Shown here one piece after another: positions 1-64,000 of a DNA stretch of 64,000 bases. The stretch covers positions 7,058-71,057 of the forward strand of contig CAJAHH010000015.1 in assembly GCA_903939515.1 (NCBI GenBank), given 5' to 3'. The stretch is from an uncultured Verrucomicrobiota bacterium. GTDB lineage: Bacteria; Verrucomicrobiota; Verrucomicrobiia; Limisphaerales; UBA9464. How positions within the stretch are numbered: the first letter of the stretch is position 1; every line of letters begins with the position of its first letter. The notes beneath the pieces are model-generated. The model had not been told where the DNA came from. It made no database searches and saw nothing but the letters and a program-made list of their open reading frames with translations. The position numbers and the translations under genes were made by a program.

Positions 1-398
1 CCCCGGACGATCATACCGGGCAGTACGGCACGCGAGAGTTGATAAATGCCGAGCACATTCACCTTCCACAGTCTCTCTAACTCTTCGGGCTTGGTGGTCA
101 GAATGGTGCCGACATGCCCGACACCCGCGTTGTTCACGAGCACATCGCAGCGTCCGCACTCCTCCGTCACCCGCTGCACCACGGTACGGCACGCCGTCTC
201 GTCACTCACATCCAGGAGGAGTGATTCTGCGCGATGTCCCCGTTCACGAATCCGCGCGGCCGTTTTCTGCGCCGCGGCTTCGTCGCAGTCGGTGGCAAAC
301 ACCCATGCTCCAGCTTCGGCAAAGCATTCTGCAATGGCGGCTCCGATGCCGGAACCCGATCCCGTGACGAGGGCGATTTTGTCTGTCAGGGTTATCAT
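1..398 (-). CDS. SDR-family oxidoreductase (3' end runs off the window)
   Basis: Not in the ORF track. The minus strand from ATG at 398 reads MITLTDKIALVTGSGSGIGAAIA..., with the TGxxxGIG motif and later the VNNAG motif. ATGA overlap with the mqo stop codon. Confidence 0.9.
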   Translation of the reverse strand, partial: MITLTDKIALVTGSGSGIGAAIAECFAEAGAWVFATDCDEAAAQKTAARIRERGHRAESLLLDVSDETACRTVVQRVTEECGRCDVLVNNAGVGHVGTILTTKPEELERLWKVNVLGIYQLSRAVLPGMIVR

Positions 399-1906
399 GC
401 TGAAGGATGGAGTTGCAGCCTCTCGGCGGCCTCGCGGTGGGTCTTCTCGAATAAGGGGACGCTGGCGGGCTGCTTCAGGTCTTGGTCGAACGTCGGGATC
501 ATCCGCTTCATCCGCTCCAGGCCTTCGGAACAGCCCAGCAACTGCGGAAGACAATTCTGGACGACCTCGAGCGCGATGTTCACCGCGACCGATGCTCCGG
601 GCGAGGCACCCAACATCGCTGCGATCGAGCGGTCGGCGGACGAAAACACCTCAGTGCTGAAAGACAATTTACCGCGGTCTGCCCTCTTAATGGCCTGCAC
701 GCGGACGCCGGCTTGAACGAGCCTCCAGTCTTCCACGCGGGCATTGGGATAAAACTCGCGCACCGCTTCCATCCGATGGGCCATGCTTTTCAGTCCCTGT
801 GTGATGAGATACTTCACCAGTGGGAAATTCCGCGCGGCGGTCTGAAGCAACGCGCCCAAATTGCCCCCGTGAATCGAGAGGGGCAGATCACTCCAATGCC
901 CCTGTTTAAGGAAACGGGTCGTCCATGAGGCAAACGGTCCAAAGAGCAATTGGCGCTGCCCGTTGAGCCGCCGCACATCGAGGTGCCCGGCACCCAGACT
1001 GGGCGATGAGGGCGGCGTTAAGCCGTAAACTTTGGAGTCATGTCGGGCGCAAATCGAGGGCGCGTCGCAAACGAGCCACTGACCGCCAATGGGAAACCCA
1101 CCCAGTCCCTCCACCTCGGCGAGACCCGTGGATTGCAGCAAAGGCAGGCTGCCGCCGCCGGCACCGACAAAGACAAACTTCGTACGCTGTTGGCGCTCTT
1201 CTCCAGAGGCGCTGCATCGCAAGGAGAGATGCCACTCACCCGCACCGCGCTGAAGTTGGGTTACCTTCCATCCGGCTGCGATACCGCACTGCTCCTGATC
1301 CGCCAACCAGCCACACAAACGGCGGGCCAGCAGTCCGTAGTCCACTTCGGTGCCATCGCCCGTCGTGGCTGCGACGGGTCCGGGCTCGCGGCCTTCCATC
1401 ACCAGCGGAGCTCGCTGATGGATCGTCGACGCATCGGTGGTAAAAGTCATGCCACCGAAGAAATGGTGTTCCGCCATTGCAGCATGGCGGGCGCGCAAAA
1501 AGTCCACGTTCTCAGCGCCCTTCACGAAGCAGACATGCGGCACCGCATGGATGAAATCCGAGGGGGCTCCCACCAGGCCATCGGCGGTCGCAGAGCCCCA
1601 AAACTGCTTCGATTGCTCGAATTGCTCGAAGATCCGCACTGCTCTGCCGATTGGCACCCGGCCGTCCGGATCTCGAGACGGTGTGTAGCTCATCTCACAC
1701 AATCCCGCGTGGCCCGTGCCCGCATTGTTCCAACCGTCCGAGGCTTCAGAGGCCAGGTCCTTGGTAGCCTCAACTACCTGGATACGCAGACGCGGGTCGA
1801 GCCGCTTGAGCATCACCCCGAGCGTCGCGGACATGATGCCGCTGCCGACGAGGACGATATCGGGAGCTTCCAAGAGGCGGACATCCCTGTCCGGTGGCGT
1901 CTGCAT
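395..1906 (-). CDS. mqo: Malate:quinone oxidoreductase family flavoprotein
   Basis: DIVLVGSGIMSATLG, E.SDGWNNAGTGH.GLCE, FVFVGAGGGSLPLLQ, GFPIGGQWL, LLFGPFA and LGASPGASVAV are Mqo-family signatures. Confidence 0.9.
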   Translation of the reverse strand: MQTPPDRDVRLLEAPDIVLVGSGIMSATLGVMLKRLDPRLRIQVVEATKDLASEASDGWNNAGTGHAGLCEMSYTPSRDPDGRVPIGRAVRIFEQFEQSKQFWGSATADGLVGAPSDFIHAVPHVCFVKGAENVDFLRARHAAMAEHHFFGGMTFTTDASTIHQRAPLVMEGREPGPVAATTGDGTEVDYGLLARRLCGWLADQEQCGIAAGWKVTQLQRGAGEWHLSLRCSASGEERQQRTKFVFVGAGGGSLPLLQSTGLAEVEGLGGFPIGGQWLVCDAPSICARHDSKVYGLTPPSSPSLGAGHLDVRRLNGQRQLLFGPFASWTTRFLKQGHWSDLPLSIHGGNLGALLQTAARNFPLVKYLITQGLKSMAHRMEAVREFYPNARVEDWRLVQAGVRVQAIKRADRGKLSFSTEVFSSADRSIAAMLGASPGASVAVNIALEVVQNCLPQLLGCSEGLERMKRMIPTFDQDLKQPASVPLFEKTHREAAERLQLHPSA

Positions 1907-1924
1907 GGTTTTAAGCGACAGAGT

Positions 1925-2968
1925 TTAGCACCAATGCGCCCCTTGGGCCTCGACATAAACCGAATAGAGACTGCGGCTGGCGGTCATGAAGAGCCGGTTC
2001 CGGCGCGGGCCTCCGAAACAAACGTTGCTGCACACTTCCGGTAGCAAAATTTGTCCGATGCGTTGGCCTTCCGGCGAGAAGATCTGCACGCCGTCATAGC
2101 CCTCGCCGCCCCAACCCGCGCCAGCCCAGACGTTGCCGTCCTTGTCGCAACGGATGCCATCTGCGAACCCAGCCACCTTCTTACCGTTGAGGTCCATTTG
2201 CATGGAAGTAAACTCGCGCCCGTTTTTTACCTTCTCACCGTCCATGTCCCAGACCTTGATATTCTTGGGTGCCTTGGGGTAGTGGCTAGCGCCGGTGTCC
2301 GCGACATAGACCTTCTTGTAATCCGCCGAAAAGCAGAGCCCGTTCGGCTTGAAGATCTCATCGGTCATCTTTTGCACCTTGCCGCTGCGGTCGATGCGAT
2401 AAACGGCCTCTTTGAGCACGAGATCGCCCTTGTTGCCCTCGTAGTTGCCGAGGCTGCCATATCCGGGATCGGTGAACCAAATGCTGCCATCGGGGTGCAC
2501 TACGCCATCGTTGGGTGCGTTGAACGGCTTGCCCTCAAACTTGTCGGCCAAGACGGTGAGGCTGCCGTCCGCCTCGTAGCGCACCACGCGCCGATTGCCA
2601 TGCTCGAAGGAAATCTGCCGGCCCTCGCGGTCAAAGGTGTTGCCGTTGCTATGGCCAGCGGGCTTGTGAATCGTCGTCACCGCGCCGTTATCCTGCAGCC
2701 ATCGGTGCTGGACGTCGTTCGGGATATCACTCCAGACGAGGTACTGTCCCCAGCCGCTCCAAGCCGGTCCTTCCGCCCAATACATACCGGTGTGCAGCCG
2801 TTCGATGGGAGAGGACCCGATCTTGTATTTCTCGAAGGCCTTATCGAGCGTGATGACATCGGGCTCGGGGTAACGGACCGGGGCCGCATTGACTCCGTAG
2901 TCTCGGGCTAAAAGGGGCATGGCAGCGAGCGAACCGATGGAGGAGAGGAAGGATCGACGAGTGGTCAT
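1925..2968 (-). CDS. SMP-30/gluconolactonase family protein, Tat-exported
   Basis: TRRSFL Tat motif; WAEGPAW, SNGNTFD, FNAPND, WFTDPGYG, PNGLCFS, ADGIRCD and NVCFGG. Confidence 0.92.
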   Translation of the reverse strand: MTTRRSFLSSIGSLAAMPLLARDYGVNAAPVRYPEPDVITLDKAFEKYKIGSSPIERLHTGMYWAEGPAWSGWGQYLVWSDIPNDVQHRWLQDNGAVTTIHKPAGHSNGNTFDREGRQISFEHGNRRVVRYEADGSLTVLADKFEGKPFNAPNDGVVHPDGSIWFTDPGYGSLGNYEGNKGDLVLKEAVYRIDRSGKVQKMTDEIFKPNGLCFSADYKKVYVADTGASHYPKAPKNIKVWDMDGEKVKNGREFTSMQMDLNGKKVAGFADGIRCDKDGNVWAGAGWGGEGYDGVQIFSPEGQRIGQILLPEVCSNVCFGGPRRNRLFMTASRSLYSVYVEAQGAHWC

Positions 2969-2992
2969 GGTGGGTGGATGGGTTGATCTGAA

Positions 2993-3970
2993 TTACCTCG
3001 GAGCGGTGACGCCATTGACGATGTTAGGCGGCAGTTCGCCACGCACGGCTTGAAGCGCGATGCGAGCGGCGCTCTCTCGCAGCGTCTTTACCGACGGCGG
3101 GCTCGCCGATGCGATGTGAGCAGCGAGAATCACGTTGGGCATAGTGCGGATAGGGTGGTCTGCAGGAATCGGCTCCGGATCAAACACATCGAGTGCTGCA
3201 CCGGCGAGATGACCCGATTGCAGGGCGGCGGTGACCGCGGTGCTATCTACCAAATCACCACGGCCCACGTTGATAAAGATCGAACCCGCTTTCATCTTCG
3301 CGAAGGCCGCTGCATTGAAGAGCTGCTTCGTCTTCGGTGTGGAGGGGCAATGCGGGGATACAATGTCGCTGTGCGCGAGCAACTCTTCGAATGAGGCCAC
3401 GGCTACTGCTCCGGATCTGGCTATTTCATCGGCCCCCACGACAGGATCATACACCAGCACCTTGGCCTTGAAGGCGAGCAGGCGCGTCACGACGTCCCGC
3501 CCAATGCGCCCAAAGCCCACAATTCCCACCGTCAGATGTTTCAGCGACGCCATGGAACTCAAGGGCGTTGCGAGCCCCCACTGCCCCTGGCGCAAGTGCA
3601 GGGCGTTGGGCACCACTTGGCGCGTGATGGCCAGAATGAAGGCGAGCGCGTGATCGGCCACCTCGTCGATGCAGTAATCCGGAATATTGCACACCGGGAT
3701 GCCGCGTTCGCGGGCAGCCGCGCAGTCCACATTGTCGTAGCCGACGCCATAGCGAACGATGGCTTTGGCCTTCGTCATGGCATGGACGACGTCCGCGTTG
3801 ACGGGGGCGAATTGGGCGATCACCGCATCGGCATTGCGCACCAACTCGGCAAGCTCTGCAGGCGAACGCTTTTCTTTGAAGGAAACGATCTCGATGCCCG
3901 CTGGACGAAGAACCGCTTCTTCCAGGCTGAGATCCGAAAAGGTGTAATCAGTAATGGCTACGGTAGGCAT
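2993..3970 (-). CDS. D-isomer-specific 2-hydroxyacid dehydrogenase (CtBP/SerA-like)
   Basis: RYGVGYDNVD, GIVGFGRIG, INVGRGDLVD, AALDVFDPEP and a C-terminal His (AAHIAS). Confidence 0.93.
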   Translation of the reverse strand: MPTVAITDYTFSDLSLEEAVLRPAGIEIVSFKEKRSPAELAELVRNADAVIAQFAPVNADVVHAMTKAKAIVRYGVGYDNVDCAAARERGIPVCNIPDYCIDEVADHALAFILAITRQVVPNALHLRQGQWGLATPLSSMASLKHLTVGIVGFGRIGRDVVTRLLAFKAKVLVYDPVVGADEIARSGAVAVASFEELLAHSDIVSPHCPSTPKTKQLFNAAAFAKMKAGSIFINVGRGDLVDSTAVTAALQSGHLAGAALDVFDPEPIPADHPIRTMPNVILAAHIASASPPSVKTLRESAARIALQAVRGELPPNIVNGVTAPR

Positions 3971-4050
3971 GGGTAGTTGGGGTGGGTTTTACAGCGGGAT
4001 TAAAGAGGTTTGCTGGTGGGGATTTCTGGATTTTCCGAAGGCAAAAATCA

Positions 4051-4947
4051 TCACTCGCCGATTGCGCGGACGGTGGTGAGTGACTGGATCAACGTGTGGT
4101 TCTCCCATTTCCAGACGACCCGCTTCTTCTTGTCATGCGTCACTTCGATGGCGTGAGCCCCCTGCCCTTCCTTGCCGCGCATGAAGTTGCCAATGAGCAG
4201 GTTTCCGTTCTTGAGCTGCTGAAGGCTGGAGATCCAGGTGATGTTCAAATCCGGAGCGTCCTTGTCGCTGAACTCCCACACGATTTGCTTGTCTCGCGTC
4301 ACCTCGATCAAACGCTTCTGCGTGCCGCAGCAAATGAGCGTATTACCATTGGGGAGTCGCTGCGCATCGCCCGTGTTGGTGACACCCGTGTATTCCCACA
4401 CCACCTTGCCGCTCGGGTCCACCTCGCGCACGGCACCCTCACCTTCATGGGCGGCCAGAATGTTGCCGTTCGCAAGCTTGTGGACGTTGCGCACTTGAAG
4501 GTGGTGCCCCTCGACAGTCGTGGTCAGCGGGGTGACATGGACGATTCGGCCCTGAGGATTCACTTCGACCGCCTGACACGGCCCCTGCTCGGCGACCAGC
4601 GTGTTGCCATTGGCCAAGCGCTCGCAGCCGAAGACTTGATGCGATTTGCTGACGTAATCGAACACCGTCTCCCCGCGCGATGTGATCTCGCGAACGCCGG
4701 TCGGAGTGCCACCGTAGCCGGAGAGTATATTGCCATTCGGCAACGCCTGGAAGATCACCGTCGTGCTCGGTGGATTAAACTCCCACACCTTCTTGCCCTC
4801 TGCATCGAGTTCGATAAACCGATTGGGCCCCTTGCCGTACTCGGTGAAGAGCAGTCGGTGTTTGATGGGCGCGTCCGCGGCGAAGGTCTGCGTGCCCGAA
4901 GACAACGCGAAGGCCAGAATGGCGATGATGAGGCGGGTAAAGTGCAT
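4051..4947 (-). CDS. Secreted beta-propeller protein (PQQ-like/arylsulfotransferase-like repeats)
   Basis: Signal peptide from MHFTRLIIAILAFAL (ATG 4947); repeated RLxNGNTLI...VxEVxxxGKVVWEY blades. Confidence 0.75.
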   Translation of the reverse strand: MHFTRLIIAILAFALSSGTQTFAADAPIKHRLLFTEYGKGPNRFIELDAEGKKVWEFNPPSTTVIFQALPNGNILSGYGGTPTGVREITSRGETVFDYVSKSHQVFGCERLANGNTLVAEQGPCQAVEVNPQGRIVHVTPLTTTVEGHHLQVRNVHKLANGNILAAHEGEGAVREVDPSGKVVWEYTGVTNTGDAQRLPNGNTLICCGTQKRLIEVTRDKQIVWEFSDKDAPDLNITWISSLQQLKNGNLLIGNFMRGKEGQGAHAIEVTHDKKKRVVWKWENHTLIQSLTTVRAIGE

Positions 4948-5312
4948 GGGGGGATTTAAAAGATGTGGAGGTCTAGGCCCGGACCTCACGAACGGACCGC
5001 CGTCATGGGCCGGTATTGCTGAGGCCGAGGGCATAGAAACCCCGGGGCAGCCCACTGAGACATTCCGGCTAAGACACTCTTTAGCAGCAACGGGAGACAG
5101 GATGGTGTCAGAGATCATGGGACCGAGCTTCGTTCAGGGGAGGCCTGAAGGATCACCGACAGCAACGGTGTTGGGAATGTTGTTTTTGGTGAGAAAGTAG
5201 GGGGGAGAGAAACCATCAAAGGGCGCGGCACCCTCGACACTTACTTCCTCAGCCCCCTTTCCGGCTAGGCACCGTAACTTGGCGATTCCACAGTCCAGGG
5301 ATCGACGACAAT

Positions 5313-5380
5313 CTGAACTGAAACGATTCAACGGACTCGGTCCGGCTGAACCGGAACGATTCAATTAGATCGGTCCGGCT
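5313..5380. repeat. Imperfect 33-bp tandem duplication
   Basis: ctgaactgaaacgattcaacggactcggtccgg (5313-5345) followed by ctgaaccggaacgattcaattagatcggtccgg (5346-5378). Confidence 0.7.
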
Positions 5381-7430
5381 ATGGACACGGCTTGAGGACG
5401 GGACCAAAGAGGGCCGAGATCTTCGGCGTGGCGTTGGTAACGGTGAGTGTCCATTCGCTCTGGGTCTGATCGACACCTGCTCCGCCCCACAGGGAAAGGC
5501 CATAGCCCAGATCCGGAACGGCAATCACCCGCACCTTCGAACCGTAGGGATACACCTTCATTGCCGGCTCCAATGCGATCTTTCCGCCGCCCGTCGCCAC
5601 GGTGTTGACGGTCGTCCCAAAAGTGGCGACCAAGCGGGCCGGGGCTTTTACCTCCCAGGAGAGCTTCGGATCATTGCCCACATAATCGCCACTCCAGCCA
5701 AGAAACTCCCATCCTCCGATGCCTATGGCCTGAAGAACCACCCGCTCGAACTGCGAATAGGTCCCAGCTCCGCTCACCCTCCCGCCGCGGGCCTCGATAG
5801 TCAGTTCATGCCTGGGAATAGGTTCGAAAACGGCGCGGACCTCACGGTGGGTCGACAGGATCAGGGTTGCCTGACGCTCTTCGCCACTCAGATCTCCCTC
5901 CCATCGGACCCACCGCCACCCATCAGCGGGGATCGCCTGAACCCTCACCGACTCGCCTTGCAAATACTGGTCTTGTTGTGGCGAGCACTCGAGCTTCCCC
6001 TCACCGGCCACCGACCATTTCAACGAAACGAACGGAACCAGCCGAATCTGGACTTGGGGCAATTCGAGGGTCTCGGTTAAGTCTTCGTTCAAGTGCAATT
6101 CCCTCAAAACGATACTTTGATCCACCGTGAATTCACCGGTGTACTTCCGAGATAGGACCGTCGGCTGGCTTCCATCGATCGAGTAGAAGATCTGCCCTCG
6201 TTCAAATCGATGCGACAAGCGGACTGTCGCCTGTTTTCCAACGTTCACTGAAGTGTCGGTTTCACGTCCGTTCACAATCCATCTGGGATGACCGTCCACA
6301 GTGATGTTCTTGCTCTCCAATTCCAACCAGGGCCGAGCTGGCCTGGGCAGCACCGACCTGAAACCCACCCGATTGTAGACTGTCTCCGGAGTGAAGGCCC
6401 GACGGTTGGCGATCTCGCAGTTCTTGGCGTTGTCGTACCAACCGCCGCCTCGGAACACCCGATGGACACCCACGTTGGGTCCACGAGGATCGGTTTGCGG
6501 ATCGGAGGTGTAGTCGCCAAACCGATCCCAGCACCATTCGAAGTGGTTGCCGGCCATGTCGAACAAGCCAAAGCCATTGGGCGGGTAAGAACCCACCTTC
6601 ACTGAACCGCTCTTCTCGGACTCGTCGTAATTGGCACGATCGGGAGTGATCTTCTCGGAGTCGCTCCACGGAAATCGATGACCGGCAGCGCCACCCCGGG
6701 CCGCTTTCTCCCACTCGGCTTCGGTCGGCAACCGATAGCCAGTTTGCCAATCCACATGAGGAGCAATGCGTCCGCTCCTGTAAACTATCGTGCCGGCTGA
6801 ATCCACGGTGTAAGCGGGTTTCATTCCCTCCATTTCACTGCGGGCGTTACACCACTTCACACAGTCGAACCAACTGACGGTGTGAACCGGATGTTCAGTG
6901 CCAAAACTCTGGCCGATTGGCAAATCGAGGTAGCCATGATCCAAGGACCATTGTCGCACAGAATCCCAGAGCTCCTTGGTGATCTCGTAAACGTCCATCG
7001 CATATTCAGAAACCCATACCGTGTGCGACGGACCGGCCATTTCAAAGGAACCCTCTCGAATCAAATTCATTCCGGCAGCCGGCTCCCAATCGGTAGTGCC
7101 CAACTTGAACCGCACGGTTCTGCTGTATCGATTGGCAAGGTCCACCGACGAATCCCAACGGATGTGCTGCACAATTCCCGGCTGGATCCCCCTTCCCACG
7201 GCACCCGTCGCGGAGGCTGTCGGCACCTCCCAGGTTTGCCCACCGTCTGCAGAGATTTTTAAATACACCGAAACGGCAGCATTGTCCGGATCCCGGATCT
7301 CATAAGAAATATCGACCGATCGGGTGCCGGTCATCTGCTCGGCCTGTACGTTCAGGATCACGGGTTCTACCGCAGCGAGCGGCGGCATGACCCAGAGCAT
7401 TAATGACCAATAAAGAGCCAACGGTCTCAT
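5379..7430 (-). CDS. Secreted FGE-sulfatase (SUMF1/EgtB/PvdO) domain protein with FN3-associated domain and InlB B-repeat-like domains
   Basis: Signal peptide; YRLPTEAEWEKAARGG, PNGFGLFDMAGN..EWCWD, RVFRGGGW and GFR; IFYSIDGSQPT; repeated A.P..GW.F..W.GD. Confidence 0.88.
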   Translation of the reverse strand: MRPLALYWSLMLWVMPPLAAVEPVILNVQAEQMTGTRSVDISYEIRDPDNAAVSVYLKISADGGQTWEVPTASATGAVGRGIQPGIVQHIRWDSSVDLANRYSRTVRFKLGTTDWEPAAGMNLIREGSFEMAGPSHTVWVSEYAMDVYEITKELWDSVRQWSLDHGYLDLPIGQSFGTEHPVHTVSWFDCVKWCNARSEMEGMKPAYTVDSAGTIVYRSGRIAPHVDWQTGYRLPTEAEWEKAARGGAAGHRFPWSDSEKITPDRANYDESEKSGSVKVGSYPPNGFGLFDMAGNHFEWCWDRFGDYTSDPQTDPRGPNVGVHRVFRGGGWYDNAKNCEIANRRAFTPETVYNRVGFRSVLPRPARPWLELESKNITVDGHPRWIVNGRETDTSVNVGKQATVRLSHRFERGQIFYSIDGSQPTVLSRKYTGEFTVDQSIVLRELHLNEDLTETLELPQVQIRLVPFVSLKWSVAGEGKLECSPQQDQYLQGESVRVQAIPADGWRWVRWEGDLSGEERQATLILSTHREVRAVFEPIPRHELTIEARGGRVSGAGTYSQFERVVLQAIGIGGWEFLGWSGDYVGNDPKLSWEVKAPARLVATFGTTVNTVATGGGKIALEPAMKVYPYGSKVRVIAVPDLGYGLSLWGGAGVDQTQSEWTLTVTNATPKISALFGPVLKPCP

Positions 7431-7505
7431 GAACGTTTTAAAAGTGTTTTGATTTCTAACACCTTGGTGCCAGCCAATCGTCGGCGATCGGATTCGCCGA
7501 GCGCC

Positions 7506-8480
7506 CTAGGCCTGAGTTACCACCTTGCGAGGCATCTGCTCGTAAATCACTCGGAGGGAGCTCTGCACGGCATGATTTTCGAGGGGTTGATCTTGGAGTT
7601 CCAGAGGCATCCATTGCCTGAGACGGGCCTCGCTCATCCCGCCCAGCCAGAGACTGAAGGCGAGATCCGACTCTCGTCGATCCAGATATTTCTGGCGCGC
7701 CCGATATGCTTCCAGTCGTTCGATGTTCTGCCGACGAACGGTGTCCGCCAGAGTCTCAAAGTTTGCGGGCGGTCCATAAGAACCGGTCTTGAGGATCTCC
7801 ATGAATCCATTGAGCAATCCCATTCTCATGGTTTTGCGGTTGACCCGAATATCAAAAGCAAAGGCTTCGATGGATAATTGCAATTCATCGAGACTCACAT
7901 TGCCCCATTTCCACACCTGCCGAAGATGACTCGGAGCAAACATCACCTGTTCTTGATGCAGTATTGAGCAATCCACTTCCAGCCATTCGTCAGGAATCTC
8001 CCGGGAGTTTTGACTTCCCCTAGGACGAGAGCCGAAACCGGCCACAGGATCGCTGGCATACTCAGGCCGACGGCTTGGGAATTCTGCGCCCGCCAAAAGG
8101 GGGGACCCTCCTCCCAAGCGGACGGTTGGCGAGGGGGTCAAGGGCCAGGCTCCGTCGGCGTGAGCATTCTGGATTTCCTGGAGCAATCCCGTGGCGATGG
8201 AGTAACTCACCCACCCGCCACGGCCGCGCTTGGATTGCGCCACCGAAATTAATCCCTCCCGAACCATGCGTGCCAAGGTTGTTTCGACGGTTCGCAAAGA
8301 CGCCCCCACTTGGTCGGCCAATGATCGAACGTTCAGCGGATCGGTCGACTCCGAGGCGAGGCTTTTTCGCGAGGCGCTGATGATTTCCATCAATCTCAAC
8401 TTCAGCCCAACAAGACCCAACAGTTGGGTGTTTGTTGTGCTTTTAACCATCATTTCGATGGGCGTTTGTTGGGTATTCAT
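7506..8480 (-). CDS. Winged-helix DNA-binding protein, plasmid/phage replication-initiator-like
   Basis: HTH plus wing: LNVRSLADQVGASLRTVETTLARMVREGLISVAQSKRGRGGWVSYSI. It is followed by a low-complexity linker and a helical C-terminal domain. The Rep role is inferred from architecture and context. Confidence 0.55.
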   Translation of the reverse strand: MNTQQTPIEMMVKSTTNTQLLGLVGLKLRLMEIISASRKSLASESTDPLNVRSLADQVGASLRTVETTLARMVREGLISVAQSKRGRGGWVSYSIATGLLQEIQNAHADGAWPLTPSPTVRLGGGSPLLAGAEFPSRRPEYASDPVAGFGSRPRGSQNSREIPDEWLEVDCSILHQEQVMFAPSHLRQVWKWGNVSLDELQLSIEAFAFDIRVNRKTMRMGLLNGFMEILKTGSYGPPANFETLADTVRRQNIERLEAYRARQKYLDRRESDLAFSLWLGGMSEARLRQWMPLELQDQPLENHAVQSSLRVIYEQMPRKVVTQA

Positions 8481-9039
8481 CGATTCCAAAAACGTTTTTA
8501 TTGATTTTTAAAACCCGACACAACCTGTTTGTAGGGTTTCAGAATCATCGCTCGTGCCAACGGGCGTGAGGCATCCGATGGCCATCTCGGGGAAATCTGG
8601 ACCCACTTCCACTCGAACTAGTGGCGGCCATTGTCCGTCGCTTTTCTCCACCCAAGTCCTCCTCCGGATATCCTCCCTTCGAGGCCAGTTTTCAACCCGC
8701 ATTGCCCAGCCAAAAAAACGTTCCCGTTTCAACCAACCGACCCTCTTTCGCCCTCTCGCCATCACTGAATCGACGGATATGCCCCTACCCCAAAAATTCT
8801 CACACCGTCCCGAGGCCAGCCTGCTGAGCCCCGCATCCCATTCTTGGTCGCCAAACGGATCGAGCTAACCAAGATAACCTATAACACCCACCGGGCCGAA
8901 TGAGCGGGTGTAATCCTGTTACTTCCCGCGAGCCACTGTGGCAACCCACTGAAAATTTGGAGTGAAATCACTGCTGGAATCATTTTTTGAATCCACCCCC
9001 TGTCTTTGCAGAAAATGGCCGGACCTTTAATAGCTCTCA

Positions 9040-9330
9040 ATCGGTGAGACTACCTCCACTAATTCAATCAATAACAACGTTGGAAAACCCTATTAGAATA
9101 AATCGATAAAATAAATAACCAACGCCACAAAATTTGATTTTTATTAAAACAATAAATCACATCCTGTTGGTTGAAAATCATAGGTTTTTCTTATTTTAAA
9201 CACGGCGCGGTTCAATATGTTAAAAATCAAACCACAGCAATGCATAAATATAAAAACTAGAAACAGTGACTCATTTAAATTCTAAATTATCCAATGATCA
9301 ATTCGCAAAAATCAATTAACCACCCTGAAT
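9040..9330. promoter_or_regulatory. Strongly AT-rich non-coding tract (candidate origin/unwinding element or promoter region)
   Basis: Hand count gives 65 G+C in the 240 nt of 9061-9300 (27%), against about 60% elsewhere. The ORF track shows nothing between 8868 and 9695. Confidence 0.6.
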
Positions 9331-9603
9331 TCGAACCTTCAATCCGACTCAACGTTTACCGAAGCATTTCACCCGGTTCTAAATTCAAAACCGGTGAAGT
9401 CTTTTGAGTCTAAATTCTGCGCCAACGAATCCCGGAATTCACGTGCCTGAGGCCCTGAATGCGTCAAAAGAGGGCTAAACCAGCCCAAAGGGTCGCAGCA
9501 GCAACCCGTTCACTCACGTCGCCACCATCATCACCCAGAAATCGCATCAGACTCCGGCCAAAAAGGGACAAGTTTCTTGAATTTTAGTATCTGCATTCAA
9601 TGC

Positions 9604-9679
9604 AATAACTCTAGGGCTAAGTCTATAAGCTAAGTCTCCAGAGTTAAATCTCTAGGACTAAGTCGCTAAGCCTGAGTCC
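9604..9679. repeat. Array of short degenerate direct repeats (consensus GCTAAGTCT)
   Basis: AATAACTCT 9604, GCTAAGTCT 9616, GCTAAGTCT 9629, GTTAAATCT 9643, ACTAAGTCG 9657 and CCTGAGTCC 9671 (12-14 bp period), plus GCTAAGCCT 9665. Confidence 0.65.
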
Positions 9680-9694
9680 GAACGATTCAATCCA

Positions 9695-11677
9695 CTAAGA
9701 GCCATTCGAAGTCTGAAACCCATCAAATCGGAAGGAATAAGGCGTGTCTGACGCTTTAATTTTAGGAAAATCGCGGGAGAGTTGAGGCGGAATCACTACT
9801 GCTGGCGTAGTACGAGCCTTCTCAGAAACACCAGACACACGACCACCCGCCGGATTGCTCAATTGGCTCGGGAAACGACCTTGTTCCTTCCAAATCAACA
9901 TCAGTGGCCGCCAATCCGAGGTCATCCCAACGCGAAGCTCCGGGTCTTTAGACCGCCATTGCCGGTGCAGAAAGGCCCCGTCTGTCGCCAATAACCCCAT
10001 GGCGATGGCTTGGCGCTCAAACGCCTCTTGGGAGGCCTTAGAATCGATTTCTGGCGGATCTGAAGCCAGTGCCCGAGGCTGCAGCTGCGCAAGTCTCCGG
10101 GGTAATGAGGTCGGTATCTGAACCGTTTGAGTATTTCGATTCATCGTTTCCGGCTTCTTTTCAACCACCGAATCAAGGGTGGTTGCTCCACCCTTACGAG
10201 TTGCTGCCGACTTTCGCCCACCCGCTGCCGACTTCTCCTTCCACTGCGTCAGACGCTCTTTCTGCTGCTGAAGGTCAAAATGGGTCAGTTCTTGAGGGTT
10301 TTGGGTCGCATGAAACATTCTCAACACCGAGGCAACAACGGTGGTTGAAGCACCCTTTCCAACCAAGCGTGCTGCTTGCTCTGGATCCTTGGGGACCGAA
10401 CCATTCTGCCAGCAATAAGAAAGCAGACGAATGTAAACCCCCTCTTCCTCCAAGCTCATCATCTGGATTTGCTGATTGGCCAAATACTCGGAAGGTGAAA
10501 ATGAAAACCCGGATGATTTCATGGATTTAGTGCGCTGAAAGGGCGTTTGTGGGGACGAAGGATACTGGGCACGAGAGGACGGGGCGGATATCTCTACCCT
10601 CTCAAATTCTGAATCTGCTTGATCTAATAGAGAATCCGATGGCTTGTGCTGGAGAAATTGAAAATCTAGATGAAAGCCGTGACCCAAGAAGCGGATATCT
10701 AGGTCAGTTTCTTTAACAGAAGACACAGACGAGTGATTTTGTAAGACAACAAAATTACTTTGAGCAATTTCTTTAAATCCAGACGCTGGAATAACTGAGG
10801 TCGAGGGCTTCCAATTTGTGACAGAGGGACGGATTGCTGTAGGCGTGGGGGGGTGAGAATGGATCCAAACTTCAATTTCTAAACGCATACGCCGATTGAA
10901 ATCTCGTATGCCGACCATTATTTCTAAGACAGTCTGGGTGCGGCGATCGGAGGATACAGAAGGAGGGGTAGCGATTGTTGGGCGACAACGCCAAACTCGG
11001 AATCGGTCACGGATCCGCTTGCGGTTGAGAGATACCAGCATCGCCGCACCCATGAGCAATAGCCCTATCCAAGCTTTGAAAGCAAAACGCCCCTGCCCCT
11101 CTTGAGACTCTCCCCCAGTGATATTCTGCTCAGCCTTTGGGAGGATCGGGGCCAAAGCACCTTCTGCTACAGGGCTAACTGTCTTCGCAAGATTCTGTGA
11201 ACTGATTGCCGCTGGCACTGTTACCGACTGAGGTACTGAGGGTTGCACTGAGGCAGCGACGGCTGCTTTGGGCGCCATCCGTGGGTTCTCGGAGACGATG
11301 CGGCGGTTTTGACTTTGAACAATTTGGGAAGCTACGAACGGTGAGGTTTTCTGAACCGCTGGATGGGACGGGATCACCAAGACCGACCCGGTCCGGATTC
11401 GATGAAGGTTCCCAGCCTGGAAGACCCCTGGATTCTCGCGTAGGAGCGCCAGGAGCATTTGATCCATGGTGACCGAATCCGGTTTGTAGCGACGAGCAAT
11501 ACGGTAGGCCGTTTCCCCCTCCTGAACCGTGACCCGTTTGGGGACAGAGGGGGTATTGGTCAGCGCCCCTGTACCAGAGGTGGATCCGATCAGCCCGTTG
11601 CACCCTCCTATCAGACACAAATACGCAATCAGCAGTTTTGGTAAACCACTGGTGGCCCATTTGGTCACAAGATGCAT
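9695..11677 (-). CDS. FimV-type LysM + TM protein fused to a YdaU/DUF1376 phage replication domain
   Basis: N-terminal hydrophobic segment; FimV core VTVQEGETAYRIA..VTMDQMLLALLRENPGVFQAGNLHRIRTGSVLVIP; TM AWIGLLLMGAAMLVSL followed by NRKRIR. From M at 10522: FSFSPSEYLANQQIQMMSLEEEGVYIRLLSYCWQNGSVP...KSAAGGRKSA. Confidence 0.7.
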   Translation of the reverse strand: MHLVTKWATSGLPKLLIAYLCLIGGCNGLIGSTSGTGALTNTPSVPKRVTVQEGETAYRIARRYKPDSVTMDQMLLALLRENPGVFQAGNLHRIRTGSVLVIPSHPAVQKTSPFVASQIVQSQNRRIVSENPRMAPKAAVAASVQPSVPQSVTVPAAISSQNLAKTVSPVAEGALAPILPKAEQNITGGESQEGQGRFAFKAWIGLLLMGAAMLVSLNRKRIRDRFRVWRCRPTIATPPSVSSDRRTQTVLEIMVGIRDFNRRMRLEIEVWIHSHPPTPTAIRPSVTNWKPSTSVIPASGFKEIAQSNFVVLQNHSSVSSVKETDLDIRFLGHGFHLDFQFLQHKPSDSLLDQADSEFERVEISAPSSRAQYPSSPQTPFQRTKSMKSSGFSFSPSEYLANQQIQMMSLEEEGVYIRLLSYCWQNGSVPKDPEQAARLVGKGASTTVVASVLRMFHATQNPQELTHFDLQQQKERLTQWKEKSAAGGRKSAATRKGGATTLDSVVEKKPETMNRNTQTVQIPTSLPRRLAQLQPRALASDPPEIDSKASQEAFERQAIAMGLLATDGAFLHRQWRSKDPELRVGMTSDWRPLMLIWKEQGRFPSQLSNPAGGRVSGVSEKARTTPAVVIPPQLSRDFPKIKASDTPYSFRFDGFQTSNGS

Positions 11678-11853
11678 ACAAGAGCAGGTTCGGAGGCTCG
11701 GATTGAAACCTCAAGATTCGGGCCACTAAACGGTCAAAAGACCCGTGATAGCACATTCACTGGAGGCGGACTCAGAACCCACTTGGGGCTTGCTAGCACT
11801 TTTATTCCATCCCTTCAACCTGTTTATGGCGAGGCCCTACGGCTACCCCAGGG

Positions 11854-13254
11854 CTACGACAGGTTGGAAGGGTGGTTGAAGGGTGGTGCTTCGCTGCTGG
11901 GTGTTGCTGGGGCCTCACCCGTCGATTCGGCCGAGGGAGGCTCTGCGGCGATCAGACTAGGCTGCGCTTCGGGTGGAACAGGTAGAGATTCCAAGGCTGG
12001 GCCCGCGTTGCGAGCAGGCGTTGGCGGCACTGAGGACCGAGCCAAAGCCTTTACCTCGCCACGAATCTCGCGGTTGATCGCTCGGATCTCGCGCATGAGG
12101 TCGAGTTTGACCTTTCGCTTCGGATCCCCGGATTTGACTCCTGGATCCACCGCTCCCACTCCGGAGACGAATTGCAACTTAACCCCGCCCGTCGTGCGCA
12201 TGAGCTCGCGCTGACGTTCGTTCTCCTTCAGTAGAGCTGCCAGACGCCGAATCTTCTGCTCCAGCATCTGGATCTGATCGTCTTTGAGGGCGAGATCCTT
12301 TTCCAACGGTCGATCCGTGTCGGCCTCCAAGAGTTGGCGGACGCCCCGAAGCAGGTCACGGCTGTGGCGGACGTCCTGGAATCGTCCGTCAAACAACCTC
12401 TCAAGGACCTTCTGAAGGCTGCTCTCCAGGTCTGCATCTTCCAGGGTACGCGGAGTCTGGGGTGCCTCCACCGACGCGGGAACTTTGCGCAGTCGCAGTG
12501 CCATGCGCAGGGTGCGGCGCAGCGCCCGCAAGCCAAACAGAAGGACCCGCACGGGTCCGGACTGGCGAGGCGAGGCCCGCCGCCATCGAGCCGGTCCGCC
12601 CGGGGGCGTCCATCCTGTTGGTGCAGTTTCCGGAAAGGCCTCTCCACGGTACAACCGCTGGGGCAGTTCGGGCCGCTGGGGCAGTTCGAGCAGTTCGGAA
12701 TCCAGTTCATCCCGGAAAGCGCGCCGCGGATTCTTCCGACGACGAGTCCGGGGCGTCAGCAACGGTCCCGAAGGTCGCACCATGCGCGGTGCCCCGGATT
12801 CATGACGGGTTTTCCACGCTTCCACGACCGGATCCACCACGGGTGCCGGTTTGGACGATTTCCGGTGAAGGCGCCCATGGATCGACCGTCGGAGCCAGCG
12901 CAATGCGATTTCGCCAGAGTCCGGGCGACGGCGCGGCGGTTTTGACAAGTCGGCGATAACATGCCCATGCGCTTTGAGCCAGGCAGTGAGTGCCAAGTCC
13001 GGAGGCGGTGTCTCTGAGGCTCGCAGCACCGGGCGTTTGCGGCGGCGCCGCTCCAGTACCCGGGCTAGAGAACGGAGAATTTTGAAGCGCAACCGCAGGC
13101 CGCCGTATTTCCAAAGCCAGCGGAGGAGGTCGGAGGCTTTTGAACCATCGGTCTCCGGCCGATAGCCGCCCACCATCATCCGTCGGATCAACTCCGCCCT
13201 CAGCCATACGGTGGGACGGCCTGATTCCAGCCGATGATGTTGGGTGCCACCCAT
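11854..13254 (-). CDS. Hypothetical protein: Arg-rich amphipathic N-terminus and coiled-coil C-terminal domain shared with its neighbours
   Basis: 466 aa ORF co-oriented with mamK; contains LEQKIRRLAALLKENERQ...PGVKSGDPKRKVKLDLMREIRAINR. Confidence 0.7.
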   Translation of the reverse strand: MGGTQHHRLESGRPTVWLRAELIRRMMVGGYRPETDGSKASDLLRWLWKYGGLRLRFKILRSLARVLERRRRKRPVLRASETPPPDLALTAWLKAHGHVIADLSKPPRRRPDSGEIALRWLRRSIHGRLHRKSSKPAPVVDPVVEAWKTRHESGAPRMVRPSGPLLTPRTRRRKNPRRAFRDELDSELLELPQRPELPQRLYRGEAFPETAPTGWTPPGGPARWRRASPRQSGPVRVLLFGLRALRRTLRMALRLRKVPASVEAPQTPRTLEDADLESSLQKVLERLFDGRFQDVRHSRDLLRGVRQLLEADTDRPLEKDLALKDDQIQMLEQKIRRLAALLKENERQRELMRTTGGVKLQFVSGVGAVDPGVKSGDPKRKVKLDLMREIRAINREIRGEVKALARSSVPPTPARNAGPALESLPVPPEAQPSLIAAEPPSAESTGEAPATPSSEAPPFNHPSNLS

Positions 13255-13333
13255 AGGATTTCGCCAGGGATGTCTCCGTGGTGCCCAAATGTCCCGAAAC
13301 CGATCTCAACGAGGGATTTCCCCGTCGCCAGAA

Positions 13334-14401
13334 TCAGGAAACCAAACCGCTCATTCCCTGCGAGGCCAGCTCTCGGTTGGTCCGGAACTCAGCCCAGAAC
13401 TCCGTCGGCATGTCCAAAGCGATCTTCAAGGCACCATTGGAACCGGCAAATTGGGGCTCCTCAACTAAGGTGACTTTGCCGCCACCGTACTCGCTCAACC
13501 CCTTTTCAATGGCTCGTCCGAGTCCGCGAATCTGGCTGCCGCCGCCGCCCAACAGGATGTTATTGCGCATCTTGGCCTGGAACTCGGGATCGTAGGTGGC
13601 GATGAGGTCCTGCAGTGCCTGGACCGTCGGCGGTACAATGGTGTAGCAGGCCGAATACACCTGTTCGGTCAGGTTGAAGTTCGTCGGCTTGCCACCGACC
13701 GGCAGGGTCTCTTCGACCTCGTCCATCTTCGGGCTGACCGAGGCGTGCCGTTCCTTAATGGCGCGCACCATATTAATGGAGAACTGAACTTCAGGAAACT
13801 TGTCCTGAATGAGCTTGGAGAGGGACTGATCGATGGAATCACCGGCCACGTAATGGGTACGCTGATCCTCAGCCGAGGGCATCGACCCGTGAACACGGCA
13901 AAGGTCGGTAGTGCCCGCGCCGATGTCGATCACCAGCGTGTCATCCAAGAAATCCAGGCCGTAAGCCACAGCAAAAGGCTCCGAGCACACGATCACCGAG
14001 TCGATGCAGTTAGCAGCGGCTTCCAGGATGGTGGCCTTGCCCGCCACACTGGCTTGGGCCGGAGCACCGATCACCGCGTAAATGACCGCATCGGCCGGAG
14101 CATTGATTTCGCGCACCACGTATTCCAACAAATCGCGAATCGCCTTCTTTACGGGCTCAGGGTCCACGACGCCCTGCTGCTTGACCGAGGCGCCTGCCAG
14201 GGGCCGATACAAATGAACGGACATGCGGTTTTCCAGCGCTTCCTGTCCGTAAATGATCTCCCGACCTCCCAATCGCTTTAGGGCGACATGGTCCTTCGGG
14301 TAGCCAACATACGACCAAACGGTCTTTCGAAAGCCATTGGACGCGGTGATGGATGTCCGACTGGTTCCTAAATCAATTCCGACAAAAATGGTTTCAGCCA
14401 T
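13334..14401 (-). CDS. mamK: MamK-family actin-like ATPase
   Basis: GIDLGTS, VGYPKD, AVIGAPA.AS, SEPFAVAYGL, VIDIGAGTTD, P.AEDQ.T..AG..ID, GGGSQIRGL and GALKIA.DMP..FW are collinear with Magnetospirillum MamK as I recall it (VVGYPKD, AVIGVPARAS, SEPFMVGYGL, GALRLAEELPPQYW). Likely start ATG 14401. Confidence 0.88.
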   Translation of the reverse strand: MAETIFVGIDLGTSRTSITASNGFRKTVWSYVGYPKDHVALKRLGGREIIYGQEALENRMSVHLYRPLAGASVKQQGVVDPEPVKKAIRDLLEYVVREINAPADAVIYAVIGAPAQASVAGKATILEAAANCIDSVIVCSEPFAVAYGLDFLDDTLVIDIGAGTTDLCRVHGSMPSAEDQRTHYVAGDSIDQSLSKLIQDKFPEVQFSINMVRAIKERHASVSPKMDEVEETLPVGGKPTNFNLTEQVYSACYTIVPPTVQALQDLIATYDPEFQAKMRNNILLGGGGSQIRGLGRAIEKGLSEYGGGKVTLVEEPQFAGSNGALKIALDMPTEFWAEFRTNRELASQGMSGLVS

Positions 14402-14654
14402 GAGACGCGTGTTGCTGGTAGTTTCTCCGATGAGCACAAAGGCTCAGAGGTGAATGCGTCAGCCAGCGCGCTGCCTTAAGATATTTTTTAGGATTTACCA
14501 AAAGAAATATTCAGCCTGGCCGTTGGGACCAGCAACGGTGCGCGAATTGCACCAAATCCAGGGTGCCGTGGATTTGGCAGCAGCCTTGGGGTCTGAAGAA
14601 CAGGGACGGCTCAAACCGAAGGGCACCGTCGGGGCCGCGGACCAACTCGGGCGA

Positions 14655-16247
14655 TCACGGTTGCTGAGTGACGGGAGCGACTCGGCCTTGGACGACCCGG
14701 TTAAAGTCACGAATCTCGATGAGCAACCGCAGTTTGAGGTCTCGCTGAGGGTCGTTGTCCTTGAGTCCCGGCTCAGACAAGGCCATCAGGAGCCATCGGT
14801 AGGATCGCGAGACGAATCCTTCTTTCCGATTTCGGCGCTCACTCTCTCCGATCAGGCCTGCCAGACGGCGGATCCTGCTTTCGAGTGCCTGCTCGAGGTC
14901 GCTCTGATAGGCGTGCTCCTTCCTCAAAGCGGCCATCAACCGTTCCACTTCGGCCTCTTCTTGGAGTCGCTGCCGTCGACCGGTTTCCGGAAGACTGGAG
15001 GCCGTTGCATCAACGGGCTTTGGAATCGGGACTCGCTGCGGAACAGCCGCCGGTCGGGATGCGCTGGGAACCACGACCGGCTTCAGCAATCGAGATGGCG
15101 GCTGAGAAACGGCCGGCGCCTTCGACTCTTCTGGAGCCAATTTCACTGGCATCGACTGGGTCTGAGGCACGATCGGTGTTTTCACCACAGGGATCGGAGC
15201 CGGATCGGGTTGCCGCACTGGATCAGGTTGCCGCACCGGATCAGGTTGCCGCACTGGATCAGGTTTCGGTTCTGATTTGGAAACAGGCTCTTTGGCAACG
15301 TCTGCCCGTTCATGAGGCTCCGTCGGCTGAGCTTTTTTTACTGCTCGGAACCACCCCCAGGCCACTGCCACCGCCAAAGCGGCAATGCCCAGCACCCATA
15401 GCCAACCTCCAAAGAATTCACTCGTCGGGGTGCGGTCGGCGGCAACAACGGGGGCCGACTGCGGCGATTCCGGTGCCAGTGGTGGTGATGGTTCAAGTGC
15501 CGGAGCAGCAGGCTCAACAACGTCCGTCATTGGGGACCGCACCGTCGAAGCCACAATTTTCTCGGAAACTCCACCACGGGTCAGCTCTCCGGGTGCTTTC
15601 CAAGTCAGCTCATTCTCAGTGTTCTGTGGCCGAAGGGCTTCCGCCTGAACGGGTTGAGCCAGGACTTCTACCCGATTGCTTCGGCCATTCAATGGCGTTC
15701 GAAACCTATCAGCCTGGGCCGCCCGGAAGGCTTCGTACTCCCGAATTTGCTCGGCGATGATCCGTCGGGCCTCGGCCAACGGGATCGCCAAGGCCATGCG
15801 TGCGTCGGGGATTTTTAAGACGGCACCGGCCGGCAGGCGATTGACATTGCCGCCCCCGAACACTTCCGGGTTCCGTCGCAACAGAGCCACGAGCATTTGG
15901 TCGAGCGACACCTCCGCCGGCAAACGCACCACGGCGATCTCGCTCGCCGTATCGCCAGGCTGAACCTCGATTTCTTCGCCTCGAGGCTCACCACTGTCAG
16001 AGGGGCGGGCTTCGGACCTGTTGGCAGGAGCTGAAGCCCTGAGGGCAGCCGGGGTGCCGCCATAACGTGTCTCTCGTGCAGGCGCAATCGCTGCAGATTG
16101 ACCGAAAACGCTCGGCAACCAGAGGAGCGCAGCACACCAAAGCCCCGCCCTGAGAGGAGAGGCCACCTTTCGATGGGATGCGTCGACAGACGGGTTCAGT
16201 GGCACCATGGCGGAGGGCTCGCTTGCGGCGAAATGACTCCAACTCAT
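14655..16247 (-). CDS. FimV-type LysM + TM + Pro-rich linker + coiled-coil domain protein
   Basis: Signal-like segment; FimV core VQPGDTASEIA...VSLDQMLVALLRRNPEVFGGGNVNRLPAGAVLKIPD; TM WLWVLGIAALAVAVAWGWF followed by RAVKK; C-terminal LESRIRRLAGLIGESERR...PGLKDNDPQRDLKLRLLIEIRDFNR. Confidence 0.8.
   Translation of the reverse strand: MSWSHFAASEPSAMVPLNPSVDASHRKVASPLRAGLWCAALLWLPSVFGQSAAIAPARETRYGGTPAALRASAPANRSEARPSDSGEPRGEEIEVQPGDTASEIAVVRLPAEVSLDQMLVALLRRNPEVFGGGNVNRLPAGAVLKIPDARMALAIPLAEARRIIAEQIREYEAFRAAQADRFRTPLNGRSNRVEVLAQPVQAEALRPQNTENELTWKAPGELTRGGVSEKIVASTVRSPMTDVVEPAAPALEPSPPLAPESPQSAPVVAADRTPTSEFFGGWLWVLGIAALAVAVAWGWFRAVKKAQPTEPHERADVAKEPVSKSEPKPDPVRQPDPVRQPDPVRQPDPAPIPVVKTPIVPQTQSMPVKLAPEESKAPAVSQPPSRLLKPVVVPSASRPAAVPQRVPIPKPVDATASSLPETGRRQRLQEEAEVERLMAALRKEHAYQSDLEQALESRIRRLAGLIGESERRNRKEGFVSRSYRWLLMALSEPGLKDNDPQRDLKLRLLIEIRDFNRVVQGRVAPVTQQP
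15202..15265. repeat. 18-bp coding tandem repeat, about 3.5 copies (PDPVRQ)
   Basis: Units of ggatcaggttgccgcact start at 15202, 15220 and 15238, with a partial copy at 15256. Confidence 0.9.
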
Positions 16248-16371
16248 TTTAGCCTCGGGTTATTAGGTCCTTGCTTGTCGCACAACTGAAGCTCGACGAC
16301 AGACGGCACTCTGGACCCGACTGCAGATGAATTGGACTAGAGACCGACGCTGCCCGAAGGATTTCGGCGAA

Positions 16372-19300
16372 TCAAGGGCGTTGGGTTTGTTGACTCAATA
16401 GAAATCCGAGGAGGTGGTTAAACTCGGCCGGGGGAACCGCCTCGGCAAAATTGTCGGGCATCAGAGAAGTCTCTGATTCCCGGACTTCACGAATCTCCTT
16501 GCGAGGGATTCGTTGCTCTTGGCCGCTGGCGTTGACGTAAATCCGCTGTTCCCCCTCCTCTCGACGGAAGAGGCCACTCACCAGATCCCCATTTTGCAAG
16601 GTCACGATGCTGTAGCGAAAAATCCGGTCCACGTTGCGGTTGGGGTCGAGCACATCCTCGCACAGGCGCTCAAGGCCTCGATGTCCTACGCCATCGAGCT
16701 GCGGGCCCACCAGACCGCCCTGCCCTCCCATCGAATGGCATGGCCTGCAATGAGTCTCGAAAATCCGAGCTCCAGCCTTCACGTCGGGACTGGCTTTTCG
16801 AAACCCTGCCTGCCGATCGGCCACCAGTTCTAAGCGGCGTTTGGAGTCCGGGTCTGCAGTGGTTTTCGGCAGAAACCGATCCTTTTCATTCGGCCGAATG
16901 GCCATGAGTCGCTCTTGAACAGACCGTTCAGCCAACAGCGCCGCCGGAGCGCGCCCATCGCCCACGGCCTGGTGCAAACTCTCGGATCCCTCGAGCGAGC
17001 CCCCCAGAGCGGCGGCGATGGGAATAGCCGAAGCAAACGGGGCTTCGCGCAACACCCTCAATAAAATGGGAATCCCCGTTTTCGGTCGGAACCTCAGCAC
17101 CGCTTGAGCGATCGCAGCCCGCTGATCCCGCGAGACCGATGCCTCGCGCAGGAGTGATTCCGCCAGCAACTCGGCTTCCGGGTCGGCGAGTTCGAACAAG
17201 GCTCGAACACTGGCCACGCGCACGGAGACGGAAGTTTCGACTGCCTCGGATTTGCCGGCACGACGTCGGAGTGCCGGGGCCGCATCGCGTATTCCCAGCT
17301 TCCCTGCCCACTCGATCGCAAAGAGGCTCTGATCGGGAGTCGATTGCGCATCACCCAAAAAGCCCACCACCAAGTCGACTCCCCACCGTTGCAACTTGGG
17401 TCCCAAAGCTAATCCTCGTTGGGCCATCCCCTGCTCCATCGCCAAAAACAGGTTGCGCTGCCCTGCTCGATCGAGAGAGGCCGAGGTCCGCAGCCCGCCC
17501 ACCAAGGCCTCCAAGTCGGCCGTCGCTCCGTGCCGAGCGCTGTGCTGCAACTGCTCCATAAAGCCGGGATCCGAGGGGCGTCGGTGTTTCAAGTATTCGA
17601 GAAGGAATCCCGCCGATTCTGAGGAGGGAATGGCCAGGCAGACATCGGCCACTGCGGCCTGGGCAACGGTATCACCCAGGGATGACTGGCGGAATCGTCG
17701 GAACACCGTTTCGTCGAGCAACTGGTCTCGCAGTGCCTTGCGAACTTGATACACGAGATGGGTGTCCGCTTCAGGGGCGACACCTCTCAAGGCTAACAGC
17801 GGGGCGAGGTTGTCGAAGCTGGGGTGGCGAGCCAGCGCATCGGCCGCCGCACGCACCACGGGCGCCGACGGGTCTCGGAGGGCCGCCCTCACGAGGCCGA
17901 GGTCCGGATCCGGCCAACGACGACGCTCCACAAGGACTCGAACAGCATGGAGGCGCAGCAAGGCTTCGGAATCCTTGGCGGCCGCCGCCAACTCGGTCGG
18001 TAGCAGAAGGTTCCGACGCTCCAAAATCCACAGGGCCCCGACTCGAAGCGACACCGGAGCAGCCCGAGACATCAGCGCGGTGCGCAATAGTCCCGCGATG
18101 GAGGCCTCCAACTCTTTCCGGTCGCAAAAGTGATTCAGCACGGCCAAGCGGTGGGCAAAGCTCGGATCGGCGAGTCGTTGCACTTGTTCCGCCGGGGCGA
18201 GATTCCGAAAATCAGTATGCCTCCTCAGAATTGGGCGTCCGTCAGTGGCCTTGCGCACCACCCGCCAAATCCGCCCGCTGCTGCGATCCCGTCCCGGATG
18301 CGACAGAGGCACCTCCACATGGGCGATAATCCGGTTGTAGAAATCGGCGATGTACAGCGCTCCGTCGGGTCCAAACTGCACGTCCACCGGGCGGAACCAG
18401 GGGTCCGAAGTACTCACCAAATCAGGCATCTCGTGGGCGATGCGGGTGGAACCACGATCCTCGATGCGGTCGCGATTCACCCGGCTGGTCACCACATTGC
18501 CCAAGAGAAAATTGCCCTGAAACTCCGCGGGCCACAGCGGTTCATCGCAGTAGTTGAGGCCGGCAATGGCCGTGGATCCATGGTTGTGCCACAGCATTTG
18601 CGGCGCGTAGCCCAGACCGTCGTGAGGTTTGCCGAACACGGGATAAAACCCGCCATGGATGACCTGATAAATGGGCATCGAGTGGCAGTCGGAGGTGAAG
18701 AGGTTGCCCAAAGGATCAAAGCAGAGGCCGAAGACATTGGCTTGCCCATCACCCACCTTCTCAATCCGGGATCCATCACCACGGAAGCGGAAGGTCGATC
18801 CGCGCAGTTCCAGCAGGTGTCCGTCGGTGCCCTTCACGCGCGTCTGGTTGCCCACACCCTGCCCGCCATAAAACCATCCGTCGAAGCCCCGTCGGAAGTT
18901 GTTGGCGAGGTTGTGGGTGTCGGTGACGCCAAAGGGACCGTAGAGCACTTCGCGGCGGTCAGCCCTTCCGTCGCCATCGGTGTCTTGAAGGCTGAGTACA
19001 TTCGGGATGCTGAATACCACAGCCCCATCGCGGAACGGCGCCACGGCATCGGGCATACTCAAGCCATCGGCAAACACAGTGTTACTGCGGGCCCGGCCGT
19101 CGGCCCCAAACTCCGACAGAATGCGAATCACGTCACTCGGTGCCTTGTTGGTGGCGCTCTCAATGGGATAGGCCCGTGTCTCGGCAATCCACAAACGCCC
19201 GCTCACATCGAAACTCATGCTGACGGGCTTACCGATCTCCGGCTCGGACGCCACCAACTGAACCTCAAAGCCCTCCGGCACCACAAACGCTCGCAATGCC

Positions 19301-19485
19301 TCGGCCGGACTCCGCCACGGAGTGGACCGAATCATCTCATCGAAGGAGGCCTCCGAGGCCACCAACGACAGCGCCGATACGACGGTCCAACGACACAACC
19401 AGAGAACCCGCCGCATCGGCACGAGATTCAACGCCGCCTCCAAGACCGGTCGATGGGCAGGCTTTAGGAAAGCGGGTGGGTTCAT
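16372..19485 (-). CDS. PVC-type haem-binding CxxCH protein (sorbosone-dehydrogenase-like propeller, HEAT repeats, cytochrome c)
   Basis: GFEVQLVASEP, DTDGDGRAD, DPWFRPVDVQFGPDGALYIADFYN, HEAT-like repeats, CRPCH..GPQL and SLMP. The true start is likely 19485 or 19416; the ORF extension to 19929 is antisense to the prepilin gene. Confidence 0.9.
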   Translation of the reverse strand: MNPPAFLKPAHRPVLEAALNLVPMRRVLWLCRWTVVSALSLVASEASFDEMIRSTPWRSPAEALRAFVVPEGFEVQLVASEPEIGKPVSMSFDVSGRLWIAETRAYPIESATNKAPSDVIRILSEFGADGRARSNTVFADGLSMPDAVAPFRDGAVVFSIPNVLSLQDTDGDGRADRREVLYGPFGVTDTHNLANNFRRGFDGWFYGGQGVGNQTRVKGTDGHLLELRGSTFRFRGDGSRIEKVGDGQANVFGLCFDPLGNLFTSDCHSMPIYQVIHGGFYPVFGKPHDGLGYAPQMLWHNHGSTAIAGLNYCDEPLWPAEFQGNFLLGNVVTSRVNRDRIEDRGSTRIAHEMPDLVSTSDPWFRPVDVQFGPDGALYIADFYNRIIAHVEVPLSHPGRDRSSGRIWRVVRKATDGRPILRRHTDFRNLAPAEQVQRLADPSFAHRLAVLNHFCDRKELEASIAGLLRTALMSRAAPVSLRVGALWILERRNLLLPTELAAAAKDSEALLRLHAVRVLVERRRWPDPDLGLVRAALRDPSAPVVRAAADALARHPSFDNLAPLLALRGVAPEADTHLVYQVRKALRDQLLDETVFRRFRQSSLGDTVAQAAVADVCLAIPSSESAGFLLEYLKHRRPSDPGFMEQLQHSARHGATADLEALVGGLRTSASLDRAGQRNLFLAMEQGMAQRGLALGPKLQRWGVDLVVGFLGDAQSTPDQSLFAIEWAGKLGIRDAAPALRRRAGKSEAVETSVSVRVASVRALFELADPEAELLAESLLREASVSRDQRAAIAQAVLRFRPKTGIPILLRVLREAPFASAIPIAAALGGSLEGSESLHQAVGDGRAPAALLAERSVQERLMAIRPNEKDRFLPKTTADPDSKRRLELVADRQAGFRKASPDVKAGARIFETHCRPCHSMGGQGGLVGPQLDGVGHRGLERLCEDVLDPNRNVDRIFRYSIVTLQNGDLVSGLFRREEGEQRIYVNASGQEQRIPRKEIREVRESETSLMPDNFAEAVPPAEFNHLLGFLLSQQTQRP

Positions 19486-19636
19486 GGACTGCCGTGAGCA
19501 AACCCCGGAAAGCACAGCCTTGCAAACCCGGCGGACTGCGTTCGAAGCCCTTCCGGGCGTTACAACTTCTGCGCAATAGAGTGCCGGATAACCGGTTGGT
19601 GTTGAATCGATCAAGAACCTTGATAGCGTAGCCCTC

Positions 19637-20500
19637 ATGATCCCAAGAACCCTCTCTAGGCCCCCCCGTATTCGCGGATCTGGATTCCTGGAGCGGGCGG
19701 CCGCCTTCACATTGATCGAACTCCTGGTGGTGATCGCCATCATTGCCATTCTCGCCGGGATGCTCTTGCCGGCCCTAGCCAAATCGAAGACACGGGCCCA
19801 ATCCATCCAATGCCTGAGCAACCAGAAGCAACTCACCTTGGCGTGGCAAATGTACACCGACGACCATTCCGACAACCTCGTCTGGAATGATCTCACGCCC
19901 GATGGGTCCGGTTGGGTTCGCGGCATCATGGATTATTCTGCGGGCAACACCCACAACACGAACCTCGCCAACCTCATCAACCCCAATTACGCCAAGCTGG
20001 CTCCCTACACGCAGTCTCCGGGCATCTACCGCTGCCCGGGCGATCGCAGCATGGTGACCATCGGTGGCCGGCGAATGCCTCGGGTACGCAGTTTATCGAT
20101 GAGTCAGGCGATGAATTCCCGCGATGACTGGCTCAGCTACATAACCAAGGCCAAGTACGTGGTGTTCCGCAAGGGAAGCGACCTCAACCGCATGGGGGCG
20201 TCGCAGGCTTATGTGTTTATCGATGAGCACCCGGACAGCGTGAACTACGGGGATTTTGCCGTCTCGATGAACGACGGCGCAGCCCCCGGTTCCATCTACA
20301 TCATCGATTACCCGGCCAGCAATCATGGCTCGTCAGGAGCCCTCAGTTTCGCCGACGGGCACGCTGAGATCCACAAGTGGATAGACCCGCGCACCGTGAA
20401 ACCCATGCTCCTCAAGCCCATGACCCTGGTGGTGCAGTCGCCGGGAAATGCCGATATGCGTTACATGTCAGACCACGCCTCGGTCCGGCTGACCAATTGA
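19637..20500 (+). CDS. Prepilin-type N-terminal cleavage/methylation protein with H-X9-DG motif
   Basis: [31 protein letters not shown] and H.......FADGH. Confidence 0.92.
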   Translation: MIPRTLSRPPRIRGSGFLERAAAFTLIELLVVIAIIAILAGMLLPALAKSKTRAQSIQCLSNQKQLTLAWQMYTDDHSDNLVWNDLTPDGSGWVRGIMDYSAGNTHNTNLANLINPNYAKLAPYTQSPGIYRCPGDRSMVTIGGRRMPRVRSLSMSQAMNSRDDWLSYITKAKYVVFRKGSDLNRMGASQAYVFIDEHPDSVNYGDFAVSMNDGAAPGSIYIIDYPASNHGSSGALSFADGHAEIHKWIDPRTVKPMLLKPMTLVVQSPGNADMRYMSDHASVRLTN

Positions 20501-20518
20501 TCCACAGGCAGTCCATCC

Positions 20519-20554
20519 TGTCCGGCCACCTCTGCATGTCCGGCCACCTCTGCA
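20519..20554. repeat. Perfect 18-bp tandem duplication
   Basis: tgtccggccacctctgca twice, intergenic. Confidence 0.9.
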
Positions 20555-20591
20555 CTTGCCACGCAGCGAGGGATTCGGCCGTACTAGATCG

Positions 20592-22328
20592 ATGAAACCC
20601 TTCCTCAACGGTCGCCGTGTTTGGGTCCTCCTTGTGTGGGTGTTGACGGTGTCCAGCGTTCAAGGCGATCTCCCCGCGACGCGTGAAGAGTTTCTGCGCA
20701 TCGACCGGGTTTGGGATCTGGAACTGAATCTGACGCCCGAGGCCTGGGAGGCCATGGAACCCCGCCCGGGAACGATGAACCCAGAAGGCTTCCGACCCGG
20801 CCGAGATCAGGGAGGACCAGGGCCTGAAAACCGAGATCCCGGACCCAACCGGCCGCACATCCCCGGTTCGGATCGCGAGGGCCCGCCTCCCCAAGGTCGT
20901 CCTGGCCCCTTCCAACAGGGACCCGGAGGCATGCCTCCTCCTGGAGTGTTCGAGTTTCCCTGGGTCCTCGGCAAGGTGACGGTGGGCGGGGTCGTATTTA
21001 CCAACGTCGGGGTGCGCTTTAAGGGCAACAGCTCGTTCAACGGATCCCGCGGCTCGCTCAAGCGTCCCTTCAAGCTGGATTTCGACCGCCACGTGCCCGG
21101 CAGGACTCTCGCGGGCCTCGAGGAACTCTTTCTCAATAACAACGCCAATGACCCCTCCCAACTGCGAGAATCGCTGGCCTATTCGGCCTTCGCCAAAGCT
21201 GGGGTCCCCGCTCCGCGAACCACGGGGCTGCGGGTCTGGCTACGACGCGGTGAGACACAACCCCGCCAGTACCTCGGACTTTACACGGGCGCCGAACCGG
21301 TCGAGGGGGATTTCCTCAAGCGGCATTTTGGTTCCAAACGCGGGCTCCTGACCAAGCCCGAGCACGTCCGTGGTCTGGAATACTTGGGCGACCGATGGTC
21401 GGCTTATGTCGCACGCTATGAAACTCGATCAACCGTCCGAACGGCCGATGCGCGCCGGTTCATGCACCTGCTCCGGGACTTGAATGAGTCCACCGACCCG
21501 ACCTTCATCGAAACCATAAAACGCGAGGTGGACCTCGACGGTTTACTGCGCTTCGTGGCGGTGAATGCCTGGCTGGCCAACTACGATTCCTTCCTCGGCA
21601 ACGGCCATAACTACTATTTGTTTATGCCTTCCGAAGGTCCGTTGCACTTCATCGCCTGGGATTTGAATGAAGCCTTCGGACGCCATCCGATGGCGGGATC
21701 GGCCCACGAGCAGGCCACCTTCTCTATCCTGCACCCTGCGGTGGCCCCAAATGCGTTCCTCGAACGGTTCCTGAATCAACCCGAATGGCGCGACCGGTAT
21801 CAAACCTTGGTCCGGTCGCTGGGCGAGGGCTCCGGAGCTTGCTCGACCCAAAGCCTGTTGGCCGATTTGGCCATCCTACGGAAGGCGCGCTCGGAGGCGT
21901 TGGTTGACGAACCTCGCGGAGGCTTTAGCGGAAGGCAGGGCGGAGGCCCCGGGCGCGAGGAGTTTCCTCCGGGCAATCGTCCCCGGCGACCCGATGAACA
22001 GCACCTGGAATCGGGCCCGCCCCGTGAGGCCGCAGTTCGCCCGAACTCACAGCCAGGGGAATCCCCGGAACGTCGTCCGGGACCGAGGTTCGACAACACC
22101 CCGCTGGAGGACTGGATTCTGGATCGGCATCGACAGGTGCAAACCGAACTCGATGGCCATCGACGAGCACCAGCGCCTCGGATCCGTCTAGGCGGACCCG
22201 GACCCCGACCGACCGGACGCTTCAACCCGCCCGCCACTGGAGGTCCCGATCCAATTCCCTGGCCCCGGCCGGATGGATCCCCAAGTACGGGTCCGCGGGG
22301 CAACGATGGCGATCCTCGAAAACCCTGA
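20592..22328 (+). CDS. CotH kinase family protein with Pro/Gly-rich inserts
   Basis: VGVRFKGNSS, KRPFKLDF, LRESLAY, YLGLYT.AE.V, NYDSF...HNYYL and IAWDLNEAFG. Confidence 0.9.
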   Translation: MKPFLNGRRVWVLLVWVLTVSSVQGDLPATREEFLRIDRVWDLELNLTPEAWEAMEPRPGTMNPEGFRPGRDQGGPGPENRDPGPNRPHIPGSDREGPPPQGRPGPFQQGPGGMPPPGVFEFPWVLGKVTVGGVVFTNVGVRFKGNSSFNGSRGSLKRPFKLDFDRHVPGRTLAGLEELFLNNNANDPSQLRESLAYSAFAKAGVPAPRTTGLRVWLRRGETQPRQYLGLYTGAEPVEGDFLKRHFGSKRGLLTKPEHVRGLEYLGDRWSAYVARYETRSTVRTADARRFMHLLRDLNESTDPTFIETIKREVDLDGLLRFVAVNAWLANYDSFLGNGHNYYLFMPSEGPLHFIAWDLNEAFGRHPMAGSAHEQATFSILHPAVAPNAFLERFLNQPEWRDRYQTLVRSLGEGSGACSTQSLLADLAILRKARSEALVDEPRGGFSGRQGGGPGREEFPPGNRPRRPDEQHLESGPPREAAVRPNSQPGESPERRPGPRFDNTPLEDWILDRHRQVQTELDGHRRAPAPRIRLGGPGPRPTGRFNPPATGGPDPIPWPRPDGSPSTGPRGNDGDPRKP

Positions 22329-22338
22329 TCCGATTTTT

Positions 22339-23166
22339 TTAGCGAGGCACCTTCAGCGACGCGGCCTGGAAACGCTTCAGGTCTGGGTCATTGGCCCTCA
22401 CGGTCTGGCTCTGGATGTAGGGCGGCATACGACCGATGCGAATCGTGTCGGGTGAGACGAACCGCCACGACTCGGCATGGCCATCGGCGAAGCTCAGCGT
22501 GGCGGCACCCGCATGGCGAACCGACGGAAAATCGACCCAGAACCACTCTCCGGGCTGCGTCACGACAAAGCGCGCGTTCTCGATGCTGTTCTCGTGTTCA
22601 TCCAAGAAGACGAAGGCCTCGGACGGGGTGGGCAGTACGATTTGCGAGAGCTTATGCCAGCAACTGCGGTCCTGCGGGTCCGGCAGGTCATTCATTGAGG
22701 CGCTCATAGAAACACTGCGCGATCGAGGGATCTTCCGGGCATCCCTCACTGTGGATCGATCGGCCGGGCAGTGGTAAATCCCCGACGCTTGGTTGTAAGG
22801 AAAGAGCAACCCCCTGCGGATGTTGAAGTCGTTGGTGTCGGTGAAGGCGTTGCCCACGACCCAAGTCCGCGCGGTGGCATTGGCTCCTTCACGACCTCCC
22901 GTCAGCACGGTTTCGTTCGGCGGCAACTCCTCCTTGAAGTCATCAATGTACAACAACCAAGCCAGGTTGAGCTGGCGGTAGTTGCTCAGGCACTGGGTCC
23001 GCAGGGCCTTGTTTTTGGCCTTACCCAGAGCAGGCAATAGCATCCCGGCCAGAATCGCGATGATGGCGATGACCACCAGCAACTCGATCAGAGTAAAGGC
23101 CCTCAGACGCTGCGAACCCTTCTTCCGGGCACGACACACGCAGTTTTGCGACACGGATACATTCAT
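22339..23166 (-). CDS. Prepilin-type N-terminal cleavage/methylation protein with H-X9-DG motif
   Basis: [25 protein letters not shown] and [16 protein letters not shown]; likely start ATG 23166. Confidence 0.92.
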
Positions 23167-23398
23167 GAATTCCTGAGACTGCTCGGCGATGTTTCGTCCC
23201 AATGGACCGTCATCTACTGCCCTGTGTAGCTGGACCCTAGAGGAGTGGAAACCACGATTCTTTAGAACTCGATGGATAAACCCGATACCGCCTGATTTTG
23301 CGATTCGCCATTGCCGAGGTCCCCCATTCCGCTCTGATCCTTCGCACTCCCACGCTCTGTCCGATGACCCTACCGAGTTTGCCAACCCCTTGCCGCCC

Positions 23399-24670
23399 AT
23401 GATGGATTCCCGTCCCCCTGCTCTCCCGCGCTGGGCTTGGCTCACCGTGTGCCTGCTCGCGCCCATTGCCCTGCTCAATTATCTCGACCGCCAAATGCTC
23501 GCGGCGATGAAAAGCTCGGTGATGACCGACATTCCCGACATCGGTTCGGAGGCCAACTGGGGGCGGATGCTGGGGCAGTTCAAGTGGGTGTATGCCTTCC
23601 TGAGCCCTGTAGGCGGTTGGATTGCCGATCGGTTCGGCCGACGGATCACCATCTGCGGTAGCCTCTTTGCCTGGTCGGCGGTCACCTGGTGGACCGGGCA
23701 TGTCCACTCGTATGGAGAACTCCTCACCGCACGATCCCTCATGGGTATTAGCGAGGCCTTCTATATTCCCGCAGCCCTGGCTCTTATCGCCGATTACCAC
23801 ACCGGGGAAACCCGCTCACGGGCCATTAGCTTCCACCAAATGGGGATTTACTGCGGGGTGATCCTTGGAGGTTTCACCGGCTATGCAGCCGAGATGCCCG
23901 GCCTGGGTTGGCGGGGGGCCTTCGGGTGGAGCGGCGCAGTGGGCATGGCCTTGGCAGTACCGATGTTATTCTTCCTCAAAGATCGGCCACGTCACGAAGC
24001 AGCGCGATCGGACTCCGCCTCCGGCCTGGGGAGCGTCCGTGCCTTGCTCACCAACCGTTCCTTCCTGCTGCTGGTGCTGTATTTTACGCTACCGGCACTG
24101 GCCGGTTGGGTAGTGCGCGACTGGATGCCGGCCATCCTCAAATCGGAATTCAAGATCGGCCAAGGCAAAGCCGGCGTCTCGGCAACCCTCTACTGGCAAT
24201 CCGCCGCCATCGTGGGGGCCTTCGTGGGTGGGTGGTTGGCCGACCGCCGGATGCGAAAAACTCCGCGGGGGCGAATCCACGTCAGTGCTCTGGGCATGCT
24301 CATGATCATCCCAGCCCTATTCGGGGTAGGATTTGCGCCCCAGACCGGCCAACTCTGGGTGGCGGTGGCTTTTCTAATCCTCTTTGGTCTTGGATGGGGA
24401 TTTTTTGACACCAACAACATGCCCATCCTCTGCCAGGTGACTCTCCCGGAGCAGCGGGCCACCGGCTACGGGCTCATGAATTTGGTGAGCATCGGTTGCG
24501 GTGGACTGGCGGATTGGGTTTTTGGAATGATGCGCGATCGGCACCTGCCGCTGGCGGCCATCTTCAGCGTGTTCGCGTCTGTGGCATTAGTTTCGGTGTT
24601 TCTGGTCCTGATGATTCGACCCACGGAAGTGCAGCCACCCTCGAACACCTCGACTCCCAGACAGCCATGA
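23399..24670 (+). CDS. MFS transporter (Spinster/ACS-like)
   Basis: [18 protein letters not shown] (motif A), about 12 hydrophobic segments and GGWLADR. Confidence 0.92.
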
Positions 24671-24714
24671 CGACAGCCCCGCATTGACGGAGGGTCCACG
24701 CCTGCCTGAGCGTC

Positions 24715-26016
24715 TTGCGCATGCTCCCCACCGTTGGAACACGCCGGACTGGTTGTATCGCCACGGCGTGGATGACGTGCGCCCTCGTGTCGGCCTTGGC
24801 CGGCGACTGGCCCCAGTGGCGCGGGCCCACCCGAACGGGCCGACCGGCCGCCAACGAAGCGGTGTTGACCCAACTCCCTTCGGCTCCCCACGTGGTGTGG
24901 TCCATCGCCGCGGGTCCGGGATATGCATCGCCCATCGTGGCCGGCGGTCGGGTCTTTGCCATGGAAGCTCAAGACGGCAAGGAGGTCTTGAGAGCCTTGG
25001 ACGCCGCCTCGGGTGCCGAACGATGGAAAGCCGTTGTCGACGAAACCTTCACCGATTCCCAGGGACCGGCGGCGCCCCGCTGCACACCCGTGGTTTTCGA
25101 GGACCGAGTTTATGCTCAATCCTGCCGGGGCAAGTTGACCTGCTTTGCTGTAGTTGATGGCAAAACGCTGTGGTCGGTCGACTACACCAAGGATTTCGCC
25201 GCGACCTTCGTGGGTGAGAAAGGCAACTCCCAGGGGGCCATGCGCCATGGCAACAACGGGTCTCCTTGGGTGGAGTCCGGGTGGTTGTGGGCTTCGGCCG
25301 GATCCACCAATGGCGCTGGCATGGTGGCGCTGAATCCGCAGACCGGAACGCTCCGATGGAAGGACGGCCATGAGGTCGCCGGATATGCGGCTCCGATGGT
25401 GGGAACCCTTCTGGGAGTGCGTCAGGTGGTCAACTTCATGGCCGACGCCGCCGTCGGGTTTGATGCGCAGAGCGGCCAGGTGCTGTGGCGACACCCGCTC
25501 AAGACCGCCTTCGCCCGACACGTGATGACCCCGCTCATCGTCAACGACCGGGTGATTCTCGGGTCCCATCAAACGGGCCTCATAAGTCTTCAGTTCGCTC
25601 GCAACGGTGAGCACTGGTCGGTCTCCGAGGTCTGGAACTCCAAGGAAGCCGCCCCCAACTTCTCCTGCCCGATTGTCGTCGGAGACCGCATCGTGGGGCT
25701 TGGAGCGCAGCGCGAGTTAGTGTGCATTGGCATCAATGACGGGAAGGTCCGTTGGACCCAGTCGGGCTGGATCACCAGTGCAGCCGACAAATCCCACGCC
25801 GGATTCATCGCCCTCGGCGGCACGTCGGCGCTCCTGCTCAACGATAGCGGCGAACTCATCGTCTTCGACGCCGGAGGCGCCTCATGCCGCGAGCTCGGTC
25901 GGGCTCAGGTCTGCGGAGTGAACTGGTGCAATCCTGCGTTATCCAACGGCCGCCTGTACCTCCGCGATGGCCTGCGCAATGCCGGACATTGGATGTGCGT
26001 CGACCTCACCCGGTAG
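24715..26016 (+). CDS. PQQ-binding-like beta-propeller repeat protein
   Basis: AGDWPQWRGPTRTG, GYASPIVAGGRV, repeated G..LW blades and PALSNGRLYLR. Confidence 0.88.
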   Translation: MRMLPTVGTRRTGCIATAWMTCALVSALAGDWPQWRGPTRTGRPAANEAVLTQLPSAPHVVWSIAAGPGYASPIVAGGRVFAMEAQDGKEVLRALDAASGAERWKAVVDETFTDSQGPAAPRCTPVVFEDRVYAQSCRGKLTCFAVVDGKTLWSVDYTKDFAATFVGEKGNSQGAMRHGNNGSPWVESGWLWASAGSTNGAGMVALNPQTGTLRWKDGHEVAGYAAPMVGTLLGVRQVVNFMADAAVGFDAQSGQVLWRHPLKTAFARHVMTPLIVNDRVILGSHQTGLISLQFARNGEHWSVSEVWNSKEAAPNFSCPIVVGDRIVGLGAQRELVCIGINDGKVRWTQSGWITSAADKSHAGFIALGGTSALLLNDSGELIVFDAGGASCRELGRAQVCGVNWCNPALSNGRLYLRDGLRNAGHWMCVDLTR

Positions 26017-26202
26017 CCCGGTGACCAACGCTTCGCGGATTTTGAGGATTCAAAAGAACCCCCTTAAAAAACCGAGATTAGCAGGTTGAGTCCCACTCCC
26101 CATCGAGCCATCGAAGGTGGGTACAGCGGTCTTGCGAGTGCAGTGAGTTGGGCTAGTCTCGAAGCAATTTCCCGGTTCGCTGCATCCGGGCCGTCATGCG
26201 AA

Positions 26203-26239
26203 ATGGATGCATCCATTTCCAGGTTTTCAGCGGATAGAA
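26203..26239 (+). repeat. Palindrome-containing element, copy 1 (copy 2 at 28739-28777)
   Basis: ATGGATGCATCCAT is a perfect 14-bp palindrome, followed by ...GTTTTCAGCGGA. Confidence 0.75.
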
Positions 26240-26257
26240 GAACACCAGTCTGTTTGT

Positions 26258-28717
26258 ATGAACACTTTTTACCCTCTCCATTGGAAATTCCTCAGCCTGC
26301 TGTGCCTCCTCTTCGGTGCACTGACCACGGCCGGACTGCAGGCGCAGACTCCCCAGGATCCGGGGCGCTCTGTTCAGGTGTTTCTCACCGCACCGGCGGT
26401 CGCCACGCAGCCCTCCGGGTCCCTGAAACTCGAGGCCGTCGCCATCGATCCCCTCGGTGGACCGATTACCCAAGTGGAGTTCCTGGCCGATGGTCAGGTG
26501 ATCGCTCGGTCGGACCGCAGCGGCGAGTTATTCATCACCGTCATCGGACTCAAGGTGCTGCATCAGGCCGTCTGGGAATCACCCACCCCGGGCCTCCACG
26601 TGCTGGAGGCTCGCGCCGTGCAAAGCCAGAAAACCTTGGCCACGTCAGCACCGATGCGCGTCATCATCGGGACCGGGACCCTTCCCCCTCCAGTAGATCC
26701 CCCCGTCATTCCGATTATCCCGCCCAATCTCCCGTCCGTAGATTTGAACGCCCTCGATCCGATGGCCATGGAATCCGATCCCAAGGATTTGATGACCTTG
26801 GAATTCCGCCGGACCGGCGACGTGTCGAAACCCCTTCGGGTGTATTTCAAAATTGGGGGATCTGCCGACTGGAACACAGACTTCACAGTCATCCCAGGAG
26901 GGTTGAAATCGGAACCGGTGAGCGATCCCAACCTCGGCCTGTGGGTGCAATCGGTCGTCATTCCTGCCGGGTCGGCTGTTGGTAAGCTGCCGCTTTCTCC
27001 AATCCCTGATGACAAAGTCGAGGGCGACGAAGTCTTGTATCTAGCAGTGATCCCGCGACCCGCGACCGTGAACGACGGGCCGGAAGCTTCCGACTATCAA
27101 CCCGGCACCAACCCCGCCGCCCGAGTCCTCATTCGGGACTCGATCCTACCCACGCCATCTGATGCGCCGATGATCCTCATCCTCGCCGATCAACCCGTCA
27201 CCTCAGAACCCAACCCGCGAATCCGAGTCCGTCCCGGACGTATTGTTTTTCAGCGGACAGGCAACCCTGCCGAACCCGTCCGCATCCGCTACGCCGTCGG
27301 GGGCAGTGCGCGCAATGGTGAGGACTTTTCTCTGCTCGACGGAGACCTCACCTTGGGAGCCGGAGAAACTGAAGCCGAAGTCATCATTGGCGCTCTCGAA
27401 GACGACCTCAAAGAGCCGGAGGAAACCGTGGTCATCAAACTCATGGATGATCCGTCTTACCGGCTTGATCCGTCCAGTGCTTGGGCACAGGTCACCATTT
27501 TCGATTCCACCGAAACCACCACGCCGCTCCTAAATATGGTCACTCCCACCCGCGGCGAGCGACTGCGGATCGGTAGCGAATGCTCCCTGAAACTCGTGGC
27601 GGTAGACCCGAACGGATTCCTTCCGGTGGTGTCCTTTTGGGCCAATGACAAACCCATTGGCGAGTCCCGGATCCAGTTTATCCGTGCCCCCGATGCGGGA
27701 ACACCCATCGAGCACAACCTGATTTGGAAGATCGACTCGGAAGGCCCGATCCGACTGGAGGCCGTCGCTGTGGACGCATCGGGGAACCGGGTGGTTTCGG
27801 CATCGGTTTTAATCCTGGGTCTGCCAGCGACCGATCCCATCGAACGCAGCGTGCTCCCGGCCGACAACGCACCGGCCGACGGTGTCCTTTCTGACATGGA
27901 ATGGCAGATCTACGCCAAGTACTGGCGCTACGGAATCCCACTGCCACCGCAGGCAACTCCTGTTCCTGTCGGACACCTCTCCAGAGCTGGATTTCTCTGG
28001 CGATCCGGTGGTGCCTATCGATACGACGCCTCCGTCGGCTCGTTCCCCATGGGGTGGGTCCCACTCGAAGGCTCTGTCGGCAATGCCGGTCCGCTCCCGC
28101 CTCTGTCCGGGTTGGTCGGCATTCTAGGCACCAACGGGACCCCGGATCGATCACCCACTTCCTACCTCCTGGGTGAATGGGCTCCCGAATCGGCTGATTC
28201 CGTGACTTTGAAGATTTATTTGGGGCCAGCAGCCAACACTCGTTGCCAGGCAGTCGAGATTTTTGTGGGGCGCAATTCCGTGGTCACAGCCATTTCAGAT
28301 GACGGACAATTTGATCCGAAGAGCGGAATCCTTCGATGGGGACCCTTCTTAGATGACACCCTCCGTGGATTGAAGGCCACCGTCTCAAGGGCCAACGCCT
28401 TAGAGTTCTCCGGTTTGGGTTCTTTCGATGGGACTGATCTGAAGATGCTGACCCTCGGTTCAAAATCCAACGCCGAAGGGCCGGCGGCTTCCACCCCTCG
28501 ACTCACTGCAATTCCCGCGTCGGCCCAGGGAGATGTCCGCTTGGTGCTCCTCGGCGCCGCCAACGGCAGTGCAATGGATCTGGAAGTCTCTGAAGATATG
28601 GTCCAATGGCGACGCATCGGAACGATGCTCGGTAATGGCGAATCGCAACTCCAAGTCGACACCGATGCGGGAGCTTCCACTCGGCGGTTTTACCGGGTCA
28701 TTCCTCGTCAGCGTTGA
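26258..28717 (+). CDS. Secreted Ig-like/Calx-beta domain protein
   Basis: Signal peptide; Ig-like A.DP.G.I..VEF.ADG repeats; Calx-beta-like RTG.....V.Y.VGGSA.NG.DF and DD..EGDE; C-terminal RFYRV. Confidence 0.82.
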   Translation: MNTFYPLHWKFLSLLCLLFGALTTAGLQAQTPQDPGRSVQVFLTAPAVATQPSGSLKLEAVAIDPLGGPITQVEFLADGQVIARSDRSGELFITVIGLKVLHQAVWESPTPGLHVLEARAVQSQKTLATSAPMRVIIGTGTLPPPVDPPVIPIIPPNLPSVDLNALDPMAMESDPKDLMTLEFRRTGDVSKPLRVYFKIGGSADWNTDFTVIPGGLKSEPVSDPNLGLWVQSVVIPAGSAVGKLPLSPIPDDKVEGDEVLYLAVIPRPATVNDGPEASDYQPGTNPAARVLIRDSILPTPSDAPMILILADQPVTSEPNPRIRVRPGRIVFQRTGNPAEPVRIRYAVGGSARNGEDFSLLDGDLTLGAGETEAEVIIGALEDDLKEPEETVVIKLMDDPSYRLDPSSAWAQVTIFDSTETTTPLLNMVTPTRGERLRIGSECSLKLVAVDPNGFLPVVSFWANDKPIGESRIQFIRAPDAGTPIEHNLIWKIDSEGPIRLEAVAVDASGNRVVSASVLILGLPATDPIERSVLPADNAPADGVLSDMEWQIYAKYWRYGIPLPPQATPVPVGHLSRAGFLWRSGGAYRYDASVGSFPMGWVPLEGSVGNAGPLPPLSGLVGILGTNGTPDRSPTSYLLGEWAPESADSVTLKIYLGPAANTRCQAVEIFVGRNSVVTAISDDGQFDPKSGILRWGPFLDDTLRGLKATVSRANALEFSGLGSFDGTDLKMLTLGSKSNAEGPAASTPRLTAIPASAQGDVRLVLLGAANGSAMDLEVSEDMVQWRRIGTMLGNGESQLQVDTDAGASTRRFYRVIPRQR

Positions 28718-28738
28718 GGGCCCTATCTTGCCTCCGTG

Positions 28739-28777
28739 ATGGATGCATCCAGTTCAGAGTTTTCAGCGGAAATAAAA
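28739..28777 (+). repeat. Palindrome-containing element, copy 2
   Basis: ATGGATGCATCCAgttcagaGTTTTCAGCGGAaataaaa, starting 22 bp after the stop codon of the Calx-beta gene. Confidence 0.75.
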
Positions 28778-28968
28778 CCGCTCTGCACCTCGGCTCCCCA
28801 TCATCTCGAGTTTTTGTGAATCAAAAACCCGTCGGGTTGAGAGGCTTGCTGGGCTAGTTACAGGTTCCTCGCTATCCTCAGTCGCTTTTAGACCGGCAGG
28901 TATCATTGGTTTTCATACCGTCACTGACAGTTGGTTTTTGCCCAACTGGAGGTCGTCCGAGAACTTCT

Positions 28969-29039
28969 GAGGTAGGGACCGATCTCTGCGGCAGCCCATG
29001 TCTGCGGACGTGGCGCTTTCGGAGAAATCGCCCTACCTC
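28969..29039. repeat. GTAG-type REP/REPIN-like inverted repeat
   Basis: GAGGTAGGGaccgatctctg...cggagaaatcgCCCTACCTC: perfect 9-bp terminal inverted repeat with an imperfect extension. Confidence 0.55.
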
Positions 29040-29337
29040 GGAGGCGCTTGGGTGAGGCGTCACCTCCGGTGTCACTGCTCCTCATCATCGTGTGGCCGTC
29101 AAGCCACCACCCTCTTTCCCGCTGCAAACAGCGATGAACCTGGTTTCAGCTCGTCGTTGCGATTCTAGGATTATTGGTCGCCATCCAAGCCCGAACCGGC
29201 GGCCAGCGCATCGACATCGACCGGGAGCCCCATAGCTCCCTCACCTCAGTGCGAATCCAGGGTAACGACGGCGTCTGGCGCAATCGGTGAACGCCACGAC
29301 TTGGTCCCAAGAGATCCGCCAATAACCCGCCCTCGCA

Positions 29338-30162
29338 TCAAGGATGTTGGGCGGGCACCTGATAACCTCGGTGCCACGTCAGGGTCCAGAGACGATCGAG
29401 CTGAATGGCTTCAACGTGTCCGTCGACCAGAGCGAAGTTCACCGCACCCGGAATCTTGGAACCGGGCGACACGGTAACCGTGCCGCGAAAGGATGAACCA
29501 TGACGCGAGATACAGAAACGCTGCATCATCGCCTCATTGCCACCCGTCGCTAAATTCCGCGCGGGACGGTCGGTGGCCAATGGCCAAGAATCCGCCCAAT
29601 TACTGTCACCAAAGATCGGGGTGGTGACCGGAACTTCGTAACTACTCTCCTTGGCAAACGCCTTGGTTGGATCGCTGGCTCCCTCGCCTTCCGGGGAATA
29701 TTGCCAACCATTCATGCCGTAGCTGCTCTCGAAACCGGTGTTCCATTGCACCGGGGATTTGACCGGGCCGTACCAAGCGGCCGTGGCCGTCCCCATGGCC
29801 TCGCCCGTCAAATTGCGGTTGGCAGGAATCGGTGCCGTGGGACAAATGCGAATCTTGTCGGAAGGCACGTTGTTGGTCCTCAGAACGGCCATCCAGAATT
29901 TGGCAGGCGTGTAGGCCACCGGGAAGGTCTTACCGGTGTCGTTGAGGTACATGAAGAACCCCAAACCCATTTGCTTGAGGTTGTTGAGGCACACCACCGA
30001 GGCCCCCCGCTGCTTGGCTCGACTGAGCGCCGGTAAAAGCATCCCGGCCAAAATCGCAATAATAGCGATGACCACCAGCAACTCAATCAAGGTGAACGCC
30101 TTGTGGCTGAGGCCGGCCGGTCGATCGGTTGGACGAGATTTTGAAACGGGCGTCGTGTTCAT
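29338..30162 (-). CDS. Prepilin-type N-terminal cleavage/methylation protein
   Basis: [25 protein letters not shown] and RHG...GAVNFALVDGHVE; likely start ATG 30162. Confidence 0.92.
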   Translation of the reverse strand: MNTTPVSKSRPTDRPAGLSHKAFTLIELLVVIAIIAILAGMLLPALSRAKQRGASVVCLNNLKQMGLGFFMYLNDTGKTFPVAYTPAKFWMAVLRTNNVPSDKIRICPTAPIPANRNLTGEAMGTATAAWYGPVKSPVQWNTGFESSYGMNGWQYSPEGEGASDPTKAFAKESSYEVPVTTPIFGDSNWADSWPLATDRPARNLATGGNEAMMQRFCISRHGSSFRGTVTVSPGSKIPGAVNFALVDGHVEAIQLDRLWTLTWHRGYQVPAQHP

Positions 30163-30172
30163 GGGGAGGAGA

Positions 30173-31453
30173 TCACTGAGGTTGGCTGGCGATGCAAAAG
30201 AGATGGGTGTCTCCACGGAGGATGAGCCGATCCATCGCGGGCACAGGGCTGGCAATAATGCGCTCACCCATAGGGTTTTCTGAAAGAAGCTTAAAGGCGC
30301 CGCCGACCTGCGCGGCAAAGATCACACCATCCTCTCGGGCCGCATAAAGAATCCCGTTGGCCACGACCGGGGATGCGTAGTAGGGGGCCGTCGCCTTGGG
30401 CAGTGTTCCCGTCCACAGCGTCTTTCCTGTGCTTGGATCCATGCAGACGACTTCTCCGCGGTGACGCAGCAAGTAGGCTCGACCTTCGGATACGGCCGGA
30501 GCAGCAACAAAGACCCCGAGATCATGCCGCTCCCAAACACGGTGTGTCTGGCTCACATCGCCGGAACCTCCCATACGAATGCCGTAAAAATGCGCCTGAC
30601 CCGGACGATCATCACGCCCCACAGGCACCAAAACGGTGTCTCCACTCAGGACCGGCGAGGCGATGGCAGGCCAATATCCGGTGCCTGCGGGATTGAAGCC
30701 TCCGGCCGTCCACAGAACCTGTCCATCGTCGAGCGCATGGGCCGTCAGGTGATCCGCCCCCCAAATGACCACGGCCGGTTTGCCCGCATGTTGAACGCTC
30801 AAGGGCGTGGCGTATCCGTTGTTGTTTTCGGCGGGCACGACAAAATTGCGCGCCACCTTCCAGCGTAACTCGCCGGTTTTCCGGTCAAAGGCAGCCACCC
30901 ACGATTCGCCGTCATGCAATCGGCTGAGGATGACCGAATCACCGACAATCAACGGAGAGGTCCCCGAATCCCAATAGAGTTTTTCCGCACCAAAGCGCTC
31001 GGTTAAATCGACCTTCCAGAGAACCTTTCCTTCGAGACTCACTGCGGCGAAGTGACCGCTCTTAAACTGGGCATAAATCGCCTGTCCATCGGTCACCGGC
31101 GATGCATTGCAACTCGATCCCAGTGTTCGGTGACGCGGATCAGCGAGGGGGCCAACCGGGGCCTCCCACAGTTTGCGTCCCTGCAAATCGAAGGCCAGAA
31201 AGGCGTCCTGTCCCGCCAAGGGTGAAGTGAGGTAAATCCGCCCCCCGGAGACAACCGGCGTAGAGGTACCCTTCCCTGGCAACTCGGTCTTCCAAGCCAC
31301 CGAATCCAAAGACCACCGTTGCGGAAATCGTCCGGAGATTACACTGCCTTGAGCCGAGGGCCCACGCCAAGAAGGCCACTCTCCAGGAACTGCAGCCACC
31401 AACGACACGCCCATCAACCACCCTGCGCACACTGCTTTTTTCCACGGGGTCAT
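30173..31453 (-). CDS. PQQ-binding-like beta-propeller repeat protein
   Basis: GEWPSWRGP, WKTELPGKGTSTPVV, YYASPV and IASP....LILRG. Confidence 0.88.
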   Translation of the reverse strand: MTPWKKAVCAGWLMGVSLVAAVPGEWPSWRGPSAQGSVISGRFPQRWSLDSVAWKTELPGKGTSTPVVSGGRIYLTSPLAGQDAFLAFDLQGRKLWEAPVGPLADPRHRTLGSSCNASPVTDGQAIYAQFKSGHFAAVSLEGKVLWKVDLTERFGAEKLYWDSGTSPLIVGDSVILSRLHDGESWVAAFDRKTGELRWKVARNFVVPAENNNGYATPLSVQHAGKPAVVIWGADHLTAHALDDGQVLWTAGGFNPAGTGYWPAIASPVLSGDTVLVPVGRDDRPGQAHFYGIRMGGSGDVSQTHRVWERHDLGVFVAAPAVSEGRAYLLRHRGEVVCMDPSTGKTLWTGTLPKATAPYYASPVVANGILYAAREDGVIFAAQVGGAFKLLSENPMGERIIASPVPAMDRLILRGDTHLFCIASQPQ

Positions 31454-31744
31454 AAGAGGAATCCTAACCCTGTCGCAGGGATAAGGAAGCCCCGGATACA
31501 GAGTTCGCCGACAGCGATTTCTACTGGAGCACTCGTGCGGGCTGTGCCTTCTTGAGTCACACCCTCAGTTTCCTCCCAACTGAATCGCTTCGGTCTGCGC
31601 CAGCGCCCCTGCAACGGCAGGAAGTTCTCTAGACACTATTCACCAACCCAGACCCCACAAAACCCACCGCCGCTCGAATCAATGCGCCTTGATCTGAGGG
31701 CAGGACCGGTCGAGCGTTGTCCCGGTTTCATCCCATACCCTTCC

Positions 31745-32767
31745 ATGACCACGCCTCTCCGCCTCGGCATCATCGGCACCGGCTTTATCGCAGACGTCAT
31801 CGCTCACGCCCTACGAGGCACGACCGAAGTAACCCTGAACGCAGTGGCCAGTCGACGGGTCGAGACGGCCTCCGCCTTTGCCTTGAAGCACGGCTCGGTC
31901 CCGGTTTTCGAGTCATGGGAATCCCTGCTCGAATCAGGGACCGTGGACGCGGTCTATGTGGCCACACCCACCTCCGTCCGAGAACCCATCTGTCTGGCGG
32001 CGGCGGCCAAGGGCTTGGCAGTCCTGGCCGACAAGCCCTTTCTCAACCGAGACTCGCTGCAGAGAATCACCCAGGCCTGCACGCAGGCAGGTGTGGCATT
32101 TCTCGATGGCACTCACTTCACACACCACCCGCGCACCCAAGCAGTCCGCGAAGCATTGCCGCTAAAAACCGGCCCCCTCCAAGGGTTGCGGACCTCGTTC
32201 TTCTTCCCGGCCCTCGACCGGAACAACATCCGACTTCAGCCGGATAAGGAGCCCACGGGCGCCATCGGCGACATGGCCTGGTATTCCATGAGGGCCGTCG
32301 TCGAGTACTCCGGCAGCGATGCACCGGTCGCCGAGTGCCGCAGTTGGGCCCAACGGGACGCGGTGACGGGCGGATGGATCCGTGGCACAGGCTTCGTCCG
32401 GTTGAGCGATGGATTCACGGCGACTTGGGATGCGGGCTACACGGTCGGGGCTTGCCTGATGGATCTGGACCTCATGGGAACCCAAGGAGTCATTTCCATG
32501 GATGACTTCGTGCTCGATTGGGAGGGCGGCTTTGGGAGCCCCGACACCACTCGGCCGGTCGGATTCACCCACCGCTTCGGCATGGCCAACCCGGCGACCT
32601 GGGTGCGCACCGAGACTCCTTCCCCCCAACGCCAGTCCACCCGAATGCTCGAAGCCTTCGCCCGATTGGCGCGGAATCCCCGCGGTACGGAGGTGGCCCA
32701 AAGCATCCGCCGCAGCCTTCGCACCCAGGAACTGGTCGATGCTGTGGTTGCCTCGCTGCACGATTGA
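31745..32767 (+). CDS. Gfo/Idh/MocA family oxidoreductase
   Basis: LRLGIIGTGFIA, VDAVYVATP, ADKP (variant of EKP) and GAIGDMAWY. Confidence 0.9.
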   Translation: MTTPLRLGIIGTGFIADVIAHALRGTTEVTLNAVASRRVETASAFALKHGSVPVFESWESLLESGTVDAVYVATPTSVREPICLAAAAKGLAVLADKPFLNRDSLQRITQACTQAGVAFLDGTHFTHHPRTQAVREALPLKTGPLQGLRTSFFFPALDRNNIRLQPDKEPTGAIGDMAWYSMRAVVEYSGSDAPVAECRSWAQRDAVTGGWIRGTGFVRLSDGFTATWDAGYTVGACLMDLDLMGTQGVISMDDFVLDWEGGFGSPDTTRPVGFTHRFGMANPATWVRTETPSPQRQSTRMLEAFARLARNPRGTEVAQSIRRSLRTQELVDAVVASLHD

Positions 32768-32803
32768 TCCGGTCGCCTCTGCCAGTCTCACCGATTCACC
32801 ATC

Positions 32804-33316
32804 ATGAATCCCACTATCCAAGAACTGATCCGCCGCTACCGACTGGAACCGATGCCCGTCGAAGGCACCCTCTTCGTCCAGTCGTATCGGACTGCCCTCG
32901 AACTCCAACCGGGCCGACCGGCGGGAACGGCCATGATTGGCCTCTACTGCGAAGAGCCGTTGAGTCACTCGCTCTTCCACCGACTCACCTTGGATGAGGT
33001 CTGGCATTTCTATGGCGGAGACCCCTTCCGACTCCTCCTCCTGCGACCCGATGGATCCACGGAGGACATCCTCCTCGGGCCCGATCCGCTCCAGGGACAT
33101 TACTGCCAGTATGTCGTGCCGGCCGGAGTCTGGCAGGCCGCCCACCTCATCTCTGGAGGCCTCTACGCACTCTACGGCTGCACCCTAAGCCCTGGCTACA
33201 CGCCGGATATCTTCGAAGGTGGAACCCGCTCGGTGTTAGCAGCGCAATACCCGTCCCGGGCGGTCGACATCGAACGGTTCGCCTGTCCGGACGGCGAAAC
33301 CCGCATGCCCTTGTAA
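32804..33316 (+). CDS. Cupin_5 (DUF985) protein
   Basis: LEPMPVEG, SLFHRL..DEVWHFYGGDP, YVVPAGVWQAA and GCTLSPG. Confidence 0.88.
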   Translation: MNPTIQELIRRYRLEPMPVEGTLFVQSYRTALELQPGRPAGTAMIGLYCEEPLSHSLFHRLTLDEVWHFYGGDPFRLLLLRPDGSTEDILLGPDPLQGHYCQYVVPAGVWQAAHLISGGLYALYGCTLSPGYTPDIFEGGTRSVLAAQYPSRAVDIERFACPDGETRMPL

Positions 33317-33476
33317 CCGGGTCTTCGTCAACTCCGTCAGGAGCAACTGAAGCCATTGACCCCATTTAAAATTCAGTGATTTTGTTTGAACACCGTCCCA
33401 ATCGGGAACCATTTGCCACCGGGACGGCCAACGCTGTTCCCTCGGAAATGAGTCCTTCAACCGGTCCGGTCTGACT

Positions 33477-36317
33477 ATGAATACTTTCGTTCAACGGTGG
33501 ATTTCGAGGATGGGGTGGCTGGCCAGCTTGACCGCAACCCTTTCGGCACTGGCGGTGGAACTTCCGGCCCGGTTGAGCACAGCCGTCGTGCCGGTCCGAC
33601 CGAAGTCCTTGGCGGTGAGTGCGCTGAAGGCTTTGCCTCCGCAAGTCACGCTCCGACTTGCTGCGCCCGATCTCTCCGTGGTGCGTGCCGAAGATGCCTT
33701 GAACCTTCAGCAGAATGCTAAGGGGCGGGCCCGTGTGGGCATCCGGCGTTTGTTGGCGGATCCCATCCGGGTTCTGGGCAGCAAAACTTCGTGGACTCCC
33801 CTGCCCGATGGCACCCGAGTTTGGAGTGCTCGATTGGAGTCTGAAGAGGCATGGGGCGTGCGAGTCCATTTGGAATCCATTCGATGGCCGACCGGAGTTG
33901 AACTGCGAATTTTCAATGCGGAAGATCCCACTGAGATCCAAGGCCCCTTCGATGCAACAAGTCTTGGTGAGAGCGACAATTTTTGGACCCCCAGCCTCTT
34001 CGGATCCGCAGTGGTTCTAGAATGCCGGGTCTCTCCGGGTTCCAGTCTGCCCTCCTTCCGAATCACCGAACTCACTCATCGGTATGTTCGCCTGGGAGAA
34101 GATTCGAACAGCAAAGCAGGAGCCTCCACGGCGTCGCCCAAGACCGCGGCCAGTTGCAATATCGACGTCACTTGCGAACCGGCCTGGGCCAAGACCTCGC
34201 ATGCTGTAGCTGGGATCGGCTCAGTGGGTGTGGTGGGTGAACTCTTCTGCTCGGGTTGTTTGCTCAACGATCTAAACGAAGCCAAAAATACCGATTATTT
34301 CATCACGGCCGGCCATTGCATCACCAGTCAGCCTCAGGCCGACACCATGGAGGTTTATTGGAATTATCAAACGACTCTCTGCAAAGGGGTCCTTCCGAAC
34401 CCCTCCACAGTTCCCAGGACCGTCGGCGGTGCGAGCATCCTCTCCACCGAGAGCCGTGACTTCGGCAACGACCACTGCTTTCTCCAGTTGCGCGGCACCG
34501 TCCCCAGTGGCGTGACCTATGCCGGTTGGAACTCTGACTCCCCTGCCTCCGGCGAGGTCTTGGCCTCAATCCACCATCCTCAGGGTGATTACAAGCGCAT
34601 TAGCATCGGTGTGACCCAGGGCGAGAACGCCAACTTCCGCACGGTGCGATGGACTCGAGGGGTCACTGAATACGGTAGTTCTGGTTCCCCGCTCTTCAAT
34701 GCCCGGCAACAGTTCATTGGGCAGCTCTGGGGAGGTGAATCGAATTGCTCCAACCTCGACCCTTCTCAGCAAATCGACGATTACGGCCGATTTAACGTCA
34801 CCTTCCCGACGGTCCGTCGCTGGTTATTAAATGAACCGGTGACGGTCCCGGCTAATGATGCCTTCTCCGCGGCCCAGACGCTCTCGGGGCAACAAGGGTC
34901 GGTGAGCGGCCGCTCGGTCAATGCGTCCCGCGAAGGCGTAGAGCCCAACCATGGTCAAGGTGGCGGGCGTAATTCCATCTGGTACCAGTGGAGCGCTCCC
35001 TTCACTGGCACGGTGACCTTCGAGACGATGGGGAGCGATTTCGACACCACTCTGGGCGTCTACCAAGGCGACACGGTGAGTAATTTGGTTCGGGTCGCCG
35101 CCAACGATGACTTTGAACTGGGGCAAACGAGCAGCCGAGTGGGTTTCCTCGTCTCGGCAGGAACCCTTTACCGAATCGCCGTGGATGGGCACGACGGCGC
35201 CCAGGGGACGGTCCAGTTGACTTGGCGTCCGGGCGGCATCGCTACGCCCCCGCCCAATGACCTGTTCATCAATGCGGCTGCTACGGTGGGTTTCGGGGGG
35301 ATTTACCACGCCTCCAACTATGGATTTACACGGGAGCCCTTGGAGCCCTCGCACGCAGGGGGGGCTGGCCAGCGATCGGCCTGGTGGCGATGGACCGCTC
35401 CCATTTCAGGGCCAACAATCATCAACACCGCGGACAGCAGCTTTGACACCTTGTTGGCGGTCTACATTGGCAATTCTGTTTCCACGCTGCGGCAAGTCGC
35501 CGAGAACGACGACATCGACTTTGATCTCGATCAGGTCCAAAGCGAGGTGAGCTTTGGAGCGACCGCGGGGGCCACCTACTGGATCGCCGTCGACGGATTA
35601 AACAATGGCATCATTCAGGAGGAGGGTTCTATTCGATTGGAAATATCCCAAAAAGGCGGGCAACCGACTGGCAACAACGCGTTTGCCAATGCCACCCCCC
35701 TCAGCGGATCCCAAGGCGCGGTCACCGCCAACAATTTGAGGTTTACCCGCGAAATCGGGGAACCCTCCCACGCCGGCCTCCGAGGGAATCGATCCGCTTG
35801 GTGGCAGTGGTCGGCCCCGAGCGATGGCATCGTTCGCTTCGAAACCACCGGTTCGGCGTTTGACACGCTACTGGCCGTCTACACCGGAGATTCGGTCAAC
35901 GCCCTGAAACTGGTGGTGGAAAATGACGACATCATCTCCGGCGATGTGTGGCAAAGCCGCGCAGAATTTGCGGCCAAAAAGGGAACTCTCTACCGCATCG
36001 TCGTCGATGGTTTCTACGAGGCCGCCCCCCCCGTGTTCCAAGACGAAGGCAACATCCGCTTAGCGTGGGAACAGGTAATTCCCATCCAACCCTTCGTGGT
36101 GACTGCGTCTCAGGGCACCGATGGCCGATTTGAAGTTCGGCTGATGTCTCAATCGGGCATTCGCTATGCGTTAGAGCGCACTCTCGTCTTGTCCCAACCT
36201 GTATCGCCTTGGAATCGGATCGCCACAGCCGATGGCAACGGCTTGGAGCTCATCCTTCAGGACACCGATCAACCCAGCGGGCAAGCCAGCTACTTCCGAG
36301 TGGTGAGCGTTCCCTGA
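33477..36317 (+). CDS. Secreted S1 serine protease (lysyl endopeptidase/Achromobacter protease I-like) with three PPC-like repeats
   Basis: Pro-region; CSGCLLN, TAGHC, SIHHPQGDYKRIS, TEYGSSGSPLF and IGQLWGG; three ND.F..A...EP.H....SxW..W.AP...S.FDT.L.VY.G...Y.I.VDG repeats; C-terminal YFRV. Confidence 0.88.
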   Translation: MNTFVQRWISRMGWLASLTATLSALAVELPARLSTAVVPVRPKSLAVSALKALPPQVTLRLAAPDLSVVRAEDALNLQQNAKGRARVGIRRLLADPIRVLGSKTSWTPLPDGTRVWSARLESEEAWGVRVHLESIRWPTGVELRIFNAEDPTEIQGPFDATSLGESDNFWTPSLFGSAVVLECRVSPGSSLPSFRITELTHRYVRLGEDSNSKAGASTASPKTAASCNIDVTCEPAWAKTSHAVAGIGSVGVVGELFCSGCLLNDLNEAKNTDYFITAGHCITSQPQADTMEVYWNYQTTLCKGVLPNPSTVPRTVGGASILSTESRDFGNDHCFLQLRGTVPSGVTYAGWNSDSPASGEVLASIHHPQGDYKRISIGVTQGENANFRTVRWTRGVTEYGSSGSPLFNARQQFIGQLWGGESNCSNLDPSQQIDDYGRFNVTFPTVRRWLLNEPVTVPANDAFSAAQTLSGQQGSVSGRSVNASREGVEPNHGQGGGRNSIWYQWSAPFTGTVTFETMGSDFDTTLGVYQGDTVSNLVRVAANDDFELGQTSSRVGFLVSAGTLYRIAVDGHDGAQGTVQLTWRPGGIATPPPNDLFINAAATVGFGGIYHASNYGFTREPLEPSHAGGAGQRSAWWRWTAPISGPTIINTADSSFDTLLAVYIGNSVSTLRQVAENDDIDFDLDQVQSEVSFGATAGATYWIAVDGLNNGIIQEEGSIRLEISQKGGQPTGNNAFANATPLSGSQGAVTANNLRFTREIGEPSHAGLRGNRSAWWQWSAPSDGIVRFETTGSAFDTLLAVYTGDSVNALKLVVENDDIISGDVWQSRAEFAAKKGTLYRIVVDGFYEAAPPVFQDEGNIRLAWEQVIPIQPFVVTASQGTDGRFEVRLMSQSGIRYALERTLVLSQPVSPWNRIATADGNGLELILQDTDQPSGQASYFRVVSVP

Positions 36318-36335
36318 TTCGATCAAACTGTTTAC

Positions 36336-38093
36336 GTGATCCCTGCTGGCACTTCATCGAAACAGGCGGCTCCGGTGGCCCCGTTCCGTCTGCTGCTGCA
36401 AATCAATGCGCTCTCCATGGGGCGCAAGGTGTTGATGCTGCGTCAGAAATCGCGCCTCTGGGTAGGCGTCATTGGACTGTTCCTTGTCGGCTATGCGGTG
36501 ATGGCCTACGGCCTGTTTTTTCAGGGACTCCGTTTCCTCTCCCGATTTCCGGGCTTGGGCGGGCTTCTGGTCGAACGGTTGATCTTCCTGCTCTTTGCCT
36601 GTCTTTTTGGTCTCCTGCTGCTGAGCAATCTGGTCATTAGTTATTCCAACTTCTTCCGCAACCGCGAGTCGGAGTTCCTCCTGCCGCTACCGATTCCTCC
36701 GGAGACCATCTTCCGTTGGAAATTCCTCGAATCGGTCCTGCTGGCCTCCTGGGCATTCTTGTTTCTCATCACGCCGCTGCTCATCGCCTATGGGCATGTT
36801 TATCGGGTGGATTGGCACTTTTACCCCGTCACCGGGTTCCTGGTGGCCCTCTACATTATCCTTCCTGGGGTGGCCGGTTCTGGGCTTTCGCTGCTGCTGG
36901 CCCGGTATCTTGACCGGCGTCTCTTTCAGATAATTCTACTGACCACGATCGCCGCACTCATCGGCGTCTTCATCTGGCGAACCCAACCCACGGCCGTGAC
37001 CGAAGAGATGCTCTTGGAAAACCGAGTGCTGGTGGTCATCGACCGGCTTTTGGACAACACCCGTCTCGTCCAATTTCCGTTTCTGCCCAGTTATTGGCTG
37101 AGCTCAGCGATCCAGAATTGGGTTGAGGGTGCGTATCGCAGCGCGGTTTTCTATGGTGGGGTGCTGCTCAGCTACACGCTGTTTTTTGGGTTGGTGTCCA
37201 TGACCCGATTCGGTGCCGTGCTGTATGAAGCCAGCAGCTGTGTGCGCAGCCGCGGTTCAATCCTCGGGCGCTGGACGTGGCTGCGCCGACTTCGGACCTC
37301 GCCGGAGACGCCCGTGACCACACGAAGCCTGCTGGAGCGGTGCGTCGAAGCCATTCCAGGACTTCCGGGTGACGTGGGTGCCATATTGGTGAAAGACATC
37401 CGCGTCTTTTGGCGCGACACCACTCAGTGGGGACAAACCCTCATGCTCTTTGGCTTGCTCACGGTCTACCTGATGAATTTGAGGCATTTCACCCGGCAAT
37501 CGGATTCGGCGTTCTGGGTCTCCATCACCAGCTTTCTCAACCTGGGTGCGTGTTCGTTAAATCTGGCCACCATCACCACCCGATTCGTCTTTCCGCAGTT
37601 CTCGCTCGAAGGGCGGCGGGTTTGGTTGATGGGCTTGGCACCTTTGGGATTGGCGCGGGTGGTGTGGTGGAAGTTTCTCACTGCATCGGTGCTCACGGGT
37701 GTCCTGACACTCAGTTTGACCCTTTTGAGTTGCTGGATGCTCCATCTCGATAGAGCGCACACGGTGTATTTCGCGATCGCAATGGGTGTGATGACGTTGG
37801 TCCTCAATGCCTTGTCTGTGGGCCTCGGAACGCTCTATCCCAACTTCTCCGAGACCAACCCTGGGAAGATCGTCAGTGGATTTGGTGGCACCTTTTGCCT
37901 GGTCTTGAGTTTTGTGTACATCCTCGGCTCAGTGCTGCTGCTGGCCTTTGGTAGTCCCTGGGGATGGCGGGGCGAAGAGCAAGACACCGCCCGGGCCGGA
38001 CTCACCGGGCTGGTATTCGCAGTAGCCTCTCTCGCGGCCGGCGGCATTCCGCTGCGCCTAGCATTGCGGCGCGCGGCCACCATGGAGCTTTGA
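36336..38093 (+). CDS. Putative ABC-2-type exporter permease
   Basis: Polytopic membrane protein; E.EFLL.LPI, PSYW, KDIRVFWRD..QW and RFVFPQFSLEG. Confidence 0.8.
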   Translation: MIPAGTSSKQAAPVAPFRLLLQINALSMGRKVLMLRQKSRLWVGVIGLFLVGYAVMAYGLFFQGLRFLSRFPGLGGLLVERLIFLLFACLFGLLLLSNLVISYSNFFRNRESEFLLPLPIPPETIFRWKFLESVLLASWAFLFLITPLLIAYGHVYRVDWHFYPVTGFLVALYIILPGVAGSGLSLLLARYLDRRLFQIILLTTIAALIGVFIWRTQPTAVTEEMLLENRVLVVIDRLLDNTRLVQFPFLPSYWLSSAIQNWVEGAYRSAVFYGGVLLSYTLFFGLVSMTRFGAVLYEASSCVRSRGSILGRWTWLRRLRTSPETPVTTRSLLERCVEAIPGLPGDVGAILVKDIRVFWRDTTQWGQTLMLFGLLTVYLMNLRHFTRQSDSAFWVSITSFLNLGACSLNLATITTRFVFPQFSLEGRRVWLMGLAPLGLARVVWWKFLTASVLTGVLTLSLTLLSCWMLHLDRAHTVYFAIAMGVMTLVLNALSVGLGTLYPNFSETNPGKIVSGFGGTFCLVLSFVYILGSVLLLAFGSPWGWRGEEQDTARAGLTGLVFAVASLAAGGIPLRLALRRAATMEL

Positions 38094-38503
38094 TCCTGAA
38101 CAGGGCGCATCCCCGGTTTGATACTGGTAATGCACATCGATCAGCCCGGCCTACGAAGCGACCCGTTACCACCGCATAATCGAGGGTCAGGCAACGATTT
38201 TAAACAAAACTCAGAAGAGTAAAGTTGGGGGCCGAGGCAGAGTAGGCCAACCAGGGCTTTCCCTCCTCTGCTTTGGCCCATCGGAGCGCGCCGTACGAGA
38301 ATCTATTGATAGATCAAACCGCTGGCTCTGAAGCGTTCTTCAATCTTCCGGAGCGCCCCTCCATCCGTGATTAGCGAACTTTCCTTACGGAATAACCGCT
38401 TCAATCTCTCAACAATCTTTGCCTCACCCTGAGCTTTGCGCTTCTCAAGTACGGCCTGCTCGGGACTTCAACCCGTCGGAAAATGCGCCCTGCCGGGCGC
38501 ACC

Positions 38504-38540
38504 AATAAAAGTGGCCATGCCCAGTCAAGGACATGGCCAC
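38504..38540 (-). terminator. Rho-independent terminator of the 38597-41959 gene
   Basis: Minus strand reads GTGGCCATGTCC-TTGACT-GGGCATGGCCAC followed by TTTTATT. Confidence 0.75.
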
Positions 38541-38596
38541 CATCGGTAGCTCTAAATGTCAGAGCGGATCCCAGATCCAACTCCGGAGCGCTGCTG

Positions 38597-41500
38597 CTAT
38601 TGAACTCGGAAGTAGCGAGTCTGACTCAGATTCGCAGGAATGAGTGCTGGGCTGCCCGTGACTCCTTCCACCACGGTATAGGGGCCTTGGATCGACGGCG
38701 ATGCCGTCAAGACGCCTGCTCCGGTCCACTCGAGCTTCACAAAATTCCCTTGCAGGAGAATTGTGAGCTTTGATCGCGGGCTGACCTTGGCAATGCGGAA
38801 TCCCTGATTGACGCTCGCTCCTCCATTGCCAATGGCATTGTCAGCGCGCACGGAAGCGGCAATTCGGGCCGCGTTATTGCCCCAGCTCCCGCCACCCCGC
38901 CGTGGACGCGTGTCCCCGGTGCGCAGTTCCATCCATTCCCAAAGACTGCCCGCCTGGTTAAAAGTCCCGTAATAACTGGATGCCAATGGGTAGGCACCTT
39001 CGTTGGAGGGACCGGACGGCCCACCCGTGTCGCTCAGAAAGCTAAGCGTAAACTGATTTCCAGAGCCCTCCTGATAGTTGAGCAACGCGGCATTGCTGGT
39101 GCGATTGGGATAAAGCCAATAACCACCGGTGGCGTCCTTGGTGGGGTCGTAGTAGGCCGCCTTGTACCATTCGTCTTCGTTCGGAAGAACGAACTGCGCT
39201 TCGGCCGTCCGTGGACTCACAACGTCATAACCTGTCAGTATATAAGAACCCGTCTCGGTCGCAACCGATTCTCCAGCTCCGTTATTTAACCAATTAACGA
39301 ATCGGATGGCATCGACGGCTGCCACCATGTAAACGGGCGTCTTTTCCCCACCTTCCTTGACGGTGTAGGTGTACTTGCCGTCATCCCCGTCTCGGGTGAT
39401 TTGCATGCCCCCATCCCACAAAGAATTCGGGTCGGTTTTGGCATTGGCATTCAAGAAGATGGCGTAGTCGGAGTTATTCACTTCGTACTTGCCAATTTGA
39501 TACTCGTAATTAACTGCGCCCTGACGGCCAGATCCATTCGAATAGTCCTGATCCGCCGGATTTCCGGGATTCCCGACGGTGACAAATTCGGGCCGTGGCC
39601 GGAAAATCCGGGCCATTCGAAAGCCCTGATTAACACTCGCGCCACCGTTGCCGATCGCGTTATCCGCACGGACCGATGCAGCCACACGAGCGGCGTTGTT
39701 GCCCCAGCTTCCGCCACCCCGCCGTGGACGCGTGTCCCCGGTGCGCAGTTCGATCCATTCCCAAAGGTTGCCGGCTTGGCTAAAAGTCCCATAGTAACTC
39801 GACGCCAATGGGTAAGCGTCCTCGTCGGTCGGTCCGGACGGACCTCCGGTGTCGCTCAAAAAGGAGAGAGTGAACTGATTGCCAGCGCCTTCCTGATAAT
39901 TTAAAACCGCCGGGTTGCTGGTCCGGTTCGGATAGAGCCAATAGCTGCTGGCGCCTTCCTTAGTCGGGTCATAATAGGCCGCTTTGTACCATTCGTTTTC
40001 GTTGGGCAGGAAGTAATCTGCCTTAGGATTGCGGGGACCGACGACATCGTAGCCAGTAAAAACATACGTGCCGGTTTCCGTATCACTCGAGTCCCTTGAT
40101 CCGTTATTCACCCAGTTCACATAACGCATGGCGTCGACCCCAGCGACCATATAGGCTGGCTTCTTTTCCGATCCCTCTTTCACGGTATATGAATAAGATC
40201 CATCGTCACCGTCCCGGCTGATTTGCATCCCGGAATCCCAGAGAGAATTAGGATCGCTCTTGGCCTTCGCATTTAAGAAGAGCGCATATTCCGTGTTGTT
40301 CACCTCGTATTTACCGATTTGATAGGTGTAAGCGACGGAGCCCTGAGCACCGGATCCGTTGGAATAGTCTTGATCGGCTGGATTTCCAGGGTTCCCAACG
40401 GTCACAAACCGTGCCTGATCGGATTCGGAGGCCTTGAACGTCTTGGTACTGTTGGCGGCAATTAAATTTCCTGTGCCTGCAGCAAGATCCCGGACGCCTT
40501 TCACCGTCAGCGTATAAGTTTTTCCCGGAGTTTGCGCGGTCGTCGTCAGCCGGACCGTCGACGCACTCAGGCTTATTACTTCCACGATGGTCAGCCCACC
40601 GTCGAGTTGGTAGTTACCAACCAACTCAGCGGTCTGGGTCCGAACGGGCTCAGAGAATGTGACGGTGGCGTAGATGTAGGCTGAATTCCCGACCACACTT
40701 TGAAGGGTCGGAGGAGCGGCATCTGCCGTGACGTTCAGCGTCGCTGCAGCGGTCGGTTGGCTGAGTCCCGGGAGCAAGAAAACCGCCCGGTACTGAGCTC
40801 CGTTGTTAGCGAGTGGGGCCAGTGGCGTGGTGTAATTGGATGCGCTGGCTCCCTCAATAGCCACCCCGTTGACTTCCCATTGCACTTGGAGGCGATCGGC
40901 CGGTGCACCGCTAACGGTGGCCGCAACAGGTCCAAACTTGGCCGTGCGATTTTCGACCACACTGAGATTGGTGGGCGATTGGGTCACCTGGATAGTCGCA
41001 TTCTCGTAGGGAGCAATGACGGCCACTTCGGCCAGCGAAAAATATCCGTCACTGGTCGTGCGGGGGCTTTGGGCCTCAAACCGAACGTGTCGCCCCTTGA
41101 TGCCCGGAGGAAGATTGAAGGCGACCGTGCCTGGGGGCCGACCGCGGTATTGATGACGAAAGACTTCCTTCCGGTTTCCATCGAGGATTAGCAGCCGAAA
41201 ATCGTCGTTTCGTACCCCGCAGGAATTAAACAACGCCTGGCATTCATCCGCGGTCAGGGTTCGAAACCAGACCTGAAGGCGGCCAATGTTCTGGGTCGTC
41301 CCTAGATCAACCTCTAACCAACCGTCATCCTCCGGAACCTTATTAATTGTAACCGACCCATTGTTGAAGAATCCGTCGATATCTCCGTCGTTCGCCAGAT
41401 CCGCCGAACCGCTACCCTGCCAGCCCGGGCTGCCGAACTCGTTCAGATCAGCGTCCGCTGGAGTCGATGATTGGGTGGCCACTCCGGTGAGGGCGAGATT

Positions 41501-41959
41501 GACTTCGTAAAACGGGGTCGTCCCAGTCAGCGTCTTGGCAGCCAGCGCATTTCCAGCGAGGTCTTTGAGGTCCCGTACGGTGAGCGAGTAAGCCGTTTCA
41601 GATGCAGGCGCCGGTGATACTTCGAGAACCACTTTCGTAGCTCCGGTCTTGAAAGAGCCATCCGGATCGAGTGGATCGTCCAATACTTTGGCACTAACGG
41701 CGACCCTTGCGCTCACGATGCTCGATCCAGAAAAACTATAGTGTGAGGTATCTTTTGCAGAGACCTCGTCCATGGGCTCATTGAAATACACGGAAATCCG
41801 TGTCGACGTTTTATTCGCAGCACCCTTGCTTATAAAGGGCGACAAAGCATGACGGCTCAGTTCGGGTGGGGTGAGGTCGCCCTGGGCCTGGGCGAAAAGC
41901 GTCGTTGCCAAGCCGACGATTCCGGTGAGTGCACGGATTCTAATCGTTGTGAATTTCAT
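38597..41959 (-). CDS. Secreted multidomain protein: Ig-like, F5/8-C/fucolectin-like, Ig-like and two tandem FGE-sulfatase-fold domains
   Basis: Signal peptide; V.FNEP...V.DLAGN; NLAL...ATQSST...WLEVDLG...SLAEV; two copies of FVTVGNPGNPAD...IGKYEV...LPNE.EWYKAAYY...AG.LWEW...RGG.W...GFR; C-terminal YFRV. Confidence 0.85.
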   Translation of the reverse strand: MKFTTIRIRALTGIVGLATTLFAQAQGDLTPPELSRHALSPFISKGAANKTSTRISVYFNEPMDEVSAKDTSHYSFSGSSIVSARVAVSAKVLDDPLDPDGSFKTGATKVVLEVSPAPASETAYSLTVRDLKDLAGNALAAKTLTGTTPFYEVNLALTGVATQSSTPADADLNEFGSPGWQGSGSADLANDGDIDGFFNNGSVTINKVPEDDGWLEVDLGTTQNIGRLQVWFRTLTADECQALFNSCGVRNDDFRLLILDGNRKEVFRHQYRGRPPGTVAFNLPPGIKGRHVRFEAQSPRTTSDGYFSLAEVAVIAPYENATIQVTQSPTNLSVVENRTAKFGPVAATVSGAPADRLQVQWEVNGVAIEGASASNYTTPLAPLANNGAQYRAVFLLPGLSQPTAAATLNVTADAAPPTLQSVVGNSAYIYATVTFSEPVRTQTAELVGNYQLDGGLTIVEVISLSASTVRLTTTAQTPGKTYTLTVKGVRDLAAGTGNLIAANSTKTFKASESDQARFVTVGNPGNPADQDYSNGSGAQGSVAYTYQIGKYEVNNTEYALFLNAKAKSDPNSLWDSGMQISRDGDDGSYSYTVKEGSEKKPAYMVAGVDAMRYVNWVNNGSRDSSDTETGTYVFTGYDVVGPRNPKADYFLPNENEWYKAAYYDPTKEGASSYWLYPNRTSNPAVLNYQEGAGNQFTLSFLSDTGGPSGPTDEDAYPLASSYYGTFSQAGNLWEWIELRTGDTRPRRGGGSWGNNAARVAASVRADNAIGNGGASVNQGFRMARIFRPRPEFVTVGNPGNPADQDYSNGSGRQGAVNYEYQIGKYEVNNSDYAIFLNANAKTDPNSLWDGGMQITRDGDDGKYTYTVKEGGEKTPVYMVAAVDAIRFVNWLNNGAGESVATETGSYILTGYDVVSPRTAEAQFVLPNEDEWYKAAYYDPTKDATGGYWLYPNRTSNAALLNYQEGSGNQFTLSFLSDTGGPSGPSNEGAYPLASSYYGTFNQAGSLWEWMELRTGDTRPRRGGGSWGNNAARIAASVRADNAIGNGGASVNQGFRIAKVSPRSKLTILLQGNFVKLEWTGAGVLTASPSIQGPYTVVEGVTGSPALIPANLSQTRYFRVQ

Positions 41960-42345
41960 GGGGTTATTGGAGTGATCGGAATTTGTTTTTGTGTAGAGGG
42001 TAAAAATGAATATTATTCATCATATTTCCTGCGCTAATTAGGTGGGTGCAAAACTCCCAAACATGGGAATCCTCTGGGTCTTTCTGGGGAATTTTTTTGA
42101 GCTACTGCTCCCTGATCTCACTTTGCAACCGAAATCTAAGTGTCTCGTAATCGCCCTGTTGCCTGATAAGAGACTGCCACCTTCGTCTGCCAGCACCCAC
42201 GGGTGAGCAAGGGGTGCGACAGCGTGCTGGCTCGTCCGTTGGTTTATAGGCGCGCTGCTCCTTTTTCTTGCAGGCCAAGTTCAACCGTCAGAAAAGCCCA
42301 GACTTTCAGTGACTGTTTGCAGAAAATGTTTGAATCGTCAGCCTG

Positions 42346-45324
42346 ATGCCGATGCAAAGACGGACCTTTTGCCAAGTGGTCGGGCAGGCCTGCGTTGCGG
42401 CCTATATCGGACCGGTCGGCCTCGGAGCCAGCACTGACAACAAGGGGCGTCCATCCGCAGCATCCCAGACTCTAAGGGTCGACCAAAAACCGGTCGATGA
42501 GGCCTCTGATTGGGCGACGATTTCGACGCTGCTGGAGGACGCGTCGTCAACCTACCACGAGCCGTGGGACGACGCCACGAACCGCACCCTGATGAAGGGC
42601 GCTTACTTGGGAAACGGAGACCTCGGCGCCCATTTGGGTGGATCCCGGCACTCGCTGATTTACTACCTAGGCAAGAATGGATTCCACGCCGGAAACGACA
42701 CCGTCGGGTTCCGCGCAGGCGACGATTCTGCGCCAGGTCCTTACAAGCAGCACATTTTAAATCTGGCCCGGTTGACGATCGAGGCTGCGGCGGAAACCGC
42801 GAAGGCCGATTCGCCATCGGACTATTCCGTCACCCAAGACCTGAAGAATGCCGAGATCCGAACCGAGTCTTTTATGGCCGGCGCTTCGGTAAAAACACGG
42901 GCCTACCTGTCGCCCTCCAGCAATGTGTTGGTTTTGGAGTTGTCCACGAGCGGCGAGAAGGATCTCCGCCTGCAGGCCGCGCTTTCAGTCATCGGCAATG
43001 CGTCCGTCGCCCAGCGTGCTGGCAGGGCCGGGTCGATGATTTGGGTCACCAAGGAACCCAACGCCGAAGGTGCTCCCTTTTACGTGAAGGGCGCTGTGGT
43101 GGCCCAAATCCTCGGCACTTCCGCCGTGACGGCCACCGACAACCGTTCCCAATCCCAACTGACCTTCACGCTGCCCGCTGGCGGCGGGGTTATCTACTTG
43201 GTGGTCCAGGCCGAACACACCAAGGATGCCCCCTCACCTCTGGCTTCAGTGAAAAGGGCTCTGCGCCGCTGCACCCCCGCCCGGGTCGCTCTTGTGTCGG
43301 CCAGCAACAAGGCCTGGTGGCGGCAGTTCTGGCTCCGGTCGTACATCCGGTTGGGCGATCCGATTCAGCGCTACTGGTACAATCATCTCTACCTGGTGGG
43401 TTCGGCCGCACGCAGCGGCAACGACAACGGGCCGGGCAAGGCTCCAGGCCATTGGGGGCCCTGGAATCGAGCGGATGACATGAAGTGGTTCGGGAACATG
43501 GGGATGAACTACAACGCCCAAAACCCCTACTACGGAACCTTCACGGCGAACCACGTCGATCTGGTCGATCCGTATGTCGAGACCATCCGATACTACGCCG
43601 ACAACACAGCCCGACGGCGTGTGATCCACCGATGGGTGTCTCCGGAAATCGCAGCACACATGCCCGCGAGCTGCCGGGGCGTCGAGTTCGAGGGTTCGTT
43701 CACATCCCACGGCACCCCCTCCACCGCCGGAGGGACTCAAGGAGGTGAAGATTGCTGCATGGCCACCAATGCGGTGTTCGCCATTCTGCCGATCGTGTGG
43801 AAGTGGAAATACGGTCGGGACACAACCTTCCTCGCCAAGACCGCCTACCCGTTGATGCGGTCGGTCGCCGATTTTTTCGACGACTACATCGGAGCCCCCG
43901 TGAACGGCCGATACGAGGTGTACGGATCGGTCCACGAGGGGGCCAACTGGTTCGCCAAGAATGACATGTTCAGCCTCGGCGCGATCCGGTTCCTGTACCG
44001 CGAGATCGTGGCGGCCAGCATCGAGCTCGGGCGCGATGCCGACCGGCGGGCCCACTGGCAGGATATCCTAGACCACATGAGCGAGTACCCGCTCCAAGCT
44101 TGGGGCTCGAAAGTCACCTTCCGGCCCGACGCGGTGCACGACGTGATGGAAGCGCTGCATTACCAAGGCGGTGCGCGGAACACCGGGGTGATGTTCACCA
44201 CCACCTTCGACAACATCGGAGCCCGGACGTTGCCGGCCTACCGGCTCGCCACGTGCAACACGCTCGACCGCGGGAACATGTTCCACCCGCAGCGCTGGTG
44301 CGGTTGGCAAAATGGCAACGACTTCGGAATGATGTTTGTGATGGCTGTCCGCGCGGGCTACCAGGCCGATCGGGTGATTCAGGCCATCAAGGGCTGGAAA
44401 CCCGAACCCAATGGCGTCGTCTCGCAGAAAGATGGGGGTGGCATTGAGACGGCCGGAATCATCGAGGCCATCAACGGGATGCTGTTGCAAAGCCAAGACG
44501 GGGTGATCCGTATCTTCCCCAACTGGGATAGGTCTGTGGATGCCGAGTTTCAGCGACTACGGTCGGTCGGCGCATTCCTCGTCGGAGCACGATACCGGGC
44601 CGCAAGTCGGATCGTGGACTCGGTGCGGATCTTCAGCGAACGCGGCAATCCCTGCGTCGTGCAAAGTCCTTTTGACGGAGCCTGCATCGCCGTCACCCGG
44701 GCGGACACCGGGCAATTAGTGTCGCTCGTCCAAGATGAAGACGAGTTCACCTTCCGCACGACGGCCGGAGTCACTTACCAGATAGCCCGCACGGACTGCG
44801 CGCCCATTGCTATCGGTGCTCCGGTCATCACCACTCACCCGGCCGATACAACGGTGGGTTTGCCCGAGGCGACCTCCTTTTCGGTGTCGGCCACGGGAGA
44901 CGGTCTCCGGTTCCAATGGCAAAAGAATCGGGCCGATATCCTGGGTGCGACACACCCCACCTACACCACCCCGGCCACGACGCTGTGGGACATCGGCAGC
45001 GAATACCGCTGCGTGATCTCCAACGCCTCGGGTGCCCTTCGAAGTCGCCCTGGAACCTTGAACTTGGCCAGCGCTCCGAAGTCGGATCGACACCCCATTC
45101 TCGGAACGTGGTCTTACCGCCACGCCGGTCGGGACTATTCTCGGGAGTTCACTCCCGACGGCCAATGCATCCTCCGCGAAGGCAGCAGCATCGGCTGGAC
45201 CAAGGCCTACTCGGTGAGCGACGAACGCACGGTCCTAGTGGAAGGAACCTTGCGCCATGTATTGACGGCCCCAGACATCCTAGACATCGAGAGCACCTTC
45301 ACCGGAAAGCGGACGTCCCGATGA
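42346..45324 (+). CDS. Tat-exported GH95-like glycoside hydrolase with C-terminal Ig domain
   Basis: RRTF Tat motif; LGNGDLG, MNYNAQNPY, IE.AG.I..IN.MLLQS.DG.IRIFP.W and F..LRS.GAFLV; Ig domain APVITTHP...FQWQKN...YRCVISN. Confidence 0.75.
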   Translation: MPMQRRTFCQVVGQACVAAYIGPVGLGASTDNKGRPSAASQTLRVDQKPVDEASDWATISTLLEDASSTYHEPWDDATNRTLMKGAYLGNGDLGAHLGGSRHSLIYYLGKNGFHAGNDTVGFRAGDDSAPGPYKQHILNLARLTIEAAAETAKADSPSDYSVTQDLKNAEIRTESFMAGASVKTRAYLSPSSNVLVLELSTSGEKDLRLQAALSVIGNASVAQRAGRAGSMIWVTKEPNAEGAPFYVKGAVVAQILGTSAVTATDNRSQSQLTFTLPAGGGVIYLVVQAEHTKDAPSPLASVKRALRRCTPARVALVSASNKAWWRQFWLRSYIRLGDPIQRYWYNHLYLVGSAARSGNDNGPGKAPGHWGPWNRADDMKWFGNMGMNYNAQNPYYGTFTANHVDLVDPYVETIRYYADNTARRRVIHRWVSPEIAAHMPASCRGVEFEGSFTSHGTPSTAGGTQGGEDCCMATNAVFAILPIVWKWKYGRDTTFLAKTAYPLMRSVADFFDDYIGAPVNGRYEVYGSVHEGANWFAKNDMFSLGAIRFLYREIVAASIELGRDADRRAHWQDILDHMSEYPLQAWGSKVTFRPDAVHDVMEALHYQGGARNTGVMFTTTFDNIGARTLPAYRLATCNTLDRGNMFHPQRWCGWQNGNDFGMMFVMAVRAGYQADRVIQAIKGWKPEPNGVVSQKDGGGIETAGIIEAINGMLLQSQDGVIRIFPNWDRSVDAEFQRLRSVGAFLVGARYRAASRIVDSVRIFSERGNPCVVQSPFDGACIAVTRADTGQLVSLVQDEDEFTFRTTAGVTYQIARTDCAPIAIGAPVITTHPADTTVGLPEATSFSVSATGDGLRFQWQKNRADILGATHPTYTTPATTLWDIGSEYRCVISNASGALRSRPGTLNLASAPKSDRHPILGTWSYRHAGRDYSREFTPDGQCILREGSSIGWTKAYSVSDERTVLVEGTLRHVLTAPDILDIESTFTGKRTSR

Positions 45325-45487
45325 GAGCCAGGGGTTCGTGCCACGAAGCCCGCCGAGTATCCAACTGCGCACGAAACCGCGCCGACGAACCTCAGGCTTT
45401 TACCAACCGCGTGCAGGGACTCGGGTGATAAACGGTGAAAGGCGTTTGGCAGGAATCGCTTTCCTAGAGACCCTAGTACCACACCGC

Positions 45488-46411
45488 ATGAACCGCTTCC
45501 TCCTGACCGGCTCCCTGTTCCTCGCCAGCCTCATGACCACTCCACGCTTGGCCGCCGCCGAATCCCGACTGCTCGCACCGGGCGCCCGCGTCGAGAAGCT
45601 CGGAGGTGGGTACGAGTTCACCGAAGGCCCGGCCGCCAATGCGCGCGGCGACATTTTCTTCACCGACCAACCCAACGACCGCATTGTCCGCTGGGACGCC
45701 CAAAGCGGCACCTTCTCCGATTGGCTCAAACCCTGCGGGCGGGCCAATGGCACGTACTTCGATGCCCGAGGCAATCTGCTCACCTGCTCCGACGAATTGA
45801 ACCAACTGTGGTCAATCTCGCCCGACAAGACCGTGACGGTGCTAGTGAAGGACTTCGGCGGCCGACTGCTCAATGGACCCAATGACCTGTGGGTCCGGCC
45901 CGACGGTGCTCTCTACTTCACCGACCCGCGCTACCCGCGCCCCTACTGGAAGCGCGACCCCAAGACCCAACAGGCGGGAGAGCACGTCTATTTCCTGGAT
46001 GCGAAGCACGCTAGCGCGCCGAAGCCGGTGGCCACCGACCTCAAGCAACCCAATGGAATCATCGGCACACCCGATGGCAAAACGCTGTACGTGGCCGACA
46101 TCGGCGCGGGCAAGACCTACGCCTACGACGTGCAACCGGGCGGCGAACTCGCGGGCAAACGCCTCTTCTGCAACCTCGGCTCAGACGGCATGACGCTCGA
46201 CGCCGAAGGCAATGTGTACCTCACCGGCAAGGGAGTGAGCGTTTTCGATAAAGCCGGCCAGCAAATCGAACACCTAGATATCCCGGAGGGTTGGACCGCG
46301 AATGTCACGTTCGGCGGCACGAACAACGACCTGCTCTTCATCACCGCCAGCAAGTCGATTTATGGCGCCCGGCTCCGGGTGAAGGGTGCGGGTCGGGTGG
46401 TACAGAAGTAG
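45488..46411 (+). CDS. SMP-30/gluconolactonase family protein
   Basis: FTEGPA, RANG, LNGPNDLW, YFTDP, PNGI, GSDGMTLD and ANVTFGG; likely start ATG 45488. Confidence 0.92.
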   Translation: MNRFLLTGSLFLASLMTTPRLAAAESRLLAPGARVEKLGGGYEFTEGPAANARGDIFFTDQPNDRIVRWDAQSGTFSDWLKPCGRANGTYFDARGNLLTCSDELNQLWSISPDKTVTVLVKDFGGRLLNGPNDLWVRPDGALYFTDPRYPRPYWKRDPKTQQAGEHVYFLDAKHASAPKPVATDLKQPNGIIGTPDGKTLYVADIGAGKTYAYDVQPGGELAGKRLFCNLGSDGMTLDAEGNVYLTGKGVSVFDKAGQQIEHLDIPEGWTANVTFGGTNNDLLFITASKSIYGARLRVKGAGRVVQK

Positions 46412-46524
46412 GCTTCCCCGCCGGGAGGCTTGCGAGTCTGGCTTGCGAGCCGTGCGACGCGTCGTGTGATTCGTCGCCCAAGGATTGACGCCAGCCCCCA
46501 CCCGCGGAAACGTGCTGTACTCGA

Positions 46525-47520
46525 ATGGATTCGATTGAACAAACCACGGACGTGCTGGTCATCGGTGCGGGAATGGCCGGGCTCATCGCCGCGGCCGAAT
46601 TGCAGCAGGCCGGCCGCAGTGTGAGGGTGCTCGACAAGGGTCGCGGTGTGGGCGGACGCCTGGCGAGCCGACGAATCGAGAGCGCAACCTTCGACCACGG
46701 AGCTCCGGGCTTCAAGGCGAGCGATCCCTGGTTCATCTCCCAGGTGCTACAAGCCCGCCTGAACGGGGCCGTGGCCCCCTGGACACTGGACGCCGCCGAG
46801 GTTCACCCCGACCTCCGCAGTTGGCGCGGAACGCCCTCGATGTCGGCCGTTCCCAAGCAATTGTCTCGAGGGCTGGACCTGCAGTTGGAAACCACGATTA
46901 CCCATTTGCATCCCCATGGGGATCGGTGGCTCGCAACCACAGCCTCGGGACACACGTTCGCCAGCACATCCGTGGTGCTGACGGCTCCGGTGCCTCAAGC
47001 CCTGGCACTGCTCGACGCCGGCGGATTCGGGCTGGCACCCGAACTCCGGTTACGCCTCGACGCCATCGAGTACGAGCGCTGCCTCACGGTGATGGCAATA
47101 CTGGACGGCCCCTCGCGCATCCCGTCTCCGGGCGGCGTCCTTTTTAACCGGGGCTCCATCGCCTCCATCACCGACAATCAAGCGAAGGGGATTTCCGCCG
47201 AACCCGCCGTGACTCTCCATGCCACGCCGGCCTTCAGCTTCGAGCATTGGGATCACGACCGACTTGAAAGCGGACGCCTTTTGCTCGCGGCGGCCGCGGA
47301 CTGGCTTGGCGCAGGAGTCCGAACCTTCCAAGTCCACGGTTGGCGCTACAGCCAACCCAAGATTCGTGACAATGAACCGTGCCTGCTAGTAAACCTCGCG
47401 CCTCCGCTGGCGCTGGCCGGTGATGCCTTCGGAGGCGTTGGTGTCGAAGGGTCTGCGCTTTCCGGCCGGGCCGCGGCCCTCGCCATCCTGGCCCTCAGAG
47501 CGAGTCCGCAGCGGGCTTAA
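46525..47520 (+). CDS. Renalase-like FAD/NAD(P)-dependent oxidoreductase
   Basis: VIGAGMAGL, DKGRGVGGRLASRR, FDHGA, TAPVPQ, HGWRYSQP and AGDAF...VEGSALSG. Confidence 0.88.
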   Translation: MDSIEQTTDVLVIGAGMAGLIAAAELQQAGRSVRVLDKGRGVGGRLASRRIESATFDHGAPGFKASDPWFISQVLQARLNGAVAPWTLDAAEVHPDLRSWRGTPSMSAVPKQLSRGLDLQLETTITHLHPHGDRWLATTASGHTFASTSVVLTAPVPQALALLDAGGFGLAPELRLRLDAIEYERCLTVMAILDGPSRIPSPGGVLFNRGSIASITDNQAKGISAEPAVTLHATPAFSFEHWDHDRLESGRLLLAAAADWLGAGVRTFQVHGWRYSQPKIRDNEPCLLVNLAPPLALAGDAFGGVGVEGSALSGRAAALAILALRASPQRA

Positions 47521-47538
47521 ATCTATCCGCCTCAATCG

Positions 47539-48636
47539 TCACGACGACGGAGGAAACACCCAGAGCGAAGGCCGCCCGACATTGCAGTGAACGGCTCGGC
47601 CGAGCAGCGTGAACGAGGCCCACGAGTAGTAGAGATTGCTGCGGGCGAGATTACCGGCGACGAACCCCGGGGGCGAAAAGGCGAGCCGTTCCAAGCGCGT
47701 TTGAGCCGACGGGATCGGATAGAAGATGTTCTGGATGGCGGCCCGGGGGCTGCCGTCTTCACCGGTGAATTGAGGGAAGAGGCGAATCCATCCGCGCGGG
47801 TCGGCGCCGGCATCGGCCGCGGCCCGGTCGGCGGCAAAGACTGCGCCGCGGCTCACGGTGGGCATTACGAGCAAACTTAAGAAGGTCCAGAGGGTCATCC
47901 AGCAAGCATGTCCCATCAGGGCGAGGCCCGGCGGCCGATCGGCGAAATTGAAGGCTATCGTGCCCAGGAATGTTCCCAGCAGGTTCCAAAACAGGATCAA
48001 CAGGAACGCTCGGACCGGCAGACCCTGGGCGATTTGCCATCGGCGGCGGTACAGTTCAGCGGCCCTTTCCGCCGCCGGCAACGCGTCCATCCACCGCGCG
48101 GGCAAGAGACTCTTCGCGCGGCGCCCCCAGCCGACGATGCTGCCGGTGAAGGCAGGGTCTTCGACCGGAGTGGCCAAAAGGGTTTCCCCACTTTCGAGGG
48201 TCACTTCTCGGATCGATGCCCCGGCGATCATCCGGTGCAAAAGGCTTCGTCCGAAGGCCAATGCCACCGTCGAAAGGACCAACCCAACGCAAAAGCCTCC
48301 GGTCCACTGCAAACTCATCATCCCCACGAGGCCGACTCCTGCCAGAACCAGCGAGTGGGCGACGATGCCCCGAACCCAGCGGCGCAGAAATTCCAGCGGC
48401 TGCGGGTGCCGAGTTGGAATCAGCACAAAGCCGCCCACAAAATCGAACACCGCTTGGATCGATACGATCGCCAGCCCAATTCCTACAGCGAGCCCCAGCG
48501 GGAAACTGCTGGATCCACCGTCCGGATTGCCTGCCAACCACCCGAGGCCGGAGATCGCGCTCAATACCCAGAATCCCACGTTGGTAATGCCCAAGCTCAG
48601 TCGACGGCGTGCCAGGGCGGATTGCTCGGAGGTCAT
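47539..48636 (-). CDS. Polytopic membrane protein resembling peptidase M48/Ste24 but lacking HExxH
   Basis: Several TM segments; FTGSIVGWGR, SRGAVFAADRAA and FYPIPSAQTRLERL parallel the M48 landmarks. Confidence 0.65.
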   Translation of the reverse strand: MTSEQSALARRRLSLGITNVGFWVLSAISGLGWLAGNPDGGSSSFPLGLAVGIGLAIVSIQAVFDFVGGFVLIPTRHPQPLEFLRRWVRGIVAHSLVLAGVGLVGMMSLQWTGGFCVGLVLSTVALAFGRSLLHRMIAGASIREVTLESGETLLATPVEDPAFTGSIVGWGRRAKSLLPARWMDALPAAERAAELYRRRWQIAQGLPVRAFLLILFWNLLGTFLGTIAFNFADRPPGLALMGHACWMTLWTFLSLLVMPTVSRGAVFAADRAAADAGADPRGWIRLFPQFTGEDGSPRAAIQNIFYPIPSAQTRLERLAFSPPGFVAGNLARSNLYYSWASFTLLGRAVHCNVGRPSLWVFPPSS

Positions 48637-49182
48637 CGGCGAGCCCCTTCCGCCCGGCTTTCATGGAAGGATTGCGGCTGCGCAGGCAAGAAAACCGACG
48701 GATCGGGCTTCCGACCAGCGATCCGGCACGCTTTACCCACCGTCCTGTTAAAGTGCTTCATTGGGTCAACTTCCCTCAGGTGGAATGAAGTGCAACCTAA
48801 GAGCATTTCCGACATCCACCCTCCTCCGAACCCACCACCTCGGAGCCTCGGTCAATGCGGACCCATGGGAACCCTCCGACTTGGGAGGCTTCGCCGAGCC
48901 TCAGGAAATCGAAACAACTCCGCGGAGGGGTAGGACCGTTTTTGTCCCAGCGGTCGGATACCGTGTGCTCATGAACTTTGGAATGCAGACGTGTTTGTTA
49001 CCGACTCCGGCCCGTTCCCCACGGCGAAGGGCGAGAGTGGCTCGTCACCTCAAAAGGCGCCCCTGCTGCGCGCGTCCGCTGGCGAGGCTTTGCAATAGGT
49101 ATGTTGTGATTGGGATCTCGTGATCGGGTTGCTTTGTAATCCAGACGGCCGAATCCTTCGTGTTCGCTGACTGCACGCACCC

Positions 49183-52100
49183 ATGCTCCACCTCGCTGAG
49201 ACCCACCCGACCCTGCTGGACGAAATCGCCCGGCAATTGGCCTGCATCCGCGAGGTCCGGGCTCGGCACTGGTTAATCTTTCCCCGAAAAGGGCTCAGGG
49301 AAGCCACGCTCCATCGTTGGGCGCAAGCTTCAGGCATCGCGAGCCATTCTCAGGAGGTCGAACTCAAGGAACTCATCGAGCAGGCTTCCGGAGGCGGCAG
49401 CGCCCGATTTGATGTGGAACGCCTGCGCTGGACCATCGCCGCGGCCTTGCCCGATCTGCAAGACAGGCCTGAGTTCCCCCTGCCCCGCGAAGCCTCATTA
49501 AGCCCGCTCGACGCCACGGTACTAGCCTCGGCCACCCAATTGGCCCGGGTCATTCATGAAACGCTGCTCTGCCGCACCGGCGACCGGATCTGGCCCGAGG
49601 GTTCTTTTCTGGCGGCATTGGTTGCCGAGAGCACAGTGGCCGAGCTGCTCAAGACCCATCCCGGGCTTCAGACCGACGCCGAATTCGCCATCTCGGCGAG
49701 GACTTGGATGGAATCCTGGCGATCCAAAGGCGGGCTTCCGCACCTCTGGATCCTGCTGGATGCCGGACTACCGGCCGGGCTATTCCAACGCCTGCTGCAA
49801 CTGCTGCAATGCCTGCATGTTCAGGCACCCGAACACATCCACTTGTTCGCCATGGCGCCCAGCCGGGATTACTGGGCCGACCTGCCCATCAAGTCTAAGG
49901 CCAAGGGCCGGGCCAAATCCCATCTCCCCGCACACATGGCCGACCCGACCTCTTGCGAGCCAGCTCCGGGCGGGTTGCTCTGGGCCTTCGGTCGCGCTTC
50001 CCAAGATCTCCAACGCCAATTGGCCGACACCCTCATGGCCGTCGGCGACGGCGGTGCCGACCTCGACAGCGCTGAGCCTCCCGATTCCTTGCTGGGACGC
50101 CTCCAGACCTCGTGCCGAACGGCCGCCCACTTGCCTCCGGAGGCGCTGTGCCCGCTCGCCGCCAATGACGCCTCCCTGACCGTCCACGCCACCCACACGC
50201 TCCTTCGGGAATTAGAAGTCTGCCGGGATCGAATCCTTCAGGCCTTCCAAGAGTTGGAGGGCCTTCGGCACGAAGAAATTCTCATTCTATTGGCCAATCC
50301 GCGGGAGCAAGCCCCACTCATCGAAGCAGCGCTGGGAGGAGGATCCGAGGCGCGCCTCCCCTTCCGATTGGTGGGCGGTGGAGGGCTCGTGCCGTCCCCA
50401 TTCGCCACGAGCCTCTTGCAAGTGCTGGAGTGCCTGCAGGGCCGACTCACACTCAACGAAGTCCAAGAACTCCTCGAGAATCCGCTCATCGCCGATCGCT
50501 TCGACCTGAACGAAGCCGACGGCGATGGCCCGACCTTGGTGGAATGGCTTCAGGACGCCCAATTTCGATGGGGACTCACCCCGGAGCATCGGCGGATCTA
50601 TCAAGAGGTGCCGGAGCCTCGATGGAACCTCTTCTGGGCTCTGCGGCGCTTGGGCCTGGGTGGGTTGGTTGCCGAGGGTCGGAGGGATACCGTGCTGGCC
50701 GCCTCCGAAGACACTTCGGCCACCGTTCCCCTCGAACGCACCAACGGCCTGGGACTGGCCTTGCTGGCTCGCTTGGCCCGCTTCGCCACACAAATCTCCG
50801 AGGCCCGAAACCTTTGGTGCTCGGCGGGGCCTCGCTGCATTGCAGACTGGAATCAGGCTCTGGGCACGATCGTCCGCGAATGCCTTTCCACTCGCATCGG
50901 CAACGCGGCCGCTCATGCCGCGGCGCTCCACAGGGACATCCTCGAACCGCTCAGCAGGGCCGCCCACCCGACCCTCCCCCTCGAGGCCTCGGCCTACTTG
51001 CGACTGCTGGCCGAAAAGCTCCCGGCCTTGAGTGACTCAGGCAGTCGGGGTAGCGGCGGCATCACCGTCGCAGACCTGCGCCATTATGCCGGAGTGCCCG
51101 CCCGGGTCGTGGTGGTGGCGGGCTTGGATGACGGGGTGTTCCCGAGATCCGAAGACCGACCGGCCTGGCACCCCTTGGCGCTGAAGCCGGCAACGGGCGA
51201 TCCTTCGGCCCGAGACTCGGACCGCCACTGCCTGCTCTTGGCGATCTTGGCCTGTCAGGAGCGGCTCATCCTTACCTACCGCGGCCACTCCGATGAGGAC
51301 GGCAAGGAGCGTCCTCCCTCCACGGCATTATCCGACCTGTTAGAGGCGGCGAACCAAACCACGCCGACGGGTCTGAGCGCCCCTACTTCAACGGCCCCTT
51401 CGGCTCGAACTGCGCTCACCTTCCACCATCCGCTCAACGGGTTCAGCGGCCAGGCCTTCCGGGCCGACCAACCAGCCAGCGCCCGAGGCCAGCGCACCAG
51501 CGATCATGCGGCGGCCCTGGCCCTGAGAGACCGTCTCGGCTTCCCCCCTTATCCCGGTCCTTGGTCGGAGCCGGCTCTTCCGGCCGAGACTGGATGGAAT
51601 CCCTCGCTGGCCGATGTACGAACGGTGCTCGATCAACCCCAGCGCCTGTACGCCTCGCGCCTCGGGCTGCAATTGCCGGAGGAGGTCGAGACGGCCCGCG
51701 GCGAAGACCTCATCGATCCTGACGGCCTAGAACGCTGGGAGTTGCGGGACCGCCTCTTAACCGCCCGCCTGGAAGGGCGCGACACAGACGCTCTGGTCTC
51801 GGTGCTGACGGTTTCTGGCAGCCTCCCGCGGGGTAAAATTGGAGAAGCCCTGCTAACCAAAACGTTGTCTGAATTGCCCGAAGTACCCGTGTTTTCTCCG
51901 GGTGATCGACTCACCGATACCCTGAGATTTCGGCTGACCGAACCGGCTCTCACTATGGATAGAGACCCGGGTCTGGATTCGGGTTCGTCTCAGAATTCCT
52001 GGATGCTGGAGGGGCCTCCACGGGCACGCTGGTACCGTCGATCGGGCGAGGCAATTGTTTGGCAATTCTTTGCCTCTAAGTCGAACGACGCAGGCGATTA

Positions 52101-52638
52101 CCGCAGGCAACTGCTTTTTGCCTTCGATGCACTGGCCTTGGCGGCCTCGATGCCCGAATCGAATCCCGATCCCCTCACCGAGGCGCGTTGTGTGGGCCTC
52201 GACTCCACATGGACGATGCCGATGCCTCCTCCCGAGCAGGCACGAATTCAATTGCTCCGACTGGTCCGACTGGCCCGTTTGGCCCGCTGCTGGCCATTGC
52301 CTTTCTGGCCGAAGACGACCGGAGTCGCGTTGAAAAAAGGCAAAACATCCACGATCTCCGCCAGCGACAACGTCCCCAGTTTTCCGGCGAGCCACGATTC
52401 GGTAAAGGTGTTGGACGCAGCCTTCTCACAATGGGCTTCGGAGAACGAAGACAACTCTGGAGGTGCCGACTGCCGGCTTCCGTCCACCCGCGCGCTCTTC
52501 CGGGGCTGCGACAACCCCTATGAGTGGGCCCCGGAGGGTCTGCCCGAATGGCTGCCACATCCGGAGACACCCTTGGCCTGGCGTCTGATAGCTGAGACCG
52601 AATCGTGGCGGGCAACGCTGAACCTGACCTCCGAATGA
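49183..52638 (+). CDS. recC: Exodeoxyribonuclease V gamma subunit (divergent)
   Basis: PSRDYWAD, SLLGRLQ, SLTVHATHTLLRELEV, RWGL, GLDDGVFPR, DRH.LL.AILA.QE.L.L.Y and HHPL..FS; directly upstream of recB. Confidence 0.85.
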   Translation: MLHLAETHPTLLDEIARQLACIREVRARHWLIFPRKGLREATLHRWAQASGIASHSQEVELKELIEQASGGGSARFDVERLRWTIAAALPDLQDRPEFPLPREASLSPLDATVLASATQLARVIHETLLCRTGDRIWPEGSFLAALVAESTVAELLKTHPGLQTDAEFAISARTWMESWRSKGGLPHLWILLDAGLPAGLFQRLLQLLQCLHVQAPEHIHLFAMAPSRDYWADLPIKSKAKGRAKSHLPAHMADPTSCEPAPGGLLWAFGRASQDLQRQLADTLMAVGDGGADLDSAEPPDSLLGRLQTSCRTAAHLPPEALCPLAANDASLTVHATHTLLRELEVCRDRILQAFQELEGLRHEEILILLANPREQAPLIEAALGGGSEARLPFRLVGGGGLVPSPFATSLLQVLECLQGRLTLNEVQELLENPLIADRFDLNEADGDGPTLVEWLQDAQFRWGLTPEHRRIYQEVPEPRWNLFWALRRLGLGGLVAEGRRDTVLAASEDTSATVPLERTNGLGLALLARLARFATQISEARNLWCSAGPRCIADWNQALGTIVRECLSTRIGNAAAHAAALHRDILEPLSRAAHPTLPLEASAYLRLLAEKLPALSDSGSRGSGGITVADLRHYAGVPARVVVVAGLDDGVFPRSEDRPAWHPLALKPATGDPSARDSDRHCLLLAILACQERLILTYRGHSDEDGKERPPSTALSDLLEAANQTTPTGLSAPTSTAPSARTALTFHHPLNGFSGQAFRADQPASARGQRTSDHAAALALRDRLGFPPYPGPWSEPALPAETGWNPSLADVRTVLDQPQRLYASRLGLQLPEEVETARGEDLIDPDGLERWELRDRLLTARLEGRDTDALVSVLTVSGSLPRGKIGEALLTKTLSELPEVPVFSPGDRLTDTLRFRLTEPALTMDRDPGLDSGSSQNSWMLEGPPRARWYRRSGEAIVWQFFASKSNDAGDYRRQLLFAFDALALAASMPESNPDPLTEARCVGLDSTWTMPMPPPEQARIQLLRLVRLARLARCWPLPFWPKTTGVALKKGKTSTISASDNVPSFPASHDSVKVLDAAFSQWASENEDNSGGADCRLPSTRALFRGCDNPYEWAPEGLPEWLPHPETPLAWRLIAETESWRATLNLTSE

Positions 52639-55600
52639 GCGAATCCCCTCAATTCGATCCCCTGACGCAGGCCTTGTCCGGAGCCACGTCCATTGAGGCC
52701 AGTGCCGGCACCGGAAAAACTTATTCCATCACCCTACTCTGGCTGCGGTTGCTCATCGAACGGAGCCTCCGAGTGGACCAGATCCTCGTGAGCACCTTCA
52801 CTCAGGCGGCCACGGCAGAACTGCGCGAACGCCTGCTCACTTCGCTGCGGCGCGCGTTGTCGGCGGCCCAGGCGATTTCCGACGGACGCCCCGTCGACAA
52901 CCACGATGAGGCTCAGATCCTCACTCGGTGGTTGGCGCCAGACCCCGACGCGTGTGCGGCATTGACTGAACACCTGACTCAGTCGCTGAGCACCTTCGAC
53001 CTAGCCCCCATTCAAACGCTCCATGGGTTCTGCCAGTCGCTCATCAGTCGGCATTCCCTCGAGTTGGCCTGCGATCCAGACCTGAAGCTTCAGGAGAATT
53101 GCGACACGCTGCTCGAGCAAATCACTGGAGACTTCCTCATGGAGGAGTCCGACTCCCAGGCCCCCGATGCGGCCTCCCTCCGCCGGATGGCTCGAACACT
53201 TCAGGCGCGGCCCGCCGCGGACGTGCGGGGCGTGTCGCTAAGTCGCGAGCAATTGCGCGATGCCAAGGGCGCGTTGGTGTCCCAAATCACACACGAGGCA
53301 CCGGCCGCAATCGCAGGACTGAAGCTCGCGGTCAGCCGCAACGCCGTAGACAAATTGGTGAGGAACCTGGCCGAGACCGCCCAGTGGAAGGCGCTTAGCG
53401 ATTCGCAGGCCAAGAATCTGCCCCCGTCGTTCTTAGATCTTTGGGCCCGATATGCGCGGCTAGAGTTCTCTGAAAAACAGCTCCCGGCCTCCCGCCTGGC
53501 CGAGCGCATTCGTATCGAACTCCCGCGGCGCAAGACCCAGGCAGGTGTCCGAACCTTCGACGACATTTTACTGACGGTGCGCAATGCGCTGGTCACTCAA
53601 GGCTCTGAGGGGCCTCTGGCCCGGGCGGTCCGAAGTCGACTGAAAGCGGCCATTCTCGATGAATGCCAAGACAGCGATACCCTGCAAATTCAGGTCTTTC
53701 AGTCGCTCTTCGCCCACGCCGATACCGAGTCGTTCCTCATCATCGGAGACCCTAAGCAAAGCATTTACCGCTTCCGGGGCGCCGATTTGGCCAGCTACCG
53801 CTCGCTGGCGAAGTCAGTGCATCCGGCCCCGCGGATGACCGTGAACCATCGGTCCGATCAATCGCTGGTTGCGGCCATCAATCACCTCTACGGTCCGAGT
53901 TTCCGCTTCCCGGATTCGTTGGTGAGCGATGCCCCCTTCGAGTACGTGCCCGTGACTGCCCGGGCCACCGAAGACCGGATCTGGGATCCGGCACCACGAA
54001 AGGCCGTGGTCATCCAGTGGAGCCCAGAATCCGACCGGTACCGAGCCCTGCCCCGACTGGCCAGGCTCACCGCCCAAGAGATCGTGCGCCTGCTCCAAGA
54101 TCCCGTGGAGATTGCCGACCGGCACACCCACCTGCGTCGCCGCCTACTGCCGGGAGACATCGGGGTGCTGGCCGCCAACCACCGGGAACTCCGCCTGGTT
54201 CGCCGAGCTCTGCAGGCTGGCGGTATCGCCTGCCAATCCTCTGGTAAGGGCCTAGGCAGCGTGTTCGAGAGCGACGAAGCACTCGACGTTCTCGCATGGT
54301 TAGAACTGCTCGGCGCACTGCACCACCACGGCGAATTGCTCGGGCGGCTTTCGGCCTTCCTCGTGAGCCCGCTGGGCGCGGAGTCGGCCGCTCACGTCTT
54401 GGAGATCCAAACCCATCCCACCCTGCAGGCCGAGGCGTTCCAACGGTTCCTCCACGCACAACAAGAACTCGGACGGGTCGGACCCTTGGCACCATTGCTT
54501 CGGTGGATCACAAGCAGCGAAGTTTCGGCCCGAAACCTGGGTTACGCAGAGGGCGAACGGCGCATCACCAACTGGCGACAGGTGGGAGTGCTGCTGCAGG
54601 GGCGATTCGAGCAAGGACTCCGGAGCGCCGAATCGCTGGCCGCCTGGCTGGCTCGCCAAGTTTCCGATGCCCCGGAATCCCTCGGGGATGCCGCCGGTGA
54701 AAGCACCCTGATGCGCCTAGAGACCGATGCCTCGGCCGTGCAGCTCAACACGATCCATGGGGCCAAAGGGCTGGAGTACCCGGTGGTGTTCTGCCCCTTC
54801 CTGGGGATCGTCCGAGGACGGAGTCATCTCACCGCATCCAACACGGCCGTGGCACGGTTGAGCGACTCATGGGTGGTCGATGTCGGCTCCGAAGACTTCG
54901 AGCCCACTCAGGACGCTGCCCAAGTACAAGAGGCCGAAGAGGACGACCGTCGCCTCTACGTGGCACTGACCCGAGCTCGACACCGGCTCTACCTCGGTAT
55001 GGCCCCAATCATGGCTTCAAAACGGGGACCGAAGAACACCTCGGCATTAGAATCGCCGCTGGCCCTTTTACCCGGATTGGCAGCGCCATCGATGGATCAG
55101 TGGCCTACCTTCTGGAGTGCACTGGATCCGCACGAAATCGGCTTCTTGGCGGACTCTCCAACGACAACGGCCGCCGTGGCCTGCGAGTCGGCGTGGTCCA
55201 CCGGAGCGCCAGCGGGCACGCCGCCGGTTTCTGATGAACTCCTCAGCCCTCCGGCCCCGAGGCCTTATCTCTTCGCTCCGTTCGCTGTGCGTAGCTTCAC
55301 ATCGCTTTCTCGATCCGATCTTGACCACGACCTGAGCGCTGCAGACCGAGATCTGGCCGCCTTGGAGTCAACCCCATCCGGTGCGACCGAATCCGCAGAG
55401 AACACCGATGTTTTAGCAACTCTGGGGACGGCCGGCAGCCTCTTGGGCGATCAACTGCACCGCGCCCTCGAAGACTACCTAGGCAACGGCCGCTCTCTAG
55501 ATCAGGCCGTCGCCAGCTACGACCAACCCGAAAATTGGAAGCAGGCCCTCACAGGAATCCTCGAAGCCGATCTGGAGCTAGCACCGGGCGTGCGTTTTCG

Positions 55601-56114
55601 CCTCGGAGACCTTCGCGGCGATTGCATTACGGAGATGCAGTTTCACCTATCCGTGGGCCGTGTCTCGCCGGCGGCTCTGTCGGCGGTGCTCGTCCAAGAT
55701 TCAGGCATCCAAGCAATTCCCGGAGGGGCTGAATGGGCCGAGAGCCTGGCGGGATGGTCCTTCACGGAGTTCACCGGATTCCTGCAGGGTTTCATCGACC
55801 TGATCTTTGAACGGGGTGGACGCTGGTATGTCGCCGACTACAAGAGCAACCGACTCCAACGCTACCACCCGGCGGCCCTGAACCGGGTGATGCTCGACGC
55901 ACATTACTTGCTGCAGGCGCGTCTCTACCTATTAGCCCTGCACCGCCACCTGCGATCCACACTGGCCGACTACGACCCCGACCGGCACCTCGGCGGAGTC
56001 GCCTACCTCTTTGTCCGCGGTTTTCCCGGGCAGGGTGTGTGGCTCGATCGACCCCACGGCGAAGATCTGGATCGCCTCGATGCCCTGTTCCACAGACCTG
56101 ATCTCTGCTCATGA
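52635..56114 (+). CDS. recB: Exodeoxyribonuclease V beta subunit
   Basis: IEASAGTGKT, TFTQAATAELRER, DECQD, IGDPKQSIYRFRGAD, TIHGAKGLEYP and LYVALTRA; nuclease motif GFIDLIF...ADYKSN; ATGA coupling to recC. Confidence 0.93.
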   Translation: MSESPQFDPLTQALSGATSIEASAGTGKTYSITLLWLRLLIERSLRVDQILVSTFTQAATAELRERLLTSLRRALSAAQAISDGRPVDNHDEAQILTRWLAPDPDACAALTEHLTQSLSTFDLAPIQTLHGFCQSLISRHSLELACDPDLKLQENCDTLLEQITGDFLMEESDSQAPDAASLRRMARTLQARPAADVRGVSLSREQLRDAKGALVSQITHEAPAAIAGLKLAVSRNAVDKLVRNLAETAQWKALSDSQAKNLPPSFLDLWARYARLEFSEKQLPASRLAERIRIELPRRKTQAGVRTFDDILLTVRNALVTQGSEGPLARAVRSRLKAAILDECQDSDTLQIQVFQSLFAHADTESFLIIGDPKQSIYRFRGADLASYRSLAKSVHPAPRMTVNHRSDQSLVAAINHLYGPSFRFPDSLVSDAPFEYVPVTARATEDRIWDPAPRKAVVIQWSPESDRYRALPRLARLTAQEIVRLLQDPVEIADRHTHLRRRLLPGDIGVLAANHRELRLVRRALQAGGIACQSSGKGLGSVFESDEALDVLAWLELLGALHHHGELLGRLSAFLVSPLGAESAAHVLEIQTHPTLQAEAFQRFLHAQQELGRVGPLAPLLRWITSSEVSARNLGYAEGERRITNWRQVGVLLQGRFEQGLRSAESLAAWLARQVSDAPESLGDAAGESTLMRLETDASAVQLNTIHGAKGLEYPVVFCPFLGIVRGRSHLTASNTAVARLSDSWVVDVGSEDFEPTQDAAQVQEAEEDDRRLYVALTRARHRLYLGMAPIMASKRGPKNTSALESPLALLPGLAAPSMDQWPTFWSALDPHEIGFLADSPTTTAAVACESAWSTGAPAGTPPVSDELLSPPAPRPYLFAPFAVRSFTSLSRSDLDHDLSAADRDLAALESTPSGATESAENTDVLATLGTAGSLLGDQLHRALEDYLGNGRSLDQAVASYDQPENWKQALTGILEADLELAPGVRFRLGDLRGDCITEMQFHLSVGRVSPAALSAVLVQDSGIQAIPGGAEWAESLAGWSFTEFTGFLQGFIDLIFERGGRWYVADYKSNRLQRYHPAALNRVMLDAHYLLQARLYLLALHRHLRSTLADYDPDRHLGGVAYLFVRGFPGQGVWLDRPHGEDLDRLDALFHRPDLCS

Positions 56115-58006
56115 ATTCTGGTCCATCCCACCGACTCTCCAGTACCCCCGCGATCGTCCCCGACGGGTTCGAAGAACTGGCTCAAGCCATCTGGCCAACC
56201 GTGGCTAAAGACTCTCCACTGGCTGAGCATCAGCCGCGGCTCCGTAGCCTCTTGGCCGAGCTGATGAGGCGGGCCAGCACTGGCATCGGTTCGTTGCCAT
56301 TGACCGAGGCGGGGCTCAGTGCCGACGAGCGGATCGCGCTTGAACGGTGGACCGACTGCATCGCTATCGAAGGATCGGCCCTAGTGCTGCAACGCTACGC
56401 ACAGCAACTGCGAGAGATCCGCTCGTTCGTAGAAGCACGACTGCGTTCTCAAGATCCGCGACTGCCCGATGCCGAAGTGGCCCGCCATCTCGGGCAAATC
56501 CTACCACCGCAACGAATCAGCGGAACGGGCACCGGCTCGATCCAGACCCACTTCGACAACGCCCAGCAACGCCTGGCCATCGCTGCCCTCGTGGATGCGC
56601 CGGTGGGTGTCCTCACCGGAGGGCCTGGCACGGGTAAAACCACCACAGCGGCCGCGCTCTTGGCCGTCCGACACCGCATTGATGCGGCCCTGACTCCCGA
56701 CCAAATTCTCGTTGCCGCACCGACCGGCCGAGCTGCCAGCCGCATCGGAGAGGCGATCACACAATCTGCCGCCCGACTGACGGGGCTCGACGAGAGCGAC
56801 CGCGCCTTCCTGAAGGGGATTACCACGGTCACACTCCACCGAGCTTTGGAATGGGGACCGGAGCCTCCGGAACGTGGCGGCCCCTACCGGCGGAACGCGC
56901 TCCGACCGCTCCAAGTCCGTGTGATGCTGGTTGATGAAGCCAGCATGGTCGATTTGTCGTTGATGCATGCGCTGATCCGCGCCCTGCCGCCAGAGGCATC
57001 GCTGCTGCTGCTGGGCGACAGCGACCAACTGGAGAGCGTCGACGTGGGTGGTATCCTCTCTGAATTTGTCCAAAGAGCGGGCCAGAACCGCCTCCTTCCG
57101 GAGGCTCTGCAAACTCGCTTGGCAGCCCGGCTCGGGATTTCGAACGAACAAGTCCAAGCCGAGTACGATCAAGGGTTGCCCCACCTTCCCTCGGAAAGCC
57201 CCGGAGAGGCGCTGCCCGGACTGGTGGTGGGGCTCCGACACAGTTGGCGCGCGATGAACGCGCCCTGGGTTCTTGATCTTGCCGAGTGCGTTCGGCCCGG
57301 CGGCAGTCAGTCGCGGAGCTCTGTCGAGGAGTGCTTCAATCGGCATGCCTCGGCCGCCGAACCTGTTCTCACTTGGCATCGTGAGTCACCCGACCGATCC
57401 CGCCGGATCTTTTGCCAAGAGCGCTGGAAATCTTGGGGAGAGCTGGCCCGCACCTGGACCGAGCTCTGCCAGGACTCAGGTCCTGAGGCTCAGTCCCAAG
57501 GACAAGCTCGGAACGAGGCCTTGCGACTTCTGGGGCGATTTCAACTCCTCTGCAGCACCAATCATCAGGTGGACCGCGCCAACCAGGCCGGCACCGCGCT
57601 GCTTTGGGGCAAGGGGGCCCGACCTCTCAGCGAACTACCCCACGGTTGTCCGGTACTGGTTCTGGCCAACCTGCGTTCGCTTGGCCTAAGCAATGGCGAC
57701 ATCGGCATCGCCCTCGGACCCATCTCCGGTGGTCCGGCCACACTGGTTCTTTTTCCGGGGGGCGATGGAATCCCGAGGCTGATCCCGCGGGTCCGACTGC
57801 CGGCGCATCAACCGGCCTTCGGACTCACTATCCACAAAAGTCAGGGAAGCGAATGGGATTCGGTCGCCCTCGAACTGCCGTCCAACGCCGAGTCCCGGCT
57901 CCTCAGCCGCAACCTTCTTTACACGGGCATCACCCGATCTCGCCGAGTCCTCGACCTCTTCGGTACGCCGGAATCCCTCGATCTGGTGCTCAGGGGCTCA
58001 CCGTAA
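56111..58006 (+). CDS. recD: Exodeoxyribonuclease V alpha subunit
   Basis: TGGPGTGKTT, APTGRAA, TLHR.L, VDEASMVD, LGD.DQL.SV, NGDIG, TIHKSQGSE and LYTGITR; ATGA coupling to recB. Confidence 0.93.
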   Translation: MNSGPSHRLSSTPAIVPDGFEELAQAIWPTVAKDSPLAEHQPRLRSLLAELMRRASTGIGSLPLTEAGLSADERIALERWTDCIAIEGSALVLQRYAQQLREIRSFVEARLRSQDPRLPDAEVARHLGQILPPQRISGTGTGSIQTHFDNAQQRLAIAALVDAPVGVLTGGPGTGKTTTAAALLAVRHRIDAALTPDQILVAAPTGRAASRIGEAITQSAARLTGLDESDRAFLKGITTVTLHRALEWGPEPPERGGPYRRNALRPLQVRVMLVDEASMVDLSLMHALIRALPPEASLLLLGDSDQLESVDVGGILSEFVQRAGQNRLLPEALQTRLAARLGISNEQVQAEYDQGLPHLPSESPGEALPGLVVGLRHSWRAMNAPWVLDLAECVRPGGSQSRSSVEECFNRHASAAEPVLTWHRESPDRSRRIFCQERWKSWGELARTWTELCQDSGPEAQSQGQARNEALRLLGRFQLLCSTNHQVDRANQAGTALLWGKGARPLSELPHGCPVLVLANLRSLGLSNGDIGIALGPISGGPATLVLFPGGDGIPRLIPRVRLPAHQPAFGLTIHKSQGSEWDSVALELPSNAESRLLSRNLLYTGITRSRRVLDLFGTPESLDLVLRGSP

Positions 58007-58016
58007 AAGGACTCGT

Positions 58017-58952
58017 TCACCTCTTGGCAGTTCGCCTCGCCGAAAACAGGTTGCTCAGACTCGACGCGGTCCCCATCTGAAGACGGGCTGCGATCCATTT
58101 CAGGGTCATGGTTGTCTCCGCACGCAGCGTTAAGGCTATCTTGAGTTTCGCCGGGTCTCCCTTGCGACGCTCCGCCAAGTCAGTCTCCTTCCAACCGAGC
58201 TTCGCCAATGCTTCGCGCGCCAAACGTTCCGCCTTCTCAGTGGCCGGCTCCTGCAACTCCACGCCGGAGTTCAAAGCTGCTCCGCCCGACTCCAATTGCG
58301 CCACCAACTCTCGGCGAAACGAGTCATCACCCCAGCACCACCCTCGCCGAATTCCGGCGTAATCTTCTGGGTTTTCCTCGCGTCGCCGCTCTTCCATTAA
58401 TCGCTCGAACTGTTTTCGACCCGCCGAGCTTTCCTTGGGGATCCCCATTACCCCCAAGACCCGCTCCACCTGCAGCCATGCAGGCCGCCGGCGGTTCTGC
58501 TCTAGGTAGGCCGGATAGCTGCTCCACCGGTACGCCTGTAACGGCTCCGTAGGTTGCAGCAATTGGGCGCGCACGGGGTTGAGGTGGACATATTCGCAGA
58601 CCGTCCGCAGATAATCCGGCTGACCTGGATCAACCAAGAGAGCCTTGTAGCGTCCGCTGAAGAGGTGACCCGACACACCGTGACGCCGGTTGAACCTCAA
58701 GGTGTAGGTGCCCAAGAACCACTTCATCCCCGCCACCAAATTGCCCCGGGGCGTCTCCAGCACCAGGTGGAAGTGATTGCCCATGAGGCAATAGGCGTGA
58801 ACGAGCCAATCGGCCTTTACGCAGGTCTCGTCGAGTGTGCTGAGGAACAACTGGTGATCCACATCATCGCGGAAGATGGCTTCACGTCGATCCCCTCGAT
58901 TCATGACGTGGTAAATCGCTCCAGGGTACTCGATGCGCAGCTTACGGGCCAT
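58017..58952 (-). mobile_element. IS200/RAYT-like Y1 (HUH) transposase with C-terminal HTH extension
   Basis: MARKLRIEYPGAIYHVMNRG, AYCLMGNHFHL (HUH), GHLFSGRYKA, YVHLNPVRA (catalytic Tyr) and YRWSSY. Confidence 0.9.
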
Positions 58953-58985
58953 ATTGATCAGTTTGGCCGAGCCGGAGGATCTTGT

Positions 58986-59264
58986 AAATATGCTAGACAG
59001 GCCCTTTTTGTGTAAAAAGGTAGGACTGATGAATTTAGGAGGACGCACCCTGGCGGCAGCGGGATCGGTCCGGAGCGAGTACTGGAAGCGAACACCCAAT
59101 CCCCCCGCGCACAGCGCGAAAGCTCCAACTTCCCTTGAGCTTACCTGCGAGCGCAGAACCGTTCCTGCGGAGCTCCTCGAGGCACTCGTGCCCAGCGACA
59201 GCCCTGCCACCCCACCACCATAAAAATATGCAAGACAGGCCCTTTTTGTGTAAATAGGTGGGAC
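58986..59264. repeat. 41-bp direct repeat pair upstream of the transposase
   Basis: aaatatgc[t/a]agacaggccctttttgtgtaaa[a/t]aggt[a/g]ggac at 58986-59026 and 59224-59264; 38 of 41 positions identical. Confidence 0.9.
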
Positions 59265-59340
59265 CGACCCCGGCAGGGGGGATTTCAATGTTTGCGTGGC
59301 CTCTGGGGGGAAGGCGTGGTTTTATTTAGGGCCAGAACAC

Positions 59341-60456
59341 ATGAGCGACCCCCGTTACGCCAAACTGGCCAAGCTTCTCATCGAATACTCCTGCGAACTA
59401 AAGGCGGGAGAGAACATCTTGCTCGACCTAGTCGATACTCCGGATGCGATGGCCGTGGAACTCATCCGCGCCACACGGGCCGTGGGAGCCACTCCGGTCG
59501 TGGAGATGCGCCATTCGCGGATCCTCCGCGAGGTTCAGATGGGGACTGATGAACCTCATGCCAAACTGGTACGGGATCTCGAGCTAAACCGCATCCGCAA
59601 GATGCAGGCTTACATCGCCATCCGCGGCGCGAACAACGCCAGCGAGAACAGCGATGTGCCGTCCGAGAAGACCCGGCTCTATTCTAAGACTCTCCGCCCC
59701 GCTCTCGATCATCGCATCAACAAGACCCGCTGGTGTGTCTTGCGCTGGCCGACGCCGAGCATGGCCCAGTCGGCCAACATGAGCACCGAGGCCTTCGAGA
59801 AGTTCTACTTCGACGTGTGCACCATGGACTACGCCAAGATGGCGCGGGCTGTGAAGCCTCTGGAGAAGCGCATGATCAAGGCCGACAAGGTCCGGCTAGT
59901 GGCTCCGGGCACCGACCTCTCCTTCTCCATCAAGAACATCGGAGCTAAGCCCTGCGAGGGCTTGCGCAACATTCCCGATGGCGAGTGCTTCACCTGCCCA
60001 ACGCTCAAGTCGGCCAACGGCGTGATCACCTTCAACACGCCCACCCTGTACGCGGGCACCAAGTTCGAGGGCATCCGTCTGGAACTGAAGGAGGGTCGTA
60101 TCATCAAGGCCACCTGTCAGGGCGGTACCGAGCGCAAGCTCAACGAGATCCTCGATATGGATGCCGGAGCCCGGTCCATCGGCGAGTTCAGCCTCGGGTT
60201 CAATCCCTTCATCCTGAACCCGATGTGCGACATCTTGTTCGATGAGAAGATCGCCGGCTCCCTGCATTTTACTCCGGGCCAGGCCTACGAAGATCCGGGC
60301 AATGGCAACAAGTCCGCCGTCCATTGGGACATGGTGCAAATCCAGCGGCCGGAGTGGGGCGGCGGCGAGGTTTGGTTCGATTCCGAAATAATCCGGCGAG
60401 ATGGTCTTTTCGTGCCGAAGGACCTCCACGGGCTCAATCCGGAAAACCTCCGCTGA
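59341..60456 (+). CDS. Aminopeptidase, M29 family
   Basis: MSDPRYAKLAKLLIEYS, NIPDGECF, IGEFSLG, ILFDEKIAGSLHFTPG and NKSAVHWDMV. Confidence 0.93.
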   Translation: MSDPRYAKLAKLLIEYSCELKAGENILLDLVDTPDAMAVELIRATRAVGATPVVEMRHSRILREVQMGTDEPHAKLVRDLELNRIRKMQAYIAIRGANNASENSDVPSEKTRLYSKTLRPALDHRINKTRWCVLRWPTPSMAQSANMSTEAFEKFYFDVCTMDYAKMARAVKPLEKRMIKADKVRLVAPGTDLSFSIKNIGAKPCEGLRNIPDGECFTCPTLKSANGVITFNTPTLYAGTKFEGIRLELKEGRIIKATCQGGTERKLNEILDMDAGARSIGEFSLGFNPFILNPMCDILFDEKIAGSLHFTPGQAYEDPGNGNKSAVHWDMVQIQRPEWGGGEVWFDSEIIRRDGLFVPKDLHGLNPENLR

Positions 60457-60492
60457 GGGGTTCTAAAACCCGTCCGCTCCAGAACACCACCC

Positions 60493-61473
60493 ATGTCTGC
60501 GTCCTTACCTCGCTGGCTGCGAGTCTCCTGCATTCTGGCTCTGACATGGATGTCCGGACTCGTCCAGGCTCGGGACTGGGAACCCGGATTCCGCGACTTG
60601 GCCGCCTGGGGACGCGGTCTGCATTTGCGGCCCGTCGCTTTGGGTGAAGAACTCCTTTTGACCAACCGCTGGACGCGCATGCGGTTCCGGAAGGACTCCG
60701 ATCGGATGAGCTTCAACGAGGTGGAGTTTCGCCTTTCGGACCGCATCTCAGTCGAAGGCGGCCATTTCCGGGTCTCCCAGCGCGATATCGATTCGCTCAT
60801 GGCGCCGCTATTAACCCCGCCCAAGCGCACTTCACGCCCCATTAAACGCATTGCCATCAATGCCGGGCACGGTGGTCGAGATCCCGGCAACATGGAGGGT
60901 CGTCGGATGGAGAAAAACTACACGCTAGATCTGGCCATCGACCTGGCCCGACACCTCAAGGCAGCGGGGTTTCAGGTAGTATTCATCCGTAGCTCGGACC
61001 GGTTCATCGCCCTTCCGGATCGGGCGACGGAGGCCAACCGCGCAAACGCCGACCTGTACGTCAGCCTGCATTTCAATGGGTTCGATGGGCCTGGTAATGA
61101 CGCGGTGCAAGGCCTCGAAACCTATTGCCTGACGCCTGCTGGGTCCCCTTCGAGCAACGATTCCCAACGGCACGGTCGGATGGCCGGTTTCGACGCCAAC
61201 CGCTTCGACCGCGAGAACGTCACCCTCGCCCACCTCGTCCATCGGGCTGTCCTCGATCAGACCCCCTTGGCCGATCGGGGGGTGCGCCGGGCCCGCTTCA
61301 AAGAATTGACGTTGCTGCGAATGCCCGGGCTCCTCATCGAGGGCGGCTACATGACCCACCCTGGAGACACCCGGCTGATGGACTCCAAAAAGTCTCGAGA
61401 CCAACTCGCCGCCGCCATTGCCGACGGCATCCTCCGCCACAAGAAGCTGGTCGAGCGCGGCACCCCGGAGTGA
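60493..61473 (+). CDS. N-acetylmuramoyl-L-alanine amidase (Amidase_3)
   Basis: GHGGRDPG, EK, L.DR...AN...ADLYVSLHFN, G.ETY, DRGVRRARF and LIEGGY. Confidence 0.92.
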   Translation: MSASLPRWLRVSCILALTWMSGLVQARDWEPGFRDLAAWGRGLHLRPVALGEELLLTNRWTRMRFRKDSDRMSFNEVEFRLSDRISVEGGHFRVSQRDIDSLMAPLLTPPKRTSRPIKRIAINAGHGGRDPGNMEGRRMEKNYTLDLAIDLARHLKAAGFQVVFIRSSDRFIALPDRATEANRANADLYVSLHFNGFDGPGNDAVQGLETYCLTPAGSPSSNDSQRHGRMAGFDANRFDRENVTLAHLVHRAVLDQTPLADRGVRRARFKELTLLRMPGLLIEGGYMTHPGDTRLMDSKKSRDQLAAAIADGILRHKKLVERGTPE

Positions 61474-62007
61474 GTCCCGGCGACAAACCCCTTCGCCAAA
61501 ACCGCCAGCGGTGATTGGCCCCAGGAAGCACAAGCGAGGCGAATTCTCAGTGACGGTGTGAAAACCAATGAAACTTGCCGGTATGAAAACCACTGAGCCC
61601 AGAAACTCAACGGATCATAGATCCGGCCTCAGCCTGTCGGTTACCCGAGGGAATTCTGATCAACTCTGGTGGACCCCGGACGCATTCAGCCTCATCTGGA
61701 AGAAGTAAGAAACGCTGGCGCTCATCCTAGAAGAAAACCGATCCGAGGATTCGGCAAAACCTCGGATTTTGAACCGGTAACTTTCCGTGGATTCCGGAAC
61801 GTTGCTGAGAGCGAATTCAACCCGGGGGCCAACGCCACTCCTGTGCGCATCTGCTCCAGCCAGCCTCCGTGCTGCGGTCATCGCCGATAGGCATACTCGC
61901 ACCGGAACGCTTCGCTCGGCCAAACCCAGAGCGAACCCTCCGAGTGCTTCTGAGGCAGCCGGTTTGCGAGGCGCAACGCGGGGAGCAAAAGCCCTCCCCG
62001 CCCCAGC

Positions 62008-64000
62008 TCACTTTCGCTGGCCGGTGACCAATTCCTCCACCAGAGGCTTGGCGGCGTAGACGCTGCGAAGCGCCTCCAAGATACCCGCGCTGTGGACCGA
62101 AAGGGCCCGAGCCTGAGTTTCTTCGTAGGCAAACCCCAGCACCAACGACTCGATGTTGCCATCGAAGATGATGCCGACGAATTCGCCATTCCGGTTCACC
62201 ACTGGGCTGCCCGAGTTTCCACCGATGATGTCATGGGTGGAGACGAAGTTGAACGGAGCATCCGCATGGAGGGTGCGACGTTTCTTCTGCCAGCGTTCGG
62301 GCAAATCAAACGGAGGGCGATTCTCCATCTCGGCGGAACGCTCGAAGATTCCGCCCAGCGACGTCGTTGCCGGGATGGCCTTACCCAGCGAAGTATACCC
62401 CTTCACTACCCCGTAGGAGAGACGCAGGGTGAACGTGGCGTCCGGATACTGCCCCTTGCCTTCCAGAGCAAAGCGGGCTGAGGCAATCGCCGCATGGGCC
62501 TGCTTCTTAATCTCGGCCTGAGCCTCCATCAACTGCCGCACTTCGCGTGCCTCGGCATCCACCAACTTGGCCACCAAAATGAGGGGATCCTCGGAAGCAT
62601 CGATCGCCAACGTACCGCCCTTGTAGAGGCGACGACGCTCATCGACCGAGCGCAGGCGACTGCCATTGATGAGTTCTGCAGCACGGGCCCGCGGCGACTT
62701 GCCGGCCATCACCTTCTTGACGATAGGATACTCCGCTCCGAGTTGCTCGTTCAGGTAGGTCAACGAATCGGCCAAGCTGATGATTTCGAGGTCATTGTGG
62801 ATGGGTTTGTCGGAAAAAAGACTCATCTCCAACGAAGCTCGTCCCGCCTCGGCAAACTCGCGCAGACGTTCCCCGTCGGCCTTGGGATATTCTCCGGCCG
62901 CACGGACTAGGATGTGGGCGATATCGAAGAGCTCCGACTGGAAGGCCTGTCCGGCTTCCAGCAATCGGTGGATCCGCTCATACCGCGCGATCGACGACTG
63001 GGCCTGCTGGATCTGGTCATAGGCCGCCGCGGCGGGGGCAAAGGCCGGATTGGCGGCAAACTTCGTGCGCAAGGCCATCTCTTGCTGGCGCTTGGACTGC
63101 ATCAAAGCCGGATCGTAAAGGCCGGCATGACCGCCATCGCGGGCCTTGCGGCTGTTCTGAATGCCAAAGAGTTCATCCTTCGCACGCCGGGCATTCTCAG
63201 CACTGCGCTCGCTCCAAGACCTCAAGAGCACCTCACGGCGCTTGAGATAGGCGAGCGCAATCGGGTACTGACGGTCGCGAAGGTACTCCAACTCGGCGAC
63301 GGTGAGCATGCGCTCCGTGCGGCCAGGATGCCCCGAGACGAAGGTTAATTCGCCCTCGGCTGCACCCGCCTTGGACCACTTCAGGTAGTGCGGCACCTTC
63401 ACGGGTTTGCCGTCCTCGTAAGCTCGAAATAAACAGATATCGAGGTCGAAGCGCGGATACTCGAAGTTGTCTGGGTCTCCGCCAAAGAAGGCCACCTGCT
63501 GCTCCGGTGCAAAGACCAACCGGACATCGGTGTATTTCTTGAACCGGTACAAATGATAGGCGCCTCCCTGGTAAAGCGTCACCACATCCGAACGAAGGCC
63601 CGTGGCGTCGAGGGATTCCTTCTCGATGGCTGCCATGACCCGTCGCCGAGCTTTCACCGCATCGTCGGGCGATAAGCCGGCGGTCACCGCGGCATTCACG
63701 CGCTCGGTCACATTCGCGATGGATTGCAGCACATTCAACTCGAGGTCCACGCAGGCAATCTCCTCTGCCTGGGATCGGGCGTAGAATCCATCGCGCAAGT
63801 AGTTCTTCTGGGCGCTGGAAACCTTCTGAAGGGCGTCAGCCCCGACGTGGTGGTTCGAGAGGACTAATCCATCTTCGCTGACAAACGATCCGGAGCCCCC
63901 GGAGTTGAACCGAACCGAAGACTTCTGGAGGTGCTCCAGCCAAGCGTCGGTCATCTCAAAGCCATACTTGGCACGCACCTGTTCCCGGGGAGGATCATTG
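62008..64000 (-). CDS. S46 family dipeptidyl peptidase (5' end outside the window)
   Basis: GGSGSFVSEDGLVLSNHH, DVRLVFAP, FGGDPDNFEYPR, YPDATFTLRLSYG and DIIGGNSGSPV..G.IFDGN. Confidence 0.95.
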   Translation of the reverse strand, partial: NDPPREQVRAKYGFEMTDAWLEHLQKSSVRFNSGGSGSFVSEDGLVLSNHHVGADALQKVSSAQKNYLRDGFYARSQAEEIACVDLELNVLQSIANVTERVNAAVTAGLSPDDAVKARRRVMAAIEKESLDATGLRSDVVTLYQGGAYHLYRFKKYTDVRLVFAPEQQVAFFGGDPDNFEYPRFDLDICLFRAYEDGKPVKVPHYLKWSKAGAAEGELTFVSGHPGRTERMLTVAELEYLRDRQYPIALAYLKRREVLLRSWSERSAENARRAKDELFGIQNSRKARDGGHAGLYDPALMQSKRQQEMALRTKFAANPAFAPAAAAYDQIQQAQSSIARYERIHRLLEAGQAFQSELFDIAHILVRAAGEYPKADGERLREFAEAGRASLEMSLFSDKPIHNDLEIISLADSLTYLNEQLGAEYPIVKKVMAGKSPRARAAELINGSRLRSVDERRRLYKGGTLAIDASEDPLILVAKLVDAEAREVRQLMEAQAEIKKQAHAAIASARFALEGKGQYPDATFTLRLSYGVVKGYTSLGKAIPATTSLGGIFERSAEMENRPPFDLPERWQKKRRTLHADAPFNFVSTHDIIGGNSGSPVVNRNGEFVGIIFDGNIESLVLGFAYEETQARALSVHSAGILEALRSVYAAKPLVEELVTGQRK

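Follow-up and report, generated by a model that had tools for sequence, protein, structure and literature searches.

A block encoding a MamK-like actin and its putative envelope anchors in a freshwater Verrucomicrobiota genus

MamK-like actins are also found outside the magnetosome setting, as in the case of saltatorellin of Saltatorellus ferox, which according to the accessible part of its description forms filaments both in E. coli and in M. gryphiswaldense (bioRxiv 10.1101/817700), while MamK itself interacts with several Mad coiled-coil proteins in the two-hybrid tests given in the available text of PMC12748827. In another system, CorR brings its actin to the membrane via an amphipathic helix and binds it via a C-terminal peptide (10.1101/2025.06.27.661541, accessible part), and FimV binds peptidoglycan via LysM and serves as a polar landmark (PMC5285504, accessible part). 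MamK-like actins are common in Planctomycetota, and the block described here amounts to a natural experiment. The window, that is, the whole stretch of 64,000 nucleotides analysed, comes from an uncultured Verrucomicrobiota bacterium whose genome is 95.9% complete in a 160-contig assembly. Its features are:

7431..16371, minus strand: whole block (A, actin, B, C, gap, D); the flanking genes abut where it is absent
7506..8489, minus: gene D, winged-HTH; dN/dS 0.10-0.22 in its two domains
8490..9694, no strand: intergenic gap, 45% GC with a 29% GC core at 9050-9330; poorly conserved
9695..11677, minus: gene C, 660 aa; LysM aa 55-126, membrane segment aa 199-217
9695..10522, minus: C-terminal half of C, aa 386-660, DUF1376/YdaU-type; dN/dS 0.03-0.15 over aa 386-500
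10874..10927, minus: tentative X-like helix of C, aa 251-268 (18 residues)
11854..13254, minus: gene B, 466 aa; the partner type of other Verrucomicrobiota-type loci
12046..12441, minus: domain X of B, aa 272-403; dN/dS 0-0.08
12496..12552, minus: basic amphipathic helix of B, aa 235-253; hydrophobic moment 0.72, net charge +5, dN/dS 0-0.28
13334..14401, minus: MamK-like actin, 355 aa from a conserved ATG; phosphate-loop motifs, dN/dS 0.01-0.03
14655..16247, minus: gene A, 530 aa; LysM and X kept in 62 of 64 near homologue clusters
14679..14987, minus: domain X of A, aa 421-523; dN/dS 0.10-0.28
15348..15416, minus: predicted transmembrane helix of A, aa 278-300, from hydropathy; basic residues on its C-terminal side
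15744..15953, minus: FimV_core LysM of A, aa 99-168; dN/dS 0.04-0.18

Extent and recurrence of the block

Genes A, actin, B and C are four intact, co-oriented open reading frames, all on the minus strand (14655-16247, 13334-14437, 11854-13254 and 9695-11677), as the preliminary description had reported, the actin being read here from the conserved ATG at 14401, whereas the open reading frame list begins it at a GTG at 14437. All four are real and under purifying selection, which is strong on the LysM, X and the actin, while the linkers drift (dN/dS mostly 0.4-0.9). The unit of four genes proposed at first was nevertheless too short, as it also takes in the AT-rich gap and gene D (7506-8489): at two empty sites, in genomes G006 (L274) and G001 (L275), the flanking genes abut, which shows that A-actin-B-C and the Rep-like HTH gene are gained or lost as a single 8.9-kb block. 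The association is conserved, since the gene order is the same in eight other species-level genomes, to the extent of their contigs, and in many metagenome contigs, with all five genes present in L193, L200, L201, L202, L203 and L243, some of these being near-duplicates; the block persists to a synonymous divergence above 1 (L203).

Searches of the block turned up no integrase, terminal repeat or viral match, and neither promoter-like sites (3, against 3.9 in shuffles) nor terminator-like sites (7 against 11.9) were in excess. The GC3 of C (0.52) and D (0.61) lies below that of the flanking genes (0.66-0.76). The gap yielded no Rfam match (E 0.1), DnaA box, conserved repeat array, conserved motif, or centromere-like or iteron array; its 22-nt triple repeat (9609-9671) is not conserved in relatives. 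In three RNA runs (X1, X3, X5), which were chosen by their match to this stretch and whose contig depth cannot rank genes, the summed depth was highest over the actin and zero over 8807-9307; a further run, X2, covers the stretch evenly, as DNA would. Gene D resembles replication-initiator-like proteins and, at 22-24% (E 5e-10), plasmid proteins encoded beside ParA; as a query it matched none of 250 further genomes from the order.

The actin and its partner domain

The preliminary description had called the actin MamK-type, and MamK is indeed its best curated family, although with 385.7 bits it stays below the cut-off of 400 of the model NF040964. Its best solved relative is 5jyg (E 4.7e-74), aligned over aa 16-350, and the nucleotide-binding motifs of the actin fold were located in it and are invariant in 59 relatives. 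The NF040964 cut-off is passed in 99 of 401 sampled Planctomycetota genomes, so that the model is not specific to magnetosomes, and MamK-like actins of some kind occur in 148 of the 401. In the tree the actin of the window nests inside a Planctomycetota clade; an AU test against a Planctomycetota-only clade gave p 0.034, a weak result because the group was named after the first tree had been seen. A genome of the same genus, G007, has a true BeeR (553.7 bits) and lacks this actin.

The domain X that had been proposed as common to A and B was confirmed (41% over 104 aa, E 5e-13), and an X profile matched only these two among the 41,840 stop-to-stop frames of the genome, the next frame having E 0.17. 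X makes up the C-terminal part of an undescribed partner, the gene for which lies immediately upstream of actins of this type. Of 68 loci, 60 have a member of this family just before the actin gene (seven are too short and one has none); in an evenly spaced sample of 75 loci the figure is 50 (six too short, 19 without), or 44 with an un-iterated model. These counts are partly circular, given that the profiles were derived from loci of this same analysis and that the iterated profile drew on the even sample as well. As 19 of the 69 informative loci of that sample are without a detectable partner, the actin may stand alone in some cases or be accompanied by a very diverged one. A and B retain the X of the partner, its PilZ-like head and N-terminal core having been replaced, and the terminal helix of X holds the sole invariant residue of alignment A1. 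Searched against Pfam and NCBIfam, X gave scattered hits of coiled-coil type, no single family being hit by more than 7 of 37 or 6 of 96 members; the best E against PDB sequences was 0.035, the probability against a DUF1376 alignment 0.2%, and no Mam model or other curated family matched consistently. The old conserved core is the actin together with the X-family partner of Planctomycetota. The accessible literature searched yielded no account of the partner family, nor of a MamK-like actin with a LysM-anchored partner.

Gene B consists of a very basic, Trp/Arg-rich N-terminal half (pI 11.95 over aa 1-260), the amphipathic helix, X and a variable tail. The helix is a candidate for membrane binding, and in four distant B-type proteins the top-scoring segment is likewise a basic amphipathic helix. 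Close Verrucomicrobiota-type loci (L038, L043, L247, L250-L257) have the actin and B only, so that A and C are dispensable for the basic job of the actin.

Anchors and the DUF1376 half

Gene A comprises an N-terminal hydrophobic segment (probably a signal peptide), a FimV-type LysM, a periplasmic linker, a membrane segment, a Pro-rich linker and X, which is predicted to be helical and ends in the conserved terminal helix of the family; the two near homologue clusters in which LysM and X are not both kept are shorter (367 and 411 aa). The LysM and membrane segment attributed to A and C were borne out, with FimV_core at 60.7 bits in A and 69.4 in C (cut-off 43.45) and, after the LysM region, one strong hydrophobic segment in each (2.11 and 1.85, Kyte-Doolittle 19-mer) followed by basic residues, from whose position in A a cytoplasmic X is predicted, signal peptides and topology being read from hydropathy. 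The closest outside relatives of A's LysM are FimV of Comamonadaceae, 51-63% identical. FimV_core is found in 10 of 81 genomes of the family, all within the genus and all with the actin; none of 56 outside FimV proteins carries X and none of the 150 best X representatives a FimV LysM. The fusion of X to a FimV LysM and membrane anchor is what appears new here, and the anchor a probable late addition, seen in one freshwater Verrucomicrobiota genus only.

Gene C has a hydrophobic N-terminus, a second FimV-type LysM, a membrane segment, the X-like helix, a linker and a fused DUF1376/YdaU protein. What had been described as a partial domain X comes down to that one helix of 18 residues: it was missed by the X profile and by a Planctomycetota helix profile, while a helix profile built from A/B-type rows places it third in the genome (E 0.51), with one orthologue at E 3e-4. 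The DUF1376 assignment of the same description does not reach the Pfam cut-off (24.8 and 29.1 bits against PF07120, cut-off 30.1), and it stands on likeness over the full length to seven stand-alone DUF1376 members, 35-40% identical to this half, one of which passes PF07120. DUF1376 is a putative DNA-binding domain. This half also matches a PHROG 'primosomal protein' (E 3.9e-11) and Atlas clusters that are 90-100% viral (score 0.95); no phage or viral contig matching it or D was found. C is a single reading frame in all 17 loci, of 21 listed, that reach the start of DUF1376, and in all 17 an internal Met is kept that aligns with the start of the stand-alone members, gene callers listing short forms with the DUF1376 half (P0391, P0392).

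Possible roles and comparison with known systems

The best explanation, with a probability of roughly 0.55, is a filament of the MamK-like actin that adaptors from the same block moor to the envelope. Polymerisation of the actin with ATP would be expected from its family; X would bind it, most likely via the conserved terminal helix; B, through its basic amphipathic helix, would keep X at the membrane's inner face; A, crossing the membrane, would carry X on its long Pro-rich arm and grip peptidoglycan with its LysM, so that the filament is fastened to the wall, perhaps, judging by FimV, at poles or septa; and C would present the phage-derived DUF1376 protein on the same type of anchor. With murG, ftsZ and mreB in the genome, the cell has a wall to which an anchor could bind, and the actin is no substitute for MreB. 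The most likely job would be cortical organisation, that is, shape, polarity or the placing of a non-magnetic cargo; no imaging of cells of this clade was found in the literature. The actin-partner pair would have come from Planctomycetota, the anchor being added later from a betaproteobacterial FimV. Of the partner, evolution retained X alone and joined it to two distinct anchors in the envelope; this would suggest that X is the part that binds the actin, and that the envelope is where the system acts.

Among the alternatives, the one that survives best takes up the DNA cargo first suggested for the block, and adds to the best explanation without excluding it: the DUF1376 half of C and gene D would bind DNA, in the gap or the chromosome, C would tie this DNA to wall and membrane, and the actin would move or space it according to the logic of ParMRC. 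That a whole phage-type DUF1376/YdaU protein is constantly fused and strongly conserved, and that the plasmid-like D moves with the block, would fit; however, the gap has no centromere-like or iteron array or conserved motif, the genome's own parB scores over its cut-off, one weakly supported helix links C to the actin, the kept internal Met permits a free DUF1376 product, and DNA binding by DUF1376 is putative. The available passage of 10.1101/2021.06.02.446850 places DUF1376 in a prophage type and no more. This makes DNA tethering possible, if unlikely.

The block could also be a domesticated relic of a mobile element, in which the actin and B work alone, and A, C and D are separately useful shuffling products off the filament. 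Its gain or loss as a unit, the lower GC3 of C and D, the three origins of its parts and the loci with only actin and B all agree with this; but the X of A is under purifying selection, which is hard to explain if it has no actin to bind, and, as no trace of integrase, terminal repeat or virus was seen and the block is stable over long divergence, such a history seems improbable. Much less credible is a magnetosome MamK with a mam cluster elsewhere in the genome, despite the best family and best solved relative: of seven families searched (MamA, B, I, M, O, P, Q) none reaches its cut-off, MamA attaining 65 of 200 bits in much longer frames, MamO 70 of 800 and MamP 20 of 300, with zero matches for MamB, MamI, MamM and MamQ, in a search whose control genomes included no magnetotactic one and in none of which MamI matched; nor was there any mam family among 44 neighbours of 14 Planctomycetota MamK-like loci. 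The absence of magnetosome genes initially noted thus holds for these seven. A chimeric assembly or chance neighbourhood, which the mixture of planctomycete-like, betaproteobacterial-like and phage-like parts and the origin of the window in a 160-contig assembly might suggest, is refuted by the recurrence of the order in independent assemblies. Neither the conservation of the association, nor the mam search, nor the check for chimerism went against the earlier reading.

A bolder and rather doubtful version would make of the five genes a wall-to-DNA machine, C holding DNA at a wall-fixed site, A and B mooring the filament, and the filament positioning or segregating the DNA, built from parts of three origins: the actin and its adaptor from planctomycetes, the wall anchor from a betaproteobacterium, and a replication protein captured from a phage. 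If it were true, this would be an envelope-anchored actin system for positioning DNA, of a kind not found in print, and the terminal helix of X would serve as a general motif for binding MamK-like actins outside the magnetosome setting; and if C binds DNA, a phage replication gene would have been recruited into the host cytoskeleton.

The preferred reading, a MamK-like filament moored by its own adaptors, can be placed among known systems. The actin belongs to the family of MamK (PDB 5jyg), without the magnetosome genes (seven families). Like saltatorellin, in the accessible part of 10.1101/817700, it is a MamK-like actin of the PVC group outside the magnetosome setting and beside an MreB, in a genome with no mam cluster among seven families; the C-terminal motif implied by the saltatorellin primer, the one sequence feature compared, occurs in none of 168 actins at least 60% identical to that of the window and in 22 of 68 below 60%, which suggests that the window's actin forms a sister subfamily. 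Two pattern searches, of 59 and 42 genomes, gave no match to the saltatorellin gene, and the main text of that paper, as far as available, contains neither 'operon' nor 'upstream'. BeeR (NF053558; PDB 8r2n; PMC11929497, in part) is a MamK-related Verrucomicrobiota actin; against its model the window's actin scores 207.8 bits (cut-off 530; about 30% identity), it lacks the disordered N-terminal extension of 30-50 residues, starting 7 residues before the first motif, and no X was found beside five BeeR-type loci.

As for the anchors, A and C share with FimV/HubP (TIGR03505) a LysM core over cut-off, a single membrane segment and a cytoplasmic interaction part, so that this much of the FimV/HubP-type anchors proposed at the outset stands; but both lack FimV_N (PF25800) and the C-terminal FimV domain, whereas in a true FimV (P0340) FimV_N and a weak TPR both match, and their cytoplasmic part is X (A) or DUF1376 (C), so by domain content they are not FimV/HubP landmarks. 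McaA, which acts as a landmark, resembles A in its signal peptide, periplasmic domain, membrane segment and cytoplasmic C-terminus, with a VWA domain in place of LysM (PMC9512821, available part). ParMRC has a ribbon-helix-helix adaptor and centromere repeats, whereas here X matches no such family and there is no conserved repeat array. CorMR of Anabaena, a chromosomal actin and adaptor that control shape, also differs in being derived from ParM/ParR with a ribbon-helix-helix adaptor, and the accessible part of its description (10.1101/2025.06.27.661541) mentions no wall-binding or membrane-spanning anchor; even so, as far as that part goes and by analogy, CorMR would be the closest working model for the actin and B.

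The block and its boundaries

The four open reading frames of the preliminary description are returned by the ORF listing where it had placed them, all on the minus strand: A (LysM, transmembrane segment and the C-terminal domain X), the actin, B (basic N-terminus and X) and C (LysM, transmembrane segment and a DUF1376 part), followed after a gap by D. The FimV-type LysM proposed for A and C also stands, both being above the FimV_core cut-off. Two other claims hold in part: the actin, called MamK-type, has MamK as its top-scoring family at 385.7 bits, but misses that model's cut-off of 400, the second-ranked family being BeeR, a MamK-related Verrucomicrobiota actin (207.8 bits against a cut-off of 530), and domain X, described as common to A, B and, in part, C, is common to A and B (~100 residues, 41%), but C has only a short helix in common with them. 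The window sits in a 159-kb contig of a 4.71 Mb assembly, 95.9% complete, and the closest relatives of its genome are MAGs labelled Verrucomicrobiota, with actin identities of 96–99%.

In one genome (G006, L274) the block is absent, and its flanking genes, the one upstream of A and the one downstream of D, are direct neighbors; in a second (G001, L275) a GYF_2-domain gene stands directly before the gene that lies downstream of D, and a homologue of that GYF_2-domain gene (54%) is found directly before A in a third (G020, L269). The context in G006, and that in G001 and G020, therefore delimit the same unit, which was gained or lost as a block, either direction fitting the two empty sites.

7431–16371, minus strand: the unit, comprising A, actin, B, C, gap and D
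15200–15265, minus strand, within A: short Pro-rich tandem repeat in the cytoplasmic linker, ~1 to 8 copies among relatives
around 8541–8545, in the gap separating C from D: the window's genome lacks ~100 bases that six of six relatives have upstream of D

A change in the copy number of the repeat would alter the length of A's arm. In B, residues 1–260 have a pI of 11.95 and eight Trp, a basic amphipathic helix with a moment of 0.72 is predicted at residues 235–253, and such a helix is the top-scoring stretch in four distant B-type proteins (0.78–1.02).

Domain X and the planctomycete partner that carries it

At E 0.001, X has 642 representatives among 1.84 billion, and no consistent match in Pfam, NCBIfam or PDB. 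The genome scan yielded 78 actin loci, comprising 8 near-identical ones from Verrucomicrobiota, 2 more distant and 68 others mostly labelled Planctomycetota; in 60 of these 68 the gene immediately preceding the actin encodes X, in seven the sequence before the actin is too short to tell, and one lacks an X gene there. Because these loci had also built the partner profile, a second sample was drawn, consisting of every second one of 150 matches listed out of 199 (75 loci, with a few genomes shared with the first scan), and here the partner is upstream in 44 loci with the un-iterated model and in 50 with the iterated one, 6 being too short and 19 without partner. Several of these 19 have short upstream genes that, by eye and with weak scores, end in a similar helix. 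Of 401 sampled genomes of Planctomycetota, 148 encode a MamK-like actin at E ≤ 1e-40, and 117 the partner core.

The planctomycete partner is made up of a PilZ-like head (weak, and in some members), a low-complexity linker and a conserved core of ~260 residues which X ends. Loci were identified by phylum labels only, as the labels Akkermansia muciniphila or Kuenenia on L005, L007, L008, L021, L024 and L054, given to material described as assembled isolates from other sample types, look unreliable. Variants of the arrangement were seen at individual loci. Short upstream genes at L109:4649-5383 and L116:2694-3374 have two helix copies resembling, with weak scores, the terminal helix of X, a doubling that would fit a repeated short binding motif. 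One actin is preceded by two tandem partner-family genes at L119 and L120 (G331, G374); at L053:4496-7945 the partner family is fused to two response-regulator receiver domains in 1149 aa, which include a masked stretch; L115:5746-6486 encodes, on the strand opposite to the nearby partner and actin, a tyrosine-autokinase-like ATPase; and at L108:1073-3367 (G192) a typical MamK-like actin is followed in tandem by a protein of 764 aa whose C-terminal domain is MamK-like but diverged (168 bits).

Distribution and probable origin of the actin and the proposed anchor

At E 1e-85 the window's actin was found in none of 400 other Verrucomicrobiota genomes; in the genus it is present in 9 of 24 genomes at ~385 bits, and a tenth, G020, has an actin start at a contig end. 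In the tree, the window-like and B-type actins, nine in all, group together (SH-aLRT 99) within a clade dominated by Planctomycetota. The same placement, supported at 100/99, comes from a more careful tree, whose 28 rows were restricted to the window, loci labelled by phylum and eight loci with genome handles, with the 50%-identity group as root. This placement, together with a post hoc AU test against planctomycete rows kept together (p 0.034), makes a transfer of the actin from Planctomycetota likely, as judged from sequence.

Three forms are found: in Planctomycetota, partner then actin; in the distant Verrucomicrobiota type (L038, L043, L247, L250-L257; 70–80% identity), actin then B-type gene, without LysM; and, at actin identities of at least 96%, the order A, actin, B, C, D to the extent that the contigs cover it, this being the only group, among the loci compared, with a FimV LysM beside the actin. 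Near homologues of A's LysM fall into 64 clusters, after which the next matches, among the best 120 of 594, are FimV proteins from Variovorax, Acidovorax, Polaromonas and Rhodoferax (51–63%); X is present in 62 of the 64 and in 0 of the 56 outside FimV proteins, and in 55 of the 64 a strongly hydrophobic segment separates X from the LysM. FimV_core occurs in 10 of 81 family genomes, all in the window's genus and all with the actin, and since these ten genomes are kin the co-occurrence is probably one event, not ten.

A different match to the MamK model occurs in the genus, at 255 bits, in G007:C43, G009:C224, G017:C105 and G018:C171 (BeeR confirmed for G007); these four genomes lack the window's actin, and such a match was seen in 0 of the ten block-bearing genomes. 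Of eight BeeR-type loci, seven have a conserved small gene after the actin. At L247:1382-7050, alone among the loci inspected, an actin (80% identical) and B-type pair is immediately preceded by a cluster of flagellar genes (fliA, motA, motB, fliD-like) with which it is co-oriented.

Twenty-two runs registered as RNA (lake, river, estuary) contain 21–35% of the sampled words. Four of these runs have contigs that match parts of the block, one contig spanning B and the actin, which shows presence in RNA libraries, neither level nor operon structure.

A proposed moored filament and its alternatives

It is established that actins of the MamK-like family polymerise with ATP (10.1101/817700; PMC11929497) and that peptidoglycan is bound by the LysM of FimV (PMC5285504). 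In the block, X would bind actin through its terminal helix, B would connect the filament with the membrane, and A with the wall, and C may display a probable DNA-binding protein on the same kind of anchor. A filament moored to the envelope is the reading we favor, at a probability of about 0.55; content, order, selection, co-occurrence, boundaries and the absence of the tested mam (magnetosome) genes are direct observations on the block.

That DNA tethering should be the main job of the block is unlikely, if still the best placed of the alternatives, and C and D are the genes that bear on it. The internal Met opening the second half of C aligns with residue 1 of stand-alone DUF1376/YdaU proteins (35–40% identity); the nearest Atlas clusters to this half are mostly viral, and it matches PHROG families that carry the annotation primosomal protein. 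In all 17 loci that extend to it, this half is read in frame with the LysM and the membrane segment (21 listed, four ending early, several near-duplicates), and the conserved Met would allow a free DUF1376 product. D, a winged-HTH protein, is weakly like plasmid proteins encoded beside ParA and also replication-initiator-like clusters, and is present in 6 of the 24 genus genomes, all within the ten actin-bearing ones, several other contigs breaking before it. In the gap between C and D, 1.2 kb with an AT-rich core, neither a conserved motif nor a repeat array was found, and no DnaA box or match in Rfam.

That the block genes are unlinked passengers, brought together in one unit, seems more doubtful again, and selection is retaining the grafted domains. 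In pairwise counts against the window for five or six relatives, with synonymous divergence reaching >1 and some deep values saturated, dN/dS is 0.01–0.03 for the actin, 0.04–0.18 for the LysM and 0.10–0.28 for the X of A, 0–0.08 for B's X, and 0.13–0.26 for the LysM and 0.03–0.15 for the DUF1376 part of C, and linkers are mostly at 0.4–0.9.

Little can be said for a magnetosome role, or for an artefact. The absence of magnetosome genes asserted in the preliminary description is borne out, for seven families, by the whole-genome search (95.9% complete), in which the models of MamA, MamB, MamI, MamM, MamO, MamP and MamQ, gave nothing close to their cut-offs. MamB and MamM had zero matches, though ordinary relatives match them in 13 of 14 control genomes, none of these being magnetotactic and the MamI model being silent in every one. 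Matches to mreB, murG, ftsZ and parB are present, those to murG and ftsZ just or somewhat below cut-offs.

Returning to the moored filament, neither the partner family nor its fusion to a FimV anchor was found in the literature searched (abstracts and main texts). The actin itself is of a known kind, like saltatorellin, the MamK-like actin of Saltatorellus ferox, and by its sequence probably a sister subfamily to it. As for B, no sequence link was found to CorR, the CorMR adaptor of Anabaena, whose amphipathic helix binds the membrane and whose C-terminal peptide binds its actin, according to the preprint (10.1101/2025.06.27.661541); the predicted layout of B, amphipathic helix and C-terminal part, is like that of CorR, and the likeness would be a functional one.

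Follow-up and report, generated by a model that had tools for sequence, protein, structure and literature searches.

A five-gene cassette, comprising gene A, a gene for a MamK-like actin and genes B, C and D, is carried as a discrete insertion by a freshwater Verrucomicrobiota genus, and the C-terminal tail of an actin-partner family recurs in the proteins A, B and, in reduced form, C. The repeat is real and all three copies are under purifying selection. What is new is the occurrence of the system as an insertion in Verrucomicrobiota, with the tail grafted on two FimV-type LysM/transmembrane (TM) anchors; no description of the partner family or of the LysM-TM fusion was found in the literature consulted, which consisted mostly of non-subscription papers. 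Since this actin-linked tail has been copied onto membrane proteins with predicted wall-binding domains, it is likely to bind actin and tie the filament to the wall. It is held with moderate confidence that the terminal helix is the actin-binding element and that A and C tether the filaments to the wall through the inner membrane. The features are collected in Table 1, where the window is the whole 64,000-nucleotide stretch of DNA analysed.

Table 1. Cassette genes, domains and intergenic DNA, as positions within the window.
Feature	Position	Strand	Description	Evidence
Gene A	14655..16247	(-)	530 aa: signal-peptide-like start, FimV-type LysM core, linker, TM, Pro-rich linker, module	
FimV_core LysM domain of A	15744..15953	(-)	residues 99-168	TIGR03505; pN/pS 0.13
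Predicted TM helix of A	15342..15419	(-)	residues 277-302	Kyte-Doolittle peak 2.11
Module copy in A	14676..14939	(-)	residues 437-524: coiled coil, G/DP loop, terminal helix	
MamK-like actin	13334..14401	(-)	355 aa from ATG at 14401	NF040964, PDB 5jyg, pN/pS
Gene B	11854..13254	(-)	466 aa, C-terminal part of planctomycete actin-partner domain	hhalign
Module copy in B	12049..12318	(-)	residues 313-402	profile E 1.0e-22
Gene C	9695..11677	(-)	660 aa: FimV LysM core, TM, helix-only module, small conserved region, DUF1376/phage primosomal-type domain	
FimV_core LysM domain of C	11300..11515	(-)	residues 55-126	TIGR03505
Predicted TM helix of C	11024..11089	(-)	residues 197-218	Kyte-Doolittle peak 1.85
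Reduced module copy in C	10862..10939	(-)	terminal helix, residues 247-272	genome rank 3
DUF1376/primosomal-type domain of C	10118..10522	(-)	from residue 386, predicted DNA-binding	PF07120, phrog_9327
C-D intergenic stretch	8490..9694	(.)	1.2 kb, AT-rich mid-part, poorly conserved, no repeat array	
Gene D	7506..8489	(-)	327 aa, winged-HTH, resembles plasmid proteins of undefined function; last gene of the cassette	

A coiled coil followed by a terminal helix, ~88 residues in all, is common to A and B. The local score between the two copies is 136, against a mean of 28 and a maximum of 56 for shuffled sequences (0/2000 reach 136), and tblastn of the module segments against their own genome gives E values of about 1e-10, with the module profile matching A at E 1.5e-20 in the same genome. 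When the terminal half, outside the coiled coil, was made into a profile from non-verrucomicrobial rows only and searched against the 3.8 million six-frame ORF residues of this genome, B came out on top with 18.2 bits and A next with 16.8, the following match having 5.5, so the similarity is not a coiled-coil artefact and persists once coiled-coil composition is set aside. The segments had been correctly placed in the initial annotation, starting at 14885, 14771 and 14714 in A, at 12264, 12144 and 12087 in B and at 10966 and 10909 in C. Its proposal of one domain common to three actin neighbours stands for the full module in A and B and, in C, for the ~25-residue terminal helix, but not for the coiled coil or the turn. 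Broad module profiles miss the C copy (rank 87 or absent in its own genome) and the pairwise score of the cytoplasmic parts is reached by 342/2000 shuffles for A and C, a weak result, and by 13/2000 for B and C; with short segments, the corresponding counts are 2/2000 and 0/2000. A profile of the terminal helix, made from 12 verrucomicrobial A/B-type segments and no C sequence, gives C the third-highest score of the genome, at 17.7 bits and E 0.002 (the match after it has 6.4 bits), and also matches the C orthologues of loci L157, L159 and L161 (E 0.0009-0.002), with a weak match to those of the distant loci L176 and L178 (E 0.17). Of the seven most conserved helix positions, six are by eye retained in C, which has no coiled coil; two hydrophobic helix positions are lost in the L176 orthologue, and the Pro-rich "turn" of C is not conserved among orthologues.

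Selection on the copies has been assessed through pN/pS, computed from pooled pairwise counts against 3-5 relatives and carrying no confidence intervals. Values of 0.22 and 0.25 were obtained within the A module as opposed to 0.64-0.75 in the linkers, 0.23 in the C helix as opposed to 0.55 and 0.56 on its flanks, 0.09 and 0.07 in the B module and 0.03 in the actin; in each of the three genes the module is better conserved than the linkers next to it. These figures bear on the proposal that only B works as a partner, the copies in A and C being leftovers of recent duplication with no role towards actin. The C copy is indeed short, weak and degenerate in L176, and sequence divergence is far quicker in A and C than in the actin (56-89% and 59-81% identity versus 97-100%). 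Nonetheless, the low values in A and C compared with their neighbouring linkers already weaken this proposal, and in L176 the A module is still ~60% identical where the linker around it can no longer be aligned, which makes it highly improbable that the two copies are mere remnants.

The module-bearing scaffolds had been described as otherwise unrelated, a view that does not hold. A and C have in common a FimV LysM core that is 41% identical between them and scores above the TIGR03505 cut-off of 43.45 bits in both (60.7 and 69.4 bits, respectively), and B, judging from its sequence, is a truncated member of the actin-partner family, with residues 268-402 matching family alignment A4 at an hhalign probability of 96.9% (E 2e-10). 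The placement of the module after the TM segment was confirmed in A and C, each of which has a single hydrophobic helix followed by basic residues. B has no TM helix, and its N-terminal helices are basic and amphipathic by their hydrophobic moments. The complete A-type fusion is present at loci L001, L003, L005-L008 and L176-L179, with an insertion of 5.8 kb parting gene A from the actin in L005. A 118-residue frame, P0124, had been considered as a free-standing module and was rejected as a late start call, its loci holding a 566-637-aa LysM-TM fusion frame.

The LysM domain of FimV has been reported to bind peptidoglycan and to be required for polar anchoring (PMC12918733). A and C resemble FimV/HubP in having the FimV_core LysM followed by one TM helix, but they lack the acidic cytoplasmic region and the C-terminal TPR/FimV domain of those proteins, for which searches of Pfam and NCBIfam at E 0.1 gave nothing. 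In A, a Pro-rich cytoplasmic linker leads to the module, which takes the C-terminal place, and C ends in the DUF1376 region. Of 301 Verrucomicrobiota genomes searched, this one alone gave a FimV_core match; the same search detected the domain in 0/14 control genomes, so that its sensitivity is unproven. The layout is also that of McaA, in which a periplasmic domain and a TM segment precede a MamK-binding cytoplasmic part (PMC13170167). Compared with the MamK/McaA/McaB/MamJ system, however, a LysM takes the place of the VWA domain of McaA, and no magnetosome genes were found beside the actin or by profiles of MamI and MamM. No module match to MamJ, McaA/B or Mad appeared among the Pfam and NCBIfam families listed, libraries that may hold no such models, and the module members matched no magnetosome family among 25 of 41 NCBIfam families listed.

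An unannotated family of ~250 residues, whose genes adjoin those of MamK-like actins, has the module as its C-terminal part, and searches of Pfam, NCBIfam, PDB sequences and the ESM Atlas returned no family for either the module or the full partner. Coiled coil and terminal helix of this family are both present in A and B, with a local profile recovering the helix only in C; the N-terminal strand-helix motif of the partner (profile positions 1-60) is absent from A and B, whose alignments begin at positions 167 and 90, respectively. Tight linkage of the homologues to MamK-like actin genes, the lack of which the initial annotation would have taken as a refutation, is borne out: the module gene adjoins the actin on the same strand in 69/78 related loci, although such linkage counts overstate independence because the genomes are kin. 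Seven of the nine loci without a module have <400 bp upstream, one is matched by a broader profile and the ninth belongs to a genome with two actin copies, the other of which adjoins the partner. MamK-like actin occurs in 112 of the 301 Planctomycetota genomes searched, and the module profiles, with 17-20 candidates scored per genome, placed the module in 89 genomes, all of which have actin, and in 0/189 actin-negative genomes. Among the actin matches listed (all but 10 of 160), 99/116 module matches lie directly upstream of an actin and 17 do not lie beside one. Actin and module distances are correlated (r 0.85 over 74 pairs, 0/2000 shuffles), which shows co-inheritance only. When 40 actin loci without a first match were searched with broader profiles, a clear partner was recovered at 16, a weak one at about 4 and none at about 20, so some of these actins are solitary. 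Two matches from the same order (E 1.6e-4, with stops, and 9.3e-4) were set aside as partial coiled-coil matches with no actin in the DNA examined.

The heads of the partners vary, with PilZ-like and receiver domains and, by eye, a GGDEF-like domain (L133) and a Wzc-like membrane protein (L143), and the module is the part retained when the rest of the partner changes. Even so, four short partners (L090, L092, L094 and L100) are picked up through their N-terminal motif and obtain a low score or none with the terminal-helix profile, and the head could therefore be as important as the tail. The predicted structure of the family consists of one long and one short helix plus a terminal helix that stands apart. 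Foldseek gave no match at E 0.001, and VIA-align returned tied generic coiled coils (best Z 9.5), a result that neither shows nor excludes a new fold. Such matches, together with the canonical heptad helix of the first half of the module, with Leu/Ile at its most conserved positions, are consistent with an oligomerisation domain through which A, B and C would form a coiled-coil scaffold, actin being bound elsewhere, for instance in mid-B, or indirectly. In deep-branching magnetotactic bacteria, the Mad coiled-coil proteins make up a network of self- and cross-interactions (PMC12748827) and several of them are likewise encoded alongside a MamK-type actin, but no magnetosome context was found for the cassette. 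Some module paralogues also sit away from actins. This reading is considered rather unlikely, given that C is under selection with the terminal helix and no coiled coil, that a single module gene stands beside the actin in 59 non-verrucomicrobial loci where a second carrier was not detected, and that an Asn (72/73 rows) and a Lys (65/74 rows), both polar, are near-invariant. The view of the initial annotation that this is a filament-binding or hetero-oligomerisation module is supported in part.

The second half of C and the product of gene D point in another direction. The former matches phrog_9327, a phage primosomal-type family, at E 8e-12 and PF07120 at E 2.9e-5, short of the cut-off; tblastn with the DUF1376 part retrieved no phage record. 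D gives weak HTH and replication-initiator matches and has 21-39% identical matches on 110 plasmid records; the single plasmid relative inspected lies directly after a ParA gene, and the structure model (pLDDT 35, five sequences) is unusable. It is thus conceivable that C and D, being phage- or plasmid-derived, grip a DNA site that the actin and its anchors place or segregate, as in ParM-ParR. C forms one open frame also in L002, L005, L008, L176 and L178, residues 386-500 have a pN/pS of 0.13, and D occurs in 6/24 genomes of the genus, all six of which bear the cassette. On the other hand, DNA binding by both proteins is a prediction, the C frame of L006 stops near residue 353, before the DUF1376 part, at a contig end, and L038 and L041 combine the actin with a B-type gene but gave no match to C or D in the 1.4 and 3.5 kb of downstream DNA examined. 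The C-D stretch holds no iterons, and a comparison of five such stretches revealed no conserved site, repeats or centromere-like array. Neither a promoter or terminator excess nor an Rfam match was seen; positions 8479-9472 were uncovered in 3/4 RNA runs, where absent cover does not show silence. As the cassette is moreover chromosomal, at one fixed site among congeners, DNA positioning as its function is quite unlikely. A combined reading, in which C would join a predicted LysM, TM helix, actin-binding helix and phage-derived DNA-binding domain in one chain as a horizontally assembled wall-to-DNA bridge and, with A, B and D, both anchor the filament and use it to position DNA in a free-living cell, is very unlikely.

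The cassette actin scores 385.7 bits (E 1.7e-115) against the MamK family NF040964, a near miss of the cut-off of 400, and matches PDB 5jyg at E 6e-74. An MreB gene is also present in the genome. No mam genes adjoin the actin, and profiles of two mam families, MamI and MamM, gave no match in this 96% complete genome, MamI having matched nothing in the controls either. Saltatorellin (bioRxiv 10.1101/817700) is likewise a MamK-like actin of a bacterium that is not magnetotactic and also has a normal MreB, though the host there is Saltatorellus ferox Poly30 and here a Verrucomicrobiota genus; we infer that the two actins are orthologous. In that paper's main text, no mention of gene neighbourhood or coiled coils was found. 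BeeR is also a MamK-related actin of Verrucomicrobiota (bioRxiv 10.1101/2023.11.07.565980), but the cassette actin reaches only 207.8 bits against NF053558 (cut-off 530) and its fold begins at residue 4, lacking the N-terminal extension of 30-50 aa. A 33-35% identical actin in relatives has another upstream gene and no module match at its loci. The closest relatives of the cassette actin are planctomycete actins, and in a quick tree, in which row L102 (49% filled) was disregarded, the five actins from Verrucomicrobiota cluster together (SH-aLRT 99), nested inside planctomycete rows. The genes flanking the cassette directly adjoin in congener G560 (L167), which thus preserves the empty site. 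The actin and B may accordingly be imagined to have come from a planctomycete donor, A and C arising afterwards, when the tail was copied to a FimV fragment acquired from outside.

For the favoured reading, in which A and C tether actin filaments to the wall, a model is offered by ParR and arcadin-2, whose binding site on their actins is the hydrophobic groove (PMC5173319). As in ParM-ParR and crenactin-arcadin-2, the partner is a neighbouring gene with a C-terminal helix as its conserved part, but there is no sequence or fold match, centromere-like repeats were not seen in the intergenic stretches, and searches with the partner's sequence and with the predicted fold of the family gave no match to the ribbon-helix-helix adaptor of ParMRC. 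By analogy with these C-terminal helices, the terminal helix would dock on the actin, with the coiled coil of A and B dimerising and presenting two helices. The FimV-type LysM domains would bind peptidoglycan and fix A and C at one site, possibly a pole, and B may be the inherited cytoplasmic adaptor, possibly membrane-associated via its basic amphipathic helices. Several observations weigh against this reading: the module matches that lie away from actins, the solitary actins, the short partners with poorly scoring tails, the two helix positions lost in L176, the insertion between A and the actin in L005, and an Arg that all verrucomicrobial copies carry at a helix position where Phe prevails in the family.

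Bacterial actins have few known accessory factors (PMC13170167). Within the partner family, the cassette singles out a module of 88 residues and a helix of 25 as candidate binding peptides and, should the proposed tethering be true, the actin would have been redirected to the cell wall by one helix grafted on a FimV-type anchor.

A recurring module is present in three neighbours of the MamK-like actin, the products of genes A, B and C. The three segments delimited by the initial annotation lie where it placed them, and the likeness it reported between A and B, a coiled coil followed by a terminal helix (about 88 residues), gives an alignment score of 136, where shuffled sequences reach at most 56. 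Since a profile of the terminal half, built from non-verrucomicrobial rows, ranks B first and A second in the whole genome, coiled-coil composition is not the explanation of this match. The reduced copy proposed for C stood in part: its helix of about 25 residues is kept, whereas the proline-rich stretch preceding it varies among orthologues. Pairwise similarity tests are marginal for this copy and broad module profiles did not recover it from its own genome; a profile of 12 local A- and B-type segments, with C left out, ranks the helix third in the genome at 17.7 bits (6.4 for the next match). Pooled pN/pS values are 0.22-0.25 in the module of A, against 0.64-0.75 in the linkers of A, 0.07-0.09 in the module of B, and 0.23 in the helix of C, which is flanked by stretches at 0.55 and 0.56. 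The copies in A and C could alternatively be vestigial, that in C being reduced to a helix; set beside these values, this is regarded as very unlikely.

Genes and other features of the cassette, with profile matches
Feature	Position in window	Strand	Matches and remarks
A	14655-16247	-	passes FimV_core cut-off
Proline-rich repeat in A	15212-15277		short tandem repeat in cytoplasmic linker; copy number differs between relatives
Actin	13334-14401	-	385.7 bits on MamK (cut-off 400), 207.8 on BeeR (cut-off 530); below both curated cut-offs
B	11854-13254	-	module carrier; matches partner-family end
C	9695-11677	-	passes FimV_core cut-off; further matches to phage primosomal families and, under its cut-off, to DUF1376
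Segment of C (residues 301-345)	10643-10777		conserved (pN/pS 0.29), low GC3, no family match
Gap between C and D			intergenic, 1.2 kb
D	7506-8489	-	weak winged-HTH matches

The suggested linkage of module homologues to mamK-like genes held when examined. A profile seeded from A and B alone matches 63 of 78 actin loci in its first round (64 with the window), a figure that iteration raises to 69 of 78. Among the nine misses, the sequence stops within 400 bp upstream in seven; a broader profile finds the module in another (L074), and the last (L058) is a second actin copy in a genome with another, partnered copy. Where the locus is non-verrucomicrobial (59 cases), the module is carried by the gene immediately upstream of the actin. 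This carrier belongs to a helical family of about 250 residues, in which a strand-helix motif at the N terminus is followed by two long helices, a short one and the terminal helix (structure model with pLDDT 82 and pTM 0.48). Its members are named hypothetical in their source records, and no Pfam, PDB or fold assignment was found for the family. B matches this family over its last 135 residues, A over its last 85 or so, and C through the terminal helix alone. The heads of the carriers differ, being PilZ-like in 6 of 53 scanned proteins and receiver domains in one; inspection by eye adds one GGDEF-like head and one membrane protein resembling Wzc. The Wzc-like protein (L143:1404-4949), encoded directly upstream of a planctomycete actin and with the module at its end, looks like an independent second case of grafting onto a membrane protein. 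At L091:2569-4319 and L129:2623-4371, the partner is apparently divided between a head gene and the frame after it, in which two terminal-helix-like motifs of weak score stand in tandem.

In a reverse test on 301 genomes from the phylum of a Planctomycetota record, the module occurs in 89 and a MamK-like actin in 112, with all 89 within the 112, counts that are not independent since the genomes are kin. Among the matches listed, 99 of 116 module matches lie at most 1.2 kb upstream of an actin on the same strand. Nonetheless, coupling is not strict: 17 of the 116 are not adjacent to a listed actin, and 51 of 150 listed actins have no upstream module match. Re-examination of 40 of these 51 loci revealed the module by a broader profile in 12 and the N-terminal motif in 4 more, with about 4 weak cases and about 20 without any partner match.

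In a quick tree, the five verrucomicrobial actins fall into one group within the planctomycete rows, and lake and river records that bear the title Verrucomicrobia hold near-identical actins. Within the genus, 9 of 24 genomes have the actin (97-100% identity) and the module was found in 11; none of 57 genomes from the rest of the family gave a module match, and across the order, a real module match occurs in 1 of 251 genomes. The cassette (about 8.9 kb) is an insertion, given that its flanking genes are adjacent to each other in a congener (G560). The complete order A-actin-B-C-D recurs at L008, L176 and L178, with identities at L176 of 42% (A), 63% (B), 46% (C) and 66% (D) over aligned parts and 97% for the actin, and at L005 with a 5.8-kb insertion between A and the actin (L005:2190-8000), carrying a subtilase-like gene by eye. 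Transposase-like fragments were also seen by eye beside the cassette in two relatives (L002:1-531 and L008:15365-15925). In L038 and L041, which are more remote, a B-type gene is present and nothing upstream matches A. A search of 301 Verrucomicrobiota genomes for FimV_core gave a match in the window's genome alone and was likewise silent in control genomes, and the LysM of A matches Ralstonia megaplasmid proteins at 38-47% in a comparison among plasmid records. We infer that the actin and B came first, the tail being copied afterwards onto a FimV fragment. Public gene calls of A orthologues (the P0124 cluster; L176:6444-8354) cover the last 105-118 residues only, and the LysM-TM fusion is thus hidden in these records.

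The window's genome also encodes MreB, and MamI and MamM profiles gave no match in it. Relatives have another actin, 33-35% identical to that of the window and probably BeeR; in the genus sample, four genomes other than the nine carry a 35% identical actin and none carries both, which could be chance at such numbers. The conserved gene upstream of this other actin (about 170 aa; L150:4001-4702, L151:4124-4825, L153:6182-6901, L154:6318-6887, L156:6170-6889) ends in a conserved short helix-like motif, and module profiles do not match it at these loci.

Twenty-four RNA runs, drawn from 21 studies of fresh waters, rivers and estuaries, contain 20-34% of the sampled words. In the four runs examined, each of the five genes is covered in part by contigs, and two contigs span the B-actin junction; contigs are uninformative on strand, level or a single transcript, and one run, covering the intergenic stretch too, may contain DNA.

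As a short helix is kept on many scaffolds and almost only in genomes with a MamK-like actin, the simplest account is that it contacts the actin. ParR and arcadin-2 each dock on their own actin in the groove that separates subdomains IA and IIA (PMC5173319), the FimV LysM binds peptidoglycan and anchors its protein at the pole (PMC12918733), and a periplasmic domain of McaA is connected across the membrane to MamK (PMC13170167). By analogy, we lean towards a reading in which the terminal helix would contact the actin, A and C would tie the filament to the wall, and B would be the inherited adaptor. A, B and C could instead oligomerise among themselves, which seems rather unlikely beside the module's occurrence upstream of actins in single carriers. 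Positioning of DNA through C and D appears less likely still. The actin type is already known as saltatorellin (bioRxiv 10.1101/817700), and a search of largely open-access literature found no account of the partner family or the LysM fusion. New here are the system's transfer into Verrucomicrobiota, both fusions of the tail to LysM-TM proteins, a copy that consists of the helix alone and the fusion to DUF1376, and the cassette belongs among actin-plus-adaptor systems.
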